This document shows, piece by piece, positions 1 through 64,000 of a stretch of DNA of 64,000 nucleotides; positions within the stretch are counted from its first letter, which is position 1, and each line of letters starts with the position of its first letter. The position numbers and the translations under genes are program-made. The notes below the pieces were generated by a model that did no database searches, was not told where the DNA came from, and saw nothing but the letters and a program-made list of their open reading frames with translations. The DNA is from Bryobacterales bacterium (lineage in GTDB: Bacteria; Acidobacteriota; Terriglobia; Bryobacterales; Bryobacteraceae), in the NCBI GenBank assembly GCA_963835855.1, contig CAWIHA010000011.1, positions 13,608 through 77,607 of the forward strand, in the 5' to 3' direction.

Positions 1-1437
1 TCGATCCACGAGAAGATGAAACGGCAAAAGATCGGGATCGACCAGGTCTATGATGTGCTTGCCGTCCGCATCATCACCGATTGCGTGAAGAACTGCTACG
101 CCGCGCTCGGCGTCATCCACAACGAGTGGCGTCCTATTCCCGGCCGTATCAAGGACTTCATCGCGATTCCCCGCCCCAACATGTACCAATCGCTCCACAC
201 GTCGGTGATCGGCCCGGGCGGCCAAGCTTTCGAGGTGCAGATCCGGACCGAGGAGATGCATCGCATCGCCGAGCAGGGCATCGCGGCGCATTGGAAATAC
301 AAGGAGGGCCGGAAGGAAGCCGGACAGGAGGAGCAGCGAATCGCTTGGATGCGCCACTTGCTCGAGTGGATTCAGGAGCTGCGCGATCCCGGCGAGTTCA
401 TGTCCACGCTCAAGGTGGATCTGTACCGGGAAGAGGTCTACACGTTCACGCCGCGCGGCAAGGTCATCGTGCTGCCGCGCGACGCCACGCCGGTCGATTT
501 CGCCTACGCCATTCACACCGCTGTCGGGCACAATTGCGTCGGCGCGAAAGTGAACGGCCGCATCGTGCCGCTGAAATATGTGCTGCGGAACGGTGACGTG
601 GTGGAGATCCTCACGCAACCCGGCCACATGCCGTCGAAGGACTGGCTGGCGTTGGTGAAAACGCCGCGCGCGCGGAACAAGATCAAGACGGTCATCAACG
701 CGACCGAGCGCGCCAAAGCCATCGAGATCGGCGAGAAATACCTGGAAAAAGAAGCGCGCCGCATCGGCGTACCGCTCGCCAAGGTTACTAAGGCCAGCCT
801 CGAGCGGGTAGCGGCCGACTACGGCTTCGCGAAGATGGAAGACCTCTACGCCGCGCTGGGCTACGGCAAGTTCTCACCGCGCAAGGTTCTTCAGAAGATC
901 TCGCCGGAAACAGCCGGGCCCGAGCCCGAGGAGGCAAGACTCGCCCCGGCGCCGGCCGCCGCGCCGGGGGCGCCAGCAGCTCCCGCCGCCACGGGCGACC
1001 TGACCATCAAGGTCAAGGGCATGGACGACCTGCTCGTCTACCGTGCCAAGTGCTGCAACCCGATCCGCGGCGAACCCATCGTCGGCTACGTCACGCGCGG
1101 TAAAGGCGTCGCCGTGCACGCGACCAACTGCTCGAACGTCCAGAACCTCATGTATGAGGTCGAGCGGAAAATCAACGTCGAATGGGCCCGCGCCTCGGCG
1201 GAATCCTTTCCGGTGAAAGTCCTCGTGTACGCGAGTGACCGGCCCGGCATGCTGAGCGAGCTTACGTCGGTGTTGTTCAATGAAAACAGCAACATCCGCA
1301 GCCTGGAGGCGCGCAGCACCGGCAAGGAAGGCGCTGTCGTGGACATGACCGTCGAAGTGCGCGACAAAAAGCAGCTTGAGCGCATCGTGGCCGCCATGCG
1401 GCGCATCTCGGGGATTCGTGATATCGAACGCCTCTGA
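1..1437 (+). CDS. RelA/SpoT-family (p)ppGpp synthetase/hydrolase, C-terminal part (5' end lies outside the window)
   Basis: Frame is open from base 1 and continuous with ORF 16..1437. Synthetase core motifs (DVLAVRIIT, FIAIPRPNMYQSLHT, EVQIRTEEMH), TGS region (YTFTPRGKVIVLPRDATPVDFAYAIHT) and an ACT-like C-terminus. Confidence 0.92.
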   Translation, partial: SIHEKMKRQKIGIDQVYDVLAVRIITDCVKNCYAALGVIHNEWRPIPGRIKDFIAIPRPNMYQSLHTSVIGPGGQAFEVQIRTEEMHRIAEQGIAAHWKYKEGRKEAGQEEQRIAWMRHLLEWIQELRDPGEFMSTLKVDLYREEVYTFTPRGKVIVLPRDATPVDFAYAIHTAVGHNCVGAKVNGRIVPLKYVLRNGDVVEILTQPGHMPSKDWLALVKTPRARNKIKTVINATERAKAIEIGEKYLEKEARRIGVPLAKVTKASLERVAADYGFAKMEDLYAALGYGKFSPRKVLQKISPETAGPEPEEARLAPAPAAAPGAPAAPAATGDLTIKVKGMDDLLVYRAKCCNPIRGEPIVGYVTRGKGVAVHATNCSNVQNLMYEVERKINVEWARASAESFPVKVLVYASDRPGMLSELTSVLFNENSNIRSLEARSTGKEGAVVDMTVEVRDKKQLERIVAAMRRISGIRDIERL

Positions 1438-1790
1438 TGAACCAGCTCCTGTTCGATCCTGAACACATCGCCGTCTCGAAGTCTATGGGAATCAAGATCG
1501 AGTGGCGCGACGGCCACCACAGCGAGTACGCTCTCAAGTACTTGCGCGACAACTGCCCTTGTGCGCAGTGCACTGGCGCCCACGGCACGTCCCGGGCCAG
1601 CGAGGGCGCCAAGAATAAAGATCCGTTTCAGCTCTATAAGCCCGCGCTCAAAATCTCAGGAGTCGAGCCGGTTGGCAATTACGCGATTCGCTTCGAATGG
1701 AACGACGGACACAATACCGGCATTTATTCCTATGAGCATCTCCGCGCAATCTGCCCCTGTCCGGAGTGCCGCAAGGCGCGCCCCGCGTAG
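1437..1790 (+). CDS. DUF971 family protein (gamma-butyrobetaine hydroxylase-like N-terminal domain)
   Basis: 117 aa. Two copies of the DGH..Y....LR..CPC..C pattern. ATG overlaps the relA/spoT TGA (TGATGA). Confidence 0.75.
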   Translation: MNQLLFDPEHIAVSKSMGIKIEWRDGHHSEYALKYLRDNCPCAQCTGAHGTSRASEGAKNKDPFQLYKPALKISGVEPVGNYAIRFEWNDGHNTGIYSYEHLRAICPCPECRKARPA

Positions 1791-1875
1791 CGGCCTGTGG
1801 CCAGCTCTCCACACATTGAAAAGCCCCTAACGGCGGTGTGCCGATGCAGGCCGTGAACCCCGGCGTATTTCGCGC

Positions 1876-2898
1876 TTACAGAAGCCGGAAGTTCACTTCC
1901 ACGTTCGCCAGTACGGCCACCGGGCGCCCGTCTTTCCTGCCCGGCTGGAAGCGCCACTTCTGCACAGCTTCGATGGCCTTCTCATCGAGGCCGAGGCCGA
2001 GCGGACGGACCACCTTGAAGTTCGTCGGCAGCCCACGCTCGTCCACGATGATCGAAATCACCACCGTGCCCTGGAACTTCGCCTTGCGCGCCTCTTCGGA
2101 GTACTCCGGCTCAACCTTATAGATCAGAGTTGGCGCAGATACGCCGCCGCCCACGCGGAATACGCCGCCTCCGAAGCCTCCGCCCTCGCCGGGCCCGAAG
2201 CCCGGACCTCTGCCGGGGCCGACGCCCCCGCCGCTGCCCGAACCGATGCCGCCGCCGGAACCGGGCCCGTTCGAGGGAGGCCCGATTTTGCCAAAAGGAT
2301 CGCCGTACTGCGACATGTTGACGTTCGGAATCGGCATGTTGGCTTGCGCAATGATCGTCGGGTCCATGATCAGCTTCGGATTCGGATTGTTGACCACCGC
2401 CATCGGCGGCGTGAACTGCCGCGGCGCAACCCGGGGCAGGCGCCCTTTGCTCGCCGGGAGAGGCGAGCGGTCGCCACCGCCGCCGCCACCGGCGGCCCTT
2501 GCCGCCTGCGGCGCCATATCCGGCTGGTAGGGCGCAATGTCAAGCGGAGCGACAATCGAGACTGCCTGTTTCACTGCCTGCTGGACCCCGTGGTTGCTCG
2601 CCACCGTGAACAGTAGCACCACTACGCAGACGTGAACGAGCGTCGAAGAGACACTTGCCTGCTTCCCGTAGCGGTACTCGCCCCAAATGCTCTTCACTGC
2701 GACGGGCTTCGAAGTCACCTCCAGGGGCGGAAGTTTAGGCGGGTGAATGAACTCTTTCACGTTGCGGAAGAAAGAGCGATACCACGGCTCTTCCACTTCG
2801 GCGACCAGTAGCCGGTTCAGGTGTTCGTCCGCGGCGTCGTGGCCGGGAGCCACACCGCCGCCCTTGGGAGGCTGTGGGATCGTTTCTTGACCTTGCAT
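1876..2898 (-). CDS. Energy transducer TonB family protein
   Basis: C-terminal TonB domain (PEYSEEARKAKFQGTVVISIIVDERG...AIEAVQKWRFQPGRKDGRPV), Gly/Pro-rich linker and one N-terminal TM helix. Start set at the internal ATG (MQGQET) rather than the ORF-track start 2970. Confidence 0.85.
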   Translation of the reverse strand: MQGQETIPQPPKGGGVAPGHDAADEHLNRLLVAEVEEPWYRSFFRNVKEFIHPPKLPPLEVTSKPVAVKSIWGEYRYGKQASVSSTLVHVCVVVLLFTVASNHGVQQAVKQAVSIVAPLDIAPYQPDMAPQAARAAGGGGGGDRSPLPASKGRLPRVAPRQFTPPMAVVNNPNPKLIMDPTIIAQANMPIPNVNMSQYGDPFGKIGPPSNGPGSGGGIGSGSGGGVGPGRGPGFGPGEGGGFGGGVFRVGGGVSAPTLIYKVEPEYSEEARKAKFQGTVVISIIVDERGLPTNFKVVRPLGLGLDEKAIEAVQKWRFQPGRKDGRPVAVLANVEVNFRLL

Positions 2899-3132
2899 GC
2901 TTAATCTTGGGACGCTCCGCCTCTCTAGCCGCCAGGGCTGCGAGAGCCTACGCTTCTCCCTCCCCCCCAATAGATGATTTCAGCCGGACAACAGTTACAC
3001 GTTTTGAAATCTGGGCGGGTTCTTTTCTACTCCAAAGTGTATCACATCCCGCCCCGGCCACCCCCCGGCATCAGAAACGCTGTTGCAGGTCTACACGGTT
3101 TTCGGGATGCCGCCGGCCTACCCCAGCCCTGG

Positions 3133-3756
3133 CTACAACTCCAGAAAACCACGCACACCCTCCCAAATCGTTTCCAGCGAGGAAAGCAATTGGTGGTCCG
3201 AATGCACGAGCTCCAGCCGCACATTCGGCCGCAACCGCGCAAATTGCTCTGAAAGGGCGTACGGCACCACCGTATCTTCCGTCCCGTGATAAATGAGCAC
3301 CGGCTGGGTGGTCTCCGGATACGCTTCGTACCGGAGGCCGTCCTCAATCAGGCCGTAGCTCACGCGCGCCACCCGGCCCTCGCCGTGATGGAAGACCGGC
3401 AGGTAGCCGGTGCGCCGCCAACCCTCGATCTCCTCTTCCCCGAAGGCCTCCGCCCACCGCCCGGCGAAACCGAACGCCGGAGCGAGCAACACCATTCGGG
3501 CCACTTCCGCATGGCGGGCCGCGTACAGCGCCGCGATGTACCCGCCCATGCTCGAGCCGATCAATGTGACCGGATCACCGGAGGCCAGCCGTTCCACCTG
3601 GGCGAGCTGGCGGCTGATGGTGAGGTGCTCAAAGTCGCCGCCAGCCAGGTCGGGGATGTCCAAAGCCACCCCGCAACTCCGCAGGCGCTCACTAAGATAC
3701 TGTGCTTTCTTCGACGCAGGGCTGGAAGCGAACCCGTGCAGGTAGAGGACCCGCAT
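3133..3756 (-). CDS. YqiA-like alpha/beta hydrolase (esterase, UPF0227 family)
   Basis: MRVLYLHGFASSP N-terminus, nucleophile elbow GSSMGG, C-terminal HSDH. Confidence 0.75.
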   Translation of the reverse strand: MRVLYLHGFASSPASKKAQYLSERLRSCGVALDIPDLAGGDFEHLTISRQLAQVERLASGDPVTLIGSSMGGYIAALYAARHAEVARMVLLAPAFGFAGRWAEAFGEEEIEGWRRTGYLPVFHHGEGRVARVSYGLIEDGLRYEAYPETTQPVLIYHGTEDTVVPYALSEQFARLRPNVRLELVHSDHQLLSSLETIWEGVRGFLEL

Positions 3757-4687
3757 CTATTTCGGGGCTTTCTTGGGAGCCACGGGTGCGGCCGGCGGCG
3801 CCGGCTCTTCCTCGAACTTGATCTGGGTATCGGTCTCGAACATCCGGAACGGCGAATAGTGGAACACGTCCTCCACCATCAGCTCCGCGCCTGCGTATTT
3901 CCGGTTAACCACCGCCACGGGCACCACGAGGCCATGCGGGCTCATCGTGTAATCGACGGTTGTTTCGTCGCGAATCGAGATTTGGCCCTCTTTCCAGGCC
4001 GAGTTCAGCACGATCCGGAGCGGCAGCGAATCGGAGACTCCGCACCCAAAGCTGCCCCCGTAGCGGCAGGTGCTCCGCATTCCGCTTTTCGACAACCAGC
4101 AGAGAGGCCGCGCCGCCGCGCTGCTCGAAGTCGAAGACGCTCGCGGCCTCGGCGCCGATCTGCCCCGGGCCCGTATAGTGGAAAGAATAGTCGTCCAGCC
4201 GCTGCCGCGTAAAAAGCAGAATCACTTGGCCGAAATCGACTTCCCCGCCGGTGAGTCCACGCTTCTCAAAGGTGGCCAGCATGCGCGCTTTCAGGCGATC
4301 ATCCTCGGAGCGCAGGCCGCGAACCAGCGCCTGCCTGGCCTCTGCTTCGCCGGTGACCCGGCGCCCATCCACCGAGACCACTTGCCGGAACTCCCGCGGC
4401 ACCATCGGCGAATCCTGTAAAGTGGAGAAGCCGTACACGGACACCAGTTCGCGCGTGCGATACTCTGGTTTGGGAGGCTCGAGACCGGTAACTCCGGGCC
4501 GCGGACGGAAGCGCCGTCGCGGTTTACGCACTCGTTGAACCAGGGTCTCGTCGGCTACGGTTTTCGGGGCCAGCGTCCGAAAAACCTCCGCTTCTTCGGA
4601 GACCCGGGCCAGAGCTCGTGTGAGCTGCTCGTCCGGGGCGCCGAGAGCAGCCGCCGAAGCGAAGAGCACCAAGGCTGCGATGGGCAT
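3757..4687 (-). pseudogene. Secreted hypothetical protein gene, reading frame interrupted by an apparent 1-nt indel near 4055-4090
   Basis: Signal-peptide start MPIAALVLFASAAALGAP at 4687. Frame A turns Arg-rich and non-protein-like after ..LLVVEK. Frame B (..CRYGGSFGCGVSDSLPLRIVLNSAWKEGQ..) continues to a TAG at 3757 that directly abuts the yqiA-like ATG. Confidence 0.55.
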
Positions 4688-4787
4688 AGCCCGATTGTAG
4701 AATACTGGCGCTGGCCACGCCCGGGGCACCGGGGGCGGATTTTGCTCTGTTCGGCGGCAGGCTGGCGGCGCGGTCTCAAAACGGCAG

Positions 4788-4816
4788 TTGCGGTGAGGCG
4801 AGATCATCGCTAGAAT
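4788..4816 (+). promoter_or_regulatory. Putative sigma-70-type promoter of acpP (TTGCGG-17 nt-TAGAAT)
   Basis: Hexamers read directly. The -10 lies 30 nt upstream of the acpP ATG, and the RBS GGAGG follows. Confidence 0.35.
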
Positions 4817-4846
4817 CATTGAGTTTGCAACAGTTCTGGAGGATTC

Positions 4847-5086
4847 ATGTCCGTTGAGCAGAAGGTAAAGCAGATTATTGTCGAGCAGCTCGGGGTGGAC
4901 GAGAACCAAGTGGATAACACCGCCTCCTTCGTCGACGACCTGGGCGCCGATTCATTGGATATCGTCGAACTCATCATGGCGTTCGAGGAAGCTTTCGATC
5001 TGGACATCCCCGACGAGGACGCCGAGAAGATCACCACCGTCAAAGACGCGATCGACTACATCGAAGGCAAGATGGCCAAGAAGTAG
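4847..5086 (+). CDS. acpP: Acyl carrier protein
   Basis: 79 aa with the phosphopantetheine site motif LGADSLD. Followed by fabF. Confidence 0.97.
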
Positions 5087-5129
5087 CCACGGCCTGTCTC
5101 ATGCTGGTTTCCATTCGAGGAGCGGAGCT

Positions 5130-6386
5130 ATGTCGCGCAGGGTCGCGGTAACGGGCATCGGTCTAGTGTCGCCGGTTGGCATCGGCACCGAAGAGACTTG
5201 GCGAGCCATCTGCGCCGGCCAGAGCGGCATTTCCGGGATCACCGCCTTTGATGCGTCCGCATTCGCCTGCCGCATCGCGGGCGAGATCAGGAACTTCCAG
5301 CCGGAAAACTACGTCGAACGCAAAGAGCTGAAGAAGATGGGGCGCTTCATCCAGTTCGCCATTGCGGCGACGGATTTCGCCATGGCCTCTTCCGGCTTGC
5401 AGATCGACGCGAGCAACGCGGCAAGCGCCGGCGTCTACATCGGCAGCGGCATCGGCGGGTTCGAGGTGATCGAGCGGGAGTTCGAGCAGCTTCTGAAGTA
5501 CGGGCCCAAGCGCATCTCGCCTTTCTTTATTCCCGCCACCATCATCAACCTGGCCTCCGGCTACGTCTCGATCCGGGTGGGCGCCAAGGGCCCCAATTCT
5601 GCGACCGCGACCGCGTGCACAACCAGCGCCCACGCCATCGGCGACTCCTTCCGGTTGATCCAGCGCGGCGATGCCGACGTGATGATCTGCGGTGGGGCGG
5701 AAGCGCCCATCTGCCGCATGGGGATCGGCGGGTTCGCCGCTATGCGCGCTCTCTCGACGCGCAACGACGAGCCCCAGAGGGCCAGCCGTCCCTGGGACAA
5801 ATGCCGCGACGGCTTTGTCGTAGGCGAGGGAGCGGGAATCGTGATCCTGGAGGAATTGGAGATGGCACGGCGGCGCGGCGCGCCCATCCTGGCTGAGGTG
5901 GCTGGCTACGCCATGGGCGGAGACGCTCACCACATCACCGCGCCCGCCGACGACGGGGACGGAGCCATCCGCGTCATGCGCAAGGCGCTCCAGGACGCCC
6001 GGATCGAGCCCTCCCAGATCGACTACATCAATGCGCACGGCACCTCGACCGACGTCGGCGACCGCGTCGAGACCATCGCCATCAAGCAGTGCTTCGGCGA
6101 ACACGCCTACAAGATCGCTGTCAGCTCCACAAAGTCGATGACCGGCCACCTGCTGGGCGGCTCGGGCGGCCTCGAAGCCGGCATCACCGTGCTCGCCATC
6201 CGCGACCAGATCGCGCCTCCCACCATCAACTACGAAGTCCCCGACCCCGATTGCGACCTCGATTACGTGCCTAACCGCGCCCGGCCCATGCGAATTGAGT
6301 ATGCGCTCTCCAATTCGTTCGGCTTCGGCGGCACTAACGGCTGCCTCATTTTCAAGCGCTACACGGGATTGCGCCGCTCTTCATGA
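5130..6386 (+). CDS. fabF: Beta-ketoacyl-ACP synthase II
   Basis: MSRRVAVTGIGLVSPVG start, active-site context ATACTTSAHAIG, HGTST and GHLLGGSG motifs. The ORF-track start 4878 overlaps acpP and was rejected. Confidence 0.95.
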   Translation: MSRRVAVTGIGLVSPVGIGTEETWRAICAGQSGISGITAFDASAFACRIAGEIRNFQPENYVERKELKKMGRFIQFAIAATDFAMASSGLQIDASNAASAGVYIGSGIGGFEVIEREFEQLLKYGPKRISPFFIPATIINLASGYVSIRVGAKGPNSATATACTTSAHAIGDSFRLIQRGDADVMICGGAEAPICRMGIGGFAAMRALSTRNDEPQRASRPWDKCRDGFVVGEGAGIVILEELEMARRRGAPILAEVAGYAMGGDAHHITAPADDGDGAIRVMRKALQDARIEPSQIDYINAHGTSTDVGDRVETIAIKQCFGEHAYKIAVSSTKSMTGHLLGGSGGLEAGITVLAIRDQIAPPTINYEVPDPDCDLDYVPNRARPMRIEYALSNSFGFGGTNGCLIFKRYTGLRRSS

Positions 6387-6441
6387 CATCCGCTCCCACA
6401 ACTCCATCAAATCAAGCCTGTGACTGTTCCGGGTGCAGCCG

Positions 6442-7086
6442 CTACTTACCTAACAGGTACCGCGGACCGACGAAAAAGTGTTCGCTGATCGCATCGGGCA
6501 CGGTTAGGAACAGGCAAAAAGCGACCAGCCCATGCGCGAGCCCCAGCACGTAAAGACTGCGGTGCCTGAGATACACCCGCGTGCAAACGTAACCTCCGGC
6601 GAGCGCGACCAGCATCAGAAACCAGTTCGGCAGGTGTGCGATAGAGAACAGGATCGCCGCGACGAGCGGCGCGAACCGGTTTCTCTCGACGCCCGAGTGT
6701 TCGAGGAAACGGTTCACGAAGTAACCGTTAAGTAAATATTGCTGGCACAGGCCCCAAGCTATGTACGCAAGGACGCCGTCGACGGCTTCGAGCGCGCTGA
6801 TCTTCCGCAACGTGCCGAAAAACACGCCCATGCCCAGGAGCGCCAAAACGATCACGACGGCCCAGGGAATTACGCTAGCGAACGCCCGCCGGAACTCGCT
6901 CCAGCCGAACCCGATCCAGCGCGCGCCCTCGCCGTGCAGGAAATGCGTTCCAGCCACGAACCCGAGGATCACCACACCGAGCCACGGCTGATCGAAGCGC
7001 AGCCGCCAGATATAGATCATGATGAGCAGAAATACGCCGCCAGCCTCGATCAGCGAACTCCATCTCCGCTTCGTGCCCCTTTGCAT
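6442..7086 (-). CDS. CPBP (CAAX/Abi) family intramembrane metalloprotease
   Basis: Multi-TM protein. C-terminal FSIAHL...H motif region. Start at the internal ATG 7086, which overlaps the upstream stop (TAATG). Confidence 0.7.
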   Translation of the reverse strand: MQRGTKRRWSSLIEAGGVFLLIMIYIWRLRFDQPWLGVVILGFVAGTHFLHGEGARWIGFGWSEFRRAFASVIPWAVVIVLALLGMGVFFGTLRKISALEAVDGVLAYIAWGLCQQYLLNGYFVNRFLEHSGVERNRFAPLVAAILFSIAHLPNWFLMLVALAGGYVCTRVYLRHRSLYVLGLAHGLVAFCLFLTVPDAISEHFFVGPRYLLGK

Positions 7087-7970
7087 TAGAGGAAGAATGT
7101 GTGCCGCAGCGCATTGATGAGCGCATGCAGGCCGGCGGAAGAAAGAATTGTGGACGATTTCCAGAACACCCCGCCGAAAACGAATCCGGCGATGCTGGCG
7201 ATGATCGTGTAGCGCCAGTTTGGCAGAGGGCCCGGCGGATTGTCCAGATGGGACGCGCCGAAAACCAGCGCGGCCGCGAGCAGGGTTTTGTGGTTGAAAC
7301 CGAAATTCTGCATCAGCCAGTTCTGGATCAGCGCCCGGAAGAGTATTTCTTCGGGCAGCGCGACGCCGAGCAGTGTCTTGAACCACAGGATTCCGAAAGC
7401 GCCGGCGCGGAACGGCACTGGCATGCGGAACGGGCCCATGAATCCCAGCGCGAGCCCGAGCGCAATCAGTGGCGGTGCGGCGAGCGCGAAACCGATCAGC
7501 GGATTCGTGAGGTCCGAAAGCCTCCGCGGCAGGTTGTATTTCATCCCCTTCAGGTCGCGGAAGATCAGGAACAGGAACAGGGCTAGCATGACCGCGGCGC
7601 TATGGGCGGCAACGCCCACCGGCCCCCAGACACGTTCCGGAATTAATTGCTTTCCCGCGTTGAATTCGATGGGAAGCCAGAGCGATAGCATGGCCGCGAG
7701 GTCGAGCAAAGCGCATTTACGCGCGCCAAGGCTGTCAGCCCGGCCACGCCTGTCGGGGCCGTTCACAAATACCAGCGCGGTTGGCAGGAGCGTGTAAGCG
7801 GCGACGAGCATGATAAACACTGTGCTCCAGGCGTCGCGGGCCGCGAGAATCGCGGCCACGAGCGCGGTCGTGAGCATGGGAATGACGAAGATCCGCCGCG
7901 GCGCGCGATGGAACCAGGCCTTGAGGCGCGCCTGCACCGGGTAAGCGAATAACGCCAACTCGATGACCAT
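7086..7970 (-). CDS. CPBP (CAAX/Abi) family intramembrane metalloprotease, paralogue of the downstream gene
   Basis: EEILFRALIQNWL (EExxxR) and FGASHL motifs. Multi-TM. Start at internal ATG MVIELALF. Confidence 0.75.
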   Translation of the reverse strand: MVIELALFAYPVQARLKAWFHRAPRRIFVIPMLTTALVAAILAARDAWSTVFIMLVAAYTLLPTALVFVNGPDRRGRADSLGARKCALLDLAAMLSLWLPIEFNAGKQLIPERVWGPVGVAAHSAAVMLALFLFLIFRDLKGMKYNLPRRLSDLTNPLIGFALAAPPLIALGLALGFMGPFRMPVPFRAGAFGILWFKTLLGVALPEEILFRALIQNWLMQNFGFNHKTLLAAALVFGASHLDNPPGPLPNWRYTIIASIAGFVFGGVFWKSSTILSSAGLHALINALRHTFFL

Positions 7971-7981
7971 GAAGAAAGCGG

Positions 7982-9361
7982 TCACAAGGCTTTGCCCTCG
8001 TTGATCCACACGGTCTTGATATTCACAAACTCGCGGATGCCGTAGACACCGAGCTCGCGTCCGTAGCCGGAATGTTTCACGCCCCCGAAGGGCAGCCGCG
8101 GGTCCGACGCCACCATGCCGTTGACGAAGACTAAGCCGGCCTCGAGGCCGTCGATCGCGCGCCCGCGCTCCGCCTCGTCGTTGGTCCAAACAGCCGATCC
8201 AAGTCCAAACGCGGTCGCGTTGGCCAGTTGGATCGCCTCGTCGATATTGCGCACACGGAATAGCGATGCGACCGGCCCGAACAGCTCTTCTGAGTACGCA
8301 GGCGCGTCTTCGGGAACGCTGGTGAGGACCGTCGGAGCGTAATAGTTACCTGGGCCATCCAGGCGCTTGCCGCCGGTCAGGATGCGCGCGCCGGCTTCCA
8401 CCGAGCGCCGCACCTGATCCTCGAGAGTTTCTAGAATTTGCGGCGTTGCGAGCGGCCCCAGTTGGGTGTCTTCCTCGATCGGATCGCCGATCTTGACCGC
8501 TTCCATCGCCCGCACGAAGTGCCGCTCGAACTCATCCGCAATGGACTCGGCAAGGATGAAGCGCTTAGCCGCGATGCAGGACTGTCCGTTGTTGACGAGA
8601 CGCGCGGCGACGGCGGTCTTGACCGCGGCGTCGAGACCGGTGCTCGGCATCACGATGAAAGGATCGCTGCCGCCCAGCTCGAGAACAGTCTTCTTGATGT
8701 GCCGGCCGGCCTGGCTGGCCACCTGGCTGCCGGCCGGCTCGCTGCCGGTCAGGGTGACGGCCGCAATGCGCGGGTCGTCGAGTACGCGCGCGACCTCACC
8801 GACGCCGATCAGCAACGTCTGAAAGGCGCCCTCGGGAAAGCTGGCGCGGCGAAAGATTTCTTCAATCGCGAGCGCGCACTGTGGCACGTTCGAGGCGTGC
8901 TTGAGCAGCCCGATGTTGCCGGCCATCAGAGCGGGCGCGGCGAAGCGGAACACCTGCCAGAACGGAAAATTCCAGGGCATGATGGCAAGCACCGGTCCGA
9001 TGGGCTGGTAGTGGATATAGCTCAGGCCGGCGTGGGTCTTGACCTTTTCGTCGGCCAGCAGGCGCTCCGCGTTTTCAGCGTAATAGCGGCATGCCCAAGC
9101 GCATTTCACCGCCTCCTCGCGCGCCGAACGCAGGGTCTTGCCCATCTCTGCGGTCATGATGCGGCCGAAATGGTCTTGGTCCTGCTCGAGGATCTTCGCG
9201 GCGCGGAGCATCCGTTCCGCACGCTCAGCGAAAGGCATGCGCCGGCAGGAGGGGAACGTGGCGGCGGCGCGCGCCAACTTCTGCTCAATTTGATTTTCGG
9301 TGAGCGGCTCAAAGGAGCGCAGAGTCTGGCCTGTGGCGGGGTTGATGCTGTGGATGGTCAT
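7982..9361 (-). CDS. NAD(P)-dependent succinate-semialdehyde dehydrogenase-like aldehyde dehydrogenase
   Basis: 459 aa ALDH fold with the ELGGSDP and NNGQSCIAAKR catalytic motifs. N-terminus INPATGQ. Confidence 0.9.
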   Translation of the reverse strand: MTIHSINPATGQTLRSFEPLTENQIEQKLARAAATFPSCRRMPFAERAERMLRAAKILEQDQDHFGRIMTAEMGKTLRSAREEAVKCAWACRYYAENAERLLADEKVKTHAGLSYIHYQPIGPVLAIMPWNFPFWQVFRFAAPALMAGNIGLLKHASNVPQCALAIEEIFRRASFPEGAFQTLLIGVGEVARVLDDPRIAAVTLTGSEPAGSQVASQAGRHIKKTVLELGGSDPFIVMPSTGLDAAVKTAVAARLVNNGQSCIAAKRFILAESIADEFERHFVRAMEAVKIGDPIEEDTQLGPLATPQILETLEDQVRRSVEAGARILTGGKRLDGPGNYYAPTVLTSVPEDAPAYSEELFGPVASLFRVRNIDEAIQLANATAFGLGSAVWTNDEAERGRAIDGLEAGLVFVNGMVASDPRLPFGGVKHSGYGRELGVYGIREFVNIKTVWINEGKAL

Positions 9362-9434
9362 ATTTTCATTCTGATCTTCGAGCGGGCGGGAGTGGGGTAA
9401 GGCGAGTTTCCACCCCAGCCCAGGTGTTTACCTG

Positions 9435-9932
9435 ATGCAACCAGGCGGCGCCGCGGCAGATAAGCATAAGTGTGGAGCGCTCTTTTTGTCAAGGAGGAGG
9501 TTTCCCCTGAACCATCCGGCTAAGATCCTGTTATTCGTTGGCGCAAGCCGTGAAGACTCCCATACGGTGACGCGAATTTTCCGGGACTCCCATTGGGAAC
9601 TCGACTTTGTGCCCACGTGCGAAGAGGCGATCGGTTTTATCGGGCGGAAAGCCGCATCGGTGGTGATCTCCGAGTGCAATTTGCCGGATGGCACCTGGAA
9701 GGACGTACTCGACGGGCTGACGCGGTCGCCGAACCCGCCACTCTTGATTGTGGCCGCGCACGCCGCCGACGACCGGCTCTGGGCGGAGGTCCTGAACCTG
9801 GGGGGCTGCGACGTTCTGGCCAAGCCATTTGAAGCCAAAGAAGTAGTCTGGTCCGTGAGCAGCGCCTGGAACGAGTGGGAGACCAGGGTGCTCGATCGTC
9901 TGAGCGCCCAGCCGCAGCCCGCGCCTGCTTAA
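9435..9932 (+). CDS. Stand-alone receiver (REC) domain protein with non-canonical phospho-site residues
   Basis: REC fold pattern KILLFVGAS...VVISECNLPDGTW...LLIVAAHA...DVLAKPF. The true start is uncertain: AGGAGGAGG at 9492-9500 suggests a later non-ATG start. Confidence 0.7.
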   Translation: MQPGGAAADKHKCGALFLSRRRFPLNHPAKILLFVGASREDSHTVTRIFRDSHWELDFVPTCEEAIGFIGRKAASVVISECNLPDGTWKDVLDGLTRSPNPPLLIVAAHAADDRLWAEVLNLGGCDVLAKPFEAKEVVWSVSSAWNEWETRVLDRLSAQPQPAPA

Positions 9933-9984
9933 TGCGCATCACCCCTGGCCCGCTCCCGAGCTGAAATTGCCGGGCCGGCACGCG

Positions 9985-11142
9985 TTAGGACGCGGCGGCG
10001 TGCACTCCCGCGCCTCGTTGCGCGGCCTTTCCCCCCGAGAGCTTTGCCCCGGCGCGCGCAGCCATCGCAGACGCAGGCATCCCTTCGGACTCCTTGACGA
10101 AGATCATGGCGTGGCTCTGCGTCTCGAAATCAACCGACAACCAATCGCCAGCCGAGAGCTGACCGCTCGCAACCAGGTTCGACATCGGTTGGATCAGATA
10201 ACGCTCGATCGCGCGCTTGAGATAGCGCGCCCCATACCGCTGGTCCGTCCCCTCGCTAAGCAGGTGCTCCCGCGCGCCTTCCGTCAGCGTGAAACCAAAC
10301 GGACTGGCGCAGTCGGCAAAGATGCGCCGTTGCACGCGGTGGAGCTCAATCCCCAAGACGCGCCTCAGTTCCGCCTCGCCCAGCGAATTGAATACGACGA
10401 TCTTGTCGATGCGGTTGACGAATTCCGGCGTGAATTTGCGCCGCACGGCCTCCAAGGCAGCCTCGGAAATCTTTTCGGGCTTGCACGCCTGCGGGGCGCC
10501 GGAAGCAAAACCCAGCCGGGGCCGCATAATGGCGCTCATCTGGGCGGCGCCCAGATTGCTGGTCATGAAGATCATCGTATCCGAGAAGTCCACGCGGCGA
10601 TTGTCGCCGAGCGTCAGCGTGGCTTTGTCCAGGATGCCGAGCAGCAGGTTCCAGAGCGCGTCCGAAGCTTTCTCGATTTCGTCGAACAGCACGAAACTGA
10701 TGTTCACATTTTCCGTGTGATAACGGTTCAGGATCTCCTGGCAGAGCAGCGGGAGCGTTTCGCGGTGGCCGAGATACCCGGGCGGTGAGCCGATGAGCTT
10801 CGCGATTTCATGGCTGTGCTGGAACTCGGCGCAATCGACCTTGATCACTGCCCCCGGGTTGTCCAGCAGCACCTCCGCGGTGGCCTCGACGATGCGGGTC
10901 TTGCCGGAACCGGTCGGCCCGAGGAAGAGAAAACTGCCGATAGGACGGCCACGCGCGCCCAGACCGGTCAAGTGCATCTGGTATACGCTGACGATCTGCT
11001 GAACCGCTTCATCCTGCCCAACAATGAGGTTGCGGAGGCCGGCTTCGAGCGCTGCCGCGCCCCGGCCCGTTTTCTGGGGGTCGAGCAGCGTGTGCGGATG
11101 CAAGGTGCTAGTTTTGCCCGGATTGTCGGATGGGGCCTTCAT
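9985..11142 (-). CDS. Single-module AAA+ ATPase related to the ClpA/ClpB D2 domain
   Basis: LIVGQDEAVQ, Walker A GPTGSGKT, AKLIGSPPGYLG, Walker B VLFDEIEKA, sensor/ClpB_D2-small (FVNRIDKIVVFNSL, YGARYLKRAIE). Start set at ATG 11142. Confidence 0.85.
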   Translation of the reverse strand: MKAPSDNPGKTSTLHPHTLLDPQKTGRGAAALEAGLRNLIVGQDEAVQQIVSVYQMHLTGLGARGRPIGSFLFLGPTGSGKTRIVEATAEVLLDNPGAVIKVDCAEFQHSHEIAKLIGSPPGYLGHRETLPLLCQEILNRYHTENVNISFVLFDEIEKASDALWNLLLGILDKATLTLGDNRRVDFSDTMIFMTSNLGAAQMSAIMRPRLGFASGAPQACKPEKISEAALEAVRRKFTPEFVNRIDKIVVFNSLGEAELRRVLGIELHRVQRRIFADCASPFGFTLTEGAREHLLSEGTDQRYGARYLKRAIERYLIQPMSNLVASGQLSAGDWLSVDFETQSHAMIFVKESEGMPASAMAARAGAKLSGGKAAQRGAGVHAAAS

Positions 11143-11539
11143 GTCATTCGCAGCAACCGGGCGGAGCGCGTCGCACCCGTTATAAGACGTATCGGCCCGT
11201 CTCCCGATTCGTGTAACGTTTCCCAACCATGCGGCTGGGTCACGCGGTGCGTTCACGGGCGCGGGGCGGGACAAGGCCGGCATTGTGGAATATGCGAAGG
11301 CAGCCTGCTGGTGTGCCTTCTCTCACGTCGCAGTGGGAACAATGGCCCCGGCTGCCTTCGCCATCGACGACGCGGCGCGACCCTCGTTGTGGGTGTGCGA
11401 CATGGAGATTAGGTGGAGCGGGCCTCCCAGTAGTCTTCGAGCTGGCCGTTGAGCCGACAGCGCGGAGCGCCGCCCGGTTGACCCCCTCGTTCCCCCGCCG
11501 CTATCATGGGAATGTCCCGCCACGAGAAGGAGGAACTCC

Positions 11540-12013
11540 GTGGGTCCGCTGGGTGTGCAAGAGATCATCGCTATATTCATCCTTGCCTTGCTCCTTTTCG
11601 GCCCAAAAGAGCTTCCCCGGATAGCGAGGCAGATCGGGAGGGCTCTCACCGAGTTCCGCCGCGCTTCGAATGAGTTGAAGGCGACTTTTGACCGGGAATT
11701 GAGCAACCTGGAGCGGGAGGACAAATCCATCAAGGAAGTGACGCGGAATTACCTTCCGGACTATTATCGTTACGGCGACGACTACGGATACGAGCCTTCT
11801 TATAGCGACGCGGCGACGCCCAGTGCTGCGCCGAATGATCCCACCGCGACAGCCACGTTGGCAGTAAGCGCTCCTGCAACTCAGGGCGCTGAATCCAAAT
11901 CCGGGACGGCTCCGGAAGGCACGGTTTCTACGGGCGCTCCGGAAGCGCCAGCCGCCGAGGTTGGAGCGGCCGAGGGTACGCCGTCCGCCCAGTCGAAAGT
12001 CAAAGAGTTTTAG
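11540..12013 (+). CDS. tatA: Twin-arginine translocase TatA/TatB family protein
   Basis: GTG start 8 nt after GAAGGAGG. N-terminal TM plus amphipathic helix (IIAIFILALLLFGPKELPRIARQIGRALTEFRRA). Long acidic/Ala-Pro tail. Confidence 0.85.
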   Translation: MGPLGVQEIIAIFILALLLFGPKELPRIARQIGRALTEFRRASNELKATFDRELSNLEREDKSIKEVTRNYLPDYYRYGDDYGYEPSYSDAATPSAAPNDPTATATLAVSAPATQGAESKSGTAPEGTVSTGAPEAPAAEVGAAEGTPSAQSKVKEF

Positions 12014-12305
12014 AGCCAGGACGCAGAGGTTCGGCTTGCAGGACGAACAAAACGGGGCACACGCGCCTGAATCACCACCGGAATCGGCCACGGGGACGCC
12101 CAATACGCCCGCGGCCGATTCCTATGATTCGTACACTGCCGGCGCGGTCGAGACGGCGCGGGTTGCGGGGATAGGGAGTGTGGCGGCCGTGGTGACCCAG
12201 CCTGCTGCTGCGCCCGGAAGGAAGGGCCGCGGCGGCGGGTCGAAAACGCCTCCTCCACCCGGCGGGGGCGGCGGGGACGGCGGCGGCGAGGACGAGGAAG
12301 AAGGC

Positions 12306-13172
12306 ATGCTCCGCATGTCTTTCCTCGATCACCTGCAAGAGCTGCGCAGCCGCATTTTCAAGGCCCTGGCCGGTGTCGTCGTCGCATTCCTGATCTGCCT
12401 GACTTTCGCGAACGAACTCTGGAATTTCGTCAGCGAGCCGGCGGTGTATGCTCTGCACCAGCTTGGGTTTCAGGAAAGGCTCGTGCAGATCACCCCGATG
12501 GAGACGTTCAGCACCGTGTGGGTGAAGCTGCCGATGCTGGCCGCGATATTCCTAGCTTCGCCGTGGGTGCTGTACCAAGCATGGGCGTTTGTCGCGCCGG
12601 GCCTGTACAGGCGCGAGCGCCGCTGGGCGGCTCCGTTTGTAATTTGTTCAGCCGGTCTCTTCATTTTGGGCGGACTGTTCGCCTACTTCATCGCTTTCCG
12701 GTTCGCCCTGACGTTCCTGCTCGGCATGGGGCGCGATCTTCGCATACAGCCGATGGTTTCGGTGACCGAATATTTCGACCTGTTCGTGAACGTGATCCTG
12801 GGCATCGGGCTGGTGTTCGAACTGCCAGTGCTGATCTTCTTCCTGACGCTTTTGCGCATCGCATCGCCCGGTTTTCTGCTGCGCCACAGCCGCTACGCCA
12901 TCCTGATCATCACCATTATTGCCGCGGTGGTGACTCCGACTCCCGACGTTTTCAACATGATGCTATTCGCCGTGCCCATGTGCATGCTGTTTTACGTCGG
13001 CATTTTTGCGGGATATTTGCTGGTCCTGCACCGCGAACGCCGGCGCTTCCCCTGGAGAAGAGTATTGCCTTGGGTGCTGGTGCCGCTGCTGATTATGGCC
13101 GGCGCGCTGTATTTCGCAACCGCCAAATACGGCTACCATTTCGTGGCGCACTGGCCGTTTCTGAGCCGGTAA
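12306..13172 (+). CDS. tatC: Twin-arginine translocase subunit TatC
   Basis: MSFLDHLQELRSRI start of the conserved core and six TM segments. The open frame continues upstream to 11961 (Gly/Pro-rich), so the start may be earlier. Confidence 0.9.
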   Translation: MLRMSFLDHLQELRSRIFKALAGVVVAFLICLTFANELWNFVSEPAVYALHQLGFQERLVQITPMETFSTVWVKLPMLAAIFLASPWVLYQAWAFVAPGLYRRERRWAAPFVICSAGLFILGGLFAYFIAFRFALTFLLGMGRDLRIQPMVSVTEYFDLFVNVILGIGLVFELPVLIFFLTLLRIASPGFLLRHSRYAILIITIIAAVVTPTPDVFNMMLFAVPMCMLFYVGIFAGYLLVLHRERRRFPWRRVLPWVLVPLLIMAGALYFATAKYGYHFVAHWPFLSR

Positions 13173-13262
13173 TCGCGCCGGGGAGCATCCGGACCCGCTG
13201 GATTCCATTTGCATTTCGTTATACGATTATCAAGGCCAGTCCGGGAAATTGGGGGTAATCGG

Positions 13263-13544
13263 GTGGACCTCTACAAGGTCATTCGAACGCTCTGCGAGGA
13301 AAAGAAGCGGCTCGATCGGTTGATCGAGTCGGTGGAGCAGCTTCAGGCTCGCGGAGACCCAGAGCAGGCCGCGAGCGCGCGGTCGCACCGGGGGCGCAAA
13401 GAGATGAGTCCTGAGGAGAGGCGGCAAGTCTCCGAGCGAATGCGAGAGTATTGGGCCGCGCGCCGGCAAAGGCCGGCCGCCGAAGTATCGGAAGCTGCCG
13501 GCAGCGAAGCCGCCCTGGCCGCCATCATCCACTCTCGATCTTGA
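13263..13544 (+). CDS. Hypothetical small coiled-coil/basic protein
   Basis: ORF 13209..13544. A GTG at 13263 gives VDLYKVIRTLCEEKKRLDRLIE... No family recognised. Confidence 0.4.
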   Translation: MDLYKVIRTLCEEKKRLDRLIESVEQLQARGDPEQAASARSHRGRKEMSPEERRQVSERMREYWAARRQRPAAEVSEAAGSEAALAAIIHSRS

Positions 13545-13634
13545 GAGCCCGCATCCCCACGGATCAGCGAGTCGCAGCCAGACCCTGACGCGTGCCCCGG
13601 GAATGTTAGGATGGAAGGGCAGCGTATCTAGTGT

Positions 13635-13710
13635 GGGCGGCTAGCTCAGCTGGGAGAGCACGGCGTTCGCAACGCCGGGGTCGTGGGTTCGAATCCCATG
13701 CCGTCCACCA
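13635..13710 (+). tRNA. tRNA-Ala (anticodon CGC), CCA encoded
   Basis: Hand-folded cloverleaf: acceptor GGGCGGC/GCCGTCC with the G3:U70 Ala identity pair, anticodon loop TTCGCAA, T-arm GTGGG TTCGAAT CCCAT. Confidence 0.93.
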
Positions 13711-14059
13711 AACCTTTGCTTTTAGAATCGGCGGATATAGGCTTGTTCTCGCCCCTGTGCCATAAATGTGCCAGAAGCGCGGTGATTTGGGCCTGACGGT
13801 GTGCTCTCCACTTGGCGTACTGCTTGCGCGCGATAGTCGGGCTGTTGCCACGCCTGGCAAAGTGCGTTGAACAGGATGTTGTCAGTTGGGGCGAATCTTC
13901 ACAGCGGCTTAACGATGGGGCAACGTCCGGCTCCTAAACTGAGACTGGTTCACATCCTAAGTAGGCTCGCTACCCACCGCCAAGGCGCCGGGTTCCGCAC
14001 ACACTCCGGAATTCGGCGCTCCTCCCTGACCCGCGCTGGCGGAGCGCCGTCGGCATCCC

Positions 14060-14491
14060 TCACCTCCCCGACGATCCAAACCCGCCATCGCCGCGGTTCG
14101 TCTCGCTCAGCTCCGATTCGTCCCATTCCACTGGCTCGTAGCGCGCAATGACGAGCTGCGCAATGCGGTCGCCCCGGCGGATGTGGTAGGGCTCGCGGCC
14201 CAGGTTGAGCAGGATGATCCGGATCTCGCCGCGGTAGCCGGGGTCGATGGTCGCCGGGCTGTTTGGCAGAGTGATCGCGTGTTTCAGCGCGAGGCCGCTG
14301 CGCGGGCGCACCTGCGCCTCGTATCCGGCCGGCAGCTCGATGGCAATCCCGGTTGCCACGCTCTTCGGCATGCCGGGATCGAGCAGGGTGTCTTCGGCCG
14401 CCGCGATGTCAAGGCCCGCGTCTTCTCGCGGCCCGTGCGCATACGCGGGCAGCAGTGCTTCGGGGCGCAGCCGCTTGATTTTCAATCGCAT
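14060..14491 (-). CDS. dut: dUTP diphosphatase
   Basis: AGLDI, RPRSGLA, GTIDPGYRGEI-like (ATIDPGYRGEIRI) and C-terminal RGDGGFGSSG motifs. Alternative start at 14503. Confidence 0.93.
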   Translation of the reverse strand: MRLKIKRLRPEALLPAYAHGPREDAGLDIAAAEDTLLDPGMPKSVATGIAIELPAGYEAQVRPRSGLALKHAITLPNSPATIDPGYRGEIRIILLNLGREPYHIRRGDRIAQLVIARYEPVEWDESELSETNRGDGGFGSSGR

Positions 14492-14534
14492 GGAACCTGT
14501 CATGATAGCGCGCTCGCGGTATCATAACGGGTTC

Positions 14535-15968
14535 ATGCCCGAGCGTCCGAAGCGCGTGGTGGCCGTTGCGCCCATGCCGCCCGAAAAGTGCGCCTATGCG
14601 CTGGCGCGTTACAGCCGCTCGCCCGATTCCATCCGCGAGTCGCTCGACTGGGTGCGCGCGCACGATTCCGAGAAGTTCTTCGAGCACTATTATTTTCAGT
14701 ACGGTCACGCCTCCATCGCCGACCTCGGCCATACGGTCCTCTGCTTCGAAGGCATCTCGGAGCTCGCGGCCACCGAAATCGAGGATGAGCCGCTCTGGGA
14801 CGGCCAGGCGAAATCCTCCCGTTACCAGGATTTCTCGCGATCCGGCTGGATCGTGCCGCCCGAGTTCTCGCCCGAAGATCGGCAAACATACCAACGCGCC
14901 GCCGAGAAACTGCTCGCGGCCTATCAGAAGGTACATGCGGCCGCGGCTGAGCACCTGCGCTCGCGCCTGCCGCGCCCCGAAGACATGAAGCCGGACGCTT
15001 ACGAACGCAGCATCGCGGCGCGCGCGTTCGACGTCGCGCGGTACCTGTTGTTCCTGGGTGTACCGACCAACATCGGGCAGGTCGCGAGCATTCGCACGCT
15101 CGAAAAGCAGGTGCGGCGCCTGCGGGCATCCGAATACGAGGAATTGCGCAGCCTCGCTTCGGAAATCGCGGAAGCGTGCGCCTCGAAGCCGGACTATGTA
15201 TGGGACCCGGCCGTTCCCGGCGAGCCTCTGTGTCCTACGCTGGCGCGGCACGTCGATCCCGAACGCCAACTCGCCGAAATACGCAAAGGCTTGCGCCAAT
15301 GGGCCGCGCAGAACCTGCCTCCGCGCGCCGGGCTGGAGCCGGGCCGTGTGGACCTGCTGCGGCCCGCCAGCGCCGCGGCCGATATTGTCGCGACGCTCCT
15401 CTACCCGGTTACGGACCGGCCGTTCCGCGAGTTGTATGAGCTGGCCGCCGGTTGGGCGCCGAAGATGCGCGGCGAAGTCATCGACGCCGCCATCCGCTCA
15501 CGCGGGCGCCGCGACGAGTTGTCGCGCGGATTCCGCAGCGGCCTGTACGCGTTCGACTTCGTGATCGACATCGGGGCCTGGCGCGATCTGCACCGGCACC
15601 GCCGCTGCCAGCAGTTCCGGCAACCATTCTCGGCTCGGCTCGGCTTCGAGACCCCGGCCGCCGTCGCGGAAGCCGGCATGAGCGCTGCCTATGAATCGGC
15701 GATGCGCGAAACCATTGCAACCGTGCACTCGCTCGAGCCGCCGGGAGCGCACTACCTGGTCCCGTTCGGAGCGCGCTCGCGGTTCCTGTTCAAGACGGAT
15801 TTCGCGGAAGCCGAGTACATTATCCGCCTGCGCAGCGGCGTGAAGGGCCACTTCAGTTACCGCCAAATCGCCTGGGAAATGAAGCAGAAGATGGAACAAC
15901 TCGAGCCGGAACTGGGCCGGCTGATCGACGCTACTCCGCCCTGGGTCGAGGACCCGCTGAAACGCTAA
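14535..15968 (+). CDS. thyX: Long (tandem-domain) ThyX-like FAD-dependent thymidylate synthase
   Basis: First half has YGHASIADLGH and SSRYQDF. Second half has WRDLHRHRRCQ (RHR motif) and AEYIIRLRSG. Alternative ATG at 14502. Divergent from dut. Confidence 0.75.
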   Translation: MPERPKRVVAVAPMPPEKCAYALARYSRSPDSIRESLDWVRAHDSEKFFEHYYFQYGHASIADLGHTVLCFEGISELAATEIEDEPLWDGQAKSSRYQDFSRSGWIVPPEFSPEDRQTYQRAAEKLLAAYQKVHAAAAEHLRSRLPRPEDMKPDAYERSIAARAFDVARYLLFLGVPTNIGQVASIRTLEKQVRRLRASEYEELRSLASEIAEACASKPDYVWDPAVPGEPLCPTLARHVDPERQLAEIRKGLRQWAAQNLPPRAGLEPGRVDLLRPASAAADIVATLLYPVTDRPFRELYELAAGWAPKMRGEVIDAAIRSRGRRDELSRGFRSGLYAFDFVIDIGAWRDLHRHRRCQQFRQPFSARLGFETPAAVAEAGMSAAYESAMRETIATVHSLEPPGAHYLVPFGARSRFLFKTDFAEAEYIIRLRSGVKGHFSYRQIAWEMKQKMEQLEPELGRLIDATPPWVEDPLKR

Positions 15969-16087
15969 GGCTGGTTTCGGCAGCCGTAAGGGCGAGTGGG
16001 CTGTGCCTTTTGCCCCGAACTCTACAGCCCGCAACCTGCATCCCCCACAACCGGCATCCTATGATCTACACCGGCGAGCGCAGCGAG

Positions 16088-16603
16088 CTACAGCCTCTGT
16101 GAGGGCGGGCCGATGAGCCGGTCCAGCTTTTCAAACAGCTCCTTACCGTCGAAGACCTCTTTTGTCGCGGAGCCGTACTCGTAATCGCCGACGATCATTC
16201 CGTCCCGGCCGATGATGTACAGGTGCGGGAAATTGATCGCCGGGGTCAGTGGCCGGATATAAGAGTACGCCATCTGGCCGCAATCGAAGAGGAATGTGGC
16301 GCTGAGATGGTTCTCTTGGGCAAATCGCGCAGCCGTGGCAGTGGTGTCAGGCGGAAGCAGGACCGAGAGCACCGCAACGCGGGAGCCATATCGCGTTTTC
16401 GCCTCTTCGAGCACGTGCGAGAACGTCTGGCAGTGTGAGCAATCCGTCTTCATAAAATCGAGCAGCACGACCTTGCCGCGGTAATCCTGAAGATCGTGGA
16501 TCTGCTGATTCGCGTCTGGCAGCGCGAACCCCGGTGCCCGCCGCGCCTGCTGTGCCTGCGACAGCGCCAGAGAGAGAAAAATGCCAATGGATAACAATCG
16601 CAT
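16088..16603 (-). CDS. Secreted thioredoxin-fold (TlpA/AhpC-TSA-like) protein
   Basis: Signal peptide MRLLSIGIFLSLALSQA. GKVVLLDFMKTDCSHCQ (CxxC) redox motif. Confidence 0.8.
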   Translation of the reverse strand: MRLLSIGIFLSLALSQAQQARRAPGFALPDANQQIHDLQDYRGKVVLLDFMKTDCSHCQTFSHVLEEAKTRYGSRVAVLSVLLPPDTTATAARFAQENHLSATFLFDCGQMAYSYIRPLTPAINFPHLYIIGRDGMIVGDYEYGSATKEVFDGKELFEKLDRLIGPPSQRL

Positions 16604-16772
16604 ACGGCTAAGGTAACACGCGAAGCAGCGGCAGCACACCCTTGCTGGCCTGGTTGCTATTGAGTGAAGCGCGATCTTTGAGATTCGCGGCGGAATCGGA
16701 GTCTGCATAGCCGCGCCACTCTGGTTCGATTTGCGCCTTTTCCTCCACGCCAGTACAATAAATGGGCCGCAT

Positions 16773-18281
16773 ATGCTCTCAAGGCCCGCCACAAAAGCCC
16801 AGCGGGCAGTTGCCACACTAGTTCTCGCTGCGGCACTTGTCCCCTCGGCTCTGCTCGCGTGGTCGTATCGGGAGATGCCGCACTTTGGTCTGCCAGCCGA
16901 CGACGGTGTCTACTGGGTTTCTGCAAAGAGTCTGGCTGCCGGGGATGGCTACCGAATTCTTAGTTTTCCCGGACAGCCATATCAAACGAAGTATCCGCCG
17001 CTCTACCCCCTTCTGCTATCGGGCGTCTGGCGCATCAGCCCGGAGTTTCCCGCGAATCTGAGGTGGGCCACATGGTTCTGCTGGATCTTTCTGCCTGTCC
17101 TGCTCGTGCTCTGCCGGCAGTATTTCCGCGGCCTGGGATTCTCTGAGTGGGGGGCAATCGCTGTTTGTGCGGCTTGTGCTGTCAGTTGGGATGTCATGTT
17201 TTTCAGTATCTGCATGCTCTCTGAATTGCCCTGTCTTTGTCTGCTCCTGGGATGCTTTGCGGTGACCGAGGTGGCTATGCGATGGAAACGCGGGTTTCTA
17301 GCGGCACTCGCGGCAGGCGTTCTGGCTGGCGGCGCATACCTGACCCGCACAGCGACGCTGCCCCTGCTCGTCGCTGGGCCACTCTACTTCGCGTTGCGCC
17401 GGAGATTCCGCTTCACTGCTCTATTCACGCTGGGGATGGCGCCATTCGTCATCGCTTGGAATTTCTGGGTGCGCACACACGCCTGCCATGCACGGGATCC
17501 CCTCTCGGCGGCGTACACGGATTATTTCCAATACTATTTCTCGAACTTTACCTGGCGCGCCGTACCTAGAGTTGTGTTCGAGAATCTGCCGGGCCTGTTT
17601 TCTAGCGTGGGGGGGCTGTTGGTCATCCAGGATGGGTCCTTTCTTGGGTGGCTGATCTCCAGTCTGGTTGGGCTCGCGGCAGTCGTGGGCACGTTCCTGC
17701 TGGCGCGCAAGCACGGCCTCTCCGCTTATCATCTGTTCGCAGTGCTGTATCTGCTGCAAATCGCTGTGTGGCCCCAAGGCACCGGCAGGCACTGGGAGCG
17801 GCTCATGCTGCTGCTGCTTCCGTTATTTCTTGGCGGACTGGTAGTCCTGTGCGAATCTCTCTTCAAGTCCGGATTCGCGCTCTTCTGGTTGGGCTTGCTG
17901 CTGGTGATCGCGGCCTCTTCCGCGCGTTTACCGGCCACGGTCCGCGAGAGCCGGGCGGAACTGGCCGGCAATCTCCAGGCGTATCAGTGGATCCGCAAGA
18001 ATACGGACCCGGATACAAGGTTTCTGGCGAATCTCGATACTGCGCTTTATCTTTATACCGGCCGCCTAGCATGCCGGTTCATGCTTCCCAAAGGGGAGGG
18101 CGGGTATGGGCATGAGGATCAGAACCCAAGAGATTACGTGTTGTCCTACGTCAGGGTCCACCACCTGAGCTACTTGGTGGATAGTGTCTTTTTCGGCAGC
18201 GCGGGTTTCATCGATCCCAACCGGCAATTGCGGAGAGTGAAGGTGTTCGGCCAAACTTCGATAATCGAGCTGCCGAGATAA
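16773..18281 (+). CDS. Polytopic membrane protein, GT-C fold glycosyltransferase-like (ArnT/PMT family-like)
   Basis: About 12 hydrophobic segments. N-terminal DDGVYWVSAKSLAAGDGY...KYPPLYPLLL pattern typical of GT39/83-like enzymes. Family call is tentative. Confidence 0.55.
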   Translation: MLSRPATKAQRAVATLVLAAALVPSALLAWSYREMPHFGLPADDGVYWVSAKSLAAGDGYRILSFPGQPYQTKYPPLYPLLLSGVWRISPEFPANLRWATWFCWIFLPVLLVLCRQYFRGLGFSEWGAIAVCAACAVSWDVMFFSICMLSELPCLCLLLGCFAVTEVAMRWKRGFLAALAAGVLAGGAYLTRTATLPLLVAGPLYFALRRRFRFTALFTLGMAPFVIAWNFWVRTHACHARDPLSAAYTDYFQYYFSNFTWRAVPRVVFENLPGLFSSVGGLLVIQDGSFLGWLISSLVGLAAVVGTFLLARKHGLSAYHLFAVLYLLQIAVWPQGTGRHWERLMLLLLPLFLGGLVVLCESLFKSGFALFWLGLLLVIAASSARLPATVRESRAELAGNLQAYQWIRKNTDPDTRFLANLDTALYLYTGRLACRFMLPKGEGGYGHEDQNPRDYVLSYVRVHHLSYLVDSVFFGSAGFIDPNRQLRRVKVFGQTSIIELPR

Positions 18282-18446
18282 ATGGGACCTGCGGGTTGGT
18301 TAAGGTATTTGTGGAATCCGCAGTCACGGACTGCTCGCGAGTGCGGCACGGAGGCGCTCGGCGCGTTACGGGGAGAGCGGCGGCGAACTCGGGCCGGTGC
18401 TAAGCGGAAAGCGCCAGGCTCCGGAGCCGCGGCTATACTGATACGT

Positions 18447-19715
18447 ATGCACCGGGCATGGCCGGCAATGGCGCTGGTTGTGTGTTTAGCGCCCGCACTG
18501 GCGCAAATCCCGAAGTGGGAGTACCGTGAGCGCCGCCGTGCTGCACAGAAGGCGCTCCCCGATGGCGTGCTGGTTCTCTTCGGGCGCACCGAGCGGGATA
18601 TCGACGAACTGCGCACCGGTTTCCACCAGGAGCCCAACTTCGAGTACCTGACCGGTTGGAACGAGCCAGGCGCGATCCTCCTGCTTTCGCCCGCAGCCGA
18701 GCTTCTGTTCCTCCCCCAGCGCGACCCGAAGGAAGAGAAATACACGGGCGCGAAGGCGTCCGCCGAAGACGCGAACATCCGGGCCGTGACCGGCTTCGTG
18801 GAGGTGCTGCCCGCCGGGAAGTTCGAAATGAGGCTCCTCAAAGCTCTGGAAGCCTATGCGCGCCTGTACACGCTCACCGGCCGGGCTGAGGCCGCGAAAC
18901 TCAGGAGCTTGGTTCCGTTCCGCGAAGTCGCCGATGCGGCCGGCGCGCTCGCGGAGCTCCGCGAGAAAAAGTCCCCGCGCGAGATCGCACTCATCCAGAA
19001 AAGCACGGACGTGAGCGTCGAGGCGCACCGGGCCGTGTGGAAGCGCATCGCGCCCGGTTTGTACGAATACCAGATCGCCGCCACATTCACGTACACGATC
19101 CTCGACAATGGCTGCGCGCGGAACGCCTACGCACCTATCGTTGGCTCCGGACCGAACGCCACCATCCTCCACTATTCGAAGAACTCGCGGCGAATCGAGC
19201 CGGGCGACCTGGTGCTCATGGACGCCGGCGCGGAGTGCGCGGACTATGCGACCGACATCACACGCACCATTCCGGCGAGCGGCAAGTTCACGCCACGCCA
19301 GCGCGAACTTTATGAAATCGTGCTCGGCGCCCAAAAAACCGTGCTCGCGGCAATCAAACCCGGCGTCACGATGGGCGCGACGCCCACGGCGCCGAACAGC
19401 CTGTATCGTGTCGCTTACAACTACATCAACTCCCACGGCAAAGATCGCGCCGGCAAGCCGCTGGGCCAATACTTGACCCACGGCGTCAGCCATCACGTCG
19501 GGCTCGACGTGCACGACGCGCCGCCGGCATCCTACTCGCAGCCGCTCGAGCCAGGCATGGTAATCACGGCCGAGCCGGGAATCTACATTCCGGAGGAGGC
19601 CATCGGTATCCGCATCGAAGACACTATACTGGTGACCCAGGATGGCGCGAAGGTCTTGAGTGGTGCGCTGCCAAAGGAGCCCGGAGAGATCGAAAAGATC
19701 CTCGCCGCGCGATGA
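18447..19715 (+). CDS. pepP: Xaa-Pro aminopeptidase (M24B), secreted form
   Basis: Signal peptide MHRAWPAMALVVCLAPALA. QEPNFEYLTG, LMDAGAECADYATDITRT, HGVSHHVGLDVHD and IRIEDT metal-ligand motifs. Confidence 0.88.
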   Translation: MHRAWPAMALVVCLAPALAQIPKWEYRERRRAAQKALPDGVLVLFGRTERDIDELRTGFHQEPNFEYLTGWNEPGAILLLSPAAELLFLPQRDPKEEKYTGAKASAEDANIRAVTGFVEVLPAGKFEMRLLKALEAYARLYTLTGRAEAAKLRSLVPFREVADAAGALAELREKKSPREIALIQKSTDVSVEAHRAVWKRIAPGLYEYQIAATFTYTILDNGCARNAYAPIVGSGPNATILHYSKNSRRIEPGDLVLMDAGAECADYATDITRTIPASGKFTPRQRELYEIVLGAQKTVLAAIKPGVTMGATPTAPNSLYRVAYNYINSHGKDRAGKPLGQYLTHGVSHHVGLDVHDAPPASYSQPLEPGMVITAEPGIYIPEEAIGIRIEDTILVTQDGAKVLSGALPKEPGEIEKILAAR

Positions 19716-21616
19716 AGCAACTCGATCGGCCGAACCCCGCCAAGCCCAAAACGCGAAGCTTTCGGAGACGCCTCGCGCTCGGGTACCTCGCGGTGCTGGC
19801 GGGCAGTTTTATCCTGGCGCTGGTGGCAGGGTGGATTGGCACGCCGATCGACAATTACGCGTATGACTGGATGTTCCGCCGCCACCCAGCCCCGGCGCGG
19901 CCGGCCGAATCCATTTTGCTCACGATTGACGAAGCGAGCCTCGCAAAAATGGGCGGTATGCGCCATGTGCGGCGCTGGCTCGGGAAAGCGCTGGACCGAA
20001 TCGCGGTGGCCTCGCCGAAGGTAGTGGCGATCGATTTGATCCTGGCCGACGAGGGCGACTCCGCCGACGATGCAGCGCTGGAGGCGGCGATGAAGAAGAT
20101 TCCGCGGCTCGTGCTTGCATGCGAACTGGTCGATGAGGGCCGGCGCTGGGAGTATCCGCTCGCCCGCTTCCGCCGTTGGGCGGCAGCGCTCGGCCACGTG
20201 CACGGCGATCCCGGACCGCTTGACGGCGTGAGCCGCCAGGCGCCGCTCGAGAAAGCCACCGGTCGCGACCGGCGCTGGGCACTCGCCCTGGAGGCCTTTC
20301 GGCTCAGCCGCGGCGGCAGCAACATTCTGGAATCGCCGGATGATCTCGAGATCGGCGGCCTGCGAATTCCGGCGCGCCGCGCGGATTCGCGCGCGCTCCG
20401 CATCCGCTATATCGCCCCGTTGGCGGATGGCACGTTTCCCTTGCCGCGCGTGTCCTTCCAGCAGCTCGATAGGGATCCGGGTCTGGCCGGGCGGTTCCGC
20501 GGCAAGGTGGTTTTTGTCGGGGTGACGGCGCAATCCGCGATGCGCGACCGCATGGTCACGCCTTACTCGTATGGCACCTACATGCCAGGTATTGAGATCC
20601 ATGCGAGCCTGTACGAGACGCTGGCGCGCGGCGACTTTCTCGTGAGTGCGCCGAATCTGGCGGTGGTGCTTTTCTGCTTTGGGCTCGCTGCGGCCGCCGT
20701 GGCTGCATTCGCGTTTCGGACCGGATGGCCGGCTTACACGCTCGCGGCGCTAGTCGTCGCCGCGGCGCATCTGACTCCATACGAACTGTTCACTCACGGC
20801 ATCGTCTTCCCGGTTGTCGCCCCGGTCTCGGCGGCGTGGCTGGCAACGGTCGGCGCGGGATGGTTCCAATTTGTGACCGTTCGCCGCGCGCTGGGGCGCT
20901 CAGAGTCAGAGAAGACGCGCTACCAACAGGCAATGCACTTCGTGACGCACGAGATGCGCACACCGCTCACCGCGATTCAGGGCTCGAGCGAACTGATGAG
21001 CCGCTACAACCTGACCGAAGACAAGCGGCGGCAGATCGCCGAGCTGATCAACTCCGAATCAAAGCGCTTGGCGCGCATGATCGAGACATTTCTCAATGTC
21101 GAGCGGCTCTCGGCCGGCGAAATCGAGATCAAGCACGAAGTCTTCCCGGCGAACGGCGTGATTGCGGCGTGCGTGGAACGCGCTCGCCCACTGGCTGAGC
21201 GCAAGCACATCCGCCTGCGGCTGGACGAGGCGGCGGAGGCTGAGCTGACGGGAGACCGCGAATTGATGGAGTACGCCGTTTACAACCTGCTTACTAACGC
21301 GGTGAAATATTCTCCGGCCGGAACCGAGGTTACAGTGGCCGTGCGGCCGGATGGCACGAGGCTGCGCCTCTCGGTGAAAGACCAGGGCATGGGGATGGAG
21401 CAGCAGGAGCTGCGCAACGTTTTTCAGAAGTTTTACCGGACGAACAAGGCGGTGGCGTCCGGCGAAGCCGGAACGGGCATCGGCCTCTCGATTGTGGAAC
21501 AGATTGTGATGCAACACGGCGGGCGCATCGAGGTGGCGAGCGCCCCGGGACGCGGTTCCTGTTTTACTCTGGTCTTACCGGCTCGAAGCTCCGAATGTCC
21601 AGCCGGCGCGAAATGA
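19712..21616 (+). CDS. CHASE2-domain sensor histidine kinase
   Basis: N-terminal TM plus periplasmic CHASE2-like region (VVAIDLILAD, VVFVGVTA), three TMs, HisKA H-box FVTHEMRTPLTAI, HATPase_c (NLLTNAVKYS, DQGMGM, GTGIGLSIV). ATGA overlap with pepP. Confidence 0.88.
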   Translation: MKQLDRPNPAKPKTRSFRRRLALGYLAVLAGSFILALVAGWIGTPIDNYAYDWMFRRHPAPARPAESILLTIDEASLAKMGGMRHVRRWLGKALDRIAVASPKVVAIDLILADEGDSADDAALEAAMKKIPRLVLACELVDEGRRWEYPLARFRRWAAALGHVHGDPGPLDGVSRQAPLEKATGRDRRWALALEAFRLSRGGSNILESPDDLEIGGLRIPARRADSRALRIRYIAPLADGTFPLPRVSFQQLDRDPGLAGRFRGKVVFVGVTAQSAMRDRMVTPYSYGTYMPGIEIHASLYETLARGDFLVSAPNLAVVLFCFGLAAAAVAAFAFRTGWPAYTLAALVVAAAHLTPYELFTHGIVFPVVAPVSAAWLATVGAGWFQFVTVRRALGRSESEKTRYQQAMHFVTHEMRTPLTAIQGSSELMSRYNLTEDKRRQIAELINSESKRLARMIETFLNVERLSAGEIEIKHEVFPANGVIAACVERARPLAERKHIRLRLDEAAEAELTGDRELMEYAVYNLLTNAVKYSPAGTEVTVAVRPDGTRLRLSVKDQGMGMEQQELRNVFQKFYRTNKAVASGEAGTGIGLSIVEQIVMQHGGRIEVASAPGRGSCFTLVLPARSSECPAGAK

Positions 21617-21625
21617 GGTCCTGAG

Positions 21626-22942
21626 GTGCAGCGGCTTTTGGTGGTGGAAGACGACGCCGGGGTCCGGATGACGATTGTCACCGGCCTGGAAGCCGAAGGC
21701 TACACGGTCGATGCGGTGTCCTCCACGCGGGAAGCCATTCAACGGTTGGGCGAGACTGCCTACACGGTCGTCATCTCCGACATTTATCTCGACGAGCGCA
21801 CGGGCCTGGACGTGCTCGAAGCGGCCCGGCGCCAGGACCCCGATTGTGCCGTGATTCTGATGACCGCGCGCGGCACCATCGAGACGGTTATGGCCGCCAC
21901 GCGCGGCGGGGCGTTCGATTATATTGCCAAGCCGTTCGAGTGGGACCGGCTGATCGGCACCGTCAGACGCGCCGAAGCGAGCCGAGCGGGCGCCCCTGAG
22001 GACGAGGCCGAAGCCGAAGAGGCGCCTGAGTCCGAGATGATCGGCAGCTCGCCGGGCATGGTAGAGATCTATAAGATCGTTTCTCGCGTGGCCCCGACCG
22101 ACGCCACGGTCCTGCTGGAAGGCGAGACCGGCACGGGAAAGGAGCTGATTGCCCGGCTGATCCACCGGAACAGCCCGCGCGCAAGCCAGCCGTTTGTGGC
22201 CGTAGACTGCGGCTCGGTCGCGCCCAGCCTCCTCGAAAGCGAGTTGTTCGGCGCCATGCGCGGCGCCTATACGGGCGCTGACCGGGACCGCATCGGCGTG
22301 TTCGAAAGCGCCAGTCACGGCACTGTTTTCCTCGATGAAATCGGCGATATCGAGCCTAACTTCCAGTTGAAGCTGCTGCGCTTTCTGCAGGATCGCGAGG
22401 TGCGCCCGGTGGGCGCCTCCCGCGCGCGAGTGGTCGATACGCGTGTCATCGCGGCTACCAACCGGGATCTGCAGAAGCTCCTCGAAAGCGGCGCACTCCG
22501 CGAGGATTTGTGGTTCCGCCTGAACGTGGTCCGCGTCGTCGTTCCACCCCTGCGCGAACGGCATGGCGACATTTCCTTGCTCGCCCAGCATTTTCTCAAG
22601 AAATATAACGACCGTTATGGCCAGCACACAAAGCTTACGAATCCGGGTCTGAGAGCACTGCAGGATTACACCTGGCCGGGGAATGTCCGGCAACTGCAGC
22701 ACATGCTGGAGCGGCTAAGCATCCTGGCGCCGGCCGGCCGGATCGATGAAGCGGCGGTGCGGGAGGCGATCACACTGACGGAACCACGCGAGCATTCGGG
22801 CGACAGCCTGGCGGATACCGAGGCCGATCAGATCCGGCGCGTGCTGGCGGCAACCGGCGGGAACAAGAGCCGAGCCGCGCAGATCCTGGGGATCGAACGC
22901 AAGACGCTTTACCGCAAGCTCGAACGCATTGGATTGCAGTGA
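21626..22942 (+). CDS. Sigma-54-dependent NtrC-family response regulator (REC-AAA+-HTH_8)
   Basis: REC (LLVVEDD..VVISDIYL), Walker A GETGTGKE, GAYTGA loop, WPGNVRQL, C-terminal Fis-type HTH (RAAQILGIERKTLYRKL). GTG start. Confidence 0.92.
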   Translation: MQRLLVVEDDAGVRMTIVTGLEAEGYTVDAVSSTREAIQRLGETAYTVVISDIYLDERTGLDVLEAARRQDPDCAVILMTARGTIETVMAATRGGAFDYIAKPFEWDRLIGTVRRAEASRAGAPEDEAEAEEAPESEMIGSSPGMVEIYKIVSRVAPTDATVLLEGETGTGKELIARLIHRNSPRASQPFVAVDCGSVAPSLLESELFGAMRGAYTGADRDRIGVFESASHGTVFLDEIGDIEPNFQLKLLRFLQDREVRPVGASRARVVDTRVIAATNRDLQKLLESGALREDLWFRLNVVRVVVPPLRERHGDISLLAQHFLKKYNDRYGQHTKLTNPGLRALQDYTWPGNVRQLQHMLERLSILAPAGRIDEAAVREAITLTEPREHSGDSLADTEADQIRRVLAATGGNKSRAAQILGIERKTLYRKLERIGLQ

Positions 22943-23054
22943 GCGGCCGGCCTGGCCGCACCCGCGTGGAAATTTCCTGTGCTAGGCAGGGCCTTCGGGT
23001 CTAGAATAGAAGGCGGCCTCGTAGTAGTGTCAGTATCGAAGGAGGTCGAAGGTC

Positions 23055-23201
23055 ATGTTCGAGACCCTGGACGAACACATTAAGCGGGATACCGAACTGG
23101 AATCGACGAAAACCGAACGGTTTCTGCGCTGGGCGGCAGCCGTTATTGTGACCGTGCTGATACTAGGCGGTCTGAACTTCTTAGTTCGGCAACTGGGCTG
23201 A
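23055..23201 (+). CDS. Small (48 aa) single-TM protein, not in the ORF track
   Basis: ATG 7 nt after AAGGAGG(TCGAAGG). MFETLDEHIKRDTELESTKTERFLRWAAAVIVTVLILGGLNFLVRQLG. TAGAAT -10-like hexamer at 23002-23007. The 3' end overlaps the convergent gene. Confidence 0.5.
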   Translation: MFETLDEHIKRDTELESTKTERFLRWAAAVIVTVLILGGLNFLVRQLG

Positions 23202-23748
23202 CCGGCGCCCGCACTGGCAAGTGCGCCGTCAGAGGTTCGGCGGCATTGATCCGCCTCATAAGTGACTTGACCAAGCGGCCCCATTCAGGCCGCTGATTGT
23301 AGGTCGTCAGCACCGCTGCCAGTTCCTTGCCGCGGTAGAACTTCGACTGCTCAATCCGCGATGCGACCGTGTAAATACCTTCCCGGACAGATGAGAAGCC
23401 GGTTTCCGCCGAGTCCCAGCCGAAGATATTGTGCCTGCGAAGGTGCTTCCCCCCGCCGCTTTCGACAATGCATATGCTGGGCAGCAACCGCCAGTCGAGG
23501 TTGTGCAGATCAGCCGCCATCAGGAAGTCGCCGGCCAGTTGCTTGACGGGACTTCCGAAAGAGTCGAAAAACTCGGTCAGCCGCCCCAGCCGCGGGTCAT
23601 TCTCGTACTGGGACGAAGTGGATTCCTGGCTAGGGGCGGCGGCATTGAAGACCGCCTGATACTGGGACGGAGCGGATTCCGGGCGTGGGCCGGCGGCATT
23701 GGAAACCCCTAGAAGTCCCGCACAAAGCAATAGTCTTCTCAATCGCAT
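23143..23748 (-). CDS. Secreted glucosaminidase-domain-like protein (FlgJ C-terminal/LytD-type family)
   Basis: Start ATG 23748 preceded by CAGGAGG. Signal peptide MRLRRLLLCAGLLGVSNA. ICIVESGGGKHLRRHNIFGW resembles the ESGWG...NLFG glucosaminidase signature. The last ~20 codons overlap the small + strand ORF, so the C-terminus is uncertain. Confidence 0.6.
   Translation of the reverse strand: MRLRRLLLCAGLLGVSNAAGPRPESAPSQYQAVFNAAAPSQESTSSQYENDPRLGRLTEFFDSFGSPVKQLAGDFLMAADLHNLDWRLLPSICIVESGGGKHLRRHNIFGWDSAETGFSSVREGIYTVASRIEQSKFYRGKELAAVLTTYNQRPEWGRLVKSLMRRINAAEPLTAHLPVRAPVSPVAELRSSDRLVSARSQ
23606..23713 (-). repeat. Imperfect 54-nt (18-codon) tandem duplication inside the glucosaminidase-like gene
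   Basis: Units starting TACTGGGACG at 23606 and 23660 align at about 80 percent by eye. They encode ..ESAPSQYQ.. and ..ESTSSQYE... Confidence 0.6.
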
Positions 23749-23770
23749 TACCTCCTGAAGAATCTGAACA

Positions 23771-23787
23771 CCCAAGAAGCCTGCCAA
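23771..23787 (-). promoter_or_regulatory. Weak sigma-54-type -24/-12 candidate (TGGCAG-N5-TTGG) upstream of the glucosaminidase-like gene
   Basis: Minus-strand reading is TTGGCAGGCTTCTTGGGT with correct GG-to-TTG spacing, but -12 is GG rather than GC. It lies ~25 nt upstream of ATG 23748. Confidence 0.25.
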
Positions 23788-24316
23788 GGCCAGGCGAAAC
23801 AGGCAGCTATTGCCGGAACAGCCGGGCACCGGACACCAGCCGTGCCATTCCGGGTCATCAAAACTACAGTTCACCGCAGTATAACACAGTCTCCCGGCTA
23901 GTCGAGCGCAAATGGGGGGCGGCTATACTAGCCGTACGGGAGCACACCCCAAAATTTGACCCCCCGCCTGGCTCAGGGAGGGCGCACAGACGCCTGCTGG
24001 AGTCGCGCGCTGCAACTCGGTTTATTGGCTGATGGGCGGGCGACGCTCCGGGTGTCAGCTTTCCACATGATTAACGAGTGAGAGATCGGAGTGGAGACTT
24101 GGACGCAGTAGGGATCTCAGGTGAAATCGGAGCGGTTCTTAAGGCGTATGCACTAGAGCCGGTCTGATAAAAATCCCCAATGTGGCCATATCCTTAGTGA
24201 AAACGCGGCACTGGAGCAAACTCTCACATTTGTAAGACCAGTCCTAAACGTGCGGCCCGTTTCACGGAGGGCTCGGCAGGTCCATGCGCCGCCTGTGCCG
24301 CGCGGGGCGCTGCCAG

Positions 24317-24763
24317 TTATGACAGCCGGGCACGGACCTTGTCGCTCAGCACCTTGCCGTCCACACGCTTACCGGCTAGCTTCGCCTGTGCCGCCTTCAT
24401 GGCCACCCCCATCTGCTTCAGGGCTGTGACGCCGGTTTCGGCCAGCGCCGCGGCAATGGCGGCCTCGATTTCTTCTTCACTCGCCCAGACGGGCATGTAA
24501 GATTCAATCACCTTGATCTCGGCGTCCTCATGGTACGCCAGGTCCGGGCGGCCGCCCTTGCGAAACATCCCCGCGGCCTCCTTCCGCTGCTTAATGAGCG
24601 TATTGAGCACCTGGAGTTCGGTCTTCTCGTCGAGCGGCTTCATGGAATCCACTTCCTGCTTCTTCAGCGCCGTCTTGATAAGCCGGAGCGCACCGAGGCG
24701 GGCCTCGTCACGGGCCTTCATCGCGGATGTCATGTCGTTCTGAACCCGATCAAGTAGGGGCAT
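24317..24763 (-). CDS. GatB/YqeY domain-containing protein
   Basis: 148 aa. MKARDEARLGALRLIKTALKKQEVD and C-terminal GKRVDGKVLSDKVRARL are typical of YqeY. Confidence 0.88.
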   Translation of the reverse strand: MPLLDRVQNDMTSAMKARDEARLGALRLIKTALKKQEVDSMKPLDEKTELQVLNTLIKQRKEAAGMFRKGGRPDLAYHEDAEIKVIESYMPVWASEEEIEAAIAAALAETGVTALKQMGVAMKAAQAKLAGKRVDGKVLSDKVRARLS

Positions 24764-24795
24764 CTTTCTGTTATTCTATGTAATTCATTCTTCCC

Positions 24796-25965
24796 ATGCA
24801 TATACGCAAACAACGACTGCTCACGCCGGGGCCCACACCGCTTTACCCCCGCGCTTTACAGGCCATGATGGCTTCCGACATCCATCATCGGACCGAAGAT
24901 TTTCGCGCTCTTTACCGCTCGGTGCTCAAAGACCTCCGGGAAGTGCTGGGCACCACCCGCGACCTGTTGGTTTTCAGCTCATCGGGCACCGGGGCGATGG
25001 AGGCTTCGGTCTCCAACCTGTTTTCGCGAGGCGACAAGGTTGTTGTCTGCTCGGCCGGAAAGTTCGGCGAGCGCTGGGTGGAAATCGCCTCGGCCTATGG
25101 GCTGGAGGCCATCGTCCTGAAATCGGAGTACGGCAACGTCGTCTCGCCTGCGCGCGTTCAAGCGGCGCTGGCCGGGAATCCTTCGGCGCGGGGCGTCTTC
25201 GTCCAGGCTTCCGAGACATCCACCGGAGCGGCGCACGACGTGCGCGCGATGGGCGAGATCGTCTCCAAGACCGAAGCGATCCTGGTGGTCGACGCCATTA
25301 CGGGGATCGGCACGATGCCGCTGGATATCGACGGCTGGGGACTCGATGTCGTGGTGGGAGGCTCGCAGAAAGTGTTCATGATCCCGCCGGGGCTCGCGTT
25401 CCTGACCGTCAGCCCGAAAGCGTGGCGTTTCACCGAGACGGCGAATCTGCCGCACTATTACTTCAATCTGAAAAAGGAAAAAAAGAGCGCTGAAGCCGGC
25501 GAGTCGAGTTGGACGCCCGCGACAAGTCTGCTCCTGGCGCTCGCTGCCGCGCTCGAATACATCAAGCAGCTCGGGATGCCGAAGCTGATCGACAACGCGC
25601 AAATGCTCGCACGGGCGACTCGCGAAGCGGCCGTCGCACTCGGCCTCGAGCTGTTCGCACCGCATTCGCCCGGTGCGGCGGTGACGGCCATCAAGGCGCC
25701 TGCCGGCATGGATTCCGGCGTCATTGTGAAGGAATTCAAGAGTCGCTTCGGGGCGATCATCGCGAGCGGACAGGGCTCGATGAAGGGGAAGATCTTCCGC
25801 ATTGCGCACCTGGGTTACTTCGATTTTGCCGACTTGTTTGCCGTCGTCGCGGGTCTCGAGATCATTCTTTCGGCGCAGGGGATTCCGGTGAAATATGGAA
25901 CCGGCGTCGCGGCGGTCGAGAAAGTCTACGCGGAAGCCGCCCTGGGAAAGGCGGTGAGCATCTAG
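24796..25965 (+). CDS. Class V pyridoxal-phosphate aminotransferase (serine-pyruvate/phosphoserine aminotransferase-like)
   Basis: LLTPGPTP start, SSSGTGAMEA, GGSQKVFMIPPGLAF (PLP Lys region). Immediately upstream of serA. Confidence 0.85.
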   Translation: MHIRKQRLLTPGPTPLYPRALQAMMASDIHHRTEDFRALYRSVLKDLREVLGTTRDLLVFSSSGTGAMEASVSNLFSRGDKVVVCSAGKFGERWVEIASAYGLEAIVLKSEYGNVVSPARVQAALAGNPSARGVFVQASETSTGAAHDVRAMGEIVSKTEAILVVDAITGIGTMPLDIDGWGLDVVVGGSQKVFMIPPGLAFLTVSPKAWRFTETANLPHYYFNLKKEKKSAEAGESSWTPATSLLLALAAALEYIKQLGMPKLIDNAQMLARATREAAVALGLELFAPHSPGAAVTAIKAPAGMDSGVIVKEFKSRFGAIIASGQGSMKGKIFRIAHLGYFDFADLFAVVAGLEIILSAQGIPVKYGTGVAAVEKVYAEAALGKAVSI

Positions 25966-25996
25966 CAGCGCTGCCCGGGCGAAAACGAGAGGCTTT

Positions 25997-27583
25997 ATGA
26001 ACATACTCATCGCCGAACCGATGGCCGCAGCCGGCATCGAGCTGCTGCAATCGCAATCGGGCTGGAATGTGTGGGTCTCCAACCCGAAAGAATACCTGGA
26101 TCGTCTGGCCGAGGCGGACGCGCTGATCGTGCGCAGCGCGGTGAAGGTAACGCGCGAAGTGCTCGAGAAGGCGCCGAAGCTGCGCGTGATCGGGCGCGCC
26201 GGCGTCGGTGTCGATAACGTGGACCTGAACGCCGCGACCGCAGCGGGCGTGATCGTCATGAACACGCCGGGCGGCAATGCCGTAGCGGTGGCCGAGCATA
26301 CCATTGCGCTCATGCTGGCATTGGCGCGATCGATCCCGGCGGCCAGCGCCTCAACCAAGAGCGGCAAGTGGGAGAAGAAGAAGTTTCTCGGCAACGAGAT
26401 TCGGGAGAAGACGCTTGGAATCCTCGGGCTCGGCAGCATCGGCCGGGAGGTGGCAAAGCGGGCACAGGCCTTTGAGATGCGCGTGCTGGTGAGCGACCCC
26501 TACGTGAACCCCCAGACGGCCGCGGACCTGAATGTCGATCTTGTGGACTTGGCTACCGTTTTCGCCCAAAGCGACTACATCACGCTCCACCTGGCACTGA
26601 CGCCGGAAACCAATAAAATTCTGTCGCGCGAGGCATTCGCGCAAATGAAGACCGGCGTGCGGATCATCAACTGCGCGCGGGGGGAGATGATCGATGAGGA
26701 AGCGTTGACCCAAGCCATCCAGTCGGGCAAGGTGGCCGGAGCGGCGCTGGACGTCTTCAAGCCCGAGCCGCCTGCGGCGGGTTTCCCCCTGTTCGCACTG
26801 GAGAATGTGCTTGCGACGCCGCACATTGCGGGCTCGACTGAGGAGGCGCAAGAGACGGTCGGCGTTCGCATCGCCGAGCAGGTTGTGGACTACCTCCGGA
26901 ACGGTGTAGCCATCAACGCGGTCAACATGCCGGCGCTTTCCCCCGAGCAGTACAGGGCGCTCGGCCCCTACATCGTCCTGGCCGAGCGGCTCGGCAGTCT
27001 GGCCGCGCAGATCGCTACGGGAAATCCCAAGGGCGTCCAGCTCATCTATTCCGGCGCCATCGGGGACGGGAATACGCACCTGATCCGCAACGCCGGCCTG
27101 GTCGGGCTGTTGAACCGGTGGCTATCGCAGCGGGCCACGCTGGTCAACGCAATGCAGCTCGCGGCGCAGCGCGGCCTGACCGTCGCGGAGCGGCATGAGC
27201 GGAAGGTTGGGCACGTGGATTCGGTGGCGCTCGAGCTGGCGACAGATGGTGGCGTGACGGTGGTCGAGGGAGCGGTTGTGCTTGGGCGGGCGCGCCTGAT
27301 GCAGGTTGACGGCATTTACTGTGAGGCGCCGCTTTCGGGTCACCTGGTTTTCATGAAAAATCAGGACGTGCCGGGCGTTATCGGGCACGTTGGCGGCGTG
27401 CTCGGCGAGAACGGCATCAACATCGCCAATTTCTCGCTGGGCCGGGGCGACATGCCGGTCCGCGCCGGCGAGCCGCTCGAGGCAGTTGCAGTGGTCGAAA
27501 CCGATGGCGCCGTTCCGGATAAGGTCCTGGCGCAACTCAAGCAGAACCGCGCGGTGAAAGTGGCGCGGGCGGTCTCACTCTGA
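25997..27583 (+). CDS. serA: D-3-phosphoglycerate dehydrogenase, long form with ASB and ACT domains
   Basis: GLGSIGREVAKRA NAD motif, RGEMIDEEAL, TPHIAGST, C-terminal ACT (GVIGHVGGVLGENGINIANFSLGR). Confidence 0.95.
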   Translation: MNILIAEPMAAAGIELLQSQSGWNVWVSNPKEYLDRLAEADALIVRSAVKVTREVLEKAPKLRVIGRAGVGVDNVDLNAATAAGVIVMNTPGGNAVAVAEHTIALMLALARSIPAASASTKSGKWEKKKFLGNEIREKTLGILGLGSIGREVAKRAQAFEMRVLVSDPYVNPQTAADLNVDLVDLATVFAQSDYITLHLALTPETNKILSREAFAQMKTGVRIINCARGEMIDEEALTQAIQSGKVAGAALDVFKPEPPAAGFPLFALENVLATPHIAGSTEEAQETVGVRIAEQVVDYLRNGVAINAVNMPALSPEQYRALGPYIVLAERLGSLAAQIATGNPKGVQLIYSGAIGDGNTHLIRNAGLVGLLNRWLSQRATLVNAMQLAAQRGLTVAERHERKVGHVDSVALELATDGGVTVVEGAVVLGRARLMQVDGIYCEAPLSGHLVFMKNQDVPGVIGHVGGVLGENGINIANFSLGRGDMPVRAGEPLEAVAVVETDGAVPDKVLAQLKQNRAVKVARAVSL

Positions 27584-27791
27584 TTGCGAACGCCCGCCGT
27601 TGTTGGCGGCCCGGAGTACAAAATCGTTCTTCGCACTTGCACAGGCGCGCTACAATAGATTGGGGTCTCGAATTCGCAGGGCGATTATGCTGCGGGTGTG
27701 CCAATGATTCACCCGTTCTGTTACGATTGGGATGGACGCCCGCGATTTGCTCCCTCAAGAATCCAACCAACGGAGTTAACAAGACCAACGA

Positions 27792-28175
27792 ATGAGTTTC
27801 ACAGTCTTTCTCGGCAATCTTCCTGCCTGGGTGACCGCGGACGATGTCCAGTCGTGGCTCACCTCGGAAAACCTCGTCGCTGACACCATCAAAGTGATTC
27901 GCAACCCCGAGACGCAGGAGTCGAAGGGTTTCGCCTTTGTCGATGCTCCCAATCAAGAGGAGATGCAGGCGATTATCCGCCGCTTTGACCGCGCGCCCCT
28001 GGAAGGCCGGCTGCTCCGAGCCAATCCAGCGCTACCGCCCAAGCCGAAGAACCATAAGCCGGAAGAGCGCGGTTCGCAGCCGTACCTCCGGCGCAGCGGC
28101 AACAACCAAAAGAGGCTGAAGGGCAACGAACAGCCGAAAAGCGCGTTCGCGACCGAGCTGGCCAAAGTCCTCTAA
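27792..28175 (+). CDS. RRM-type RNA-binding protein
   Basis: RNP2 VFLGNL and RNP1 KGFAFVD motifs. Basic C-terminal tail. Confidence 0.85.
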   Translation: MSFTVFLGNLPAWVTADDVQSWLTSENLVADTIKVIRNPETQESKGFAFVDAPNQEEMQAIIRRFDRAPLEGRLLRANPALPPKPKNHKPEERGSQPYLRRSGNNQKRLKGNEQPKSAFATELAKVL

Positions 28176-28414
28176 CTTCCTCCGAATCATTCGGTTGTCG
28201 ATGCGGCTTTGCAATGATCCCCCATTCAGCCGGCGTGCCATCCGGCTGTGCCGGGGTGTCTTCCTAATGCTCCAGCCGCGCTACGACCGACACCAGTACT
28301 TTTCTTGACGATAAAGAGATGCTAAAGCCGTGGTGTCCTGCCTCGAACAGTGCTATACTCATGACGCGTAGTGGTGTTATCATTTTTTAATTCTTGAGAC
28401 GAGGTGCCTTATTT

Positions 28415-29521
28415 ATGAGTAACTTATTGATAATTCGCGGTTTCTTCGTTTTGCTCCTCGGTTTGGCTGGCTACACGCTGTCTCCATTTAGAGGCATGAC
28501 ATATCCGGTAGCCGCGTCCCTGGCGGGATTGGCGGTCGGGTTGGCACTCGGAATTGCCATCGTCGTTTTTGAGATCCGGGTCAGAGAGATTAGCCTAAGG
28601 CGGCTCATCGGATCAGCCATCGGCTCTACCATGGGCATTATGGGGGCGGTCCTGATTGCGATCGTCCTGCAATGGGCGCTCAGGCAGGGGCACCCAGCCC
28701 TGCCGTTCCTCCAAGTCCTGATTCTGTCCTTGATGACCTACATCGGAGTGATCGTCGGAGCCAACAAAGGCGACATGTTGAACCTCGCGGCCCTGGGCGG
28801 CATCTTCGGCGGGGAGAAGGCCGGCAAACAAGCCTTCAAGATCCTCGATACCAGCGTCATTATCGACGGCCGCATCGCCGATATCGCCGAGACCGGATTT
28901 CTGGACGGCACCATCGTGATCCCGCAGTTCGTTTTGCGGGAGCTGCAGCTCGTGGCGGACTCGGCCGATTCGATGAAGCGCAATCGTGGCCGGCGCGGCC
29001 TCGACATCCTGCAACGCGTTCAGAAGATGGCGCACCTGAACGTGCAGATCCTAGAGGATGATTTCCCGCACATACGCGACGTGGACATGAAGCTCATCGA
29101 GCTCGCCAAGGTCTACGATTGCAAGATTGTCACCAACGATTTCAACCTCAACAAGATTGCCCAGTTGCACGGGGTTGAGGTGCTGAACATCAACGAGCTG
29201 GCGAATGCGCTGAAGCCGATCGTGCTGCCGGGCGAGGCAATGCGGGTCTTTATTCTCAAAGAGGGTAAAGAATACAACCAGGGTGTGGCTTACCTGGACG
29301 ACGGCACGATGGTGGTGGTGGATAACGCCAAGCGGCTGCTTTCGAAGACCATCGACATTACGGTTACGAGCGTGCTCCAGACGACCGCCGGCAAGATGAT
29401 CTTCGGCCGGTTCGACGAACGGGTGCATACGGTTTATGACAAGACCCAGCCGACCGAGCGGCATGATCGCCCGCAGCGGGAGCAGCCGGCACCCGCAGCC
29501 TCCGGATCGCCTGGCAACTAG
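28415..29521 (+). CDS. Membrane-anchored PIN/TRAM domain protein (YacL-like)
   Basis: Four N-terminal TM helices, PIN domain ([11 protein letters not shown]...VTNDFNLNK), TRAM ([25 protein letters not shown]). ATG 8 nt after GAGGTG. Upstream of ispD as in many genomes. Confidence 0.85.
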
Positions 29522-29565
29522 CCCGGCAATGACGCATTGAACAGGGATACAATCGTATCTCGAAC

Positions 29566-30291
29566 ATGAAAGTAGCTGTGATCTTGCCCGCTGCGGGTCT
29601 CGGCATTCGCATGAGGCGGAGTTCCGCCGAGAAATCGGGCACGAGCCGCAAGCAGTTCATGCTTCTGGACGGATCCCCGATCCTTTTGCACACCATACGG
29701 AAATTTGTGGCATGCCCGCCGGTTGGAGAGATCGTCGTTGCATTGCGGCCCGAAGATATCGAGTGGGTGCGCGAGTTGCTGAAACAAGAGGCGCTTCCCA
29801 CTCCCGTCCGGCTCGTCGAGGGCGGCGATAGCCGTCAGGAATCGGTCGAGCACGCACTCGCCACCCTTACGCCCGATACCGATCTGGTCGCAGTGCATGA
29901 TGCCGTGCGGCCGTTTATCGATCGGGCCACGATCGATAAGGTCATCCAGGAAGCCGCCGAGACCGGTGCGGCTATTGTCGGTATCGTGCCGGTGGACACG
30001 ATAAAGCAGGTCCGCAAGAACAAGGTCCATGCGACGTTGCCGCGCGAGCGGCTGACGCTAGTGCAGACCCCCCAGGTTTTCCGTTATCCGCTGATCAAAG
30101 AAGCGTTTGAGAGGGCCCGCGAGGACGGGTTTTCCGGCACGGACGAGTCGAGCCTGGTCGAGCGGCTGGAGAAAGTGCAAGTGAGCGTCGTTCTCGGCAG
30201 CGACCGCAACATCAAGATCACGAAGCCTTCCGACATGGACCTCGCGCGGCTGTTCCTGGCCGAAGAGTCCGCTCAGCGAAAGGCGTCCTAA
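29566..30291 (+). CDS. ispD: 2-C-methyl-D-erythritol 4-phosphate cytidylyltransferase
   Basis: VILPAAGLGIRM, VHDAVRPF and VQTPQVF motifs. Confidence 0.93.
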   Translation: MKVAVILPAAGLGIRMRRSSAEKSGTSRKQFMLLDGSPILLHTIRKFVACPPVGEIVVALRPEDIEWVRELLKQEALPTPVRLVEGGDSRQESVEHALATLTPDTDLVAVHDAVRPFIDRATIDKVIQEAAETGAAIVGIVPVDTIKQVRKNKVHATLPRERLTLVQTPQVFRYPLIKEAFERAREDGFSGTDESSLVERLEKVQVSVVLGSDRNIKITKPSDMDLARLFLAEESAQRKAS

Positions 30292-30301
30292 GAAACGGCC
30301 C

Positions 30302-30786
30302 ATGCCCGACCACCGAACCGGTATTGGATGGGACGCTCACCGGCTCGCCCCTAACCGCCCTCTGATCCTCGGCGGAGTCAGGGTGCCCTCGGAACTAGGC
30401 TTGGAGGGCCACTCGGATGCCGACGTACTTTCGCACGCGATCACGGATGCGCTGCTCGGCGCCGCCGCGCTCGGCGATATCGGCATGCACTTCCCGGATT
30501 CCGACCCGCGCTGGACTGGCGCGGACAGTCTTGTCTTTCTACGGCACGCACGTGACTTGGCGAATGCTGAGGGCTTTCGGCTCGTCAGCGTGGACGCGAC
30601 GGTGATTCTGGAGCGCCCGAAGCTGAAGGACTACCGCATGGCGATTCGCCAGAAACTGGCCGGAGCGCTGGAACTGCTGCTCGATCAGGTATCCGTGAAA
30701 TTTAAGACCGCCGAGGGCCTGGGACCGGTGGAGAGGGCCGCTCAGCCGAAGCCCACGCCGTGGTCACAATCAAGCGGGCGCGCTAA
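30302..30786 (+). CDS. ispF: 2-C-methyl-D-erythritol 2,4-cyclodiphosphate synthase, with an apparent 1-nt frameshift near 30721-30724
   Basis: The N-terminal 140 aa are canonical (IGWDAHRL, GHSDADVLSHAITDALLGA). After AEGLG the expected C-terminus TGGEGRSAEAHAVVTIKRAR-stop is in the -1 frame and ends at 30786. The in-frame continuation to 30943 is Pro/Arg-rich and overlaps the next gene. Confidence 0.85.
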
Positions 30787-30845
30787 GCCGACCTATCTCC
30801 GAGGGGCTGACCGCGCGATCCCGGCGCCAGCGGCGATCCCCGCAC

Positions 30846-31322
30846 CTATGCCGGTTTCGCAATTTGGGCGTACTCCTGTTCCGATTTCGCCGGCAGCAGG
30901 ACCCAAAGCGTGTAGATGCCGAGCGCCGTGCCGAACGGTATAGAGATCAGGTTGAAACTCCCCCACACGATGGCCAACATGCGCGCCCACGGACGCCGCT
31001 CCAGCAACCCCCAGCCTGTCACGATGCCGATGACGGCCGCAGCCAGAAGCAGCACGCCCGCCACTTGTAGCAAAGCGTTGACAAACCCTGGGACACCGCG
31101 TAGCAACGGGCAGTACATGCCATGCCCGAACATGCACAGCAAGACCACCCCCGGGATCAGGCGGAGCACGGAAATCGCCAGCCACAAGATGCCCAGCAGC
31201 CGGACATGGCCGGCGACCCGGTGCTCGGCCGGCATCGTCGGTTCGGGCCCCACGGCCTTGCCGCATGCCGGACAAAAACCCTGAGACTCCTGCAACTGCG
31301 CGCCGCAACGAATGCAAAACAT
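30846..31322 (-). CDS. Zinc-ribbon domain membrane protein
   Basis: MFCIRCGAQL...CPACG zinc ribbon followed by four hydrophobic helices. GGAGG 8 nt upstream of ATG 31322. Confidence 0.65.
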   Translation of the reverse strand: MFCIRCGAQLQESQGFCPACGKAVGPEPTMPAEHRVAGHVRLLGILWLAISVLRLIPGVVLLCMFGHGMYCPLLRGVPGFVNALLQVAGVLLLAAAVIGIVTGWGLLERRPWARMLAIVWGSFNLISIPFGTALGIYTLWVLLPAKSEQEYAQIAKPA

Positions 31323-31486
31323 AATAAGACCTCCTGGATCGCCATAGAATACGACGGCACGGCTCCGTTTGTTCCACGGGAATCTGTGATTGCCGCCCAA
31401 GGGGATGCAGACGCCTGAAGCGCGAGCCGCGGCGCCGGCAGCCTTTCGCGCTGGCGCTGCTCGCTGAATTCGAATGGATCCTGAGC

Positions 31487-31696
31487 TTACTTGGCCCGGC
31501 GCTGTTTCTGCTGGCCGACGCGGATCTTGAAGTGCTGCTGTTTTGCTTCCTGGTGGGCCTTATGGTCGTGCCGCGCGACGAGATCCGCCAGGTAGGCGTC
31601 TATGCTGGTCTCTTTCGGCACCACGGCCATCACCGTAAAAGTCTCATTACAGACCGGGCAGTGAGGCCGGAATCGCCTGACGTTGGGAATTGCCAT
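31487..31696 (-). CDS. Small basic CxxC protein, hypothetical
   Basis: 69 aa from ATG 31696 (MAIPNVRRFRPHCPVCNETF...). Same strand and directly downstream of the NRAMP-like gene. Confidence 0.4.
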   Translation of the reverse strand: MAIPNVRRFRPHCPVCNETFTVMAVVPKETSIDAYLADLVARHDHKAHQEAKQQHFKIRVGQQKQRRAK

Positions 31697-31730
31697 ACTT
31701 TTGTATCGTAACACGCGTTCCCGGCTGGCA

Positions 31731-33002
31731 TCATTGCCCCAACTGCCGTATGGTGATGCCCACCAGCGCCAGCGTCAGGCCGATCATAATTGCCACAGAT
31801 GCCCACGCCACCACGTTGTAAGACTTCGAGTTCGTCCATTTGCCCATGAGATCCGTCTTGTTGATCAGCAAGACCATGTAGATCAGCACGACCGGCAGCA
31901 GCACGCCATTGAGCACCTGCGACCAGATGATCATCTTGATCAGCGGGAACTTCGGGATGAGCACGATGCCCGCCCCGATCACGATCAGCAGCGTGTACAG
32001 CCAGTAAAAGACCGGCGCCTCGCGGAGCCGCCGGTTCACGCCCGCTTCGAAGCCCAGGCCCTCGCAGACCGAATACGCGGTCGAGAGCGGCAGGATCGAG
32101 GCAGCGAACAGCGACGCGTTGAACAGCCCGGCGCTGAACAGCAGGAAGGCGTACTTGCCGAACGGCTTCAGCGCCTGTGCGGCCACCCCGGCGTCGTTGA
32201 TGTCCCGGGGGCCGTTCGCCCAGATCGCCGCCGCGCACGCCACAATGATGAAGAACGCGATCACCGAAGTTCCGATGCAGCCCACGACCACCTCGATGCG
32301 CGAGGCCTTGTATTCGTCCGCCGTGACCCCCTTCTCGACCACTGCCGCCTGCAAATAGAACTGCATCCAGGGCGCAACCGAAGTGCCCACCATGGCGATC
32401 AGCATCACGATGTAACCGGCATCCAACATCAACACCGGCTTGACGCTGTAAACGGCCGCCTCGACCCAATTCGGCTTCAGCAGCACCGCCGAAATGATGT
32501 AGCTGACGTACAGGAAACTCGCGAGCAGGAAGATTTTTTCAACGCTCCGGTAGGTGCCCTTCACCACCAGCAGCCAGACTGCGGCCGCGCAAACCGGAAC
32601 GGAAATGGCACGGCTGATCGAAAACAGCTCGAGCGAGGTGGCGATGCCGGCGAACTCCGCCATTACGTTGGTCAGGTTCGTCAGCACCAGCACGCTCATC
32701 AACAAGAACGTAGCGCGCAGTCCGAACTCCTCGCGGATCAGGTCCGAGAGGCCCTTGCCCGTCACCGCGCCCATGCGCGAGTTCATTTCCTCGGTGATGA
32801 TCAGCAGGACGGTGATCGGCAGCAGCGTCCACAGCGGCAGATAGCCGAACCTCGCGCCCGCCTGGGAGTAAGTGAGGATGCCGCCTGAGTCGTTGTCCAC
32901 CATCGCGGTGACGAAGCCCGGGCCAAGTACGGAGAGGAACAGGGCAATCTGCAACCGGCCCCGCTTGAGCGTGTGTCGGATTCCTTTCAGCATCAGCCTC
33001 AC
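31731..33002 (-). CDS. NRAMP-fold transporter with non-canonical metal-site motifs (DSGG / APW instead of DPGN / MPH)
   Basis: 11-12 TM segments. LGPGFVTAMVDNDSGGILTYSQAGARFGY aligns to MntH TM1, and MVGTSVAPWMQFYLQ aligns to TM6. GTG at 33002 or ATG at 32993 (preceded by GGTGAGG). Confidence 0.85.
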   Translation of the reverse strand: MRLMLKGIRHTLKRGRLQIALFLSVLGPGFVTAMVDNDSGGILTYSQAGARFGYLPLWTLLPITVLLIITEEMNSRMGAVTGKGLSDLIREEFGLRATFLLMSVLVLTNLTNVMAEFAGIATSLELFSISRAISVPVCAAAVWLLVVKGTYRSVEKIFLLASFLYVSYIISAVLLKPNWVEAAVYSVKPVLMLDAGYIVMLIAMVGTSVAPWMQFYLQAAVVEKGVTADEYKASRIEVVVGCIGTSVIAFFIIVACAAAIWANGPRDINDAGVAAQALKPFGKYAFLLFSAGLFNASLFAASILPLSTAYSVCEGLGFEAGVNRRLREAPVFYWLYTLLIVIGAGIVLIPKFPLIKMIIWSQVLNGVLLPVVLIYMVLLINKTDLMGKWTNSKSYNVVAWASVAIMIGLTLALVGITIRQLGQ

Positions 33003-33005
33003 CGC

Positions 33006-34244
33006 TCACTTCTGCCTCAACACGGAAATAATGTCGTCGGCTGTGATGACGCCCACCAACTTGCCGTCCTCATCGACCACGGGCAGGGTCAGAATGTTGT
33101 ACTTGTCGAACAGTTCTGTCATGCGATCCTGCTTCTCATCGACCGTAGCCCTGATGAGCGTGGCCGTGGCCAGCTCTTTCAACAGCTGCGTGCCCGTGGC
33201 GATGAAGACCTTCCCGATCGGCACCGCCGCAACCAGCTTGCCTGCGGCATCGATCAGAAACAGCGTGTTCAGTCCTTCCAGCAGGTCCTGGTTCGCCTTG
33301 AACGCGGTCATGGCATCGGCGGCAGTCGCGTTCTCGGGGAGCGCGACGTACTCGGTGTTCATCATGCCGCCGGCGGTGTCCTCTTCGTATTCGAGCAGCT
33401 CCCGGACTTCCGCCTTAGGCTCAACTTCCATCTTCTGAAGGATCTCCTCCGAAGCTTCCTCGTCCATCTCGGCGAGCGCGTCGGCGGCCTCGTCGGGAGC
33501 CATCTCCTCGATGATATCGGCTGCCTTTTCGGCCTCGAGCGATTCGAGAATCGCAGCCTGCATTTTCGGATCCACCTCGGAGAGTGCGTCGGCCGCCGCT
33601 TCGCTGTCGATGGTTTCGAAGATCGCCTCGCGCTCTTCGGGACTCAGATCTTCGACGATATCGGCCAGGTCGGCGGGGTGCAGATCTTCGAGCCTCTGGT
33701 GCGAGATGTTGAGGCGTAGCCGGCGCTGCGGATCCGCTTCGACGATGTTGCAGAATTCCCAGCGGATCGATTTCGGCGCGATGGGCTCTTGCAGCCGGCG
33801 GATCCAACGCCGCGGGAGCCAGCCCTGGAACACCCGGCGCAGCATGCTGCGCACGCCGACGTCCACCTCGAGCACGCGCAGAAGGTCGGAATCGTTGTGT
33901 TTGTGGATCTCGAAGGTGACGTCGTTCACCCGCACGACTTTCCGCCCGTTCACGTCGATAATTTGCTGGTCGAGCAGGTCCCGCGCGATGCGCAGCATGT
34001 ATTCGTCATCATGGTAAGGGGTGAGAATCTCATCGCGGAGGTGCACGCCATCGAGCGAGATGGAGCGGATCTGGTCCCAGCGGACGGTGAGCCAGGTCCA
34101 GCCCCCGCCCACCAGGTATCGGTCCACGCGGACCGGGTCGACGAGCGGAACTAGCGCGGCGTCGTCGATGCGGCCAATGCGGCGGCCCTTGAGATCGTAA
34201 ACCTTCAGACCAAGGATTTCCGTGAAGTAAAGAATGTCGGCCAT
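33006..34244 (-). CDS. Soluble PRC-barrel / MgtE_N / CBS-pair protein lacking the MgtE membrane domain
   Basis: PRC-like N-terminus (ILGLKVYDLKGRRIGRIDDAALV), acidic MgtE_N helices (HPADLADIVEDLSPEEREAIFETID...AADIIEEMAPDEAADALAEMD), two CBS motifs (LPVVDEDGKLVGVITADDII). No hydrophobic segments. Confidence 0.85.
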   Translation of the reverse strand: MADILYFTEILGLKVYDLKGRRIGRIDDAALVPLVDPVRVDRYLVGGGWTWLTVRWDQIRSISLDGVHLRDEILTPYHDDEYMLRIARDLLDQQIIDVNGRKVVRVNDVTFEIHKHNDSDLLRVLEVDVGVRSMLRRVFQGWLPRRWIRRLQEPIAPKSIRWEFCNIVEADPQRRLRLNISHQRLEDLHPADLADIVEDLSPEEREAIFETIDSEAAADALSEVDPKMQAAILESLEAEKAADIIEEMAPDEAADALAEMDEEASEEILQKMEVEPKAEVRELLEYEEDTAGGMMNTEYVALPENATAADAMTAFKANQDLLEGLNTLFLIDAAGKLVAAVPIGKVFIATGTQLLKELATATLIRATVDEKQDRMTELFDKYNILTLPVVDEDGKLVGVITADDIISVLRQK

Positions 34245-34353
34245 CGAAAGATGTCCTGCGATCGTGGCTTGCCTGGCAGCACCTTATACGATAACCGCAT
34301 GGCCGGCGAGCTACGATCCACGATCAACCCCACAACCCGCATGTCGCTGCTCA

Positions 34354-35838
34354 CTACCCAAGCTTCTGTTTGAGAAGCTCGTTCACGGCCCCCGGGTTCG
34401 CCTGGCCGCGGCTGGCCGCCATGACCTTACCGACGAAGAACCCGAACACCGCGGTTTTGCCGGCCTTGTACTGTTCGACCTGTTTCGGGTTCGCCGCGAG
34501 CACTTCGTCGACGATCTTCGCGAGCGCACCGGGATCGCTGATCTGCTTGAGGCCTTCGCGTTCCATGATCGCCCGCGCCGGCTCGCCGCTAGCCAACATC
34601 TTGGCAAAAACCTCCTTTGCCAGTTTGCCCGAGAGCTCGCCTCTCGCGATCAGCGCCAGAAGCTCACCCAACTGGCTGGCCGTGACCGGCGATTCGGTGA
34701 TGTCTTTGTCTTCGGCTTTGAGCGCCGCGGCCAGATCGCCCATCACCCAATTCGCGGCCGCACGCGAATCGCCCGAGGTCACGGCCGCTTGCTCAAAATA
34801 CTCCGCCATGCCGCGCGTTGCCGTGAGCACTTCGGCATCGTACTCGCGCAGGCCGTACCTCTCAACGAACCGCTTGCGTTTGGCGGGCGGCAGCTCGGGC
34901 AGCTCGGATCGTACGCGAGCCCGCCAAGCATCGCTGAGATCGAGCGGCAGCAGGTCCGGCTCCGGGAAATAGCGGTAGTCGTGCGCGTGCTCTTTCGAGC
35001 GCATGTCGGCCGTCGCGCCGGTCTCGGGGTCGTAGAGCCGTGTCTCCTGCTGGACCGTTCCGCCGCTCTCGATCACCGCCACCTGCCGCGAGATCTCATA
35101 GTCGAGCGCCATCCTCAGAAACCGGAACGAGTTCAGGTTCTTGACCTCGGCTTTGGTTCCGAACTTCTCTTGGCCGCGCGGCCTCACGGAGACGTTCGCG
35201 TCGCAGCGCAGGTGGCCCTTCTCCATGTCGCAGGTCGAGACTTCGACATACTGCAGAAGGAGCTTCAGCTCGGTGAGATACGCGTAGGCTTCAGCCGAGC
35301 TGCGCATATCCGGATCGCTGACGATCTCGATCAGCGGCGTGCCGGTACGGTTCAGATCGATGTAGCTGTAGCGATCCGAATCGCGAAAGCCCTCATGCAG
35401 GCTCTTGCCCGCGTCGTCTTCCAGGTGCACACGCGTCACGCCAAGCCGCTTCGTCACGCCGTCCAGCAGGATGTCGATGTAGCCGTGCTCACCCACCGGC
35501 TGGTCGTACTGGCTGATCTGGTAGCCCTTGGGGAGGTCCGGATAGAAGTAGTTCTTCCGGGCGAAGCGCGACCGCGGATTCACCGTGCAATTGAGCGCCA
35601 TGGCCGCTTTCATCGCCATCTCGACCGCGGTGCGGTTCAACACCGGCAGAGCGCCCGGCAGGCCCAGGCAGACCGGGCATACGTTTGTATTCGGCGGCGC
35701 GCCGAAACCGGCCGGACACGCGCAGTAGATTTTTGAGCGGGTCGCCAACTGCACGTGGACTTCCAGGCCGATCACGGGTTCGTACTTGGCCAGGATCTCC
35801 GGCGTGACGAGCGCGGCGGCGGAAGACATGAATATCAT
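34354..35838 (-). CDS. gatB: Asp/Glu-tRNA(Asn/Gln) amidotransferase subunit B
   Basis: YEPVIGLEVHVQL, CDANVSVR and C-terminal YqeY-like tail GQANPGAVNELLKQKL. Alternative ATG at 35829. Confidence 0.95.
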   Translation of the reverse strand: MIFMSSAAALVTPEILAKYEPVIGLEVHVQLATRSKIYCACPAGFGAPPNTNVCPVCLGLPGALPVLNRTAVEMAMKAAMALNCTVNPRSRFARKNYFYPDLPKGYQISQYDQPVGEHGYIDILLDGVTKRLGVTRVHLEDDAGKSLHEGFRDSDRYSYIDLNRTGTPLIEIVSDPDMRSSAEAYAYLTELKLLLQYVEVSTCDMEKGHLRCDANVSVRPRGQEKFGTKAEVKNLNSFRFLRMALDYEISRQVAVIESGGTVQQETRLYDPETGATADMRSKEHAHDYRYFPEPDLLPLDLSDAWRARVRSELPELPPAKRKRFVERYGLREYDAEVLTATRGMAEYFEQAAVTSGDSRAAANWVMGDLAAALKAEDKDITESPVTASQLGELLALIARGELSGKLAKEVFAKMLASGEPARAIMEREGLKQISDPGALAKIVDEVLAANPKQVEQYKAGKTAVFGFFVGKVMAASRGQANPGAVNELLKQKLG

Positions 35839-35900
35839 TATGCCGCACGGCGCCGCGGCTCTCGCACCGCCCCTCCGCTACAATAAACCCAGACGCCACC

Positions 35901-37280
35901 ATGGCCAAGGAATACGACCTGACTCCCAGGTGTGTGCCAGCGGTCGAGACGCCGTTCCGGCGCATTGCGACCGCGATTCCAGCGCCCGAGTCGGTTCTAA
36001 TCCTCGAACAACTCGCCCGGTACGAGCCCCTATCCATGCGCGGCCAGCCGCCCATTGTTTGGGACCGCGCCGAAGGTTTCCAGGTCTGGGATGCGTGGGG
36101 CAACTGCTGGGTGGACTGGTCTTCCGCCGTGCTCGTCGCCAACGCGGGGCACGGCCGGAGCGAGATCCGCGACGCCATCGCGCAGCAGGCCGCCAGCTCG
36201 CTGCTAACAAACTATTGCTTCCCGAGCGAGATCCGCGCGCGCTTGGTCGAGCGGCTGGCTTCGCTGCTGCCTGAACCGCTGAAGCGCATCTTTCTGCTGA
36301 CCACCGGCTCAGAAGCGGTCGAGTGCGCCATCAAGCTCTGCCGCGCCTATGGCGTGCGCCATGGCGGACGCTCCAAGCACGTGATCGTGTCGTTCGATCA
36401 GGCCTTCCACGGCCGCACGCTGGGCGCGCAGCAGGCCGGCGGCATCCCGGCACTCAAGGATTGGATCGTCAACCTCGACGCGGGCTTTGTGCAGGCGCCG
36501 TTTCCGGATGGTTTCTGGACCCCGGATACGTCGTTTGAGGCGTTCGAGCGGTGCCTGTCCGAGGCGGGCGTCGAGCCACAGAACGTTGCCGGCGTGATTC
36601 TAGAGACGTACCAGGGCGGCAGCGCCGCCTTCGCGCCGCGTCCTTACATGGAAGCGCTGCGGCAGTGGTCAACCGGACACAAGGTACTGCTGGTGTGCGA
36701 TGAAGTGCAGGCGGGATTCGGCCGCACTGGAACGCTGTGGGGCTTCGAGCACTACGGCATCGTTCCGGATCTGGCGTGCTTCGGCAAAGGCATCTCCAGC
36801 TCACTCCCCATCGCAGCCGTCGCGGGCCGCGCCGATGTCATGGACCTGTTCGGCCCGGGCACGATGACTTCGACGCACACCGGCAATCCCGTCTGCTGCG
36901 CCGCCGCGCTGGCTTCGATCGGCCGGATCGTCAACGAAAATCTGGCTGGCCGCGCTCAGGAAACCGGCGCTGTGCTGCATGATTGCCTGCACGCGCTCCA
37001 GGCGCGGTTCCCGCAAATCGGGTTTATCGGCGGAAAGGGGCTGGTTGCGGGGGTCGCGTGCGTGCGGCCCGGGACCAGGGAGCCCGATGGCGACCTGGCC
37101 TGGGATGTCGTGCGGCGTTCGGTCGAAAAGGGTGTGTTGATGTTCAGCCCGGTCGGCCATGGTGGCGCCACTATCAAGATCTGCCCGCCGCTCGTGATCA
37201 CCAGGGAAGCTCTCCTTGACAGCTTCACCGGCTTCGAAGAAGCATTCTCCGAATCGCTGTGCCAGGAGGCGGCCGTCTGA
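35901..37280 (+). CDS. Class III pyridoxal-phosphate aminotransferase
   Basis: LTTGSEAVECAIK, CDEVQAGFGRTG, FGKGISSSLP (PLP Lys) motifs. TACAAT hexamer 16 nt upstream of the ATG with no obvious SD. Confidence 0.88.
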   Translation: MAKEYDLTPRCVPAVETPFRRIATAIPAPESVLILEQLARYEPLSMRGQPPIVWDRAEGFQVWDAWGNCWVDWSSAVLVANAGHGRSEIRDAIAQQAASSLLTNYCFPSEIRARLVERLASLLPEPLKRIFLLTTGSEAVECAIKLCRAYGVRHGGRSKHVIVSFDQAFHGRTLGAQQAGGIPALKDWIVNLDAGFVQAPFPDGFWTPDTSFEAFERCLSEAGVEPQNVAGVILETYQGGSAAFAPRPYMEALRQWSTGHKVLLVCDEVQAGFGRTGTLWGFEHYGIVPDLACFGKGISSSLPIAAVAGRADVMDLFGPGTMTSTHTGNPVCCAAALASIGRIVNENLAGRAQETGAVLHDCLHALQARFPQIGFIGGKGLVAGVACVRPGTREPDGDLAWDVVRRSVEKGVLMFSPVGHGGATIKICPPLVITREALLDSFTGFEEAFSESLCQEAAV

Positions 37281-38545
37281 TGCCAAAAATGAGGGTCGCG
37301 ATCATCGGCGGCGGCATGATCACGCATCGCCAACTGCTGCCGTCGCTGTATCAGATCGAGCGGGAAGGACGCATCGGCCAGATCACCGTCTGCGCGCGGA
37401 CACGCCGGACTGTGGCCGAACTGGCCGCCTCGGAGACCCTGCGCCGCGCGTTTCCGGGCCAGACCTTCCACGCCTTTCCCGACTCCGGCGATCCCGGCCA
37501 ACCGCATCCCGAGCTGTACCGCGAGGTGATCGGGGAAATGCCGCCGCGCAACCTCGTCGTAGTGGCCGTGCCGGATCAGCTCCACTTTGAGGTCATCATG
37601 ACTGCTCTTCGCGCGAACCAGCACGTGCTTACCGTCAAGCCGCTCGTGCGGAGAGCTGCCGAAGCGGCGGAGATTGAAAGGGAAGCCTTCTCGCGCGGCC
37701 TGATGGCCGGCATCGAATATCACAAGCGCTTCGACCATCGCAGCCTGATCGCGCGAAGGCAGTATCGCGAAGGTCTGTTCGGCGAGTTCCGGCTCGGCGC
37801 GGCGTGCCTGCTCGAGAAGTGGCATTACCGCCACTCGAACTTTCAGAACTGGTGCACGGTGGAGAACTCCGATGCGTTTACCTATATCGGCTGCCACTAT
37901 ATCGACTTGGTGCATTTCATCACCGGCCTCCTGCCCATCGCGGTGAGCGTGCACGGCATCCGCGACCGTTACCCGAACGGCAACGAGGGCTTCCTCTGGA
38001 CGGACGCGCGCGTCCTTTGGTCGAACGGCGCGTGCCTCAATGTTCAGAACGCGCTCGGCTTCCCCGATGCAGCGCCGGGCGCGAACGCGCAAGGTCTCAC
38101 CATGTACTGCGCCGGGGCGGACAACGGCGCGCTCATCGCACACTCCGATCAGTACCGAGGGTTGGAATATTCTTACGCGCGAACACCCAGCGCCTCCGGC
38201 GCGGCCGGGTACGCCGAGCCCAACCCTGATTATTTCCAGTACCTCGATCTCGGAGGCCTGGGTTTGGCGCCGGCAGGTTACGGCTACCGCTCGGTCGTGC
38301 ACATCGTCTCCAACGCGCTCCGCCTTGAGAGGGAGACCGCAGGCCTCGACGGTGCCGAAGCCCTGGCGCGGCGTCAGCGGATACTGAAAGAGTTCGACGA
38401 GGCCGGTATCATGGCGACGCCCGCGAACAGCCGCTCGAACGAGCTTGCGATCGAAGCCGGGCGGCTTTCGATCCTGAACGGAGGCCGGGAGGCCGTGATC
38501 GATTACGGCAACCAGCCGCGCGTCCGGCTCCGCGAATATGCATGA
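37280..38545 (+). CDS. Gfo/Idh/MocA family oxidoreductase
   Basis: MRVAIIGGGMI Rossmann start. ATG overlaps the aminotransferase stop (TGATG). AGGAGG lies 10 nt upstream. Confidence 0.8.
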   Translation: MPKMRVAIIGGGMITHRQLLPSLYQIEREGRIGQITVCARTRRTVAELAASETLRRAFPGQTFHAFPDSGDPGQPHPELYREVIGEMPPRNLVVVAVPDQLHFEVIMTALRANQHVLTVKPLVRRAAEAAEIEREAFSRGLMAGIEYHKRFDHRSLIARRQYREGLFGEFRLGAACLLEKWHYRHSNFQNWCTVENSDAFTYIGCHYIDLVHFITGLLPIAVSVHGIRDRYPNGNEGFLWTDARVLWSNGACLNVQNALGFPDAAPGANAQGLTMYCAGADNGALIAHSDQYRGLEYSYARTPSASGAAGYAEPNPDYFQYLDLGGLGLAPAGYGYRSVVHIVSNALRLERETAGLDGAEALARRQRILKEFDEAGIMATPANSRSNELAIEAGRLSILNGGREAVIDYGNQPRVRLREYA

Positions 38546-38684
38546 GCCCGCCTTTTGCTTTTTTCTGCTGGTTTTGCTAAGTTATCGGTTTTGATCGAGC
38601 CACGTTGCGGCTGCATTCCTTACCGGTCCCCACAGCGCCTTCCCGGAGCCCGAGTGCGGCGCTCAGTGCGGCTGCCGTGACACC

Positions 38685-39155
38685 ATGGCGGATAATAGGA
38701 CGAGCGAGACCAAGCGCGTAGACACCTACCTCGATTCCGCATTGGGCAGCGCGGATGAAGCTGAGCGCTTGGTTCTGGACGTGGCCCGTGCGGCCGGCGT
38801 CCCGGAGGACGAATTGCACAAGTTAGGGATGGCCGTCCACGAGTCGATCGTCAACGCCGTTGTGCATGGCAACCGTTATAACGCCCGAAAGAAGGTTCAC
38901 CTCGAAGTGGCAAATGCACTGGACCGCCTGACCGTGACCGTCACGGATGAAGGGGAAGGGTTCGAACTCACTGCGCTGCCCGATCCAGTGGCCGAGCAGA
39001 ACCTGCTCCAGCAGTCAGGCCGCGGTATTTTCCTCATCCGGACATTCGTCGATGAGTTTCGGGTCCGTCGGCTGGCCCCGTGCGGAACCGAAGTCAAGCT
39101 GGTAAAGTACATACGCAAGCCATCATCAAGTTCCTTAAGGAGGTCGAATCTGTGA
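38685..39155 (+). CDS. Anti-sigma regulatory factor, Ser/Thr kinase (RsbW/SpoIIAB-like, HATPase_c_2)
   Basis: HESIVNAVVHGN N-box, VTDEGEGF G1 box, GRGIFLIRTFVDE. Confidence 0.85.
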   Translation: MADNRTSETKRVDTYLDSALGSADEAERLVLDVARAAGVPEDELHKLGMAVHESIVNAVVHGNRYNARKKVHLEVANALDRLTVTVTDEGEGFELTALPDPVAEQNLLQQSGRGIFLIRTFVDEFRVRRLAPCGTEVKLVKYIRKPSSSSLRRSNL

Positions 39156-39496
39156 GTGCTAAACTCAGCCCGCGCCAGGTGGGCGACGTTACTGTCATTG
39201 ATGTTTCCGGCCGGATCACGTTGGGAGAGGGTTCGAGCAATCTTCGAGACGGCATCCGGGCCCTGCTGTCGAAGGGGCAGAAGAAGGTGCTGCTGAACCT
39301 CGGAGACGTTTCCTACATCGATAGCTCGGGGATCGGCGAGCTGGTCTCGGCCTTTACGTCGGTTACAAATCAGGGCGGCCGGTTGAAGCTCCTGAATCTG
39401 ACCAAAAGGGTTCGAGATCTGTTGCAGATCACGAAGCTCTATACCGTCTTCGAGGTGTTCGACGACGAGGCATCGGCGATCCGCAGCTTCTCGTAA
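39152..39496 (+). CDS. Anti-sigma factor antagonist (STAS domain, RsbV/SpoIIAA-like)
   Basis: GTG 7 nt after AAGGAGG, overlapping the kinase stop (GTGA). Phosphorylatable-site context SYIDSSGIGELV. Confidence 0.88.
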   Translation: MSAKLSPRQVGDVTVIDVSGRITLGEGSSNLRDGIRALLSKGQKKVLLNLGDVSYIDSSGIGELVSAFTSVTNQGGRLKLLNLTKRVRDLLQITKLYTVFEVFDDEASAIRSFS

Positions 39497-39623
39497 CGGG
39501 CCGAAAGTTCTGGCAGTGGCATGGTGCCGGGGAATCGGTGTAGAGAACTGTCCCCTGGCGGCGTGCCCCAGCGCGGTGGGACCGCAGCCCTTATGCTAAA
39601 ATGAAATCGCTCCTGAGGTTTCC

Positions 39624-40328
39624 GTGGACAGAATCACCCGTAAACAATTAAAAAGTGACGAGTTTGCCATCAAAGCCGGGCAAACCGTAGAGTTCTTCAG
39701 CGAGCATCGCCAGCAGGTCGTCTGGTATGGCGCCGCTGGTATCGTCGCGGTGTTGCTGGTGCTGGGGGTCTTCGGTTATCGCAGCCACCAGCGCGCCATC
39801 CGCGAGAATGCGCTGGATGCCGCTCTTGAAATTCAGAATGCGAACGTCGGCCCGGCACGGAGCCAGTTCGTTCGCACCTTCCCTTCCGAGGGGGAAAGAA
39901 ACAAGGCGGCCGAGAAGGCGTTCCGTGATCTGGCGGGCAAATACTCCGGCACGAACGAGGGCACGATCGCCGAGTACTACCTGGGTGTCATCGCCGCGGA
40001 CGAAGGCAAGCTGGCAGAGGCGGAAAAACATTATAAGCAGGTAGTCGATTCCGGTAACTATAACTATGCATCGATTGCCGAGCTTGCGCTGGCAGACATC
40101 TATAAGAACGAAGGCAAGCTAGCCGACGGCGAAAAACTCCTGCGAGCCCTGATAGCCAACCCCTCAGATTTCGTGTCTAAGGACCAGGCCACGATCGCAT
40201 TGGCTCGCCTGATTGCATCCAGCCATCCCGAGGAGGCCCGCAACCTGCTTCTGCCGCTGCGCACCGAAAACAGCGCCGTCAGCCGTGTGGTGGTGGCCGC
40301 GCTCGGCGAAATCTCGCAGATGAAGTAG
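39624..40328 (+). CDS. Membrane-anchored TPR-like protein (YfgM-like)
   Basis: GTG start, the N-terminal LKSDEF... motif, one TM (VVWYGAAGIVAVLLVLGVF) and TPR-like helices. Confidence 0.65.
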   Translation: MDRITRKQLKSDEFAIKAGQTVEFFSEHRQQVVWYGAAGIVAVLLVLGVFGYRSHQRAIRENALDAALEIQNANVGPARSQFVRTFPSEGERNKAAEKAFRDLAGKYSGTNEGTIAEYYLGVIAADEGKLAEAEKHYKQVVDSGNYNYASIAELALADIYKNEGKLADGEKLLRALIANPSDFVSKDQATIALARLIASSHPEEARNLLLPLRTENSAVSRVVVAALGEISQMK

Positions 40329-40336
40329 TTGCCCGG

Positions 40337-41455
40337 ATGAAAACGGCGCGCCTGGGACCGCGATTCCCGGTCGAACAAAGCCGCGGCCGCCGCTACCCCG
40401 AGCTGTCTCATCCTTACCGGAACGAATTCCAGCGCGACCGCGACCGCATCGTCCACGCGCGCGCGTTCCGGCGCCTGGAAGACAAGACCCAGGTCTTCAC
40501 GGCCGGTCTCTCGGACCACTTCCGCAACCGGCTGACGCACACAATCGAGGTCTCGCAGATCGCCCGCACGGTTGCTTCGGCGATCGGCCTCGATGAAGAC
40601 CTCACTGAAGCTCTCTCGCTCGCGCACGACATCGGCCACCCCCCGTTCGCTCATGCCGGAGAAGAGGAGCTCGACCGGCAGATGGGCCGCTTCGGCGAGC
40701 ACTTCGATCACAACCTGCACGCGCTCCGCATCGTCGAGAGCTTCGAGCAGCGCTACGCGCGTTTCCCAGGGTTGAACCTGACATTCGAGGTCCGCGAGGG
40801 TATTGTCAAGCACTCGCGCGATCTGGCTCCCGGTCCCGATCTTGAAGAGTACCTGCCCGGCTTGCGCCCCCCGCTCGAAGCGCAGCTCATCGATTGGGCC
40901 GACGAGATCGCTTATAACACTGCGGATCTCGACGACGCATTTTCCGCGCGCTTTTTTGAAATTGCCGCCGTGGTGGAAAATGTCCCGCAGTTCGCCGGGA
41001 TTTGGGTCGAGATCGAGAGCCAGTTCCCCGGCGCGTCCGAGCGCATCTGGTTTCAGGAGAGCCTGCGGCGGCTGATCGACCTATTGGTCTCGGGCCTGAT
41101 CGAGGGGACCCGAAAGGCCATCGAGAACGCCGGGGTTAGCACTGTCGAGGACGTGCGGCGGCATCCAAGCCGGCTGGCCTGCTTCAACGCGCCCGCCGCC
41201 GGGCTGAATTCCGCGTTGAAGCAGTTTTTGCACCGGCACGTTTACTTCTCCCCGCCGCTGGTGGAGGAGCGGCGCCGCTCCGCCACGATGATCGCCGAGC
41301 TCTTCCAATTCTTCCTGGAACACCCTGAGCGCCTGCCCGCTTCTTACCTGGAGGAAGCCGCCGGCCAGCCGCTGCACTGGCTTGTGTGCGACTACATCGC
41401 CGGCATGACCGACGGCTATTTCTGCCGCATCCATAAGGAGATGCTCGGGGGCTAA
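40337..41455 (+). CDS. dgt: dGTP triphosphohydrolase-like HD-domain protein
   Basis: FQRDRDRIVHARAFRRLEDKTQVF, RNRLTHTIEVSQIAR, HDIGHPPFAH motifs. Confidence 0.9.
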   Translation: MKTARLGPRFPVEQSRGRRYPELSHPYRNEFQRDRDRIVHARAFRRLEDKTQVFTAGLSDHFRNRLTHTIEVSQIARTVASAIGLDEDLTEALSLAHDIGHPPFAHAGEEELDRQMGRFGEHFDHNLHALRIVESFEQRYARFPGLNLTFEVREGIVKHSRDLAPGPDLEEYLPGLRPPLEAQLIDWADEIAYNTADLDDAFSARFFEIAAVVENVPQFAGIWVEIESQFPGASERIWFQESLRRLIDLLVSGLIEGTRKAIENAGVSTVEDVRRHPSRLACFNAPAAGLNSALKQFLHRHVYFSPPLVEERRRSATMIAELFQFFLEHPERLPASYLEEAAGQPLHWLVCDYIAGMTDGYFCRIHKEMLGG

Positions 41456-41546
41456 TGGGCAGGCTCGGGCGCGATTCACAATCGTCAACCCGCCCGGGCG
41501 GTAAGCCTTCGGGAGCCGTATGCGATGATGGAGATCCACTCCCGTT

Positions 41547-42179
41547 ATGGCCTGTAAGATTTGTGAAACGCGCCGTCCGCGGCGCGCTTGTCCCGGCGCC
41601 GGGGGCGAGATCTGCCCGGTGTGCTGCGGCACCGAGCGCGAGAACAGCATCGCCTGCCCGCTCGACTGCCCGTACCTCGAAGAGGCCCGTGCCCGCGAAA
41701 AGTCCCCGGTCCTCGATCCGAAGGATATTCCGAACCTGGATATTCAGGTTTCGGACCAGTTCCTGCGCGACAGGGAGCCGCTGCTGGCTTTCCTGGCCCG
41801 CGCTGTGGTCGAAGCCGGACTCGATACCGCCGGCGCCGTGGACACCGATGTGCGCGAGGCGCTAGATTCGCTGATTCGCACGTACCGTACGCTCCAGAGT
41901 GGCCTCTATTACGAGACCCGGCCAGCGAATCTGCTCGCGGCCGGCATCCAGGGCCGGCTGCGCGAAAGTATCGACGAGTTCCGGCGCAAGGATACAGAGC
42001 AGCACGGAATGGCGACGCTGCGCGATGCTGACGTGCTGGGCGTGCTCGTGTTTCTTCGGCGCATGGAGTGGCAACACAATAACGGGCGCAAGCGCGGCCG
42101 CGCGTTCCTTGATTTCCTGGGGAGATACTTTGCGGGCACGAGCGACGCGGCATCTGCCTCGCCGCTCGTGCTGCCATAG
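41547..42179 (+). CDS. Cys-rich hypothetical protein
   Basis: N-terminal CKICETRRPRRACPGAGGEICPVCCGTERENSIACPLDCPY cluster followed by a helical domain. No family recognised. Confidence 0.6.
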   Translation: MACKICETRRPRRACPGAGGEICPVCCGTERENSIACPLDCPYLEEARAREKSPVLDPKDIPNLDIQVSDQFLRDREPLLAFLARAVVEAGLDTAGAVDTDVREALDSLIRTYRTLQSGLYYETRPANLLAAGIQGRLRESIDEFRRKDTEQHGMATLRDADVLGVLVFLRRMEWQHNNGRKRGRAFLDFLGRYFAGTSDAASASPLVLP

Positions 42180-42275
42180 GCGAGCTTCACCTCCGATTCC
42201 CTCATTCTTGCGAACAGTTTGTTTTGGTGCGGCGCCGCTTTATGATAGGTAACGAGGATTTGCGGGGGGCTGGTT

Positions 42276-42701
42276 ATGCTTCGACTCAAGGAAATCTTGC
42301 ACCAGCGCGCCATGTTCTCGGCCAAACCTGGCCAGAGCGTGGTGGAAGTGGCGCAGCAAATGGCCGCACGCAACATCGGCGCCATTCTCGTGCTTGAAAA
42401 CGGGGAGCTTCGAGGAGTGTTCAGCGAACGCGACTTGATGAAGCGCGTCATCGTGGAAGGCTTGGATCCCGCGAACACGCCGGTCGAGAGCGTCATGTCC
42501 ACCGATCTGACCAAGGCGGACGAAGATTCGACTGCCGAGCAGGCGTTGGAGCTGATGCGGCGGGGCAACTGCCGGCATCTTCCGGTCATGCGCGGCGATC
42601 AAGTCGTGGGTTTCATCTCCATGCGCGATCTGATGATCTCCGAGCTCGAGCGGAAGACCGAAGAGTTGCAACACATGCGGGACTATATCCAGAGCGCGTG
42701 A
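42276..42701 (+). CDS. CBS-pair domain protein
   Basis: Two CBS motifs (GAILVLENGELRGVFSERDLM; LPVMRGDQVVGFISMRDLM). Confidence 0.85.
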   Translation: MLRLKEILHQRAMFSAKPGQSVVEVAQQMAARNIGAILVLENGELRGVFSERDLMKRVIVEGLDPANTPVESVMSTDLTKADEDSTAEQALELMRRGNCRHLPVMRGDQVVGFISMRDLMISELERKTEELQHMRDYIQSA

Positions 42702-42784
42702 AGAGCGGCATGGCCGTGTTCGCCTACGGCTCGCGCATCGAGCGGCAAATCACGCGGTAGGCACGGTGAGCCCCCGCGCCGCGC

Positions 42785-43714
42785 CTACTCGGCGGCACGA
42801 ACCTCGACACGCGGGTACACTTCTTTCGTTTGCGCGAGAGAAGCGAAGGTCACGCCAGGCAGCCGCGCCGAAGCGGTGCCCGTTGCGACTCCCCAGCGGA
42901 GCGCGTCCGCGAAACTCTGCTTCCGGGAGCGGGCCCAGACGAACGCCGCCGCGAGCGCGTCTCCGGAGCCAATCGGGCACACGGCGTCCACGCGGGGCGC
43001 GACGACCTCGATGACGCCGTCCGCGGTCGCGCCGATCGCGCCGCGGCTCCCGACCGACAAGATGACCGATTCCGCGCCCATCTGCCGAATACGCTCTGCA
43101 GCCGCAAAGAAATGGCCGCGCGTGATCAGCGCGGTGTTGAGCAGCCGCTCGGCCTCCTGCTGGTTCGGCGCGACCACCGCCGGGCCGGCTTCAACGCCTT
43201 CGAGGAGCGCGTCGCCATCCGTGTCGAGCAGCGTCTTGACGCCGTGCACGCGGGCGAGTTTGATGAGCCGGGAGTAAAAATTCGCCGGCACGCCAGGCGG
43301 AACGCTTCCGCAAAGCATCAGCCAGTTTGCGCCCGCCAGCTTGAGCCGTACGGCCTCCTGCAGCCGGTCCAGTTCGGTCTTGTGCAACTGCGGGCCGTGC
43401 TCGTTCAGTTTGACCGTGAGCCCTTGCCGGTCGGTGATGATGAGATTGGTGCGGATGTCGTTCTTGATCGCAACCAGCTCGACCGGGAAGCCGCAACTGC
43501 AGACTAATTGCCGGAAGCGCTTGGAGGATTCTCCGCCGCAGGTTGCAATCGCGACCGTCTTGCCGCCGAAGGAATGGATGACGCACGAGGCGTTGATGCC
43601 GCGGCCGCCGGCGGATTCCGAGGTCGATAGAATGTACCCCCGGTCTTCGAACACGAGCCGGTCGGCCGTTACATTGTGATCTATCGCCGGGTTGATGGTA
43701 AGCGTGAGGATCAA
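42785..43714 (-). CDS. PfkB-family 1-phosphofructokinase/tagatose-6-phosphate kinase-like sugar kinase
   Basis: A TTG start gives MILTLTINPAIDH, typical of the family. GGRGINAS and C-terminal GSGDALAAAF motifs. ORF-track start 43861 rejected. Confidence 0.85.
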   Translation of the reverse strand: MILTLTINPAIDHNVTADRLVFEDRGYILSTSESAGGRGINASCVIHSFGGKTVAIATCGGESSKRFRQLVCSCGFPVELVAIKNDIRTNLIITDRQGLTVKLNEHGPQLHKTELDRLQEAVRLKLAGANWLMLCGSVPPGVPANFYSRLIKLARVHGVKTLLDTDGDALLEGVEAGPAVVAPNQQEAERLLNTALITRGHFFAAAERIRQMGAESVILSVGSRGAIGATADGVIEVVAPRVDAVCPIGSGDALAAAFVWARSRKQSFADALRWGVATGTASARLPGVTFASLAQTKEVYPRVEVRAAE

Positions 43715-43929
43715 GCTTCCATTGTATGCGGAAACCGAATGATTGCCCCTGCAGGGCAATATCCTAAGTGTCGAAAAGTGTTCGGCGGCGGGGAAACGTC
43801 TATCCTGCCCTTCTGGGCGCGTAACTACCGTCCCGGCGGGATACCGCCCGGCTGCCTCCACGTTCTACGCTAAAATTAGAAACGATCGAGCGGCGGATTA
43901 CGTCCGCTACGAAGAGGAGGGGTTGAGGG

Positions 43930-44586
43930 ATGAGAAATCTGGGTGTACTGACGAGTACTCTTTGCCTGGCCGCGGCATTCACGGCTCTAGCGCCGCGCGC
44001 TCAGGCAGACCAATGGGACAAAAAGACGATCGTGACGTTCAACCAACCGGTAGAGATATCGGGAACTGTGCTTGCACCGGGCACCTACGTGTTCAAGTTG
44101 GTCAATTTGACCGACCGAAACATTGTCCAGATATCCGACGCGACCGAAACGCACGTGTACGCCACGATCCTGGCGATACCAGATTACCGGGTGAATCTGC
44201 CGTGGAAGAGCAAGCCGAAGATCGGCATCCGGGAAACCGCGTCCGGAGCGCCTCCAGCGATTAAAGATTGGTTCGCCCCGAGCGACCAGTTCGGGCAGGA
44301 ATTCCTGTATCAGCCACTGCCGGTCACGCAAGTGGCCGCCGTTCAACCGATGCCGGAGCAGCCTAAGCCAGTACAGGCTCAGCCGGAACAGCAGGCGGCT
44401 ATGACGCCCCCGGCGGCGCCCGCGCCTGAGCAGCAACCGGTGGAAACCGCACAAGCGGCTCCGCCGCCCGCGGCGCCTCAAGATCTGCCGAGGACTGCGA
44501 GCCCTTATCCGCTTGTGGGCCTGATCGGCTTGCTGTCGCTCGCTGCCGCCGGCGGGCTGCGTGTGTTTTCAAAGCGAAGCGCCTGA
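43930..44586 (+). CDS. Secreted hypothetical protein with a Pro/Ala/Gln-rich linker and an LPRTAS + hydrophobic + basic C-terminal sorting-like signal
   Basis: Signal peptide MRNLGVLTSTLCLAAAFTALAPRAQA. C-terminus ..DLPRTASPYPLVGLIGLLSLAAAGGLRVFSKRSA. GAGGAGGGG RBS. Confidence 0.75.
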   Translation: MRNLGVLTSTLCLAAAFTALAPRAQADQWDKKTIVTFNQPVEISGTVLAPGTYVFKLVNLTDRNIVQISDATETHVYATILAIPDYRVNLPWKSKPKIGIRETASGAPPAIKDWFAPSDQFGQEFLYQPLPVTQVAAVQPMPEQPKPVQAQPEQQAAMTPPAAPAPEQQPVETAQAAPPPAAPQDLPRTASPYPLVGLIGLLSLAAAGGLRVFSKRSA

Positions 44587-44599
44587 AAAATACCCGAAA

Positions 44600-44632
44600 C
44601 GCTCTTGGCGTTCTCCGAAGACGCCAAGAGCG
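44600..44632 (+). terminator. Perfect 12-bp stem hairpin downstream of the secreted protein gene
   Basis: CGCTCTTGGCGT-TCTCCGAAG-ACGCCAAGAGCG read directly. It is followed by CCCGGGTTT, which is only a weak U-tract. Confidence 0.45.
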
Positions 44633-44697
44633 CCCGGGTTTCCACGTTTGAGCTAAGATAGGTCCAGAGCATACCGGGTGACTACCGGATCGCGGGA

Positions 44698-45042
44698 GTG
44701 GCCGCGCATTCGCACGCACCTCTGGGCCAAATGAGATTTGAAGCCAAGCTAATTCTGCTCCTTCAAGAACCGCTGCATAATTCGTCCCGGCACGCGGATG
44801 CGCGCAACATGCGGATCGCCGTTCGCCGGCGAGGCCAACGCTTTTGGCTTACTGTGCAGAACGAGGGCAAGGGCTTTGACGCCGAGAGGGTCCGCGTCCT
44901 TGGCTTGATCGGCATGGGCGGGCGTGCTGAGAGCCCCGGCGGCGCCTTTCAGATGCAATCCCGGCCCGGCCTGGGGACATTACTCGCCGTCGAATCACCG
45001 CTCGTTTCACCGGGCTTGCAGGTTTCGAGCGCAGGCCTATGA
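44698..45042 (+). pseudogene. 5'-truncated, degenerate NarL-class histidine kinase remnant (HATPase_c part only)
   Basis: LLQEPLHNSSRHADA (N-box-like), VQNEGKGFD (G1-like), VLGLIGMGGRAESPGGAFQMQSRPGLGT (G2-like). There is no HisKA_3/H-box or sensor region; the frame opens only at 44662, just after a hairpin. ATGA overlap with the downstream regulator is retained. Confidence 0.6.
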
Positions 45043-45689
45043 GTACAATTCGAATTCTGCTGGCCGACGATCACACACTGATGCGGGCCGGCTTGCGGCT
45101 GCTGCTCGATCGCCAGCCGGGTTTGGCGGTGATCGGCGAAGCCGCCGACGGAAACGAGACTGTCGAATTGGCGGACGCCCATAAGCCGGACGTGGTGGTC
45201 ATGGATATCTCCATGCCGCGGCTGAATGGCATCGAGGCCACACGGCAGATCGCCGGCAAGCATCCGGACACTGCCGTGGTGATTCTGAGCATGCATGCGG
45301 ATGAAAGCTACGTCCTGCGCGCGCTCAAGGCCGGCGCCCGTGCTTACCTGCTGAAAGACTCCACCGAGGCGGAACTGATTGGCGCCATCCGGGCCGTCCG
45401 CGAGGGCAAGTCCTTTTTCAGCCCCGGCGTCAGTAAGACCTTGCTCGAGGATTATGTGCGGCGGCTCCGGGAACGGGGCGGCGAGGACAGCTACGAGTTG
45501 CTGACTGCGCGCGAGCGCGAGATTCTGCAGTTGCTCGCGGAGGGCAAATCGAATAAGGAGACGGCGAATCTCCTGAAGCTGAGTCTCTACACTATAGAGA
45601 CGCACCGGGCCCATATCCTCCGGAAACTTGGATTGCACACCGTACCCGAGCTGATCCTTTACGCCGTTCGCAAGGGCATTGTCAGCTAA
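45039..45689 (+). CDS. LuxR/NarL-family response regulator
   Basis: REC (ILLADDH..VVVMDISMP..) plus C-terminal HTH (LTAREREILQLLAEGKSNKETANLLKLSLYTIETHR). Confidence 0.93.
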   Translation: MSTIRILLADDHTLMRAGLRLLLDRQPGLAVIGEAADGNETVELADAHKPDVVVMDISMPRLNGIEATRQIAGKHPDTAVVILSMHADESYVLRALKAGARAYLLKDSTEAELIGAIRAVREGKSFFSPGVSKTLLEDYVRRLRERGGEDSYELLTAREREILQLLAEGKSNKETANLLKLSLYTIETHRAHILRKLGLHTVPELILYAVRKGIVS

Positions 45690-45719
45690 ACTCGGTTTCT
45701 GGGCCGGTCAAAGCAGGAA

Positions 45720-48506
45720 ATGCCAACGGATCACAGCCGCGTGGAGTCGAGTTCAGTCACGCCGTCCAGCAAGCGCGACCTGCTCCGTCTCGAGTTAGAG
45801 AAATGGGATTGCGATTTTCGTTTCCTGCTGGGCTGTTTTGGGGGCGTGCTCGCCAGCATCGGTGAACCAGAACTCGCCCAGCTCGTCGAGGAAGCGTTTC
45901 GAACGCCCCCGGCGCCGGAAGAGCGGCTTCCACAGCGCGGCCCCCAAGCGCTCTCGGTCGCATTCCAGTTGTTGAACATGGCGGAAGAGAACACCGTAAA
46001 TCAGGTTCGCCGGATGCGCGAGGCGGTGCACGGTCCCGCCAGCGAGCCGGGAACCTGGCCATACCACTTCGAGCTGCTCCGCGAGGCGGGTTTCACGGAC
46101 TCCGACGTGCGGCGCGTGCTGCCGCGCATCCATGTTCAGCCGGTTCTCACGGCCCACCCGACCGAGGCCAAGCGCGCCTCCGTGCTCGACCGGCACCGCG
46201 AGCTGTATCTGATGCTCGTCGAGCGCGAAAACCCGAGAAAAAGCCCCATGGAGCAGGAATCATTACGGCAGCGCATCGAGGCTGGCCTCGAACGGCTCTG
46301 GCGGACGGGCGAGATCTTTCTCGAACGACCAGCCGTGGAATCAGAAGTGCGGAACACGCTGCACTATCTGAGCAACGTTTTCCCGAGCGCCATCCAGCTC
46401 CTTTCGGATCGCTTCCAGCAGTCCTGGCTGTGGGCATTCCCCGGCACGGAGCCGCCGCCCGAGCCCAGGCTGACGTTCGGAAGCTGGGTCGGTGGGGACC
46501 GCGACGGCCATCCCTTCGTCACCACGGACGTGACGCGCCGCTCGCTCGAGGCGTTACGGGCCAGCGCCTTGGCAGTGCTACGGCAGCACCTCGAAGCGCT
46601 GGCGGGACGGCTCAGCCTGTCGGAAACCCTGCAACCTCCTCCGGCGCGGATCATCGATCAGATTTCGCAATACTTGAGCGCGCTGAGCGAAGAAGGCCGA
46701 CGGGCGGTGGAACGGCATCCGGGCGAGCCGTGGCGCCAGATGGTCAACCTCATGCTTGCGCGCCTCCCGCAGGAAGCCGGGTCGGGCCCCGATTCGCGCT
46801 CTTACACCAGCGCCGAGGAACTCGAAGACGACTTGCGCCTGTTGGCATCGTCGCTCGATGAGGTGGGAGCGAGCCGGATCGCTCTAGCCGATGTTGCGCC
46901 CGTTCAACGGATCGCCTCGACGTGCGGGTTTCACATGGCGGCTCTGGATATCCGCCAGAACAGCGCATTCCATGACGCGGCCGTCGCGCAACTTCTGACG
47001 ATCGCGGGCCTGGATGGCGCAGACTACCCGGAGTGGTCGGAGAACCGCAAGCGGGAACTCCTCAACCGGGAGCTGGCATCTCCCCGGCCTTTTGCCACTG
47101 CGACGACCGTGCTTCCCCTGGAAGCGGACTCTTCCGTCGGAGTGCTCCGGTTGGTGCGCGAGTGGACCGAGCGGCATGGCCACCGCGGCATCGGCTCAGT
47201 CATCGTGAGCATGGCTCACGGTGCGTCGGACCTGCTAAACGTCTATTTGCTTGCGCGCGAGGCGGGCCTGGTGCGCAACACACCGAAGGGTCTGGTCTCG
47301 GAAATCGCCGTCACGCCGCTGTTCGAGACGATTGAGGATTTGGAGCGGAGCGGCCAGGTTCTTGCGGACTTCCTCGCACACCCGATGACGATGCGGACGT
47401 TGCGGCGCCTCCAGGAGCGCGACGGCCGTGCGCGTCCGCTGCAGGAGGTCATGCTCGGGTATAGCGACAGCAACAAGGACGGCGGCATCCTCGCGAGTCA
47501 CTGGTTCTTGCGGAAGGCGCAAATCCAGTTGGCTGAGGTGGCTCGTGAGGCCGGAGTCGAGCTGCGTTTCTTTCATGGTCGTGGCGGGACCATCGGCCGG
47601 GGCGCCGGGCCCACGCACGTCTTTCTTGAGTCAATTGCACGAGGCACGCTGGAAGGCGAAATGCGCGTGACCGAGCAGGGTGAGGTGGTGTCGCAGAAGT
47701 ACGCGAACCGGCTCACGGCCGCGCACCACCTCGAGCGCCTGCTGGCCGGCGTCACCCGCTGGACGCTGGTTCATGACCGCGAGCCCAAACGCGCGCCGCA
47801 CCCTGCCGAGGATCTGTTCGAGCACTTGGTGCAATCGAGCCTCGACGCCTATCACGACCTGATCGCGAGGGACGGTTTCGTCGAGTTCTTTTCCCAGGCC
47901 ACTCCGATCGACGCCATCGAGTCCAGCCATATCGGATCGCGCCCGCCGCGCCGCACCGGCCGGCGAGCCATCCAGGACCTGCGTGCGATCCCTTGGGTTT
48001 TCAGTTGGAGCCAGGCCCGGTTCAACCTGCCCGGCTGGTACGGTGTCGGCAGCGCGTTCCAACGCGTCCGCTCGACTGATCCAGTGGGGTGGCGATCGCT
48101 CAGCCGCGCGGCCAAAGATTGGCCGTTTCTCTCCTACCTTTTGCACAACGTCGAATTCAGTGTGGTTGCCGCTGACGCGGGGATCATGGCGGAGTACGCC
48201 CGCCTCGTAGAGGACGAAGTGGTCCGCGAGCGTATCCTCGGCCGGATCGTCGCGGAGCACCGGTTGACGCTGGAGGTGCTTTGCGCGCTCTTTGGCGGCA
48301 ACCTGGAGGAACGGCGGCCCCGGCTGATGAAAGCGGTTGCGATTCGCCGCGAGGCTCTGCTTCGCCTGCACCGCGAGCAGATCGCGCTCCTACGCGAATG
48401 GCGCGCCGCGCTCGCCCGTGGCGGCCCGGAGGAAGCCGATTACATCTTGCCGCGGCTGCTGGTGACCGTCAACGCGATCGCGGGCGGATTGAAAACGACC
48501 GGGTGA
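45720..48506 (+). CDS. ppc: Phosphoenolpyruvate carboxylase
   Basis: 928 aa. VLTAHPTEAKR, GYSDSNKDGG, FHGRGGTIGRGAGP and C-terminal NAIAGGLKTTG signatures. Confidence 0.96.
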   Translation: MPTDHSRVESSSVTPSSKRDLLRLELEKWDCDFRFLLGCFGGVLASIGEPELAQLVEEAFRTPPAPEERLPQRGPQALSVAFQLLNMAEENTVNQVRRMREAVHGPASEPGTWPYHFELLREAGFTDSDVRRVLPRIHVQPVLTAHPTEAKRASVLDRHRELYLMLVERENPRKSPMEQESLRQRIEAGLERLWRTGEIFLERPAVESEVRNTLHYLSNVFPSAIQLLSDRFQQSWLWAFPGTEPPPEPRLTFGSWVGGDRDGHPFVTTDVTRRSLEALRASALAVLRQHLEALAGRLSLSETLQPPPARIIDQISQYLSALSEEGRRAVERHPGEPWRQMVNLMLARLPQEAGSGPDSRSYTSAEELEDDLRLLASSLDEVGASRIALADVAPVQRIASTCGFHMAALDIRQNSAFHDAAVAQLLTIAGLDGADYPEWSENRKRELLNRELASPRPFATATTVLPLEADSSVGVLRLVREWTERHGHRGIGSVIVSMAHGASDLLNVYLLAREAGLVRNTPKGLVSEIAVTPLFETIEDLERSGQVLADFLAHPMTMRTLRRLQERDGRARPLQEVMLGYSDSNKDGGILASHWFLRKAQIQLAEVAREAGVELRFFHGRGGTIGRGAGPTHVFLESIARGTLEGEMRVTEQGEVVSQKYANRLTAAHHLERLLAGVTRWTLVHDREPKRAPHPAEDLFEHLVQSSLDAYHDLIARDGFVEFFSQATPIDAIESSHIGSRPPRRTGRRAIQDLRAIPWVFSWSQARFNLPGWYGVGSAFQRVRSTDPVGWRSLSRAAKDWPFLSYLLHNVEFSVVAADAGIMAEYARLVEDEVVRERILGRIVAEHRLTLEVLCALFGGNLEERRPRLMKAVAIRREALLRLHREQIALLREWRAALARGGPEEADYILPRLLVTVNAIAGGLKTTG

Positions 48507-48561
48507 GACGACGCGCCGCCAGGAGAGCACACCCGCGCGGGCTATACTAGGGTTCAGACAT

Positions 48562-49602
48562 ATGCCAGGAACCCGAAGGCGTGAGCGTCTACCCAAGGCC
48601 CACTCGGGTAAAGTCCGGCGAATAAATGCCGAAAGAACTACTGTGCGGGCGGTGGCCGACATCACCGGGCAGACGGGGTGTCTTGCCCTTGATTATGAGC
48701 ACTTCTCTGTAGGGCGCTCTCTCATCGTTCATGCTGATTGCTTCGAGTGGCTCAGCCGGGTTCCCGCCGGCAGCATTCATGCAGTGGTGACGGACCCGCC
48801 GTATGGGGTGAAGGAATACGACTTTGACCAGTTAGAGAAGCGTTCCAACGGCAATGGCGGTATCTGGCGCATTCCGCCATCGTTCGACGGCCATGAGCGC
48901 GCGCCGCTACCGCGGTTCACAGCCCTGAACGACAAGGAACGGGACCACCTGCGGCGCTTCTTTGTTGAATGGGCCAAGGTCGTGCTTCATGCACTCCGGC
49001 CCGGCGGCCATGTCTTTGTTGCCAGCAACGCCTTCCTTTCGCAACTGGTCTTCAGTGCCCTGATTGACGGCGGGTTGGAGTTCCGCAGTCAACTTGTCCG
49101 CATCGTCCGCACCTTGCGCGGCGGTGACCGGCCCAAGAATGCTGAAGAAGAGTTCCTCGGCGTCAGTTCTCTACCGCGCGGCTGCTATGAGCCTTGGGGC
49201 ATCTTCCGCAAGCCCATGCCCTCGGGTATGAAGGTTAGCGATTGCCTGCGCCGGTATCAGACGGGCGGGTTGTGCCGGACGGTGGATGATTCACCATTCG
49301 AGGATGTCATCTACAGCGAACGGACGCCACGCCGGGAGCGCGACATTGCCGACCATCCGAGTCTCAAGCCGCAATCGCTCCTGCGTCAGATTGTGCATGC
49401 CGCCTTGCCATTGGGGGAAGGGATCATTGTGGACCCGTTCAGCGGGTCCGGGTCTACCGTTGCCGCTGCCGAGGCGATGGGCTTGCTCTGCATCGGAGTC
49501 GAACGCCATCGAGACTATTTCGAGATGAGCCGGACAGCCGCGCCGCAACTTGCTGGCATAGAGACGCCAATGGCGATGGCCGGACAGATGACCTTGCTGT
49601 AG
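48562..49602 (+). CDS. Beta-class DNA methyltransferase (N4/N6 DNA methylase family, DPPY motif; probably m6A)
   Basis: Motif IV VVTDPPYG precedes motif I IVDPFSGSGSTVAAA. The true start may be a downstream GTG (~48643-48652). TATACT hexamer at 48543-48548. Confidence 0.85.
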   Translation: MPGTRRRERLPKAHSGKVRRINAERTTVRAVADITGQTGCLALDYEHFSVGRSLIVHADCFEWLSRVPAGSIHAVVTDPPYGVKEYDFDQLEKRSNGNGGIWRIPPSFDGHERAPLPRFTALNDKERDHLRRFFVEWAKVVLHALRPGGHVFVASNAFLSQLVFSALIDGGLEFRSQLVRIVRTLRGGDRPKNAEEEFLGVSSLPRGCYEPWGIFRKPMPSGMKVSDCLRRYQTGGLCRTVDDSPFEDVIYSERTPRRERDIADHPSLKPQSLLRQIVHAALPLGEGIIVDPFSGSGSTVAAAEAMGLLCIGVERHRDYFEMSRTAAPQLAGIETPMAMAGQMTLL

Positions 49603-49606
49603 AGGG

Positions 49607-50278
49607 TCACTCTTTCTCGGGAACCGGCGCACCCGAGCGCAGCGCAGCGTCCATGTAAATCCAGTTGGCCATCATCTTCCGAAGTCCGCTGTTGGTGATG
49701 CTGGCGGTGATTGTTCTCCGGCTTGTTTCGGAGCGCCCGGCAAACAGCCAATCTTCCTTCTTCAATTGCGCGCCAACGACCATTCGGAAGCTGAAGGGTT
49801 TCGGCCCAATGCCCTTGCCCACGTCCGAGGGCCGGTTGCTGTCGAACACAAAGACCATCAGCCAAGTGTCTTCCGGGTTGTGGCCCTGCCACACCTTCAG
49901 GTAGCGGCTGCCTTTGATCTCGATGCCCTCGGTGCCGTGCTGACACATGTCATTCTCAAAACGATTGACCGGAATCAGGTCCGGGTGTCCGTTGTGGTAG
50001 CGGTTCTTCACAAGGCCCTGGCAATGTTTGGGAATGGCGGAACTCATGAACTCGCCCACGATGCTGCTGAAGTTCGCAGGCATCAGCATCGACTCCAAGC
50101 GCGCAAGCTGGCGGGTGTTCATTTGCACGTCGATGAACCCGAGGAAGTCAATGAACTCCTGCATGGCAGATTGAATGTGCTTAATGGAGCAGCCGAACGG
50201 GATGACGGTCCTGGAATTGAAACCAGTCGGGTCCAAGGGAAGCGGAGTGCATGCGATCTTTTCGGCCATGGGAGGCAT
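49607..50278 (-). CDS. Putative type II restriction endonuclease (PD-(D/E)xK fold)
   Basis: GHPDLIP-x-GIEIKGS fits PD...ExK. Convergent with the methyltransferase, 4 nt apart. Visibly lower GC than the flanks. No specific REase family recognised. Alternative ATG at 50269. Confidence 0.6.
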   Translation of the reverse strand: MPPMAEKIACTPLPLDPTGFNSRTVIPFGCSIKHIQSAMQEFIDFLGFIDVQMNTRQLARLESMLMPANFSSIVGEFMSSAIPKHCQGLVKNRYHNGHPDLIPVNRFENDMCQHGTEGIEIKGSRYLKVWQGHNPEDTWLMVFVFDSNRPSDVGKGIGPKPFSFRMVVGAQLKKEDWLFAGRSETSRRTITASITNSGLRKMMANWIYMDAALRSGAPVPEKE

Positions 50279-50452
50279 ATGGACGATGGAGTGTCCATGA
50301 TGCCACAGCCCTGGGGCCGGATGTCAGCGCACCGCTCGCCCCTCAGCCCTGGACGGCCCTATTTTCCTTCAGGGAACCCTCGACAGGACCTGGATGGAAG
50401 CAGAACGGGCCACCCGGCTTTTTCAGAATTGCCCGCGTGTGCCTGATTTTAC

Positions 50453-50529
50453 TGGTGGGCGGTGCAAGGCTCGAACTTGCGACCTCCTGCTTGTAAGGCA
50501 GGCGCTCTGACCAGCTGAGCTAACCGCCC
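50453..50529 (-). tRNA. tRNA-Val (anticodon TAC), CCA encoded
   Basis: Hand-folded: acceptor GGGCGGT/ACCGCCC, D-arm GCTC AGCTGGTCA GAGC, anticodon loop CTTACAA, T-arm GCAAG TTCGAGC CTTGC. Confidence 0.92.
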
Positions 50530-50780
50530 GCACTCTCCTCTAATATACGCGATCCCGCCGCTGCGGTAGAACGCGAGGACGGTGCGCTACGCAGCTGTTT
50601 CGCGGGGTTCGCCGAAAACTTTTCGCGGGCGGCTGGGGATTTCGCCGACGGCCGCGTCAAGGATGTGGGGCATCAGGTTGCCGGCCGCGAGCGCAGTCTG
50701 CTCCAGACGATCCAGCCGCCCGGCGACGAGCGCCTGGTCGCGGGATGAGAGTCGCCCGGCTTGCCCGGGAGATCGGCCAT

Positions 50781-51047
50781 TTACTTCGGCACCTGGTGGG
50801 CGCGCCAGAAGGAATAGATCCCGAAACCGGCCATCAGCGCGATGAAGAGCCCGCTCAACAGGAGCCGGAAAAAGCTTTCGGGGCCGCCGTCGAACTCGCG
50901 CACGCTTCGCACCGTCCGCGGCAGCGCCCAAAAAGCAAGTACGAAAAAGAAGAATCCGATGACCTGGTTCCACAACACACGCAGGGGGCGGATGATGGCG
51001 GGCACCACGTGGCGGAAAAACTGAAAGCCGCGAGCGACGGAGAGCAT
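50781..51047 (-). CDS. Small two-TM membrane protein, hypothetical
   Basis: 88 aa with two clear hydrophobic helices (VIGFFFFVLAFWAL; LLLSGLFIALMAGFGIYSFW). The competing 186-aa ORF in another frame is Arg/Pro-rich over this stretch. Confidence 0.5.
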   Translation of the reverse strand: MLSVARGFQFFRHVVPAIIRPLRVLWNQVIGFFFFVLAFWALPRTVRSVREFDGGPESFFRLLLSGLFIALMAGFGIYSFWRAHQVPK

Positions 51048-51349
51048 ACTTCAGGGAATCCTTTATTAATGTTAGCAAGCGTGATGGAGCGACTGCCGTA
51101 TCACTCTTCGGCGGTGCGGTACCACCCACGGTCACGGCAGTACTCACGCTAAGGTATGGAACAAAGGTTACAGGACGACAACGATTCGGCCGATGTGTAA
51201 AGTAGGCTTGTAGAGGCGCTTAGCCTTCACTACAATCAAGGCGGGTAACGAAACGCCGGGCCCGAAAATATGCAACGCAGGGCTGAGAAGAGGCATCAAC
51301 TAGTTGAGGATGTTATTCTTGAGATGTTGCCCGGCAAAGGGGGCACGTT

Positions 51350-51676
51350 ATGGACGAGAAGCTGAAAGTCCTAATGCAGGAGCTCGGAAACGCGATCAAC
51401 GAATCGCTTTCTGATTCCGATCGGATTGCGGCAGCAATCGGTGACATCAGGCGAGCTGGCTATGACGTGTTTCTCGTTCTGGAAGCCACGATCGGATTCA
51501 ACAAACGGGAGGAGGCTGCTGTCAACGAGGATGGCACAGCCGACGCCGTGCCTGAAGAGCGGAAATCACGCGCTTCCGGCCGGGAGTTTGAATCCACGGC
51601 CAAGATCAAATGGACCTCGCAGGACCAGAAGTTTCTGCGGGCATTGAAGATCTCTGTCGATGAAGAAGGACGTTAA
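51350..51676 (+). CDS. Hypothetical protein
   Basis: 108 aa with protein-like composition (MDEKLKVLMQELGNAINESLSDSDRIAAAIGDIRRAGYDVFLVLEATIGF...). No family recognised. Confidence 0.55.
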   Translation: MDEKLKVLMQELGNAINESLSDSDRIAAAIGDIRRAGYDVFLVLEATIGFNKREEAAVNEDGTADAVPEERKSRASGREFESTAKIKWTSQDQKFLRALKISVDEEGR

Positions 51677-51822
51677 GGGCTTTCGAACAGCTCTTGGTGT
51701 GCTGTCCAGGTTCTAGAGAGCGCCGCTTTGGGGCCCAATTCGGCTGCGCGGCGTTTCATGGGTGAAGCCATTCCCTCCACAGCTTTTCTCGGGTGACGAA
51801 GTGTCTCAGCCCGGCGCCGGAT

Positions 51823-52809
51823 TCAGAGGTGGTACTGCTTGATTCTGCGGTAGAGGGTCGTCCGGCCAATACCGAGCATCTCGGCCGCCCGCGATCGATC
51901 ACCCTTCGTGAACGCCAGCATGTCGAGGATTGCTTCGCGCTCCAGTTCTTCGAGACGTATCGCCCCGAAGCGTGGCGCGCCGCCGTTGCCCGCACTCGCG
52001 GCTTGCGCCATGGCAAGGCCCATCACGCGGCCCGGCGGCCTCCGGTCAAGCGCACTGCCGCCGAGCGCCGATGGCAGGTCTGCGATCGTCAGGTACGGTC
52101 CCGAGTTGATCGCCGTCATCCGCTGAATGCAATTCTCAAGCTCCCGCACATTGCCGGGCCAGTCATAGGAGCACATGACCTCGAGCAGATCGGGCGTGAT
52201 GGTATGGTTGTTGCCATAGCGCGCCAGAAAGTGACCCGCCAGCTCCGGGATGTCTCCCTTGCGCTCGCGCACGGGAGGAATTCGGACCGTGATCACGTTC
52301 AAGCGGTAATAGAGGTCGCGGCGGAATGCGCCGCGCTCGACCTCACGCGCCAGCTCGCGGTTCGTAGCGGCAATGACCCGGAAGTTGGCCTTGCGCCGCG
52401 TCAACCCGCCGAGCGGCCGGGTCTCTTTCTCCTGAAGCACGCGCAGCAACTTTGCTTGCATTTCGATGGGGAACTCACCGATCTCGTCGAAGAACGCCGT
52501 GCCGCCCTCGGCCAGCTCGATCAGGCCGGCTTTGTTCGCCACCGCGCCGGTGAACGCGCCTTTTGTATGCCCGAAGAGTTCCGTCTCGAGCAGCGTGCCC
52601 AGCAACGAGCAATCGATCGGAACAAATGGGCCAGACGGGCTGACGGCATGGATCGCGCGCGCCACCACTTCCTTGCCCGTGCCCGTTTCGCCGAGCAGGA
52701 GAACCGGGGACTGGGAGCGCCCCAGCTTTCGGATGATTTGGCGGATCTGTTCGATTCGTGGCGAGTGGCCCACGAGCATGGGCCGAACTTCAAGAGGCTC
52801 TTGCGGCAA
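51823..52809 (-). CDS. Sigma-54-dependent transcriptional activator lacking an N-terminal regulatory domain (AAA+ and HTH_8 only, PspF-like architecture)
   Basis: The AAA+ core starts ~12 aa from the N-terminus (LVGHSPRIEQI). GETGTGKE, GAFTGA, WPGNVRELEN, C-terminal RAAEMLGIGRTTLYRRI. Confidence 0.9.
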   Translation of the reverse strand: MPQEPLEVRPMLVGHSPRIEQIRQIIRKLGRSQSPVLLLGETGTGKEVVARAIHAVSPSGPFVPIDCSLLGTLLETELFGHTKGAFTGAVANKAGLIELAEGGTAFFDEIGEFPIEMQAKLLRVLQEKETRPLGGLTRRKANFRVIAATNRELAREVERGAFRRDLYYRLNVITVRIPPVRERKGDIPELAGHFLARYGNNHTITPDLLEVMCSYDWPGNVRELENCIQRMTAINSGPYLTIADLPSALGGSALDRRPPGRVMGLAMAQAASAGNGGAPRFGAIRLEELEREAILDMLAFTKGDRSRAAEMLGIGRTTLYRRIKQYHL

Positions 52810-52824
52810 ACGGTGCTCCCAACT

Positions 52825-53478
52825 CTATAAGTTGCCCTCCGGCCCGTCTACTCTCACAACAAAAGCCGCCGCATCCTCCGATTTCACGCGCCCGGCTAGC
52901 GCCGTGGCTTCCTCGATCGTCGCCGCGCGCCCCACCAGCACGCGCCACAGCGGCGGGTTGCCGTCGCGCAGTACAAGTCTGGCAGTGCCGTAGCGGCGCT
53001 CCATCTCTTTTTTTCGGCTCTCCGCGTTGGCGCGATCGCGGAACGCTCCGGCCTGCACGGCGTAGTAGCCCGGCACGGTCACGCTGGGAAGCGACACGAC
53101 CCGCAGCCGCACCTTCGCCGTACCCGGTCCGAGCATGCCGATCTGCTGCGCCGCCGCGTGCGAGAGGTCGATGATCCTCCCCTCAACGAATGGTCCGCGG
53201 TCGTTGATGCGCACGTCCACCTCCCGGCCGTTCTCGAGATTCTGCACGCGCACCATCGTGCCAAACGGGAGTGTGCGGTGCGCCGCGGTGAGCGTCTCCA
53301 TATCGTAGATCTCGCCGCTCGCGGACGCGCGCCCGTGGTACGGGTGACCGTACCAACTCGCGATGCCGGTCTCTTCGTACACTGCGGGGGACACCGGCGG
53401 GACGGGCACGCGCTTCTTCTTCGCGCAGGAGGAGAGCAGCAGCACGATCGCCAGCGCAACCGCGATGGAGCGCGTCAT
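52825..53478 (-). CDS. rlpA: Septal ring lytic transglycosylase RlpA-family lipoprotein (DPBB + SPOR)
   Basis: Lipobox LLLSSC. GIASWYGHPYHGRASASGEIYD...VRINDRGPF DPBB domain. C-terminal SPOR (YYAVQAGAFRDRANAE...). Confidence 0.9.
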   Translation of the reverse strand: MTRSIAVALAIVLLLSSCAKKKRVPVPPVSPAVYEETGIASWYGHPYHGRASASGEIYDMETLTAAHRTLPFGTMVRVQNLENGREVDVRINDRGPFVEGRIIDLSHAAAQQIGMLGPGTAKVRLRVVSLPSVTVPGYYAVQAGAFRDRANAESRKKEMERRYGTARLVLRDGNPPLWRVLVGRAATIEEATALAGRVKSEDAAAFVVRVDGPEGNL

Positions 53479-53580
53479 TCTCCCGATGCTAACACGGAAA
53501 CAAATCTCGCTCTCCGCGTTTTTGTCCGTTCGAGGGCCTTGCCGCACCCCGGGTCCCGGAGCTCGACATGCATTTTTTTC

Positions 53581-53609
53581 TTGACTTTCTGCGCGAACAA
53601 TCTTATATA
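53581..53609 (+). promoter_or_regulatory. Near-consensus sigma-70 promoter TTGACT-17 nt-TATATA preceded by a T-run
   Basis: Hexamers and the 17-nt spacer counted directly. Upstream is CATTTTTTTC. Located ~60 nt upstream of the mini-ORF ATG. Confidence 0.55.
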
Positions 53610-53669
53610 TGAATCACACTGCGATCTTTTTCGAGGGTCGCAAATTTGATGTTAAGGGAGAATCAGTCG

Positions 53670-53732
53670 ATGAAGAACGCAACCAAGAAGGCTGCAAAGA
53701 AGAAGGCCGCTCCGAAAAAGAAAGGGAAGTAG
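53670..53732 (+). CDS. 20-aa lysine-rich mini-protein (MKNATKKAAKKKAAPKKKGK), not in the ORF track
   Basis: ATG 8 nt after AAGGGAG. Flanked by a strong promoter upstream and an intrinsic terminator downstream. Confidence 0.45.
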   Translation: MKNATKKAAKKKAAPKKKGK

Positions 53733-53768
53733 CCGCTTCCGACAGGCAGCTTCACTACGGTTTCCATA

Positions 53769-53799
53769 GGGGCCCCGAGTTCCTCGGGGCCTTTTCTTT
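53769..53799 (+). terminator. Rho-independent terminator
   Basis: GGCCCCGAG-TTC-CTCGGGGCC stem-loop followed by TTTTCTTT. Confidence 0.65.
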
Positions 53800-53825
53800 G
53801 TGACTCGAAGCTCCCGAAGGCGCGA

Positions 53826-54809
53826 TCAGCGCCTCTCTTCTTCCTTCCCTCTCCGCAGCAGTAGCGTGCGAAACGTTTCTCCCATGCCGAACAGCAGCGT
53901 CTTGAGCTGCAATCGCCGGTGCGCCTCCTCCGCGGCGTTCGTGGCTGAGAGCGCGGCGGCGAATCCATCGGGCTCCCCGGCGTCGGCGAGAGTGCGGGCG
54001 AAGCTTTCGAAAAGCACGGTTTCGAATCCCCGGCGCGCGCCATGCTGCTCCAATGCACTGAAGCAGACGTGAGCGGTGATGTCGCGCTCACCCGGAGCGG
54101 CAAGGACATCCTCAAGCGCCGCATGGCGGTGGTAGCTCATAAGCGTGCCTTCGGGGAAGCGCGCCGATTCGCGTGTCGTATAGCCGTAGTCGATCGTGAA
54201 CACGAATCCGCGCGTGATCCGTGCCGCGATCCGATTGAGCCACCGCAGCGCCTCGAGGTTCACTTCCACGTGATCGCCTTCCTCGAGCGGCGCCAGGTAC
54301 TCACGGATGTACGCCTCGATCTCCGCATCGGCGGCGTCTCCTTCCAGCCACTGGAACCGCTCGCCGTGCCACCCGACGAGCATCTGGCGGTAACCCTTTC
54401 CCCGCCGCACCGCGGCCTCGACCGGGAGCGCATCGAAGAACTCGTTCGCGAAAACCAAGCCTGTGAAATTTTCCGGCAACGCGCCTCGGCCGCTATCGAT
54501 TGGCACATAACGGTAATGCGAGAAGGCCTGCGCCATCTCCGCACGGCCTGCGCCGAGTTCGACGACCGTGAACTCCTCTGGCTCGCCCATCTCCTCGAAG
54601 AGGCGGCGAACACGCGCGGCGATCAGGCGGCCGAACACCGGCTGAAGTTGCTCGGCTGTGTAAAAATCTCCAGCCTTGCCGAAGGGGTCGCGCGTTCGGC
54701 GATAGTAGCCGTATTCGGGATGGTAGAGCGCAAGCTCCATGTAGCGGCGGAATGGGATCGGCCCCGAGCGCAGGATCTCATCGCGAATCAGTTCGGCGAG
54801 CGGAGTCAT
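53826..54809 (-). CDS. MidA/NDUFAF7-family SAM-dependent methyltransferase (DUF185)
   Basis: GPIPFRRYMELALYHPEYGYY, GDFYTAEQL, VVELGAGRA, ANEFFDALP motifs. Confidence 0.88.
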   Translation of the reverse strand: MTPLAELIRDEILRSGPIPFRRYMELALYHPEYGYYRRTRDPFGKAGDFYTAEQLQPVFGRLIAARVRRLFEEMGEPEEFTVVELGAGRAEMAQAFSHYRYVPIDSGRGALPENFTGLVFANEFFDALPVEAAVRRGKGYRQMLVGWHGERFQWLEGDAADAEIEAYIREYLAPLEEGDHVEVNLEALRWLNRIAARITRGFVFTIDYGYTTRESARFPEGTLMSYHRHAALEDVLAAPGERDITAHVCFSALEQHGARRGFETVLFESFARTLADAGEPDGFAAALSATNAAEEAHRRLQLKTLLFGMGETFRTLLLRRGKEEERR

Positions 54810-54889
54810 GGCGATTCCCGTTGTGGATTGTGGGTTGTGAAAACTAGAATCCGCAACCTACAGCGTACAACCGGTTAGGATATGACCAG

Positions 54890-55489
54890 GTGCCCCTTCC
54901 GGAAACCATTCGCGTCAAGATCAGTTCGGAGGAGGCTGGGGCCATCGCGCTGACGCCGGTGGTTGTGCGCGACCTCCCCATCCGCGAGCTCGTCGAGATG
55001 ATGCTCGGAATTACCGGCAAGGACGTTCGGCGCGTGCACGAGCTGCTGCAACGTGGAACGCTCGTCAGCGGCGCGTCACGTTTGCGCTGGACGGGCTGGG
55101 ACGCCGATCGCGCGGCGATCGAATCTTTGCTCGCCGCTTGTCCCGGCTCCGACCCGGGCCGGCCCTTTGATCCGCTGCTTTGCGTGCGCGCGATCCTGCG
55201 GGGCCCTGCCTGCCGAATCGAGATTTCACGCGAGGCCGCCGCGGCCCGGCGGATGATTCGAAGACGGAGCTTCTGGGAGCTGCTGCTCGAGTTCGCCCGC
55301 TCCACCGAGCTTCGGTACTGCGAGTACTCCTATAAAGAGCGGGCGGACTGCTATGCTGCCGAGCTCACTCCCGCGGCTGCCGCTGCGCTCAAGGGAAATG
55401 CAGGCAGGCTGAAGTATTCGAGCCTCGAAGCGCAAGTTCGAAGATCCGGCTTGGACCGCGTGGAGTTTTACGTAGCGCGCGCGGCCTGA
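54890..55489 (+). CDS. Hypothetical protein
   Basis: 199-aa ORF with a GTG start. TAGAAT hexamer at 54845-54850 with TTGTGG 18 nt upstream. No family recognised. Confidence 0.5.
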   Translation: MPLPETIRVKISSEEAGAIALTPVVVRDLPIRELVEMMLGITGKDVRRVHELLQRGTLVSGASRLRWTGWDADRAAIESLLAACPGSDPGRPFDPLLCVRAILRGPACRIEISREAAAARRMIRRRSFWELLLEFARSTELRYCEYSYKERADCYAAELTPAAAAALKGNAGRLKYSSLEAQVRRSGLDRVEFYVARAA

Positions 55490-55523
55490 TTCGGCTATCA
55501 TCGATTGCGGGGGTGAAGGCGCA

Positions 55524-56060
55524 ATGCTCCAGGTGACCTCGGAATGCGATCTCGGCACGCTTGAATCCATTGTTCGCGGCGCGGCGCACCGCAAGGGGGC
55601 GAGCGTCGCCGCCATCACTCACATGGGGCAGCTTCTGCACGAGGCGGAAGCGGCCGGAGATGCGATCGTCTTCAGCATCTGCCAGCCGCAACTCTACGCG
55701 GCCCTGCTCGGCGCTGAGGTTCGCATGGCCGCATTTCTGCCCTGCCGGATCGCCGCGTATGCGCGTGGAAAGAAAACGTACCTGGAGACGCTGTCGCCGC
55801 TCGAATTCTGCCGGCTGCTCGGCCGCGAGGACCTGGCGCCGTTCGCCCATCCGCTCGAGGCATTGCTGTCCGGAATCCTAGACGAAGCGGCACAACCCGC
55901 CGCCGCCGTGCGCGCCATTGCAGGCGCCGATCGAGCTGGATTGGGTGCGACGGAGGAGCAGATGAGCGTGCGCGGGGCGATTCCTCAGCGAATCGACTGC
56001 CGCGGCACGAAGGTGGAGGAACTGGCGGGCACGGGCGAGCACGACGCCAAAGGCGGGTAG
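55524..56060 (+). CDS. DUF302-like domain protein with a C-terminal extension
   Basis: IVFSICQPQLYAALLG...MAAFLPCRIAAYARG resembles the DUF302 core. The ~45-aa tail has no recognised domain. Confidence 0.55.
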   Translation: MLQVTSECDLGTLESIVRGAAHRKGASVAAITHMGQLLHEAEAAGDAIVFSICQPQLYAALLGAEVRMAAFLPCRIAAYARGKKTYLETLSPLEFCRLLGREDLAPFAHPLEALLSGILDEAAQPAAAVRAIAGADRAGLGATEEQMSVRGAIPQRIDCRGTKVEELAGTGEHDAKGG

Positions 56061-56141
56061 CGGCGCGACGATCGAGCCGCATGTGCGTTGTTGCAGCCGG
56101 CCCTCGCCTTGAAACGGGAGTTTTTCAGTGCCCTCCGACGC

Positions 56142-57458
56142 TTATCGCCCGCGCTTGGCGCGAGCCCGCACCTTCGTCTTGATCACAATCGGGGTGCCTG
56201 CAAAGCCGAACTGCCGCCGGAGTTGGTTCGCCAGGTGCCGCTCCTTGGAGAAGTGCAGCGGCTCCGCGCTGGCCGTAAACACCACAAACGTCGGCGGCCG
56301 TACCGACGCCTGCGTGATGTAGAGGATGCGCGGCTCGCCCTCCCATTCGAGCGCCTCGGAGAATCGGTTCAACTCACCCGTGGTCACGCGTTCGGAAGCC
56401 GATTCGTAGACCTCACGAATCCGCGCGGCGAGAGCCGGGACACCCGCGCCGGTTTTCGCCGAAATGAACGCCACCGCCGCGTAATCGAGGAACTTCAGTT
56501 CTTGCCGGATTTTTCGCTCGAAGGCTTGCCGGTCCTGCTTGGGCGCCGCGTCCCACTTGTTCACCAAGAGGATCACTCCGCGGCCCTCCTCGTGCGCGTA
56601 ACCGGCGATGGTGGCGTCGGCCCCGACGACGCCTTCGGTCGCATCGAGCACAATGAGCACAACGTTCGCCATGCGTATATTCCGGCGCGCCATCACGACG
56701 CTCAGCTTCTCGGCCATGAGTTTCGTTTTGCCTTTACGCCGGATGCCCGCCGTGTCCACGAAGATGTATCGCACGCCGTCGCGCTCGACAGCGACATCGA
56801 CCGAGTCGCGCGTCGTGCCCGCGATTGGCGAAACAATCGTGCGTTCTTCGCCCACCAGCGCGTTCAGCAGGGTCGATTTGCCGACGTTCGGCCGCCCGAC
56901 GATCGCGACCTTGATCCTCACCTCGGGCTTCGGTGTTTCCGCGGCGCCGGCGGTGAATCCCGCGGTGACGTGCTCGAGCAGGTCGTCAAGGCCCAGCCTG
57001 TGCTCAGCCGAGACCGGGAAGAGGTCGCGGAAGCCGAGCGAGTAAAAGTCGTGCGCTAGGACCTCGCGCGAGGCCGCGTCGATCTTGTTGACGGCGGCCG
57101 AAACCGGCTTGCCGAGCTGTCGCAGCAATTGCGCCAGGTCGCGGTCGCTGCCGGTGATCTCTGTGCGCCCGTCGATCAGGAAAATGATATGCGCGGCGCT
57201 CTGGAGCGCCACCCGCGCTTGCTTGAGCACCTGCGCGGGAATAAACTCGGAGTCCCTCGGAATGATGCCGCCCGTATCAATCAGCTCGAAGCGGCGCCCG
57301 CGATACTCAGCTTCGCCGTGCAGGCGGTCGCGCGTGATTCCCGGCTCGTCGCCGACGATCGCGCGCCGCTGGCCGATGATCGCGTTGAACAGCGTGGACT
57401 TGCCGACGTTCGGTCTGCCCACGATCACGACGGAGGGCAGACCCCCGGTTTCGGACAT
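56142..57458 (-). CDS. der: Ribosome-associated GTPase Der (EngA), two G domains plus KH-like
   Basis: Two GRPNVGKST P-loops, two DTAG/DTGG motifs, NKID/NKWD motifs. Confidence 0.96.
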   Translation of the reverse strand: MSETGGLPSVVIVGRPNVGKSTLFNAIIGQRRAIVGDEPGITRDRLHGEAEYRGRRFELIDTGGIIPRDSEFIPAQVLKQARVALQSAAHIIFLIDGRTEITGSDRDLAQLLRQLGKPVSAAVNKIDAASREVLAHDFYSLGFRDLFPVSAEHRLGLDDLLEHVTAGFTAGAAETPKPEVRIKVAIVGRPNVGKSTLLNALVGEERTIVSPIAGTTRDSVDVAVERDGVRYIFVDTAGIRRKGKTKLMAEKLSVVMARRNIRMANVVLIVLDATEGVVGADATIAGYAHEEGRGVILLVNKWDAAPKQDRQAFERKIRQELKFLDYAAVAFISAKTGAGVPALAARIREVYESASERVTTGELNRFSEALEWEGEPRILYITQASVRPPTFVVFTASAEPLHFSKERHLANQLRRQFGFAGTPIVIKTKVRARAKRGR

Positions 57459-57474
57459 TCGTGCGCAACTCCCT

Positions 57475-58461
57475 TCAGCGATTCACCGCTCGCATCCCGA
57501 TTTCCGCGTAGCGGGCACCCGCAGCGGCGCCAAGCGGCGCGAGTTCGCCGATCCGCGCCAGATCTTCCGGCGTCAGCTCGACATCCACGGCGGCTGCATT
57601 CTCTTCTAGGTACTTGCGGCGCTTGGTTCCAGGAATTGGCACGATATCGTCCCACTGCGCCAACGCCCAGCGGAGCGCGAGTTGTGCGGGCGTGCACTGT
57701 TTCTCAGCCGCCATCGCGCGGATCCGCTCGACCAGCTGCATGTTCCGCGTGAAGTTCTCGCCCTGAAACCGCGGCACGCCTCGCCGGAAATCGTCCGGCG
57801 CAAGGTCGTCGATGCTCTTGATCTGCCCGGTCAGGAAGCCGCGTCCGAGCGGACTGTAAGCGACGAACGTGATTCCCAACTCGCGGCACGTGGGCAGGAT
57901 CTCCCGTTCCGGGTCGCGCGTCCACAGCGAATACTCGCTCTGGAGTGCCGTGATCGGGTGCACCTTGACTGCGCGGCGAATCGTCTGCGGCGCAGCTTCG
58001 GACATCCCGAGGTACCGCACCTTGCCCTCTTTCACCAACCCAGCCATCGCGCCGATGGTTTCCTCGATCGGCGTGGCGGGATCGACGCGGTGCTGGTAGT
58101 ACAGGTCGATCACGTCCACGCCGAGCCGCTTCAGACTTCCCTCGCAGGACTGCCGCACGTACTCCGGCCGCCCGTTCACGCCGCGCACATTCGGGTCCAG
58201 GCCGCGCACGATGCCGAACTTCGTCGCCAGCACCACCTCTTTACGCCGGCCCTTGATCGCGCGGCCCACCAGTTCCTCATTGTGGTTCCTGCCGTAAATG
58301 TCGGCGGTGTCCAGAAAGTTCACCCCGAGCTCGAGCGCGCGATGGATGGTCGCAATCGATTCCCGCTCGTCCGCGGGGCCATAGAACTCGGACATGCCCA
58401 TGCACCCCAACCCGATAGCGGAAACGGTCACGCCGGTTTTCCCCAATCGTCTCTGTTCCAT
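57475..58461 (-). CDS. Aldo/keto reductase
   Basis: [24 protein letters not shown] start, [20 protein letters not shown]. Confidence 0.92.
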
Positions 58462-58620
58462 GAGTGCCTCCCTCCCCAACCTACTACGATTGAACGCCGC
58501 AGTTCTGGTTTTCCGGCGCCCTCGCATCCGGCGATTCTGGCGTGACGCATTCTCCGATGGCCGGGGCCGGGCCGCCGCAAGATCGAAGCGCTGCTTCGGG
58601 CGTGCGCGCAGGAATAGAAC

Positions 58621-59535
58621 TTACCGTGCGAGCACCGGCTCCAGCTTGGCCGCCAGCTCTTCGTACGTCATGTTGTCCGGGTGGTACATGCGGACGATGC
58701 CCTGCCGGTCGATGAGCACGAGCGTGGGTACGTTGCTTGCGCCGTAGCGCTTGAAATTCTCCTCCCTCGTCGGAACGGGCATGTCTTGAAGCGCGCCGTA
58801 AACTTTCCGGCGAACCTCGTCGATGTACTTCAGCTCGGCAGCGGGTGGAGCTTCCTGGCCGCGCGCGACATACCCGTAACACTGCGTCGGCCCGATCAAC
58901 AGCAGCCCTCGCGAGCCGTACGCGGCTTGAAGCTTCACCAGCGCCGGGATCTCAGCCTTGCAGTCCGGGCACCAGTGCGCCCAAAAGAACAGCAGCACCG
59001 GGTGGCCCTTCAACGATTCGAGCGGCTGCGGCCGCGGGCCAAGCCATTCGCCAATGTCGAGCGGCGGCGCAGGCCGGCCCTCGAGCGTCAGGAGGTTCAG
59101 CATCTTCTGAAGGCGCGTGCGGATCGAGGCGCCTCCAAAGCTGCCCATCTCCGCCTGGAGAAAGCTCACAGCCTCGGCGCGCTCGCCCCGCTCCGCCAGC
59201 ACGCCGGCGTGCACCTCCATCGCTGCGCCGAGCGCGAGCGGCAGGTGCGGCTCGGCATCGAGCGGGCGCGTCTTGAGCTGGTCGAGGGCCAACCGCTGTG
59301 TCTCGGCAGCGTAAGCGTCGGCTCGGTCGAGCTGCTTCGCCTGAAGCGCGCCGCGCCCGAGCCAGGAAAGCGCTTCCAGCCACTCCGGGGTGACGCCGTT
59401 CTGCTTGCGATACGTGTCGATCCGCTGACTCGCTGCGGGAAAATCGTCGCGCGCGACCGCCTCGCGTACGTCCGCCACAATTCCGGCCGACGCCGCCCCG
59501 GCCAACAACAGGACAGGAATCAGCAGCCGCCTCAT
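58621..59535 (-). CDS. Secreted TlpA-like thiol:disulfide oxidoreductase with an N-terminal helical-repeat region
   Basis: Signal peptide MRRLLIPVLLLAGAASA. HPVLLFFWAHWCPDCKAE CxxC motif. VPTLVLIDRQG. Confidence 0.85.
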   Translation of the reverse strand: MRRLLIPVLLLAGAASAGIVADVREAVARDDFPAASQRIDTYRKQNGVTPEWLEALSWLGRGALQAKQLDRADAYAAETQRLALDQLKTRPLDAEPHLPLALGAAMEVHAGVLAERGERAEAVSFLQAEMGSFGGASIRTRLQKMLNLLTLEGRPAPPLDIGEWLGPRPQPLESLKGHPVLLFFWAHWCPDCKAEIPALVKLQAAYGSRGLLLIGPTQCYGYVARGQEAPPAAELKYIDEVRRKVYGALQDMPVPTREENFKRYGASNVPTLVLIDRQGIVRMYHPDNMTYEELAAKLEPVLAR

Positions 59536-59608
59536 CTTCAACCAGGATATCAACCGGGCCGTGATGGGAGCTCCACTTTGACCACATTCAGAATTGGCGC
59601 CGGGACGC

Positions 59609-60184
59609 TCAAGATGCGAGCCGGCGTAGTGCCTCCCCCGTGGTCAGCACCGTGCAGTATTCCTCGTGCATGTTGGCCAGGGACATTGCGTGGACTTCCT
59701 CGGCGGTGCGCACTCGTCCCTTCCAATCGGGACGCGCGAAGGTAAAGCACGCGTCCTCGACCAGGTACGTCTGAAATCCAAGATTCCCAGCCATGCGCAC
59801 GGTTGCTTCGACGGAATTATTCGTGATCACGCCCGCCACGACCAGGGTTGTGTGGCCGGCGTTTTGAAGCTGTTGCTCGAGATCCGTGTGGACGAAGGCG
59901 CTGTTGGTTCGCTTCGCGACGATTGTCTCGCCTGGCAGGGGCCCGGCTTCCGGTTTGAAATCGTTGCCGCGCTGCCCGGGGCGATAAGGGGAATCGGCGG
60001 AGCGGGAATCGTGGCGCACATGATAGATGGGGAGCTTGCTCTGTCGCCACGCTGCCAGAAGGCGCGCGATGTTGCGCTCGGCGTTGGGGTTATTGCGATT
60101 CCCGTACCGCTCCCACAAGGGGTCATCAATTGCATTCTGGACGTTTATGACGACCAGCGCCGGTTTCGTCAGGTACCCGCCCAT
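59609..60184 (-). CDS. Isochorismatase-family cysteine hydrolase
   Basis: ALVVINVQN, KRTNSAF, TLVVAGVITNNSVEATVR (catalytic Cys replaced by Asn context; family-level call only). Confidence 0.8.
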   Translation of the reverse strand: MGGYLTKPALVVINVQNAIDDPLWERYGNRNNPNAERNIARLLAAWRQSKLPIYHVRHDSRSADSPYRPGQRGNDFKPEAGPLPGETIVAKRTNSAFVHTDLEQQLQNAGHTTLVVAGVITNNSVEATVRMAGNLGFQTYLVEDACFTFARPDWKGRVRTAEEVHAMSLANMHEEYCTVLTTGEALRRLAS

Positions 60185-60194
60185 TACATGCGGC

Positions 60195-61130
60195 TCAGCC
60201 GGCTTTTGGAGCGGCGGCGGGCTTCTCAGCCGCATCTGCCTTCAGGTTGAGGCTCTTGAGATATTCGCGGAACGGCCCGCCCAGATCGTACCGGCGCAGC
60301 GCGAACTCAACCGTCGCCTTCAGGAAGCCCAGCTTATCGCCCGCGTCGTACCGCGTCCCCTCGAAACGGTAGCCGTAGATCGGGCGGCTGCGCAACAGGT
60401 GCTTCAACCCGTCGGTCAACTGCATTTCTCCGAGCGGGCCCGCGTCGGTAGCTTCGAGCGAGGGAAAAATCTCCGGCGTCAGCACGTAACGCCCGACGAT
60501 CGCCAGGTTCGAAGGCGCTTCCTTCTGCTTCGGCTTCTCCACCATGGTGCGGATGCGGTACAGGCGATCGCGGCAGCCATTATGGGCGACCGGTTCCGCA
60601 TCCACCACGCCGTAAGCGGAGATGTTCTCAGGCGCCACCTCCATCAGGGCCACCACCGGCGCACCGAAGAACTCGTAAACGTCCAGCAATTGGCGCAAGC
60701 AGGGAATTTCGGCGTCGATCACGTCGTCGGAGAGCACCACCGCGAACGGCTCGTTCCCGACGATCGCCCGCGCGCGGAGCACGGCATGGCCCAGCCCCAG
60801 GGCCTCGCGCTGCCGGACGTAAGCCACATCGATCATATCCGAGATCGAACGCACCGTCGCCAGCAGCTCTTTTTTCTTGCGCATCTCGAGCAGATGCTCC
60901 AGCTCGAAGCTCACGTCGAAGTGGTCTTCAATCGCGCTCTTCCCCCGGCCGGTGACGATCAGGATGTTTTGAATTCCCGAGTGGATCGCCTCCTCGACGC
61001 CGTATTGGATCAGCGGTTTATCGACCAGTGGCAGCATTTCCTTCGGCTGGGCTTTGGTCGCGGGCAGGAACCGCGTGCCCAGGCCGGCGGCGGGGAAGAC
61101 CGCCTTTCGCACTTTGGGAATCATGACCAC
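60195..61130 (-). CDS. galU: UTP--glucose-1-phosphate uridylyltransferase
   Basis: KAVFPAAGLGTRFLPATKAQPKEMLP and VEKP motifs. Confidence 0.95.
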   Translation of the reverse strand: MVMIPKVRKAVFPAAGLGTRFLPATKAQPKEMLPLVDKPLIQYGVEEAIHSGIQNILIVTGRGKSAIEDHFDVSFELEHLLEMRKKKELLATVRSISDMIDVAYVRQREALGLGHAVLRARAIVGNEPFAVVLSDDVIDAEIPCLRQLLDVYEFFGAPVVALMEVAPENISAYGVVDAEPVAHNGCRDRLYRIRTMVEKPKQKEAPSNLAIVGRYVLTPEIFPSLEATDAGPLGEMQLTDGLKHLLRSRPIYGYRFEGTRYDAGDKLGFLKATVEFALRRYDLGGPFREYLKSLNLKADAAEKPAAAPKAG

Positions 61131-61181
61131 ATTGTAGTCCCGCGGCCCGTCTCCGCGTGGCGCGCCGGTTGTGCGGACCGC

Positions 61182-62375
61182 TTACAGCGCCCGCAGCAAG
61201 ACTTCGCACAACTCTTCGGGCGTGAGCGCGATGGGATTGCCCTTCATACTGCTCGCGCGGGCGGATTTTTCGGCCAGCGCGGGCGCGTCTTGCTCGCCAA
61301 TGCCGTAGGAGCGCAGTGGAGGTATGCCCAGCTTCAAGCAGAGGCCGGCCACCCACCTCGCGCCGTCTTCGGCGGGCGCGCCGCTATTGGTAAGGATGCG
61401 CGCGATGGTCCCGTAGCGTCGCAGCGCCTCGCTTTCGGGCGCCCGGGCGCGCAAGGCCCGGATGTTGACGTCCATTCCAGGGGCGAGCAGCGCCGCGCAG
61501 ACCGCTCCGTGCGGGGCGGGGAACATGCCGCCGATGGGCGCCGCCAGTCCGTGGACCACGCCCAGGCCGGCGTTAGCGAGCGCGAGACCTCCCAGCAGAC
61601 TGGCCAGGGCCATATTGGTCCTCGCCCCAGCGTCATGCGGATCGGCATAGGCGCGGCTCAGAGCGCCAGCGGCCCGCTCGATGCCTTCTAGGCAGAACAT
61701 ATCGGTCATCGCGTTGGCGCGCACGGAAACGTACGGCTCAATGAGCTGCGTCAGCGCGTCCAAGCCGGTCGAAGCCGTAATCGCCGGCGGCAGATCGAAG
61801 GTCAGCTCGGGATCGACCACCGCTAGGCGCGGCAGCATAAGCGGGCTCCTCAGGCTGGCTTTGACACGGTGCTCCGGCGAAGCCAGCACGGAGTTGCGCG
61901 TTACCTCGGCGCCGGTCCCGGCGGTGGTCGGCACGGCAATGAACGGCGCGGAAGGCGCTCGAAGAGGCCGGCCCTCGCCGATGACCTCTAGATAAGTCAG
62001 CGGGTCGCCGCCGTTCGCCAGGAGCGCAGCAATCGCCTTTGCGCAATCGATCGCGCTGCCTCCGCCAAACCCGATCACGAGATCGCACGCTTCGGTGCGG
62101 GCCAGCTCAGTGCCGTTGCGCACGAGCCCGATGGTCGGCTCGCCGGCGGCGGCGAAAGGCACCGAGGCGACGCCGGCGGCGCTGAGATCGGAAACCAGTG
62201 CTGCGGCGCGCCCCTCTGAGCTGCCCGTTACGAGCAGCGCCCGGCAGCCCATCTGCTTTGCGGCCGGCGCGATCTCGCGCCGCGTGCCGGGCCCGAACAG
62301 AATCCGGGTGGCAGTGGCGAATTCAAAGTGGATTCGCTCACCCGCTGGCTTCCGCTCACGAGCCATGCCGCTCAC
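61182..62375 (-). CDS. Iron-containing (group III) alcohol dehydrogenase
   Basis: [24 protein letters not shown] and HGLAAPIGG metal-site motifs. Confidence 0.9.
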
Positions 62376-62683
62376 CAGCCGTCATCGCCCGGGAAAACGT
62401 TAGAGTACTTTACGCTCGTGCGCGGCTCGGCCATCATTCCGGCCACCGTATCGCGCCACTTTTGGTAGTGCGCGGTTTCCTTGTGCGCGGCTGGAGCGGC
62501 GGCCGTGCGGTACGCCTCGACCAGAACGAAACGCGCGGGGTCGTCCGTCTGCTGGAGGACATCGAACCGGGCGATGCCCGGCTCCTGAACGCTATGCCGT
62601 GCGTTTTCGACGCTGGCTTGCTGGAACGCCTCGATAAATTCCGGCTTGACGTGTGCGTGTACGTGGACGATGAACATGGTCAT
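62372..62683 (-). CDS. ABM-domain (antibiotic biosynthesis monooxygenase-like) protein
   Basis: 103-aa ferredoxin-like ABM pattern ([12 protein letters not shown]...FVLVEAYR...[10 protein letters not shown]). Stop overlaps the ADH start. Confidence 0.8.
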
Positions 62684-62770
62684 CTCTATTTTGCGCGCAA
62701 TTCGAGCCGGAATTGGAATGCCAGACCGCCGGACCGCGGCCGTAAGGGAGCCGGCATGGCGGCTTCTGCC

Positions 62771-62899
62771 TCATGCCGCGAATGCTCTCGTGAAGAGGTA
62801 AAACGCGGCGATCAACAGTGCAAGATACAGGAGCACACCAATGTACACGCGGCGCCAGGTGCGCAGGAACGGCGGCGGCTCGTCCGCAACCTGTTTCAT
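62771..62899 (-). CDS. Small (42 aa) single-TM protein, not in the ORF track
   Basis: MKQVADEPPPFLRTWRRVYIGVLLYLALLIAAFYLFTRAFAA. GAAGGAAG upstream of the ATG. Weak support only. Confidence 0.35.
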   Translation of the reverse strand: MKQVADEPPPFLRTWRRVYIGVLLYLALLIAAFYLFTRAFAA

Positions 62900-63223
62900 C
62901 GCCAAGCTTCCTTCATCTCGGGGCTCATAAGCGGTATGGCGTTAGCCACGATCGGCGCTCGGGTCGCGCTCCCAAGCATATAGATTTATTCTCCGCTATT
63001 CGCATGGACGGATGGCCGCCGGTCCCGATAGGCCCTCGCCTTGAACACGGTTTTGCACCCGGCCTTTTTCAATGCGGCGGGTTACAAGGCGGGGTCCTGG
63101 CCGCCGGTCGATACGCAGGGGGACGAAACGCGCGCCGGGTGATCGGCTAACCGGCGAACAGAACCAGCGCCTCAGCCTGCCGGGGCGGGCCGAGGTTGAT
63201 ACAATTATGCCCCGGAGGGATCA

Positions 63224-63589
63224 ATGAAAACGTTCAACAACCGGAGGTCCTATGCGGGACCGGGATCGAGGGAAGTTAGGGGCGGCAAGCTGCGCGGAAT
63301 GACCGACGGCTCGGATCATTTCTTTTTCCTATGTCCGCGATGTGCGGATAACACCATACTGCAGATTCTTGATTTCTGGGTGGTGCGGGACGCCCCGGCT
63401 ACCTACGAACTAGAGCACAGACCCAAGGCGAAGCGTGATTTCAAGATCGCCATGAGCATCCATTGCCTGAAATGCAAGCTGACGGATTTCGTTGAAATCA
63501 GCAACGACGCATGGCAAGGCGGAAAGATCACGGGTGACGAGCTAGTCGAAGGGCCTCCAATCTATTCAGACATTGGTACACCGAGGTGA
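63224..63589 (+). CDS. Hypothetical protein with a CxxC...CxxC zinc-ribbon-like pattern
   Basis: 121 aa (LCPRCADN...HCLKCKL). Visibly lower GC than the window average. Confidence 0.5.
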   Translation: MKTFNNRRSYAGPGSREVRGGKLRGMTDGSDHFFFLCPRCADNTILQILDFWVVRDAPATYELEHRPKAKRDFKIAMSIHCLKCKLTDFVEISNDAWQGGKITGDELVEGPPIYSDIGTPR

Positions 63590-63660
63590 ACTGATGGCTC
63601 CATAGCGAGCGTGCGGGGTACGCTTGCGTATCATCGTTACAACAGGACCTCCATACACGC

Positions 63661-64000
63661 TTAACGTGCTTTATTCTGAGACGACCCCTTCCACTCCCGA
63701 GCTAGGCGCTGGGCTTCGGCGATCTGATCCGGCGTCATCTTGCCGGCGATAGCGTCTCGATACTTGATACCGTCCGCATGACCGTTAGCACCTGCCAGAT
63801 TGAACCACATGTGCGCCTGAATGTAATCCTGCGGGACGCCTTGGCCATTCTCGTACATGATGCCGAGATTCCACTGAGCTATGGCTTCGTTCTGGTCGGC
63901 GGCTTTGCGATACCAGAAGATAGCCTCCTTGTTGTCCTGTTGGACACCTTTGCCTTCGTCATACATGACACCGAGGCTGAACTGCGCAGACGCGTATCCT
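63661..64000 (-). CDS. Sel1-repeat (TPR-like) protein, C-terminal part (5' end outside the window)
   Basis: Repeated LG.MY..G.GV.QD...A..W..KAA pattern. The frame stays open to the window edge beyond the ORF-track Met at 63966. Confidence 0.8.
   Translation of the reverse strand, partial: GYASAQFSLGVMYDEGKGVQQDNKEAIFWYRKAADQNEAIAQWNLGIMYENGQGVPQDYIQAHMWFNLAGANGHADGIKYRDAIAGKMTPDQIAEAQRLAREWKGSSQNKAR

Follow-up and report, generated by a model that had tools for sequence, protein, structure and literature searches.

Most nrmT genes, which encode NRAMP-related Mg2+ transporters (NRMTs), adjoin a gene for a homolog of the MgtE cytoplasmic domain; this homolog has been proposed to act in feedback regulation or, alternatively, as a metal chaperone (Shin et al. 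2014, PLoS Genet, PMC4072509). That study expressed one such pair from Acidobacterium capsulatum, Acp2976 (MgtE-like) and Acp2977 (NrmT). The NRMT rescued a Mn2+-uptake mutant fully and a Mg2+ mutant partially, behaving mainly as a Mn2+ importer, and co-expression of the MgtE-like gene with the NRMT in B. subtilis left rescue of the Mg2+ defect unchanged (PMC4072509). An M-box (Mg2+ riboswitch) is a feature of a subset of mgtE-like/nrmT units and is absent in A. capsulatum (PMC4072509). Structures have been reported for the NRMT of Eggerthella lenta (EleNRMT; PDB 7QIA, 7QIC, 7QJI, and 7QJJ; Ramanadane et al. 2022, PMC8806188), which carries both Mg2+ and Mn2+ without H+ coupling, requires Thr T224 for Mg2+ transport, and is stable and active without a partner protein (PMC8806188). 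The partner gene goes unmentioned in that eLife paper, which names MgtE only as an unrelated channel, and we found no work on the role of the partner later than Shin et al. 2014 in the searchable literature.

We analyzed a 64,000-nucleotide stretch of DNA from a Bryobacterales bacterium (contig CAWIHA010000011.1; “the window”) that contains a sensor gene immediately 5′ of a transporter gene. An initial annotation had read these genes as a split system in which an MgtE-type sensor regulates an NRAMP-fold carrier with a rewired metal site, perhaps for Mg2+ or a different hard cation, and had known of no characterized example of the pairing. The pair itself and its place on the NRMT branch hold, but the novelty of the site and of the pairing does not: both families are described, and Shin et al. 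2014 (PMC4072509) described the pairing and tested the A. capsulatum pair. We classify the locus, from its sequence, as a typical two-gene nrmT unit of a Bryobacteraceae-like acidobacterium. What is new here is the pattern of ligand retention and loss in the sensor, a predicted membrane anchor in the Eggerthellaceae sensor, and the exclusion of a neighboring CPxC gene from the unit.

The Acp2976/Acp2977 pair resembles the window in phylum, in gene order (MgtE-like immediately 5′ of NRMT), and in having no M-box; the identities given below are for the Acidobacteriaceae NRMTs of our survey. In Clostridium acetobutylicum (NrmT, Ca_c0685; Shin et al. 2014), the NRMT and its MgtE-like partner share one operon, as in the window. 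There, however, the partner is divided between two genes and an M-box precedes the operon, whereas the window has a single partner gene and no riboswitch.

Organization of the Locus

The gene junction reads ...AAG TGA GCG GTG AGG CTG ATG..., placing the sensor stop codon 3 nt from a transporter GTG and 12 nt from its ATG, as had been noted at the outset (Table 1). The two genes share one frame at the junction, an arrangement that is not enriched among relatives, where it occurs in 8 of 20 and the stop codons are mixed. Public gene calls for the same contig start both the transporter (420 aa) and the small downstream gene (69 aa) at ATG. The sensor gene is co-transcribed with the NRMT gene, and translation of the latter is probably coupled to that of the former. 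Rfam gave no riboswitch match, the M-box included, for the window, whether the cutoff was the gathering threshold or E≤1, and no M-box was found in 18 related loci either; the (-) strand of the spacer upstream of the sensor gene yielded no consensus sigma-70 promoter or terminator.

Table 1. Positions in the window of the sensor and transporter genes, their parts, and adjacent features.
Feature	Position	Strand	Description	Basis
Spacer, gatB stop to sensor start	34245..34353	(-)	109 nt; presumed promoter and leader	
Sensor gene	33006..34244	(-)	412 aa, PRC-PRC-MgtE_N-CBS, soluble; TGA stop 33006-33008 included	ORF and Pfam
N-terminal beta-rich region, residues 1-135	33840..34244	(-)	two PRC-barrel-like modules, one over about 1-75, the other over about 76-135	
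Basic and aromatic linker, residues 136-182 (GWLPRRWIRRL...IRWEFCNIV)	33699..33839	(-)	conserved; no MgtE counterpart	
MgtE_N acidic helical domain, residues 183-289	33378..33698	(-)		Pfam and TtMgtE alignment
CBS pair, residues 290-412	33009..33377	(-)		Pfam and TtMgtE alignment
Gene junction	32994..33008	(-)	TGA, GCG, GTG (33002), SD-like GGTGAGG, ATG (32993)	
NRMT-type Nramp-fold transporter gene	31731..32993	(-)	420 aa from ATG; 423 aa from GTG at 33002	
TM1 metal-site motif D38-S-G-G41	32880..32891	(-)	DxxG	
TM6 metal-site motif T207-S-V-A210-P-W212	32367..32384	(-)	TxxA, His to Trp	
69-aa CPxC small protein gene	31487..31696	(-)	34 nt 3′ of transporter stop	

The initial annotation had also noted the gene for a CPxC protein that follows on the same strand. 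We regard it as a neighbor outside the unit: in loci L001 to L006 this gene (75–82% identity) lies 1.3–1.9 kb 3′ of the NRMT gene, separated from it by other genes, and it is absent from the remaining 78 surveyed loci. The protein has no match in Pfam or NCBIfam. Changes in the ORF favor the third codon position, and on this comparative evidence we regard it as a real conserved gene.

The Transporter Has the Metal Site of an NRMT

The transporter matches the Pfam Nramp family (PF01566, E = 1.4e-87), and its best solved relative is EleNRMT (7qia_A, E = 3.7e-105, 355.6 bits), with which it aligns end to end. Classical NRAMPs score 26–85 bits (DraNramp, 5e-23 and 85 bits; ScaDMT, 1e-12), with any MntH at ≤85 bits and Mn2+ MntH at about 1e-23, and NRAT scores 39 bits (4e-9); by score, the transporter lies closer to NRMT than to classical SLC11. 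Identity as a classical Mn2+/Fe2+ NRAMP (MntH) was rejected, as DPGN and A-x-x-M-P-H are absent and the NCBIfam MntH model NF001923 scores 109.9, below its cutoff of 430. The LeuT-type Nramp fold, the Pfam family, and the TM1 Asp are shared with MntH, DraNramp, ScaDMT, and EcoDMT, whereas the soft-metal Asn, Met, and His and the proton path of classical NRAMPs are missing. HMMER alignment to DraNramp bears out both substitutions seen initially, with DPGN replaced by DSGG (D38..G41) and GATVMPH by GTSVAPW (T207..W212), so that MPH becomes APW. Along the proton path, E124 and D131 of DraNramp are exchanged for V106 and V113, and R352 and R353 for Y336 and T337. Both α6b His are gone, with W212 and L217 in their place.

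These replacements had been taken to mean that the carrier is not a standard NRMT. However, the absence of both the TM1 Asn and the TM6b His belongs to the NRMT signature, DxxG-TxxA/T, in which Gly replaces the NRAMP Asn, Thr replaces Ala, and Ala or Thr replaces Met; the two α6b His are Trp and Asn in EleNRMT (PMC8806188). D38-S-G-G41 aligns with EleNRMT D55-A-G-G58 and T207-S-V-A210 with T224-T-I-A227, T207 being the equivalent of T224 (EleNRMT reads NDAGG and GTTIAPW at the TM1 and TM6 sites), and D38xxG41, T207xxA210, W212, Q362 (the α10 Gln), and E116 (the α3 Glu) all match EleNRMT. The second α6b His differs, being Leu in the window and Asn in EleNRMT. This Leu, together with the real DSGG and APW changes, could be read as the mark of an unknown kind of NRAMP-fold carrier whose site is rewired beyond NRMT for another hard cation and whose pairing with a sensor has no precedent. 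We consider this highly improbable, and refuted as far as sequence comparison reaches, since the combination of DxxG/TxxA with His to Trp is the published consensus, DSGG/APW-type motifs are common to most full-length homologs, the transporter matches EleNRMT at E = 3.7e-105, and the pairing has been in print since 2014 and recurs beside Eggerthellaceae NRMTs. We therefore assign the transporter to the NRMT type, with a metal site matching the standard consensus. The site residues and the closeness to EleNRMT predict import of Mg2+ and Mn2+ without proton coupling, which should be of low affinity.

The Sensor Is a Soluble Homolog of the MgtE Regulatory Domain

Pfam profiles for MgtE_N (residues 188–289, E = 2e-27), CBS (E = 5e-13), and PRC (E = 6.9e-9, 36 bits, cutoff 21.2) match the sensor, which together with the Nramp match recovers all four families named in the initial annotation. 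The PRC score arises from two partial matches, to residues 4–28 (22.3 bits) and residues 87–113 (13.5 bits, weak); an AlphaFold2 model places strands at 4–69 and 94–128, and the Eggerthellaceae ortholog likewise matches PRC over two stretches (E = 1.3e-12). The N-terminal motif RDLLDQQIIDVNGRKVVRVND is nearly invariant in homologs and is also present in the Eggerthellaceae sensor. The linker contains many invariant or near-invariant columns among 38 homologs, and its core, I-x-W-x-[FY], is shared with the Eggerthellaceae sensor. The best solved relative is the cytosolic domain of Thermus thermophilus MgtE (2yvy, E = 7.9e-32, residues 183–410), to which the AlphaFold2 model (pLDDT 71.5, with low confidence in the PRC and linker part) is also matched by Foldseek (E = 2e-19).

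As first described, the 412-aa protein has no membrane domain: it lacks any hydrophobic segment (highest Kyte-Doolittle 19-residue mean 1.58, within CBS1) and ends 5 residues past CBS2, leaving no room for the MgtE membrane domain or plug helix. The TIGR00400 model scores 150.7 against a cutoff of 232.75 and covers only profile positions 24–253 of 450; with neither a 5-helix pore domain nor a plug helix, the sensor was rejected as an MgtE channel. By homology, it is a soluble relative of the regulatory domain that MgtE carries in the cytoplasm, with two PRC-barrel-like modules added in front. It shares with T. thermophilus MgtE (2YVX, 2YVY, and 5X9G) the N domain, the CBS pair, and the Mg4, Mg6, and Mg7 ligands, and differs from it in the missing plug helix and pore domain, in the replaced Mg2, Mg3, Mg5, and ATP residues, and in an extra 180-residue N-terminal PRC and linker region. 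The Eggerthellaceae partner has the same PRC, MgtE_N, and CBS composition; unlike the fully soluble window sensor with its N383 and S407, that 450-aa protein keeps the Mg5 equivalents and carries at its C-terminus an acidic stretch and a hydrophobic helix predicted to anchor it in the membrane.

We compared the ligand positions using the Mg2+ site definitions for TtMgtE from PMC5882242 and PMC10200709 and the ATP-site residues from PMC5529423. In the alignment, sensor residues D219, D251, and D255 correspond to TtMgtE E59 (Mg7), D91 (Mg4), and D95 (Mg6), and D404 corresponds to D247 (Mg4). The Mg5 ligands D226 and D250 are replaced by N383 and S407, and the Mg2 ligand D214 by K371; without a plug helix, the Mg2 and Mg3 sites cannot form. 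The ATP-site residues Y170, R187, D188, N203, and F227 appear as T327, G344, K345, T360, and I384, and all 49 NRMT-linked sensors have Leu, Ile, or Val at the F227 position, with no acidic residue at the D188 position in any. All of 50 sequences keep the D95 equivalent, and 46 of them have an acidic residue at the E59 position. The Mg4 ligand pair co-varies (D/D in 38 of 38; of the 12 sequences that have lost the first ligand, 9 have a non-Asp residue at the second), and this co-variation, with the retention of D95 and E59, argues for preservation of an MgtE-type N-CBS interface. The Mg5 ligands are uniformly lost in acidobacterial sensors (D226 to N in 45 of 46), and Eggerthellaceae sensors partly retain the Mg5 and plug-helix sites. 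Acidobacterial sensors, as judged from the alignment, have thus kept the acidic ligands of Mg4, Mg6, and Mg7 but no longer have those of Mg5, a plug helix, or an ATP site. Ligand binding by the sensor is putative. In MgtE itself, a D226N/D250A double mutant cannot close (PMC5882242).

Conservation of the Sensor/NRMT Pair

In a survey of 73 evaluable NRMT loci, with the sensor sought within 4 kb, a full-length sensor gene lay 5′ of the NRMT gene in 44, a partial one in 7, and none in 22 (about 30%), which indicates that the carrier does not need the sensor. Every one of the 19 evaluable close relatives (transporter ≥65% identical) has a full sensor upstream, within 60 nt in 18; the more distant loci include 25 with a full-length upstream sensor and 22 without any. 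The pair recurs in related genomes and across phyla, and locus L001 retains it though its flanking genes differ from those of the window. In Eggerthellaceae, the sensor gene stops 3–4 nt 5′ of an NRMT gene whose product is 91–92% identical to the solved EleNRMT, and the sensor is collinear with that of the window (31% identity over 410 aa, E = 1e-63). The two genes nearly abut in Bryobacterales; in many Acidobacteriaceae, whose surveyed NRMTs are about 57–62% identical to the window transporter, they are 100–1200 nt apart or the sensor is missing, and in some a glycosyltransferase-like gene intervenes. No sensor-NRMT fusion was found among the 150 best representative homologs, the longest of which has 546 aa.

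The loci without a sensor and the widened or interrupted Acidobacteriaceae units would be expected if the two genes merely shared an operon and the proteins made no direct functional contact, the CBS protein having, for example, another target. We consider this improbable, because a spacing of 3–12 nt is kept across phyla despite completely changed flanks and the sensor is collinear over its full length between phyla.

Proposed Role of the Sensor

The explanation that we favor, and consider reasonably probable, is that this is an ordinary nrmT unit whose MgtE-like partner limits an uncoupled NRMT carrier; the regulatory mechanism put forward in the initial annotation is plausible on the sequence. 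A compact form of the sensor would limit transport through the carrier, on whose cytoplasmic face the sensor presumably docks via its PRC and linker region, which has no counterpart in MgtE. The sequence comparisons show the identity of both proteins, the NRMT site, the conservation of the pair, and the retention or loss of individual MgtE ligands; contact between the proteins and the direction in which regulation acts are inferred. More specifically, though only tentatively, the sensor may be a detachable gating subunit, in which cation-dependent N-CBS closure at the Mg4 pair, Mg6, and Mg7 is relayed by the conserved PRC/linker region to the cytoplasmic face of the LeuT-fold carrier.

Several observations point against this explanation: the unchanged Mg2+ rescue in B. 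subtilis on co-expression and the mainly Mn2+-importing behavior of the A. capsulatum NRMT (PMC4072509), the 22 of 73 loci without a sensor, Asn and Ser at the Mg5 positions, the missing plug helix and the Mg2 and Mg3 sites that go with it, the loss of the ATP site, the absence of a sensor-NRMT fusion among the 150 best representative homologs, and the low confidence of the model in the PRC and linker part.

The architecture would be the same if the Acidobacteriota carrier were mainly a Mn2+ importer and its partner responded not to Mg2+ but to Mn2+ or some different signal. This we hold to be rather unlikely, although the full rescue of the Mn2+ mutant and partial rescue of the Mg2+ mutant by the A. 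capsulatum NRMT (PMC4072509), the lack of an M-box in A. capsulatum, the window, and 18 related loci, and the loss of Mg5 and plug sites that Eggerthellaceae sensors partly keep all fit it. Heterologous complementation is an indirect gauge of selectivity, the Eggerthellaceae relatives of EleNRMT also lack an M-box, and the transport site is that of EleNRMT, which carries both ions (PMC8806188), down to the Thr needed for Mg2+ (T224/T207).

A partner that buffers or chaperones incoming cations, or that aids assembly or stability of the carrier, rather than gating it, is unlikely in our judgment. The MgtE_N stretch is strongly acidic (38 Asp/Glu against 7 Lys/Arg in 108 residues), and translational coupling would roughly match the amounts of the two proteins; to our knowledge, however, MgtE_N plus CBS is known as a regulatory module only, and co-variation of the Mg4 pair favors a conserved conformational switch over simple buffering. 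The metal-chaperone alternative was raised by Shin et al. 2014, whose co-expression gave no measurable regulatory phenotype (PMC4072509), but EleNRMT is stable and active on its own (PMC8806188).

As a discovery the locus matters little, since families and pairing were already described. Its interest lies in the partner: an uncoupled Mg2+/Mn2+ carrier must be restrained somehow, a partner that spans phyla is the obvious candidate, and the single published test of its regulatory effect came out negative (Shin et al. 2014, PMC4072509). The PRC modules, the linker, the Mg4 co-variation, the lost sites, and the membrane anchor of the gut Eggerthellaceae versions make the role of the partner concrete for mutagenesis and binding experiments. 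If the gating-subunit model is true, this would be the first secondary-transporter fold under trans regulation by an ion-channel-derived sensor module, with lineage variants that are soluble and have lost Mg5 in Acidobacteriota and are tail-anchored and have kept Mg5 in Eggerthellaceae.

The sensor gene is followed directly by an NRAMP-fold gene

Three consecutive ORFs on the minus strand of the window encode an MgtE-like sensor, an NRAMP-fold transporter, and a small CPxC protein (see table). At the junction of the first two (AAG TGA GCG GTG AGG CTG ATG), the sensor stop lies 3 nt ahead of a GTG and 12 nt ahead of an ATG, and GGTGAGG is found directly 5' of the latter; the public gene calls of this contig use the ATG starts for both the transporter and CPxC genes. 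The upstream neighbour on the same strand is gatB, and the surroundings consist of housekeeping genes, with ispD, ispF, a PIN-domain gene, a serA-like gene, and aminotransferase genes near the unit. GC content is uniform along the window, and nothing suggests that the unit originated from a mobile element. The ispF (YgbB) ORF carries a Pro/Ala-rich tail of ∼65 residues beyond its domain and overlaps a convergent ORF, encoding a zinc-ribbon and DUF2127-like membrane protein, by 98 nt. Two tRNA genes are the sole Rfam matches in the 64-kb window.

Coordinates of features in the window and in surveyed NRMT loci of other genomes (L numbers).
Feature	Sequence	Position	Strand	Remark
Sensor gene	window	33006..34244	-	412-aa ORF
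Transporter (NRMT) gene	window	31731..33002	-	423 aa from GTG; 420 aa from ATG at 32993
Small CPxC gene	window	31487..31714	-	75 aa from GTG; 69 aa from ATG at 31696 (31487-31696)
ispF (YgbB) ORF	window	30302-30943	+	
Zinc-ribbon + DUF2127-like ORF	window	30846-31400	-	
tRNA gene	window	13635-13707	+	
tRNA gene	window	50456-50529	-	
Eggerthellaceae sensor gene	L085	3645-4997		450 aa
Eggerthellaceae sensor gene	L087	3644-4996		450 aa
Glyco_trans_1_2-like insert	L032	2874-3956		
Glyco_trans_1_2-like insert	L033	2784-3989		
Glyco_trans_1_2-like insert	L052	2117-3169		
Acido-Lenti-1 RNA motif (RF01687)	L027	2398-2447	+	38.8 bits

The initial annotation described the 412-aa product as a PRC, MgtE_N, and CBS protein devoid of a channel domain, and database comparison agrees. 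Pfam matches were obtained for MgtE_N (residues 188–289, E = 2e-27), CBS (E = 5e-13), and PRC (E = 6.9e-9, summed from two partial matches at residues 4–28 and ∼87–113, the second of which is weak taken alone). The Eggerthellaceae orthologue likewise matches PRC in two stretches (E = 1.3e-12), and many close homologues have been labelled “YlmC with PRC-barrel domain / CBS domain-containing protein” by JGI annotators. Among solved structures, the window sensor comes closest to Thermus thermophilus MgtE (TtMgtE), whose cytosolic domain (2yvy) matches residues 183–410 at E = 7.9e-32. No hydrophobic segment was found over the 412 residues, and the chain ends five residues past CBS2. An AlphaFold2 model displays beta structure at 4–69 and 94–128, helices at 182–271, and a CBS pair at 290–410, and it matches MgtE cytosolic domains in Foldseek (E = 2e-19); with a mean pLDDT of 71.5 and a pTM of 0.34, however, its domain arrangement is unreliable.

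The transporter carries the NRMT signature

The window transporter matches Pfam Nramp with an E-value of 1.4e-87. Its top PDB match by far is 7qia_A, the NRAMP-related Mg2+ transporter (NRMT) of Eggerthella lenta, EleNRMT (E = 3.7e-105, 355 bits, residues 17–415), compared with 85 bits for DraNramp, ∼51 for ScaDMT, 39 for a plant aluminium transporter, and ∼28 for EcoDMT. According to Ramanadane et al. (PMC8806188), the NRMT site combines a helix-1 DxxG with a helix-6 TxxA/T, the two helix-6b histidines of EleNRMT are replaced by Trp and Asn, and the proton path of helices 3 and 9 is gone while Glu133 and Gln379 are retained; EleNRMT transports Mg2+ and Mn2+ without proton coupling. The corresponding residues of the window transporter are D38-S-G-G41, T207-S-V-A210, and W212, with L217 at the second helix-6b histidine position; E116 and Q362 are retained, and DraNramp E124, D131, R352, and R353 correspond to V106, V113, Y336, and T337.

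Because EleNRMT itself carries NDAGG and GTTIAPW, the features that had been thought to go beyond a standard NRMT are in fact the NRMT signature: DxxG, TxxA, and the His-to-Trp replacement all occur in the crystallised protein. Identical or closely related motifs are present in forty full-length homologues (27–59% identity) of a family that comprises 789 representative clusters at E ≤ 1e-30. The other part of the proposal, a split system of an MgtE-type sensor and a carrier of the NRMT branch, holds.

The sensor and NRMT genes are inherited together

In another Bryobacteraceae genome, a sensor homologue 78% identical to that of the window is followed 6 nt downstream by an Nramp gene, although all flanking genes differ. 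We scanned one genome per species with an 11-sequence transporter alignment (A2), which yielded 589 confirmed relatives, the best 80 nearly all from Acidobacteriota; a profile search with a 42-sequence alignment (A1) recovered Acidobacteriaceae only, with no wider taxonomic spread. For transporters at least 65% identical, a full-length same-strand sensor was found upstream at all 19 evaluable loci, and in 18 its distance to the aligned start of the transporter was 60 nt or less. Transporters 57–64% identical had 25 full-length upstream sensors (5 adjacent, 14 at 61–500 nt, and 6 farther), 7 partial or cut sensor matches, and 22 loci without a sensor within 4 kb. Where the two genes are ∼1.1 kb apart, a glycosyltransferase-like gene has been inserted; this Glyco_trans_1_2-like insert was seen in one Acidobacteriaceae clade, whose sensors have lost both Mg4 ligands (A/G with N/Q/H).

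Eggerthellaceae NRMTs that are 91–92% identical to the crystallised EleNRMT are also preceded by a PRC, MgtE_N, and CBS gene, which stops 3–4 nt ahead of the NRMT start. Its product aligns collinearly with the window sensor, PRC region included, along 410 residues (31% identity, E = 1e-63). Whereas acidobacterial sensors end 5–6 residues past CBS2, the Eggerthellaceae proteins continue into an acidic stretch and then a helix of ∼22 residues that is strongly hydrophobic (mean of 2.6 over 19 residues on the Kyte-Doolittle scale, ∼424–445), so they are probably tail-anchored in the membrane. The neighbourhood survey thus finds the pair conserved, and its presence in both Acidobacteriota and Eggerthellaceae indicates that the architecture noted in the window is the usual form of the unit and spans phyla.

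Could the two genes yield a single fused protein? The window genes share a frame, with only TGA GCG between them, but programmed readthrough at 32994–33008 was rejected: the genes are in frame at only 8 of 20 Bryobacterales loci and the stops are a mixture of TGA, TAG, and TAA, so the shared frame looks like chance. Sensor-NRMT fusions, which would have been evidence of contact, were not seen in the top 150 representative homologues, whose lengths reach 546 aa at most.

Neither Pfam nor NCBIfam matches the 69-aa CPxC protein, which contains one CPxC and a stretch rich in His (HDHKAH). Its ORF is a real gene; three other Bryobacteraceae-type genomes encode versions that are 75–82% identical, and the nucleotide changes fall preferentially at third codon positions. 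In those genomes it always lies less than 2 kb downstream of NRMT (1.3–1.9 kb, with Yip1-domain and nucleoside hydrolase genes between), though the intervening genes differ, and it is absent from all other surveyed loci. It was rejected as a third component of the unit, being restricted to the closest genomes and parted there from the pair by other genes; the CPxC gene is a syntenic neighbour outside the sensor/NRMT unit.

Searches for expression signals

No riboswitch was detected in the window by Rfam at the gathering threshold, nor at E ≤ 1 on 31300–34500, and no M-box was present in 18 related loci (16 acidobacterial plus the Eggerthellaceae loci L085 and L087). The 109-nt spacer after gatB contains no consensus sigma-70 promoter, and a promoter/terminator scan returned no terminator-like site on the coding strand. 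Nine relatives (L001–L004, L009, L010, L013, L021, and L024) share a leader ∼75–115 nt 5' of the sensor start, with a -10-like CATAGTG, an invariant ATGTAG(A/G)GCG, and GCGCTC in that order; this motif is not present in the window. A structured leader RNA was rejected for the six relatives with this leader that were used in the structure test, which gave no RNAalifold consensus and single-sequence folds that did no better than shuffles (z of -1.6 to +0.7). The shared motif may be an operator site. Separately, one Acidobacteriaceae locus (L027) has an Acido-Lenti-1 match just over the gathering score of 37, ∼170 nt 5' of the sensor ORF.

The sensor retains part of the MgtE regulatory cluster

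MgtE sites, as defined by Maruyama et al. 2018 (PMC5882242) and Wang et al. 2023 (PMC10200709), were transferred to the window sensor via HMMER and MAFFT alignments. Four ligands are kept, namely D219 (E59, Mg7), D251 and D404 (D91 and D247, Mg4), and D255 (D95, Mg6). D214 of Mg2 is replaced by K371, and since the plug helix is absent, neither Mg2 nor Mg3 can form. Both Mg5 ligands are lost (D226 to N383, D250 to S407).

Among 49 NRMT-linked sensors plus TtMgtE (n = 50), the D95 position is invariant, and 46 have an acidic residue at the E59 position. The Mg4 ligands co-vary: Asp is paired with Asp in 38/38, and of the 12 sequences without the first ligand, 9 also have a non-Asp residue at the other, in at least two clades; these counts are not phylogenetically independent. 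At the Mg5 Asp226 position, 45 of 46 acidobacterial sensors have Asn, unlike the Eggerthellaceae sensors, which are acidic at both Mg5 positions (Asp/Glu at D226, Asp at D250). The ATP-binding residues of MgtE are replaced in every NRMT-linked sensor compared (F227 by Leu, Ile, or Val; D188 by Lys, Arg, Thr, or Ser).

The unit has been described, and its partner may regulate the carrier

The sensor/NRAMP-fold pairing had been noted as lacking a characterised example, but it was both described and tested by Shin et al. 2014 (PMC4072509), who surveyed the genes around NrmT-group members, reported that most nrmT genes adjoin one for an MgtE cytoplasmic-domain homologue, and picked a pair from Acidobacterium capsulatum, Acp2976/Acp2977, which is without a riboswitch. 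A mutant defective in Mn2+ uptake was fully rescued by the A. capsulatum NrmT, whereas rescue of one defective in Mg2+ uptake required low-millimolar Mg2+ and did not improve when the MgtE-like gene was co-expressed (PMC4072509). For the MgtE-like fragment, these authors speculated on “cytoplasmic feedback regulation” or a role as metal chaperone (PMC4072509). We found no later paper on the partner in the searchable literature, and the EleNRMT structure paper (PMC8806188) does not mention the partner gene.

The identity of the sensor, the NRMT, and the two-gene unit is, in our view, nearly certain. Alignments and gene order show, at the level of sequence, a predicted NRMT carrier without the proton-coupling network, encoded behind an MgtE-type cytosolic module and inherited with it as a pair. 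In a regulatory model, the retained acidic cluster would let the soluble sensor respond to divalent cations in the cytosol, and this partner would restrain the carrier, with the PRC and linker region, absent from MgtE, probably providing the docking surface. We consider the chances of this model, in which the partner senses cations and restrains the carrier, to be evenly balanced. Three points weigh most against it: the sole published co-expression test was negative, though it scored rescue, a readout blind to over-import (PMC4072509), whereas for MgtE delta-N lost regulation came to light through hypersensitivity assays (PMC5529423); ∼30% of NRMT loci (22/73 evaluable) have no adjacent sensor; and the Mg5 ligands lost in the window sensor are required by MgtE for closing (PMC5882242). 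The main ion in Acidobacteriota may be either Mg2+ or Mn2+. The window locus is thus a further member of the already described mgtE-like/nrmT unit, and its remaining interest rests on the role of the MgtE-like partner.
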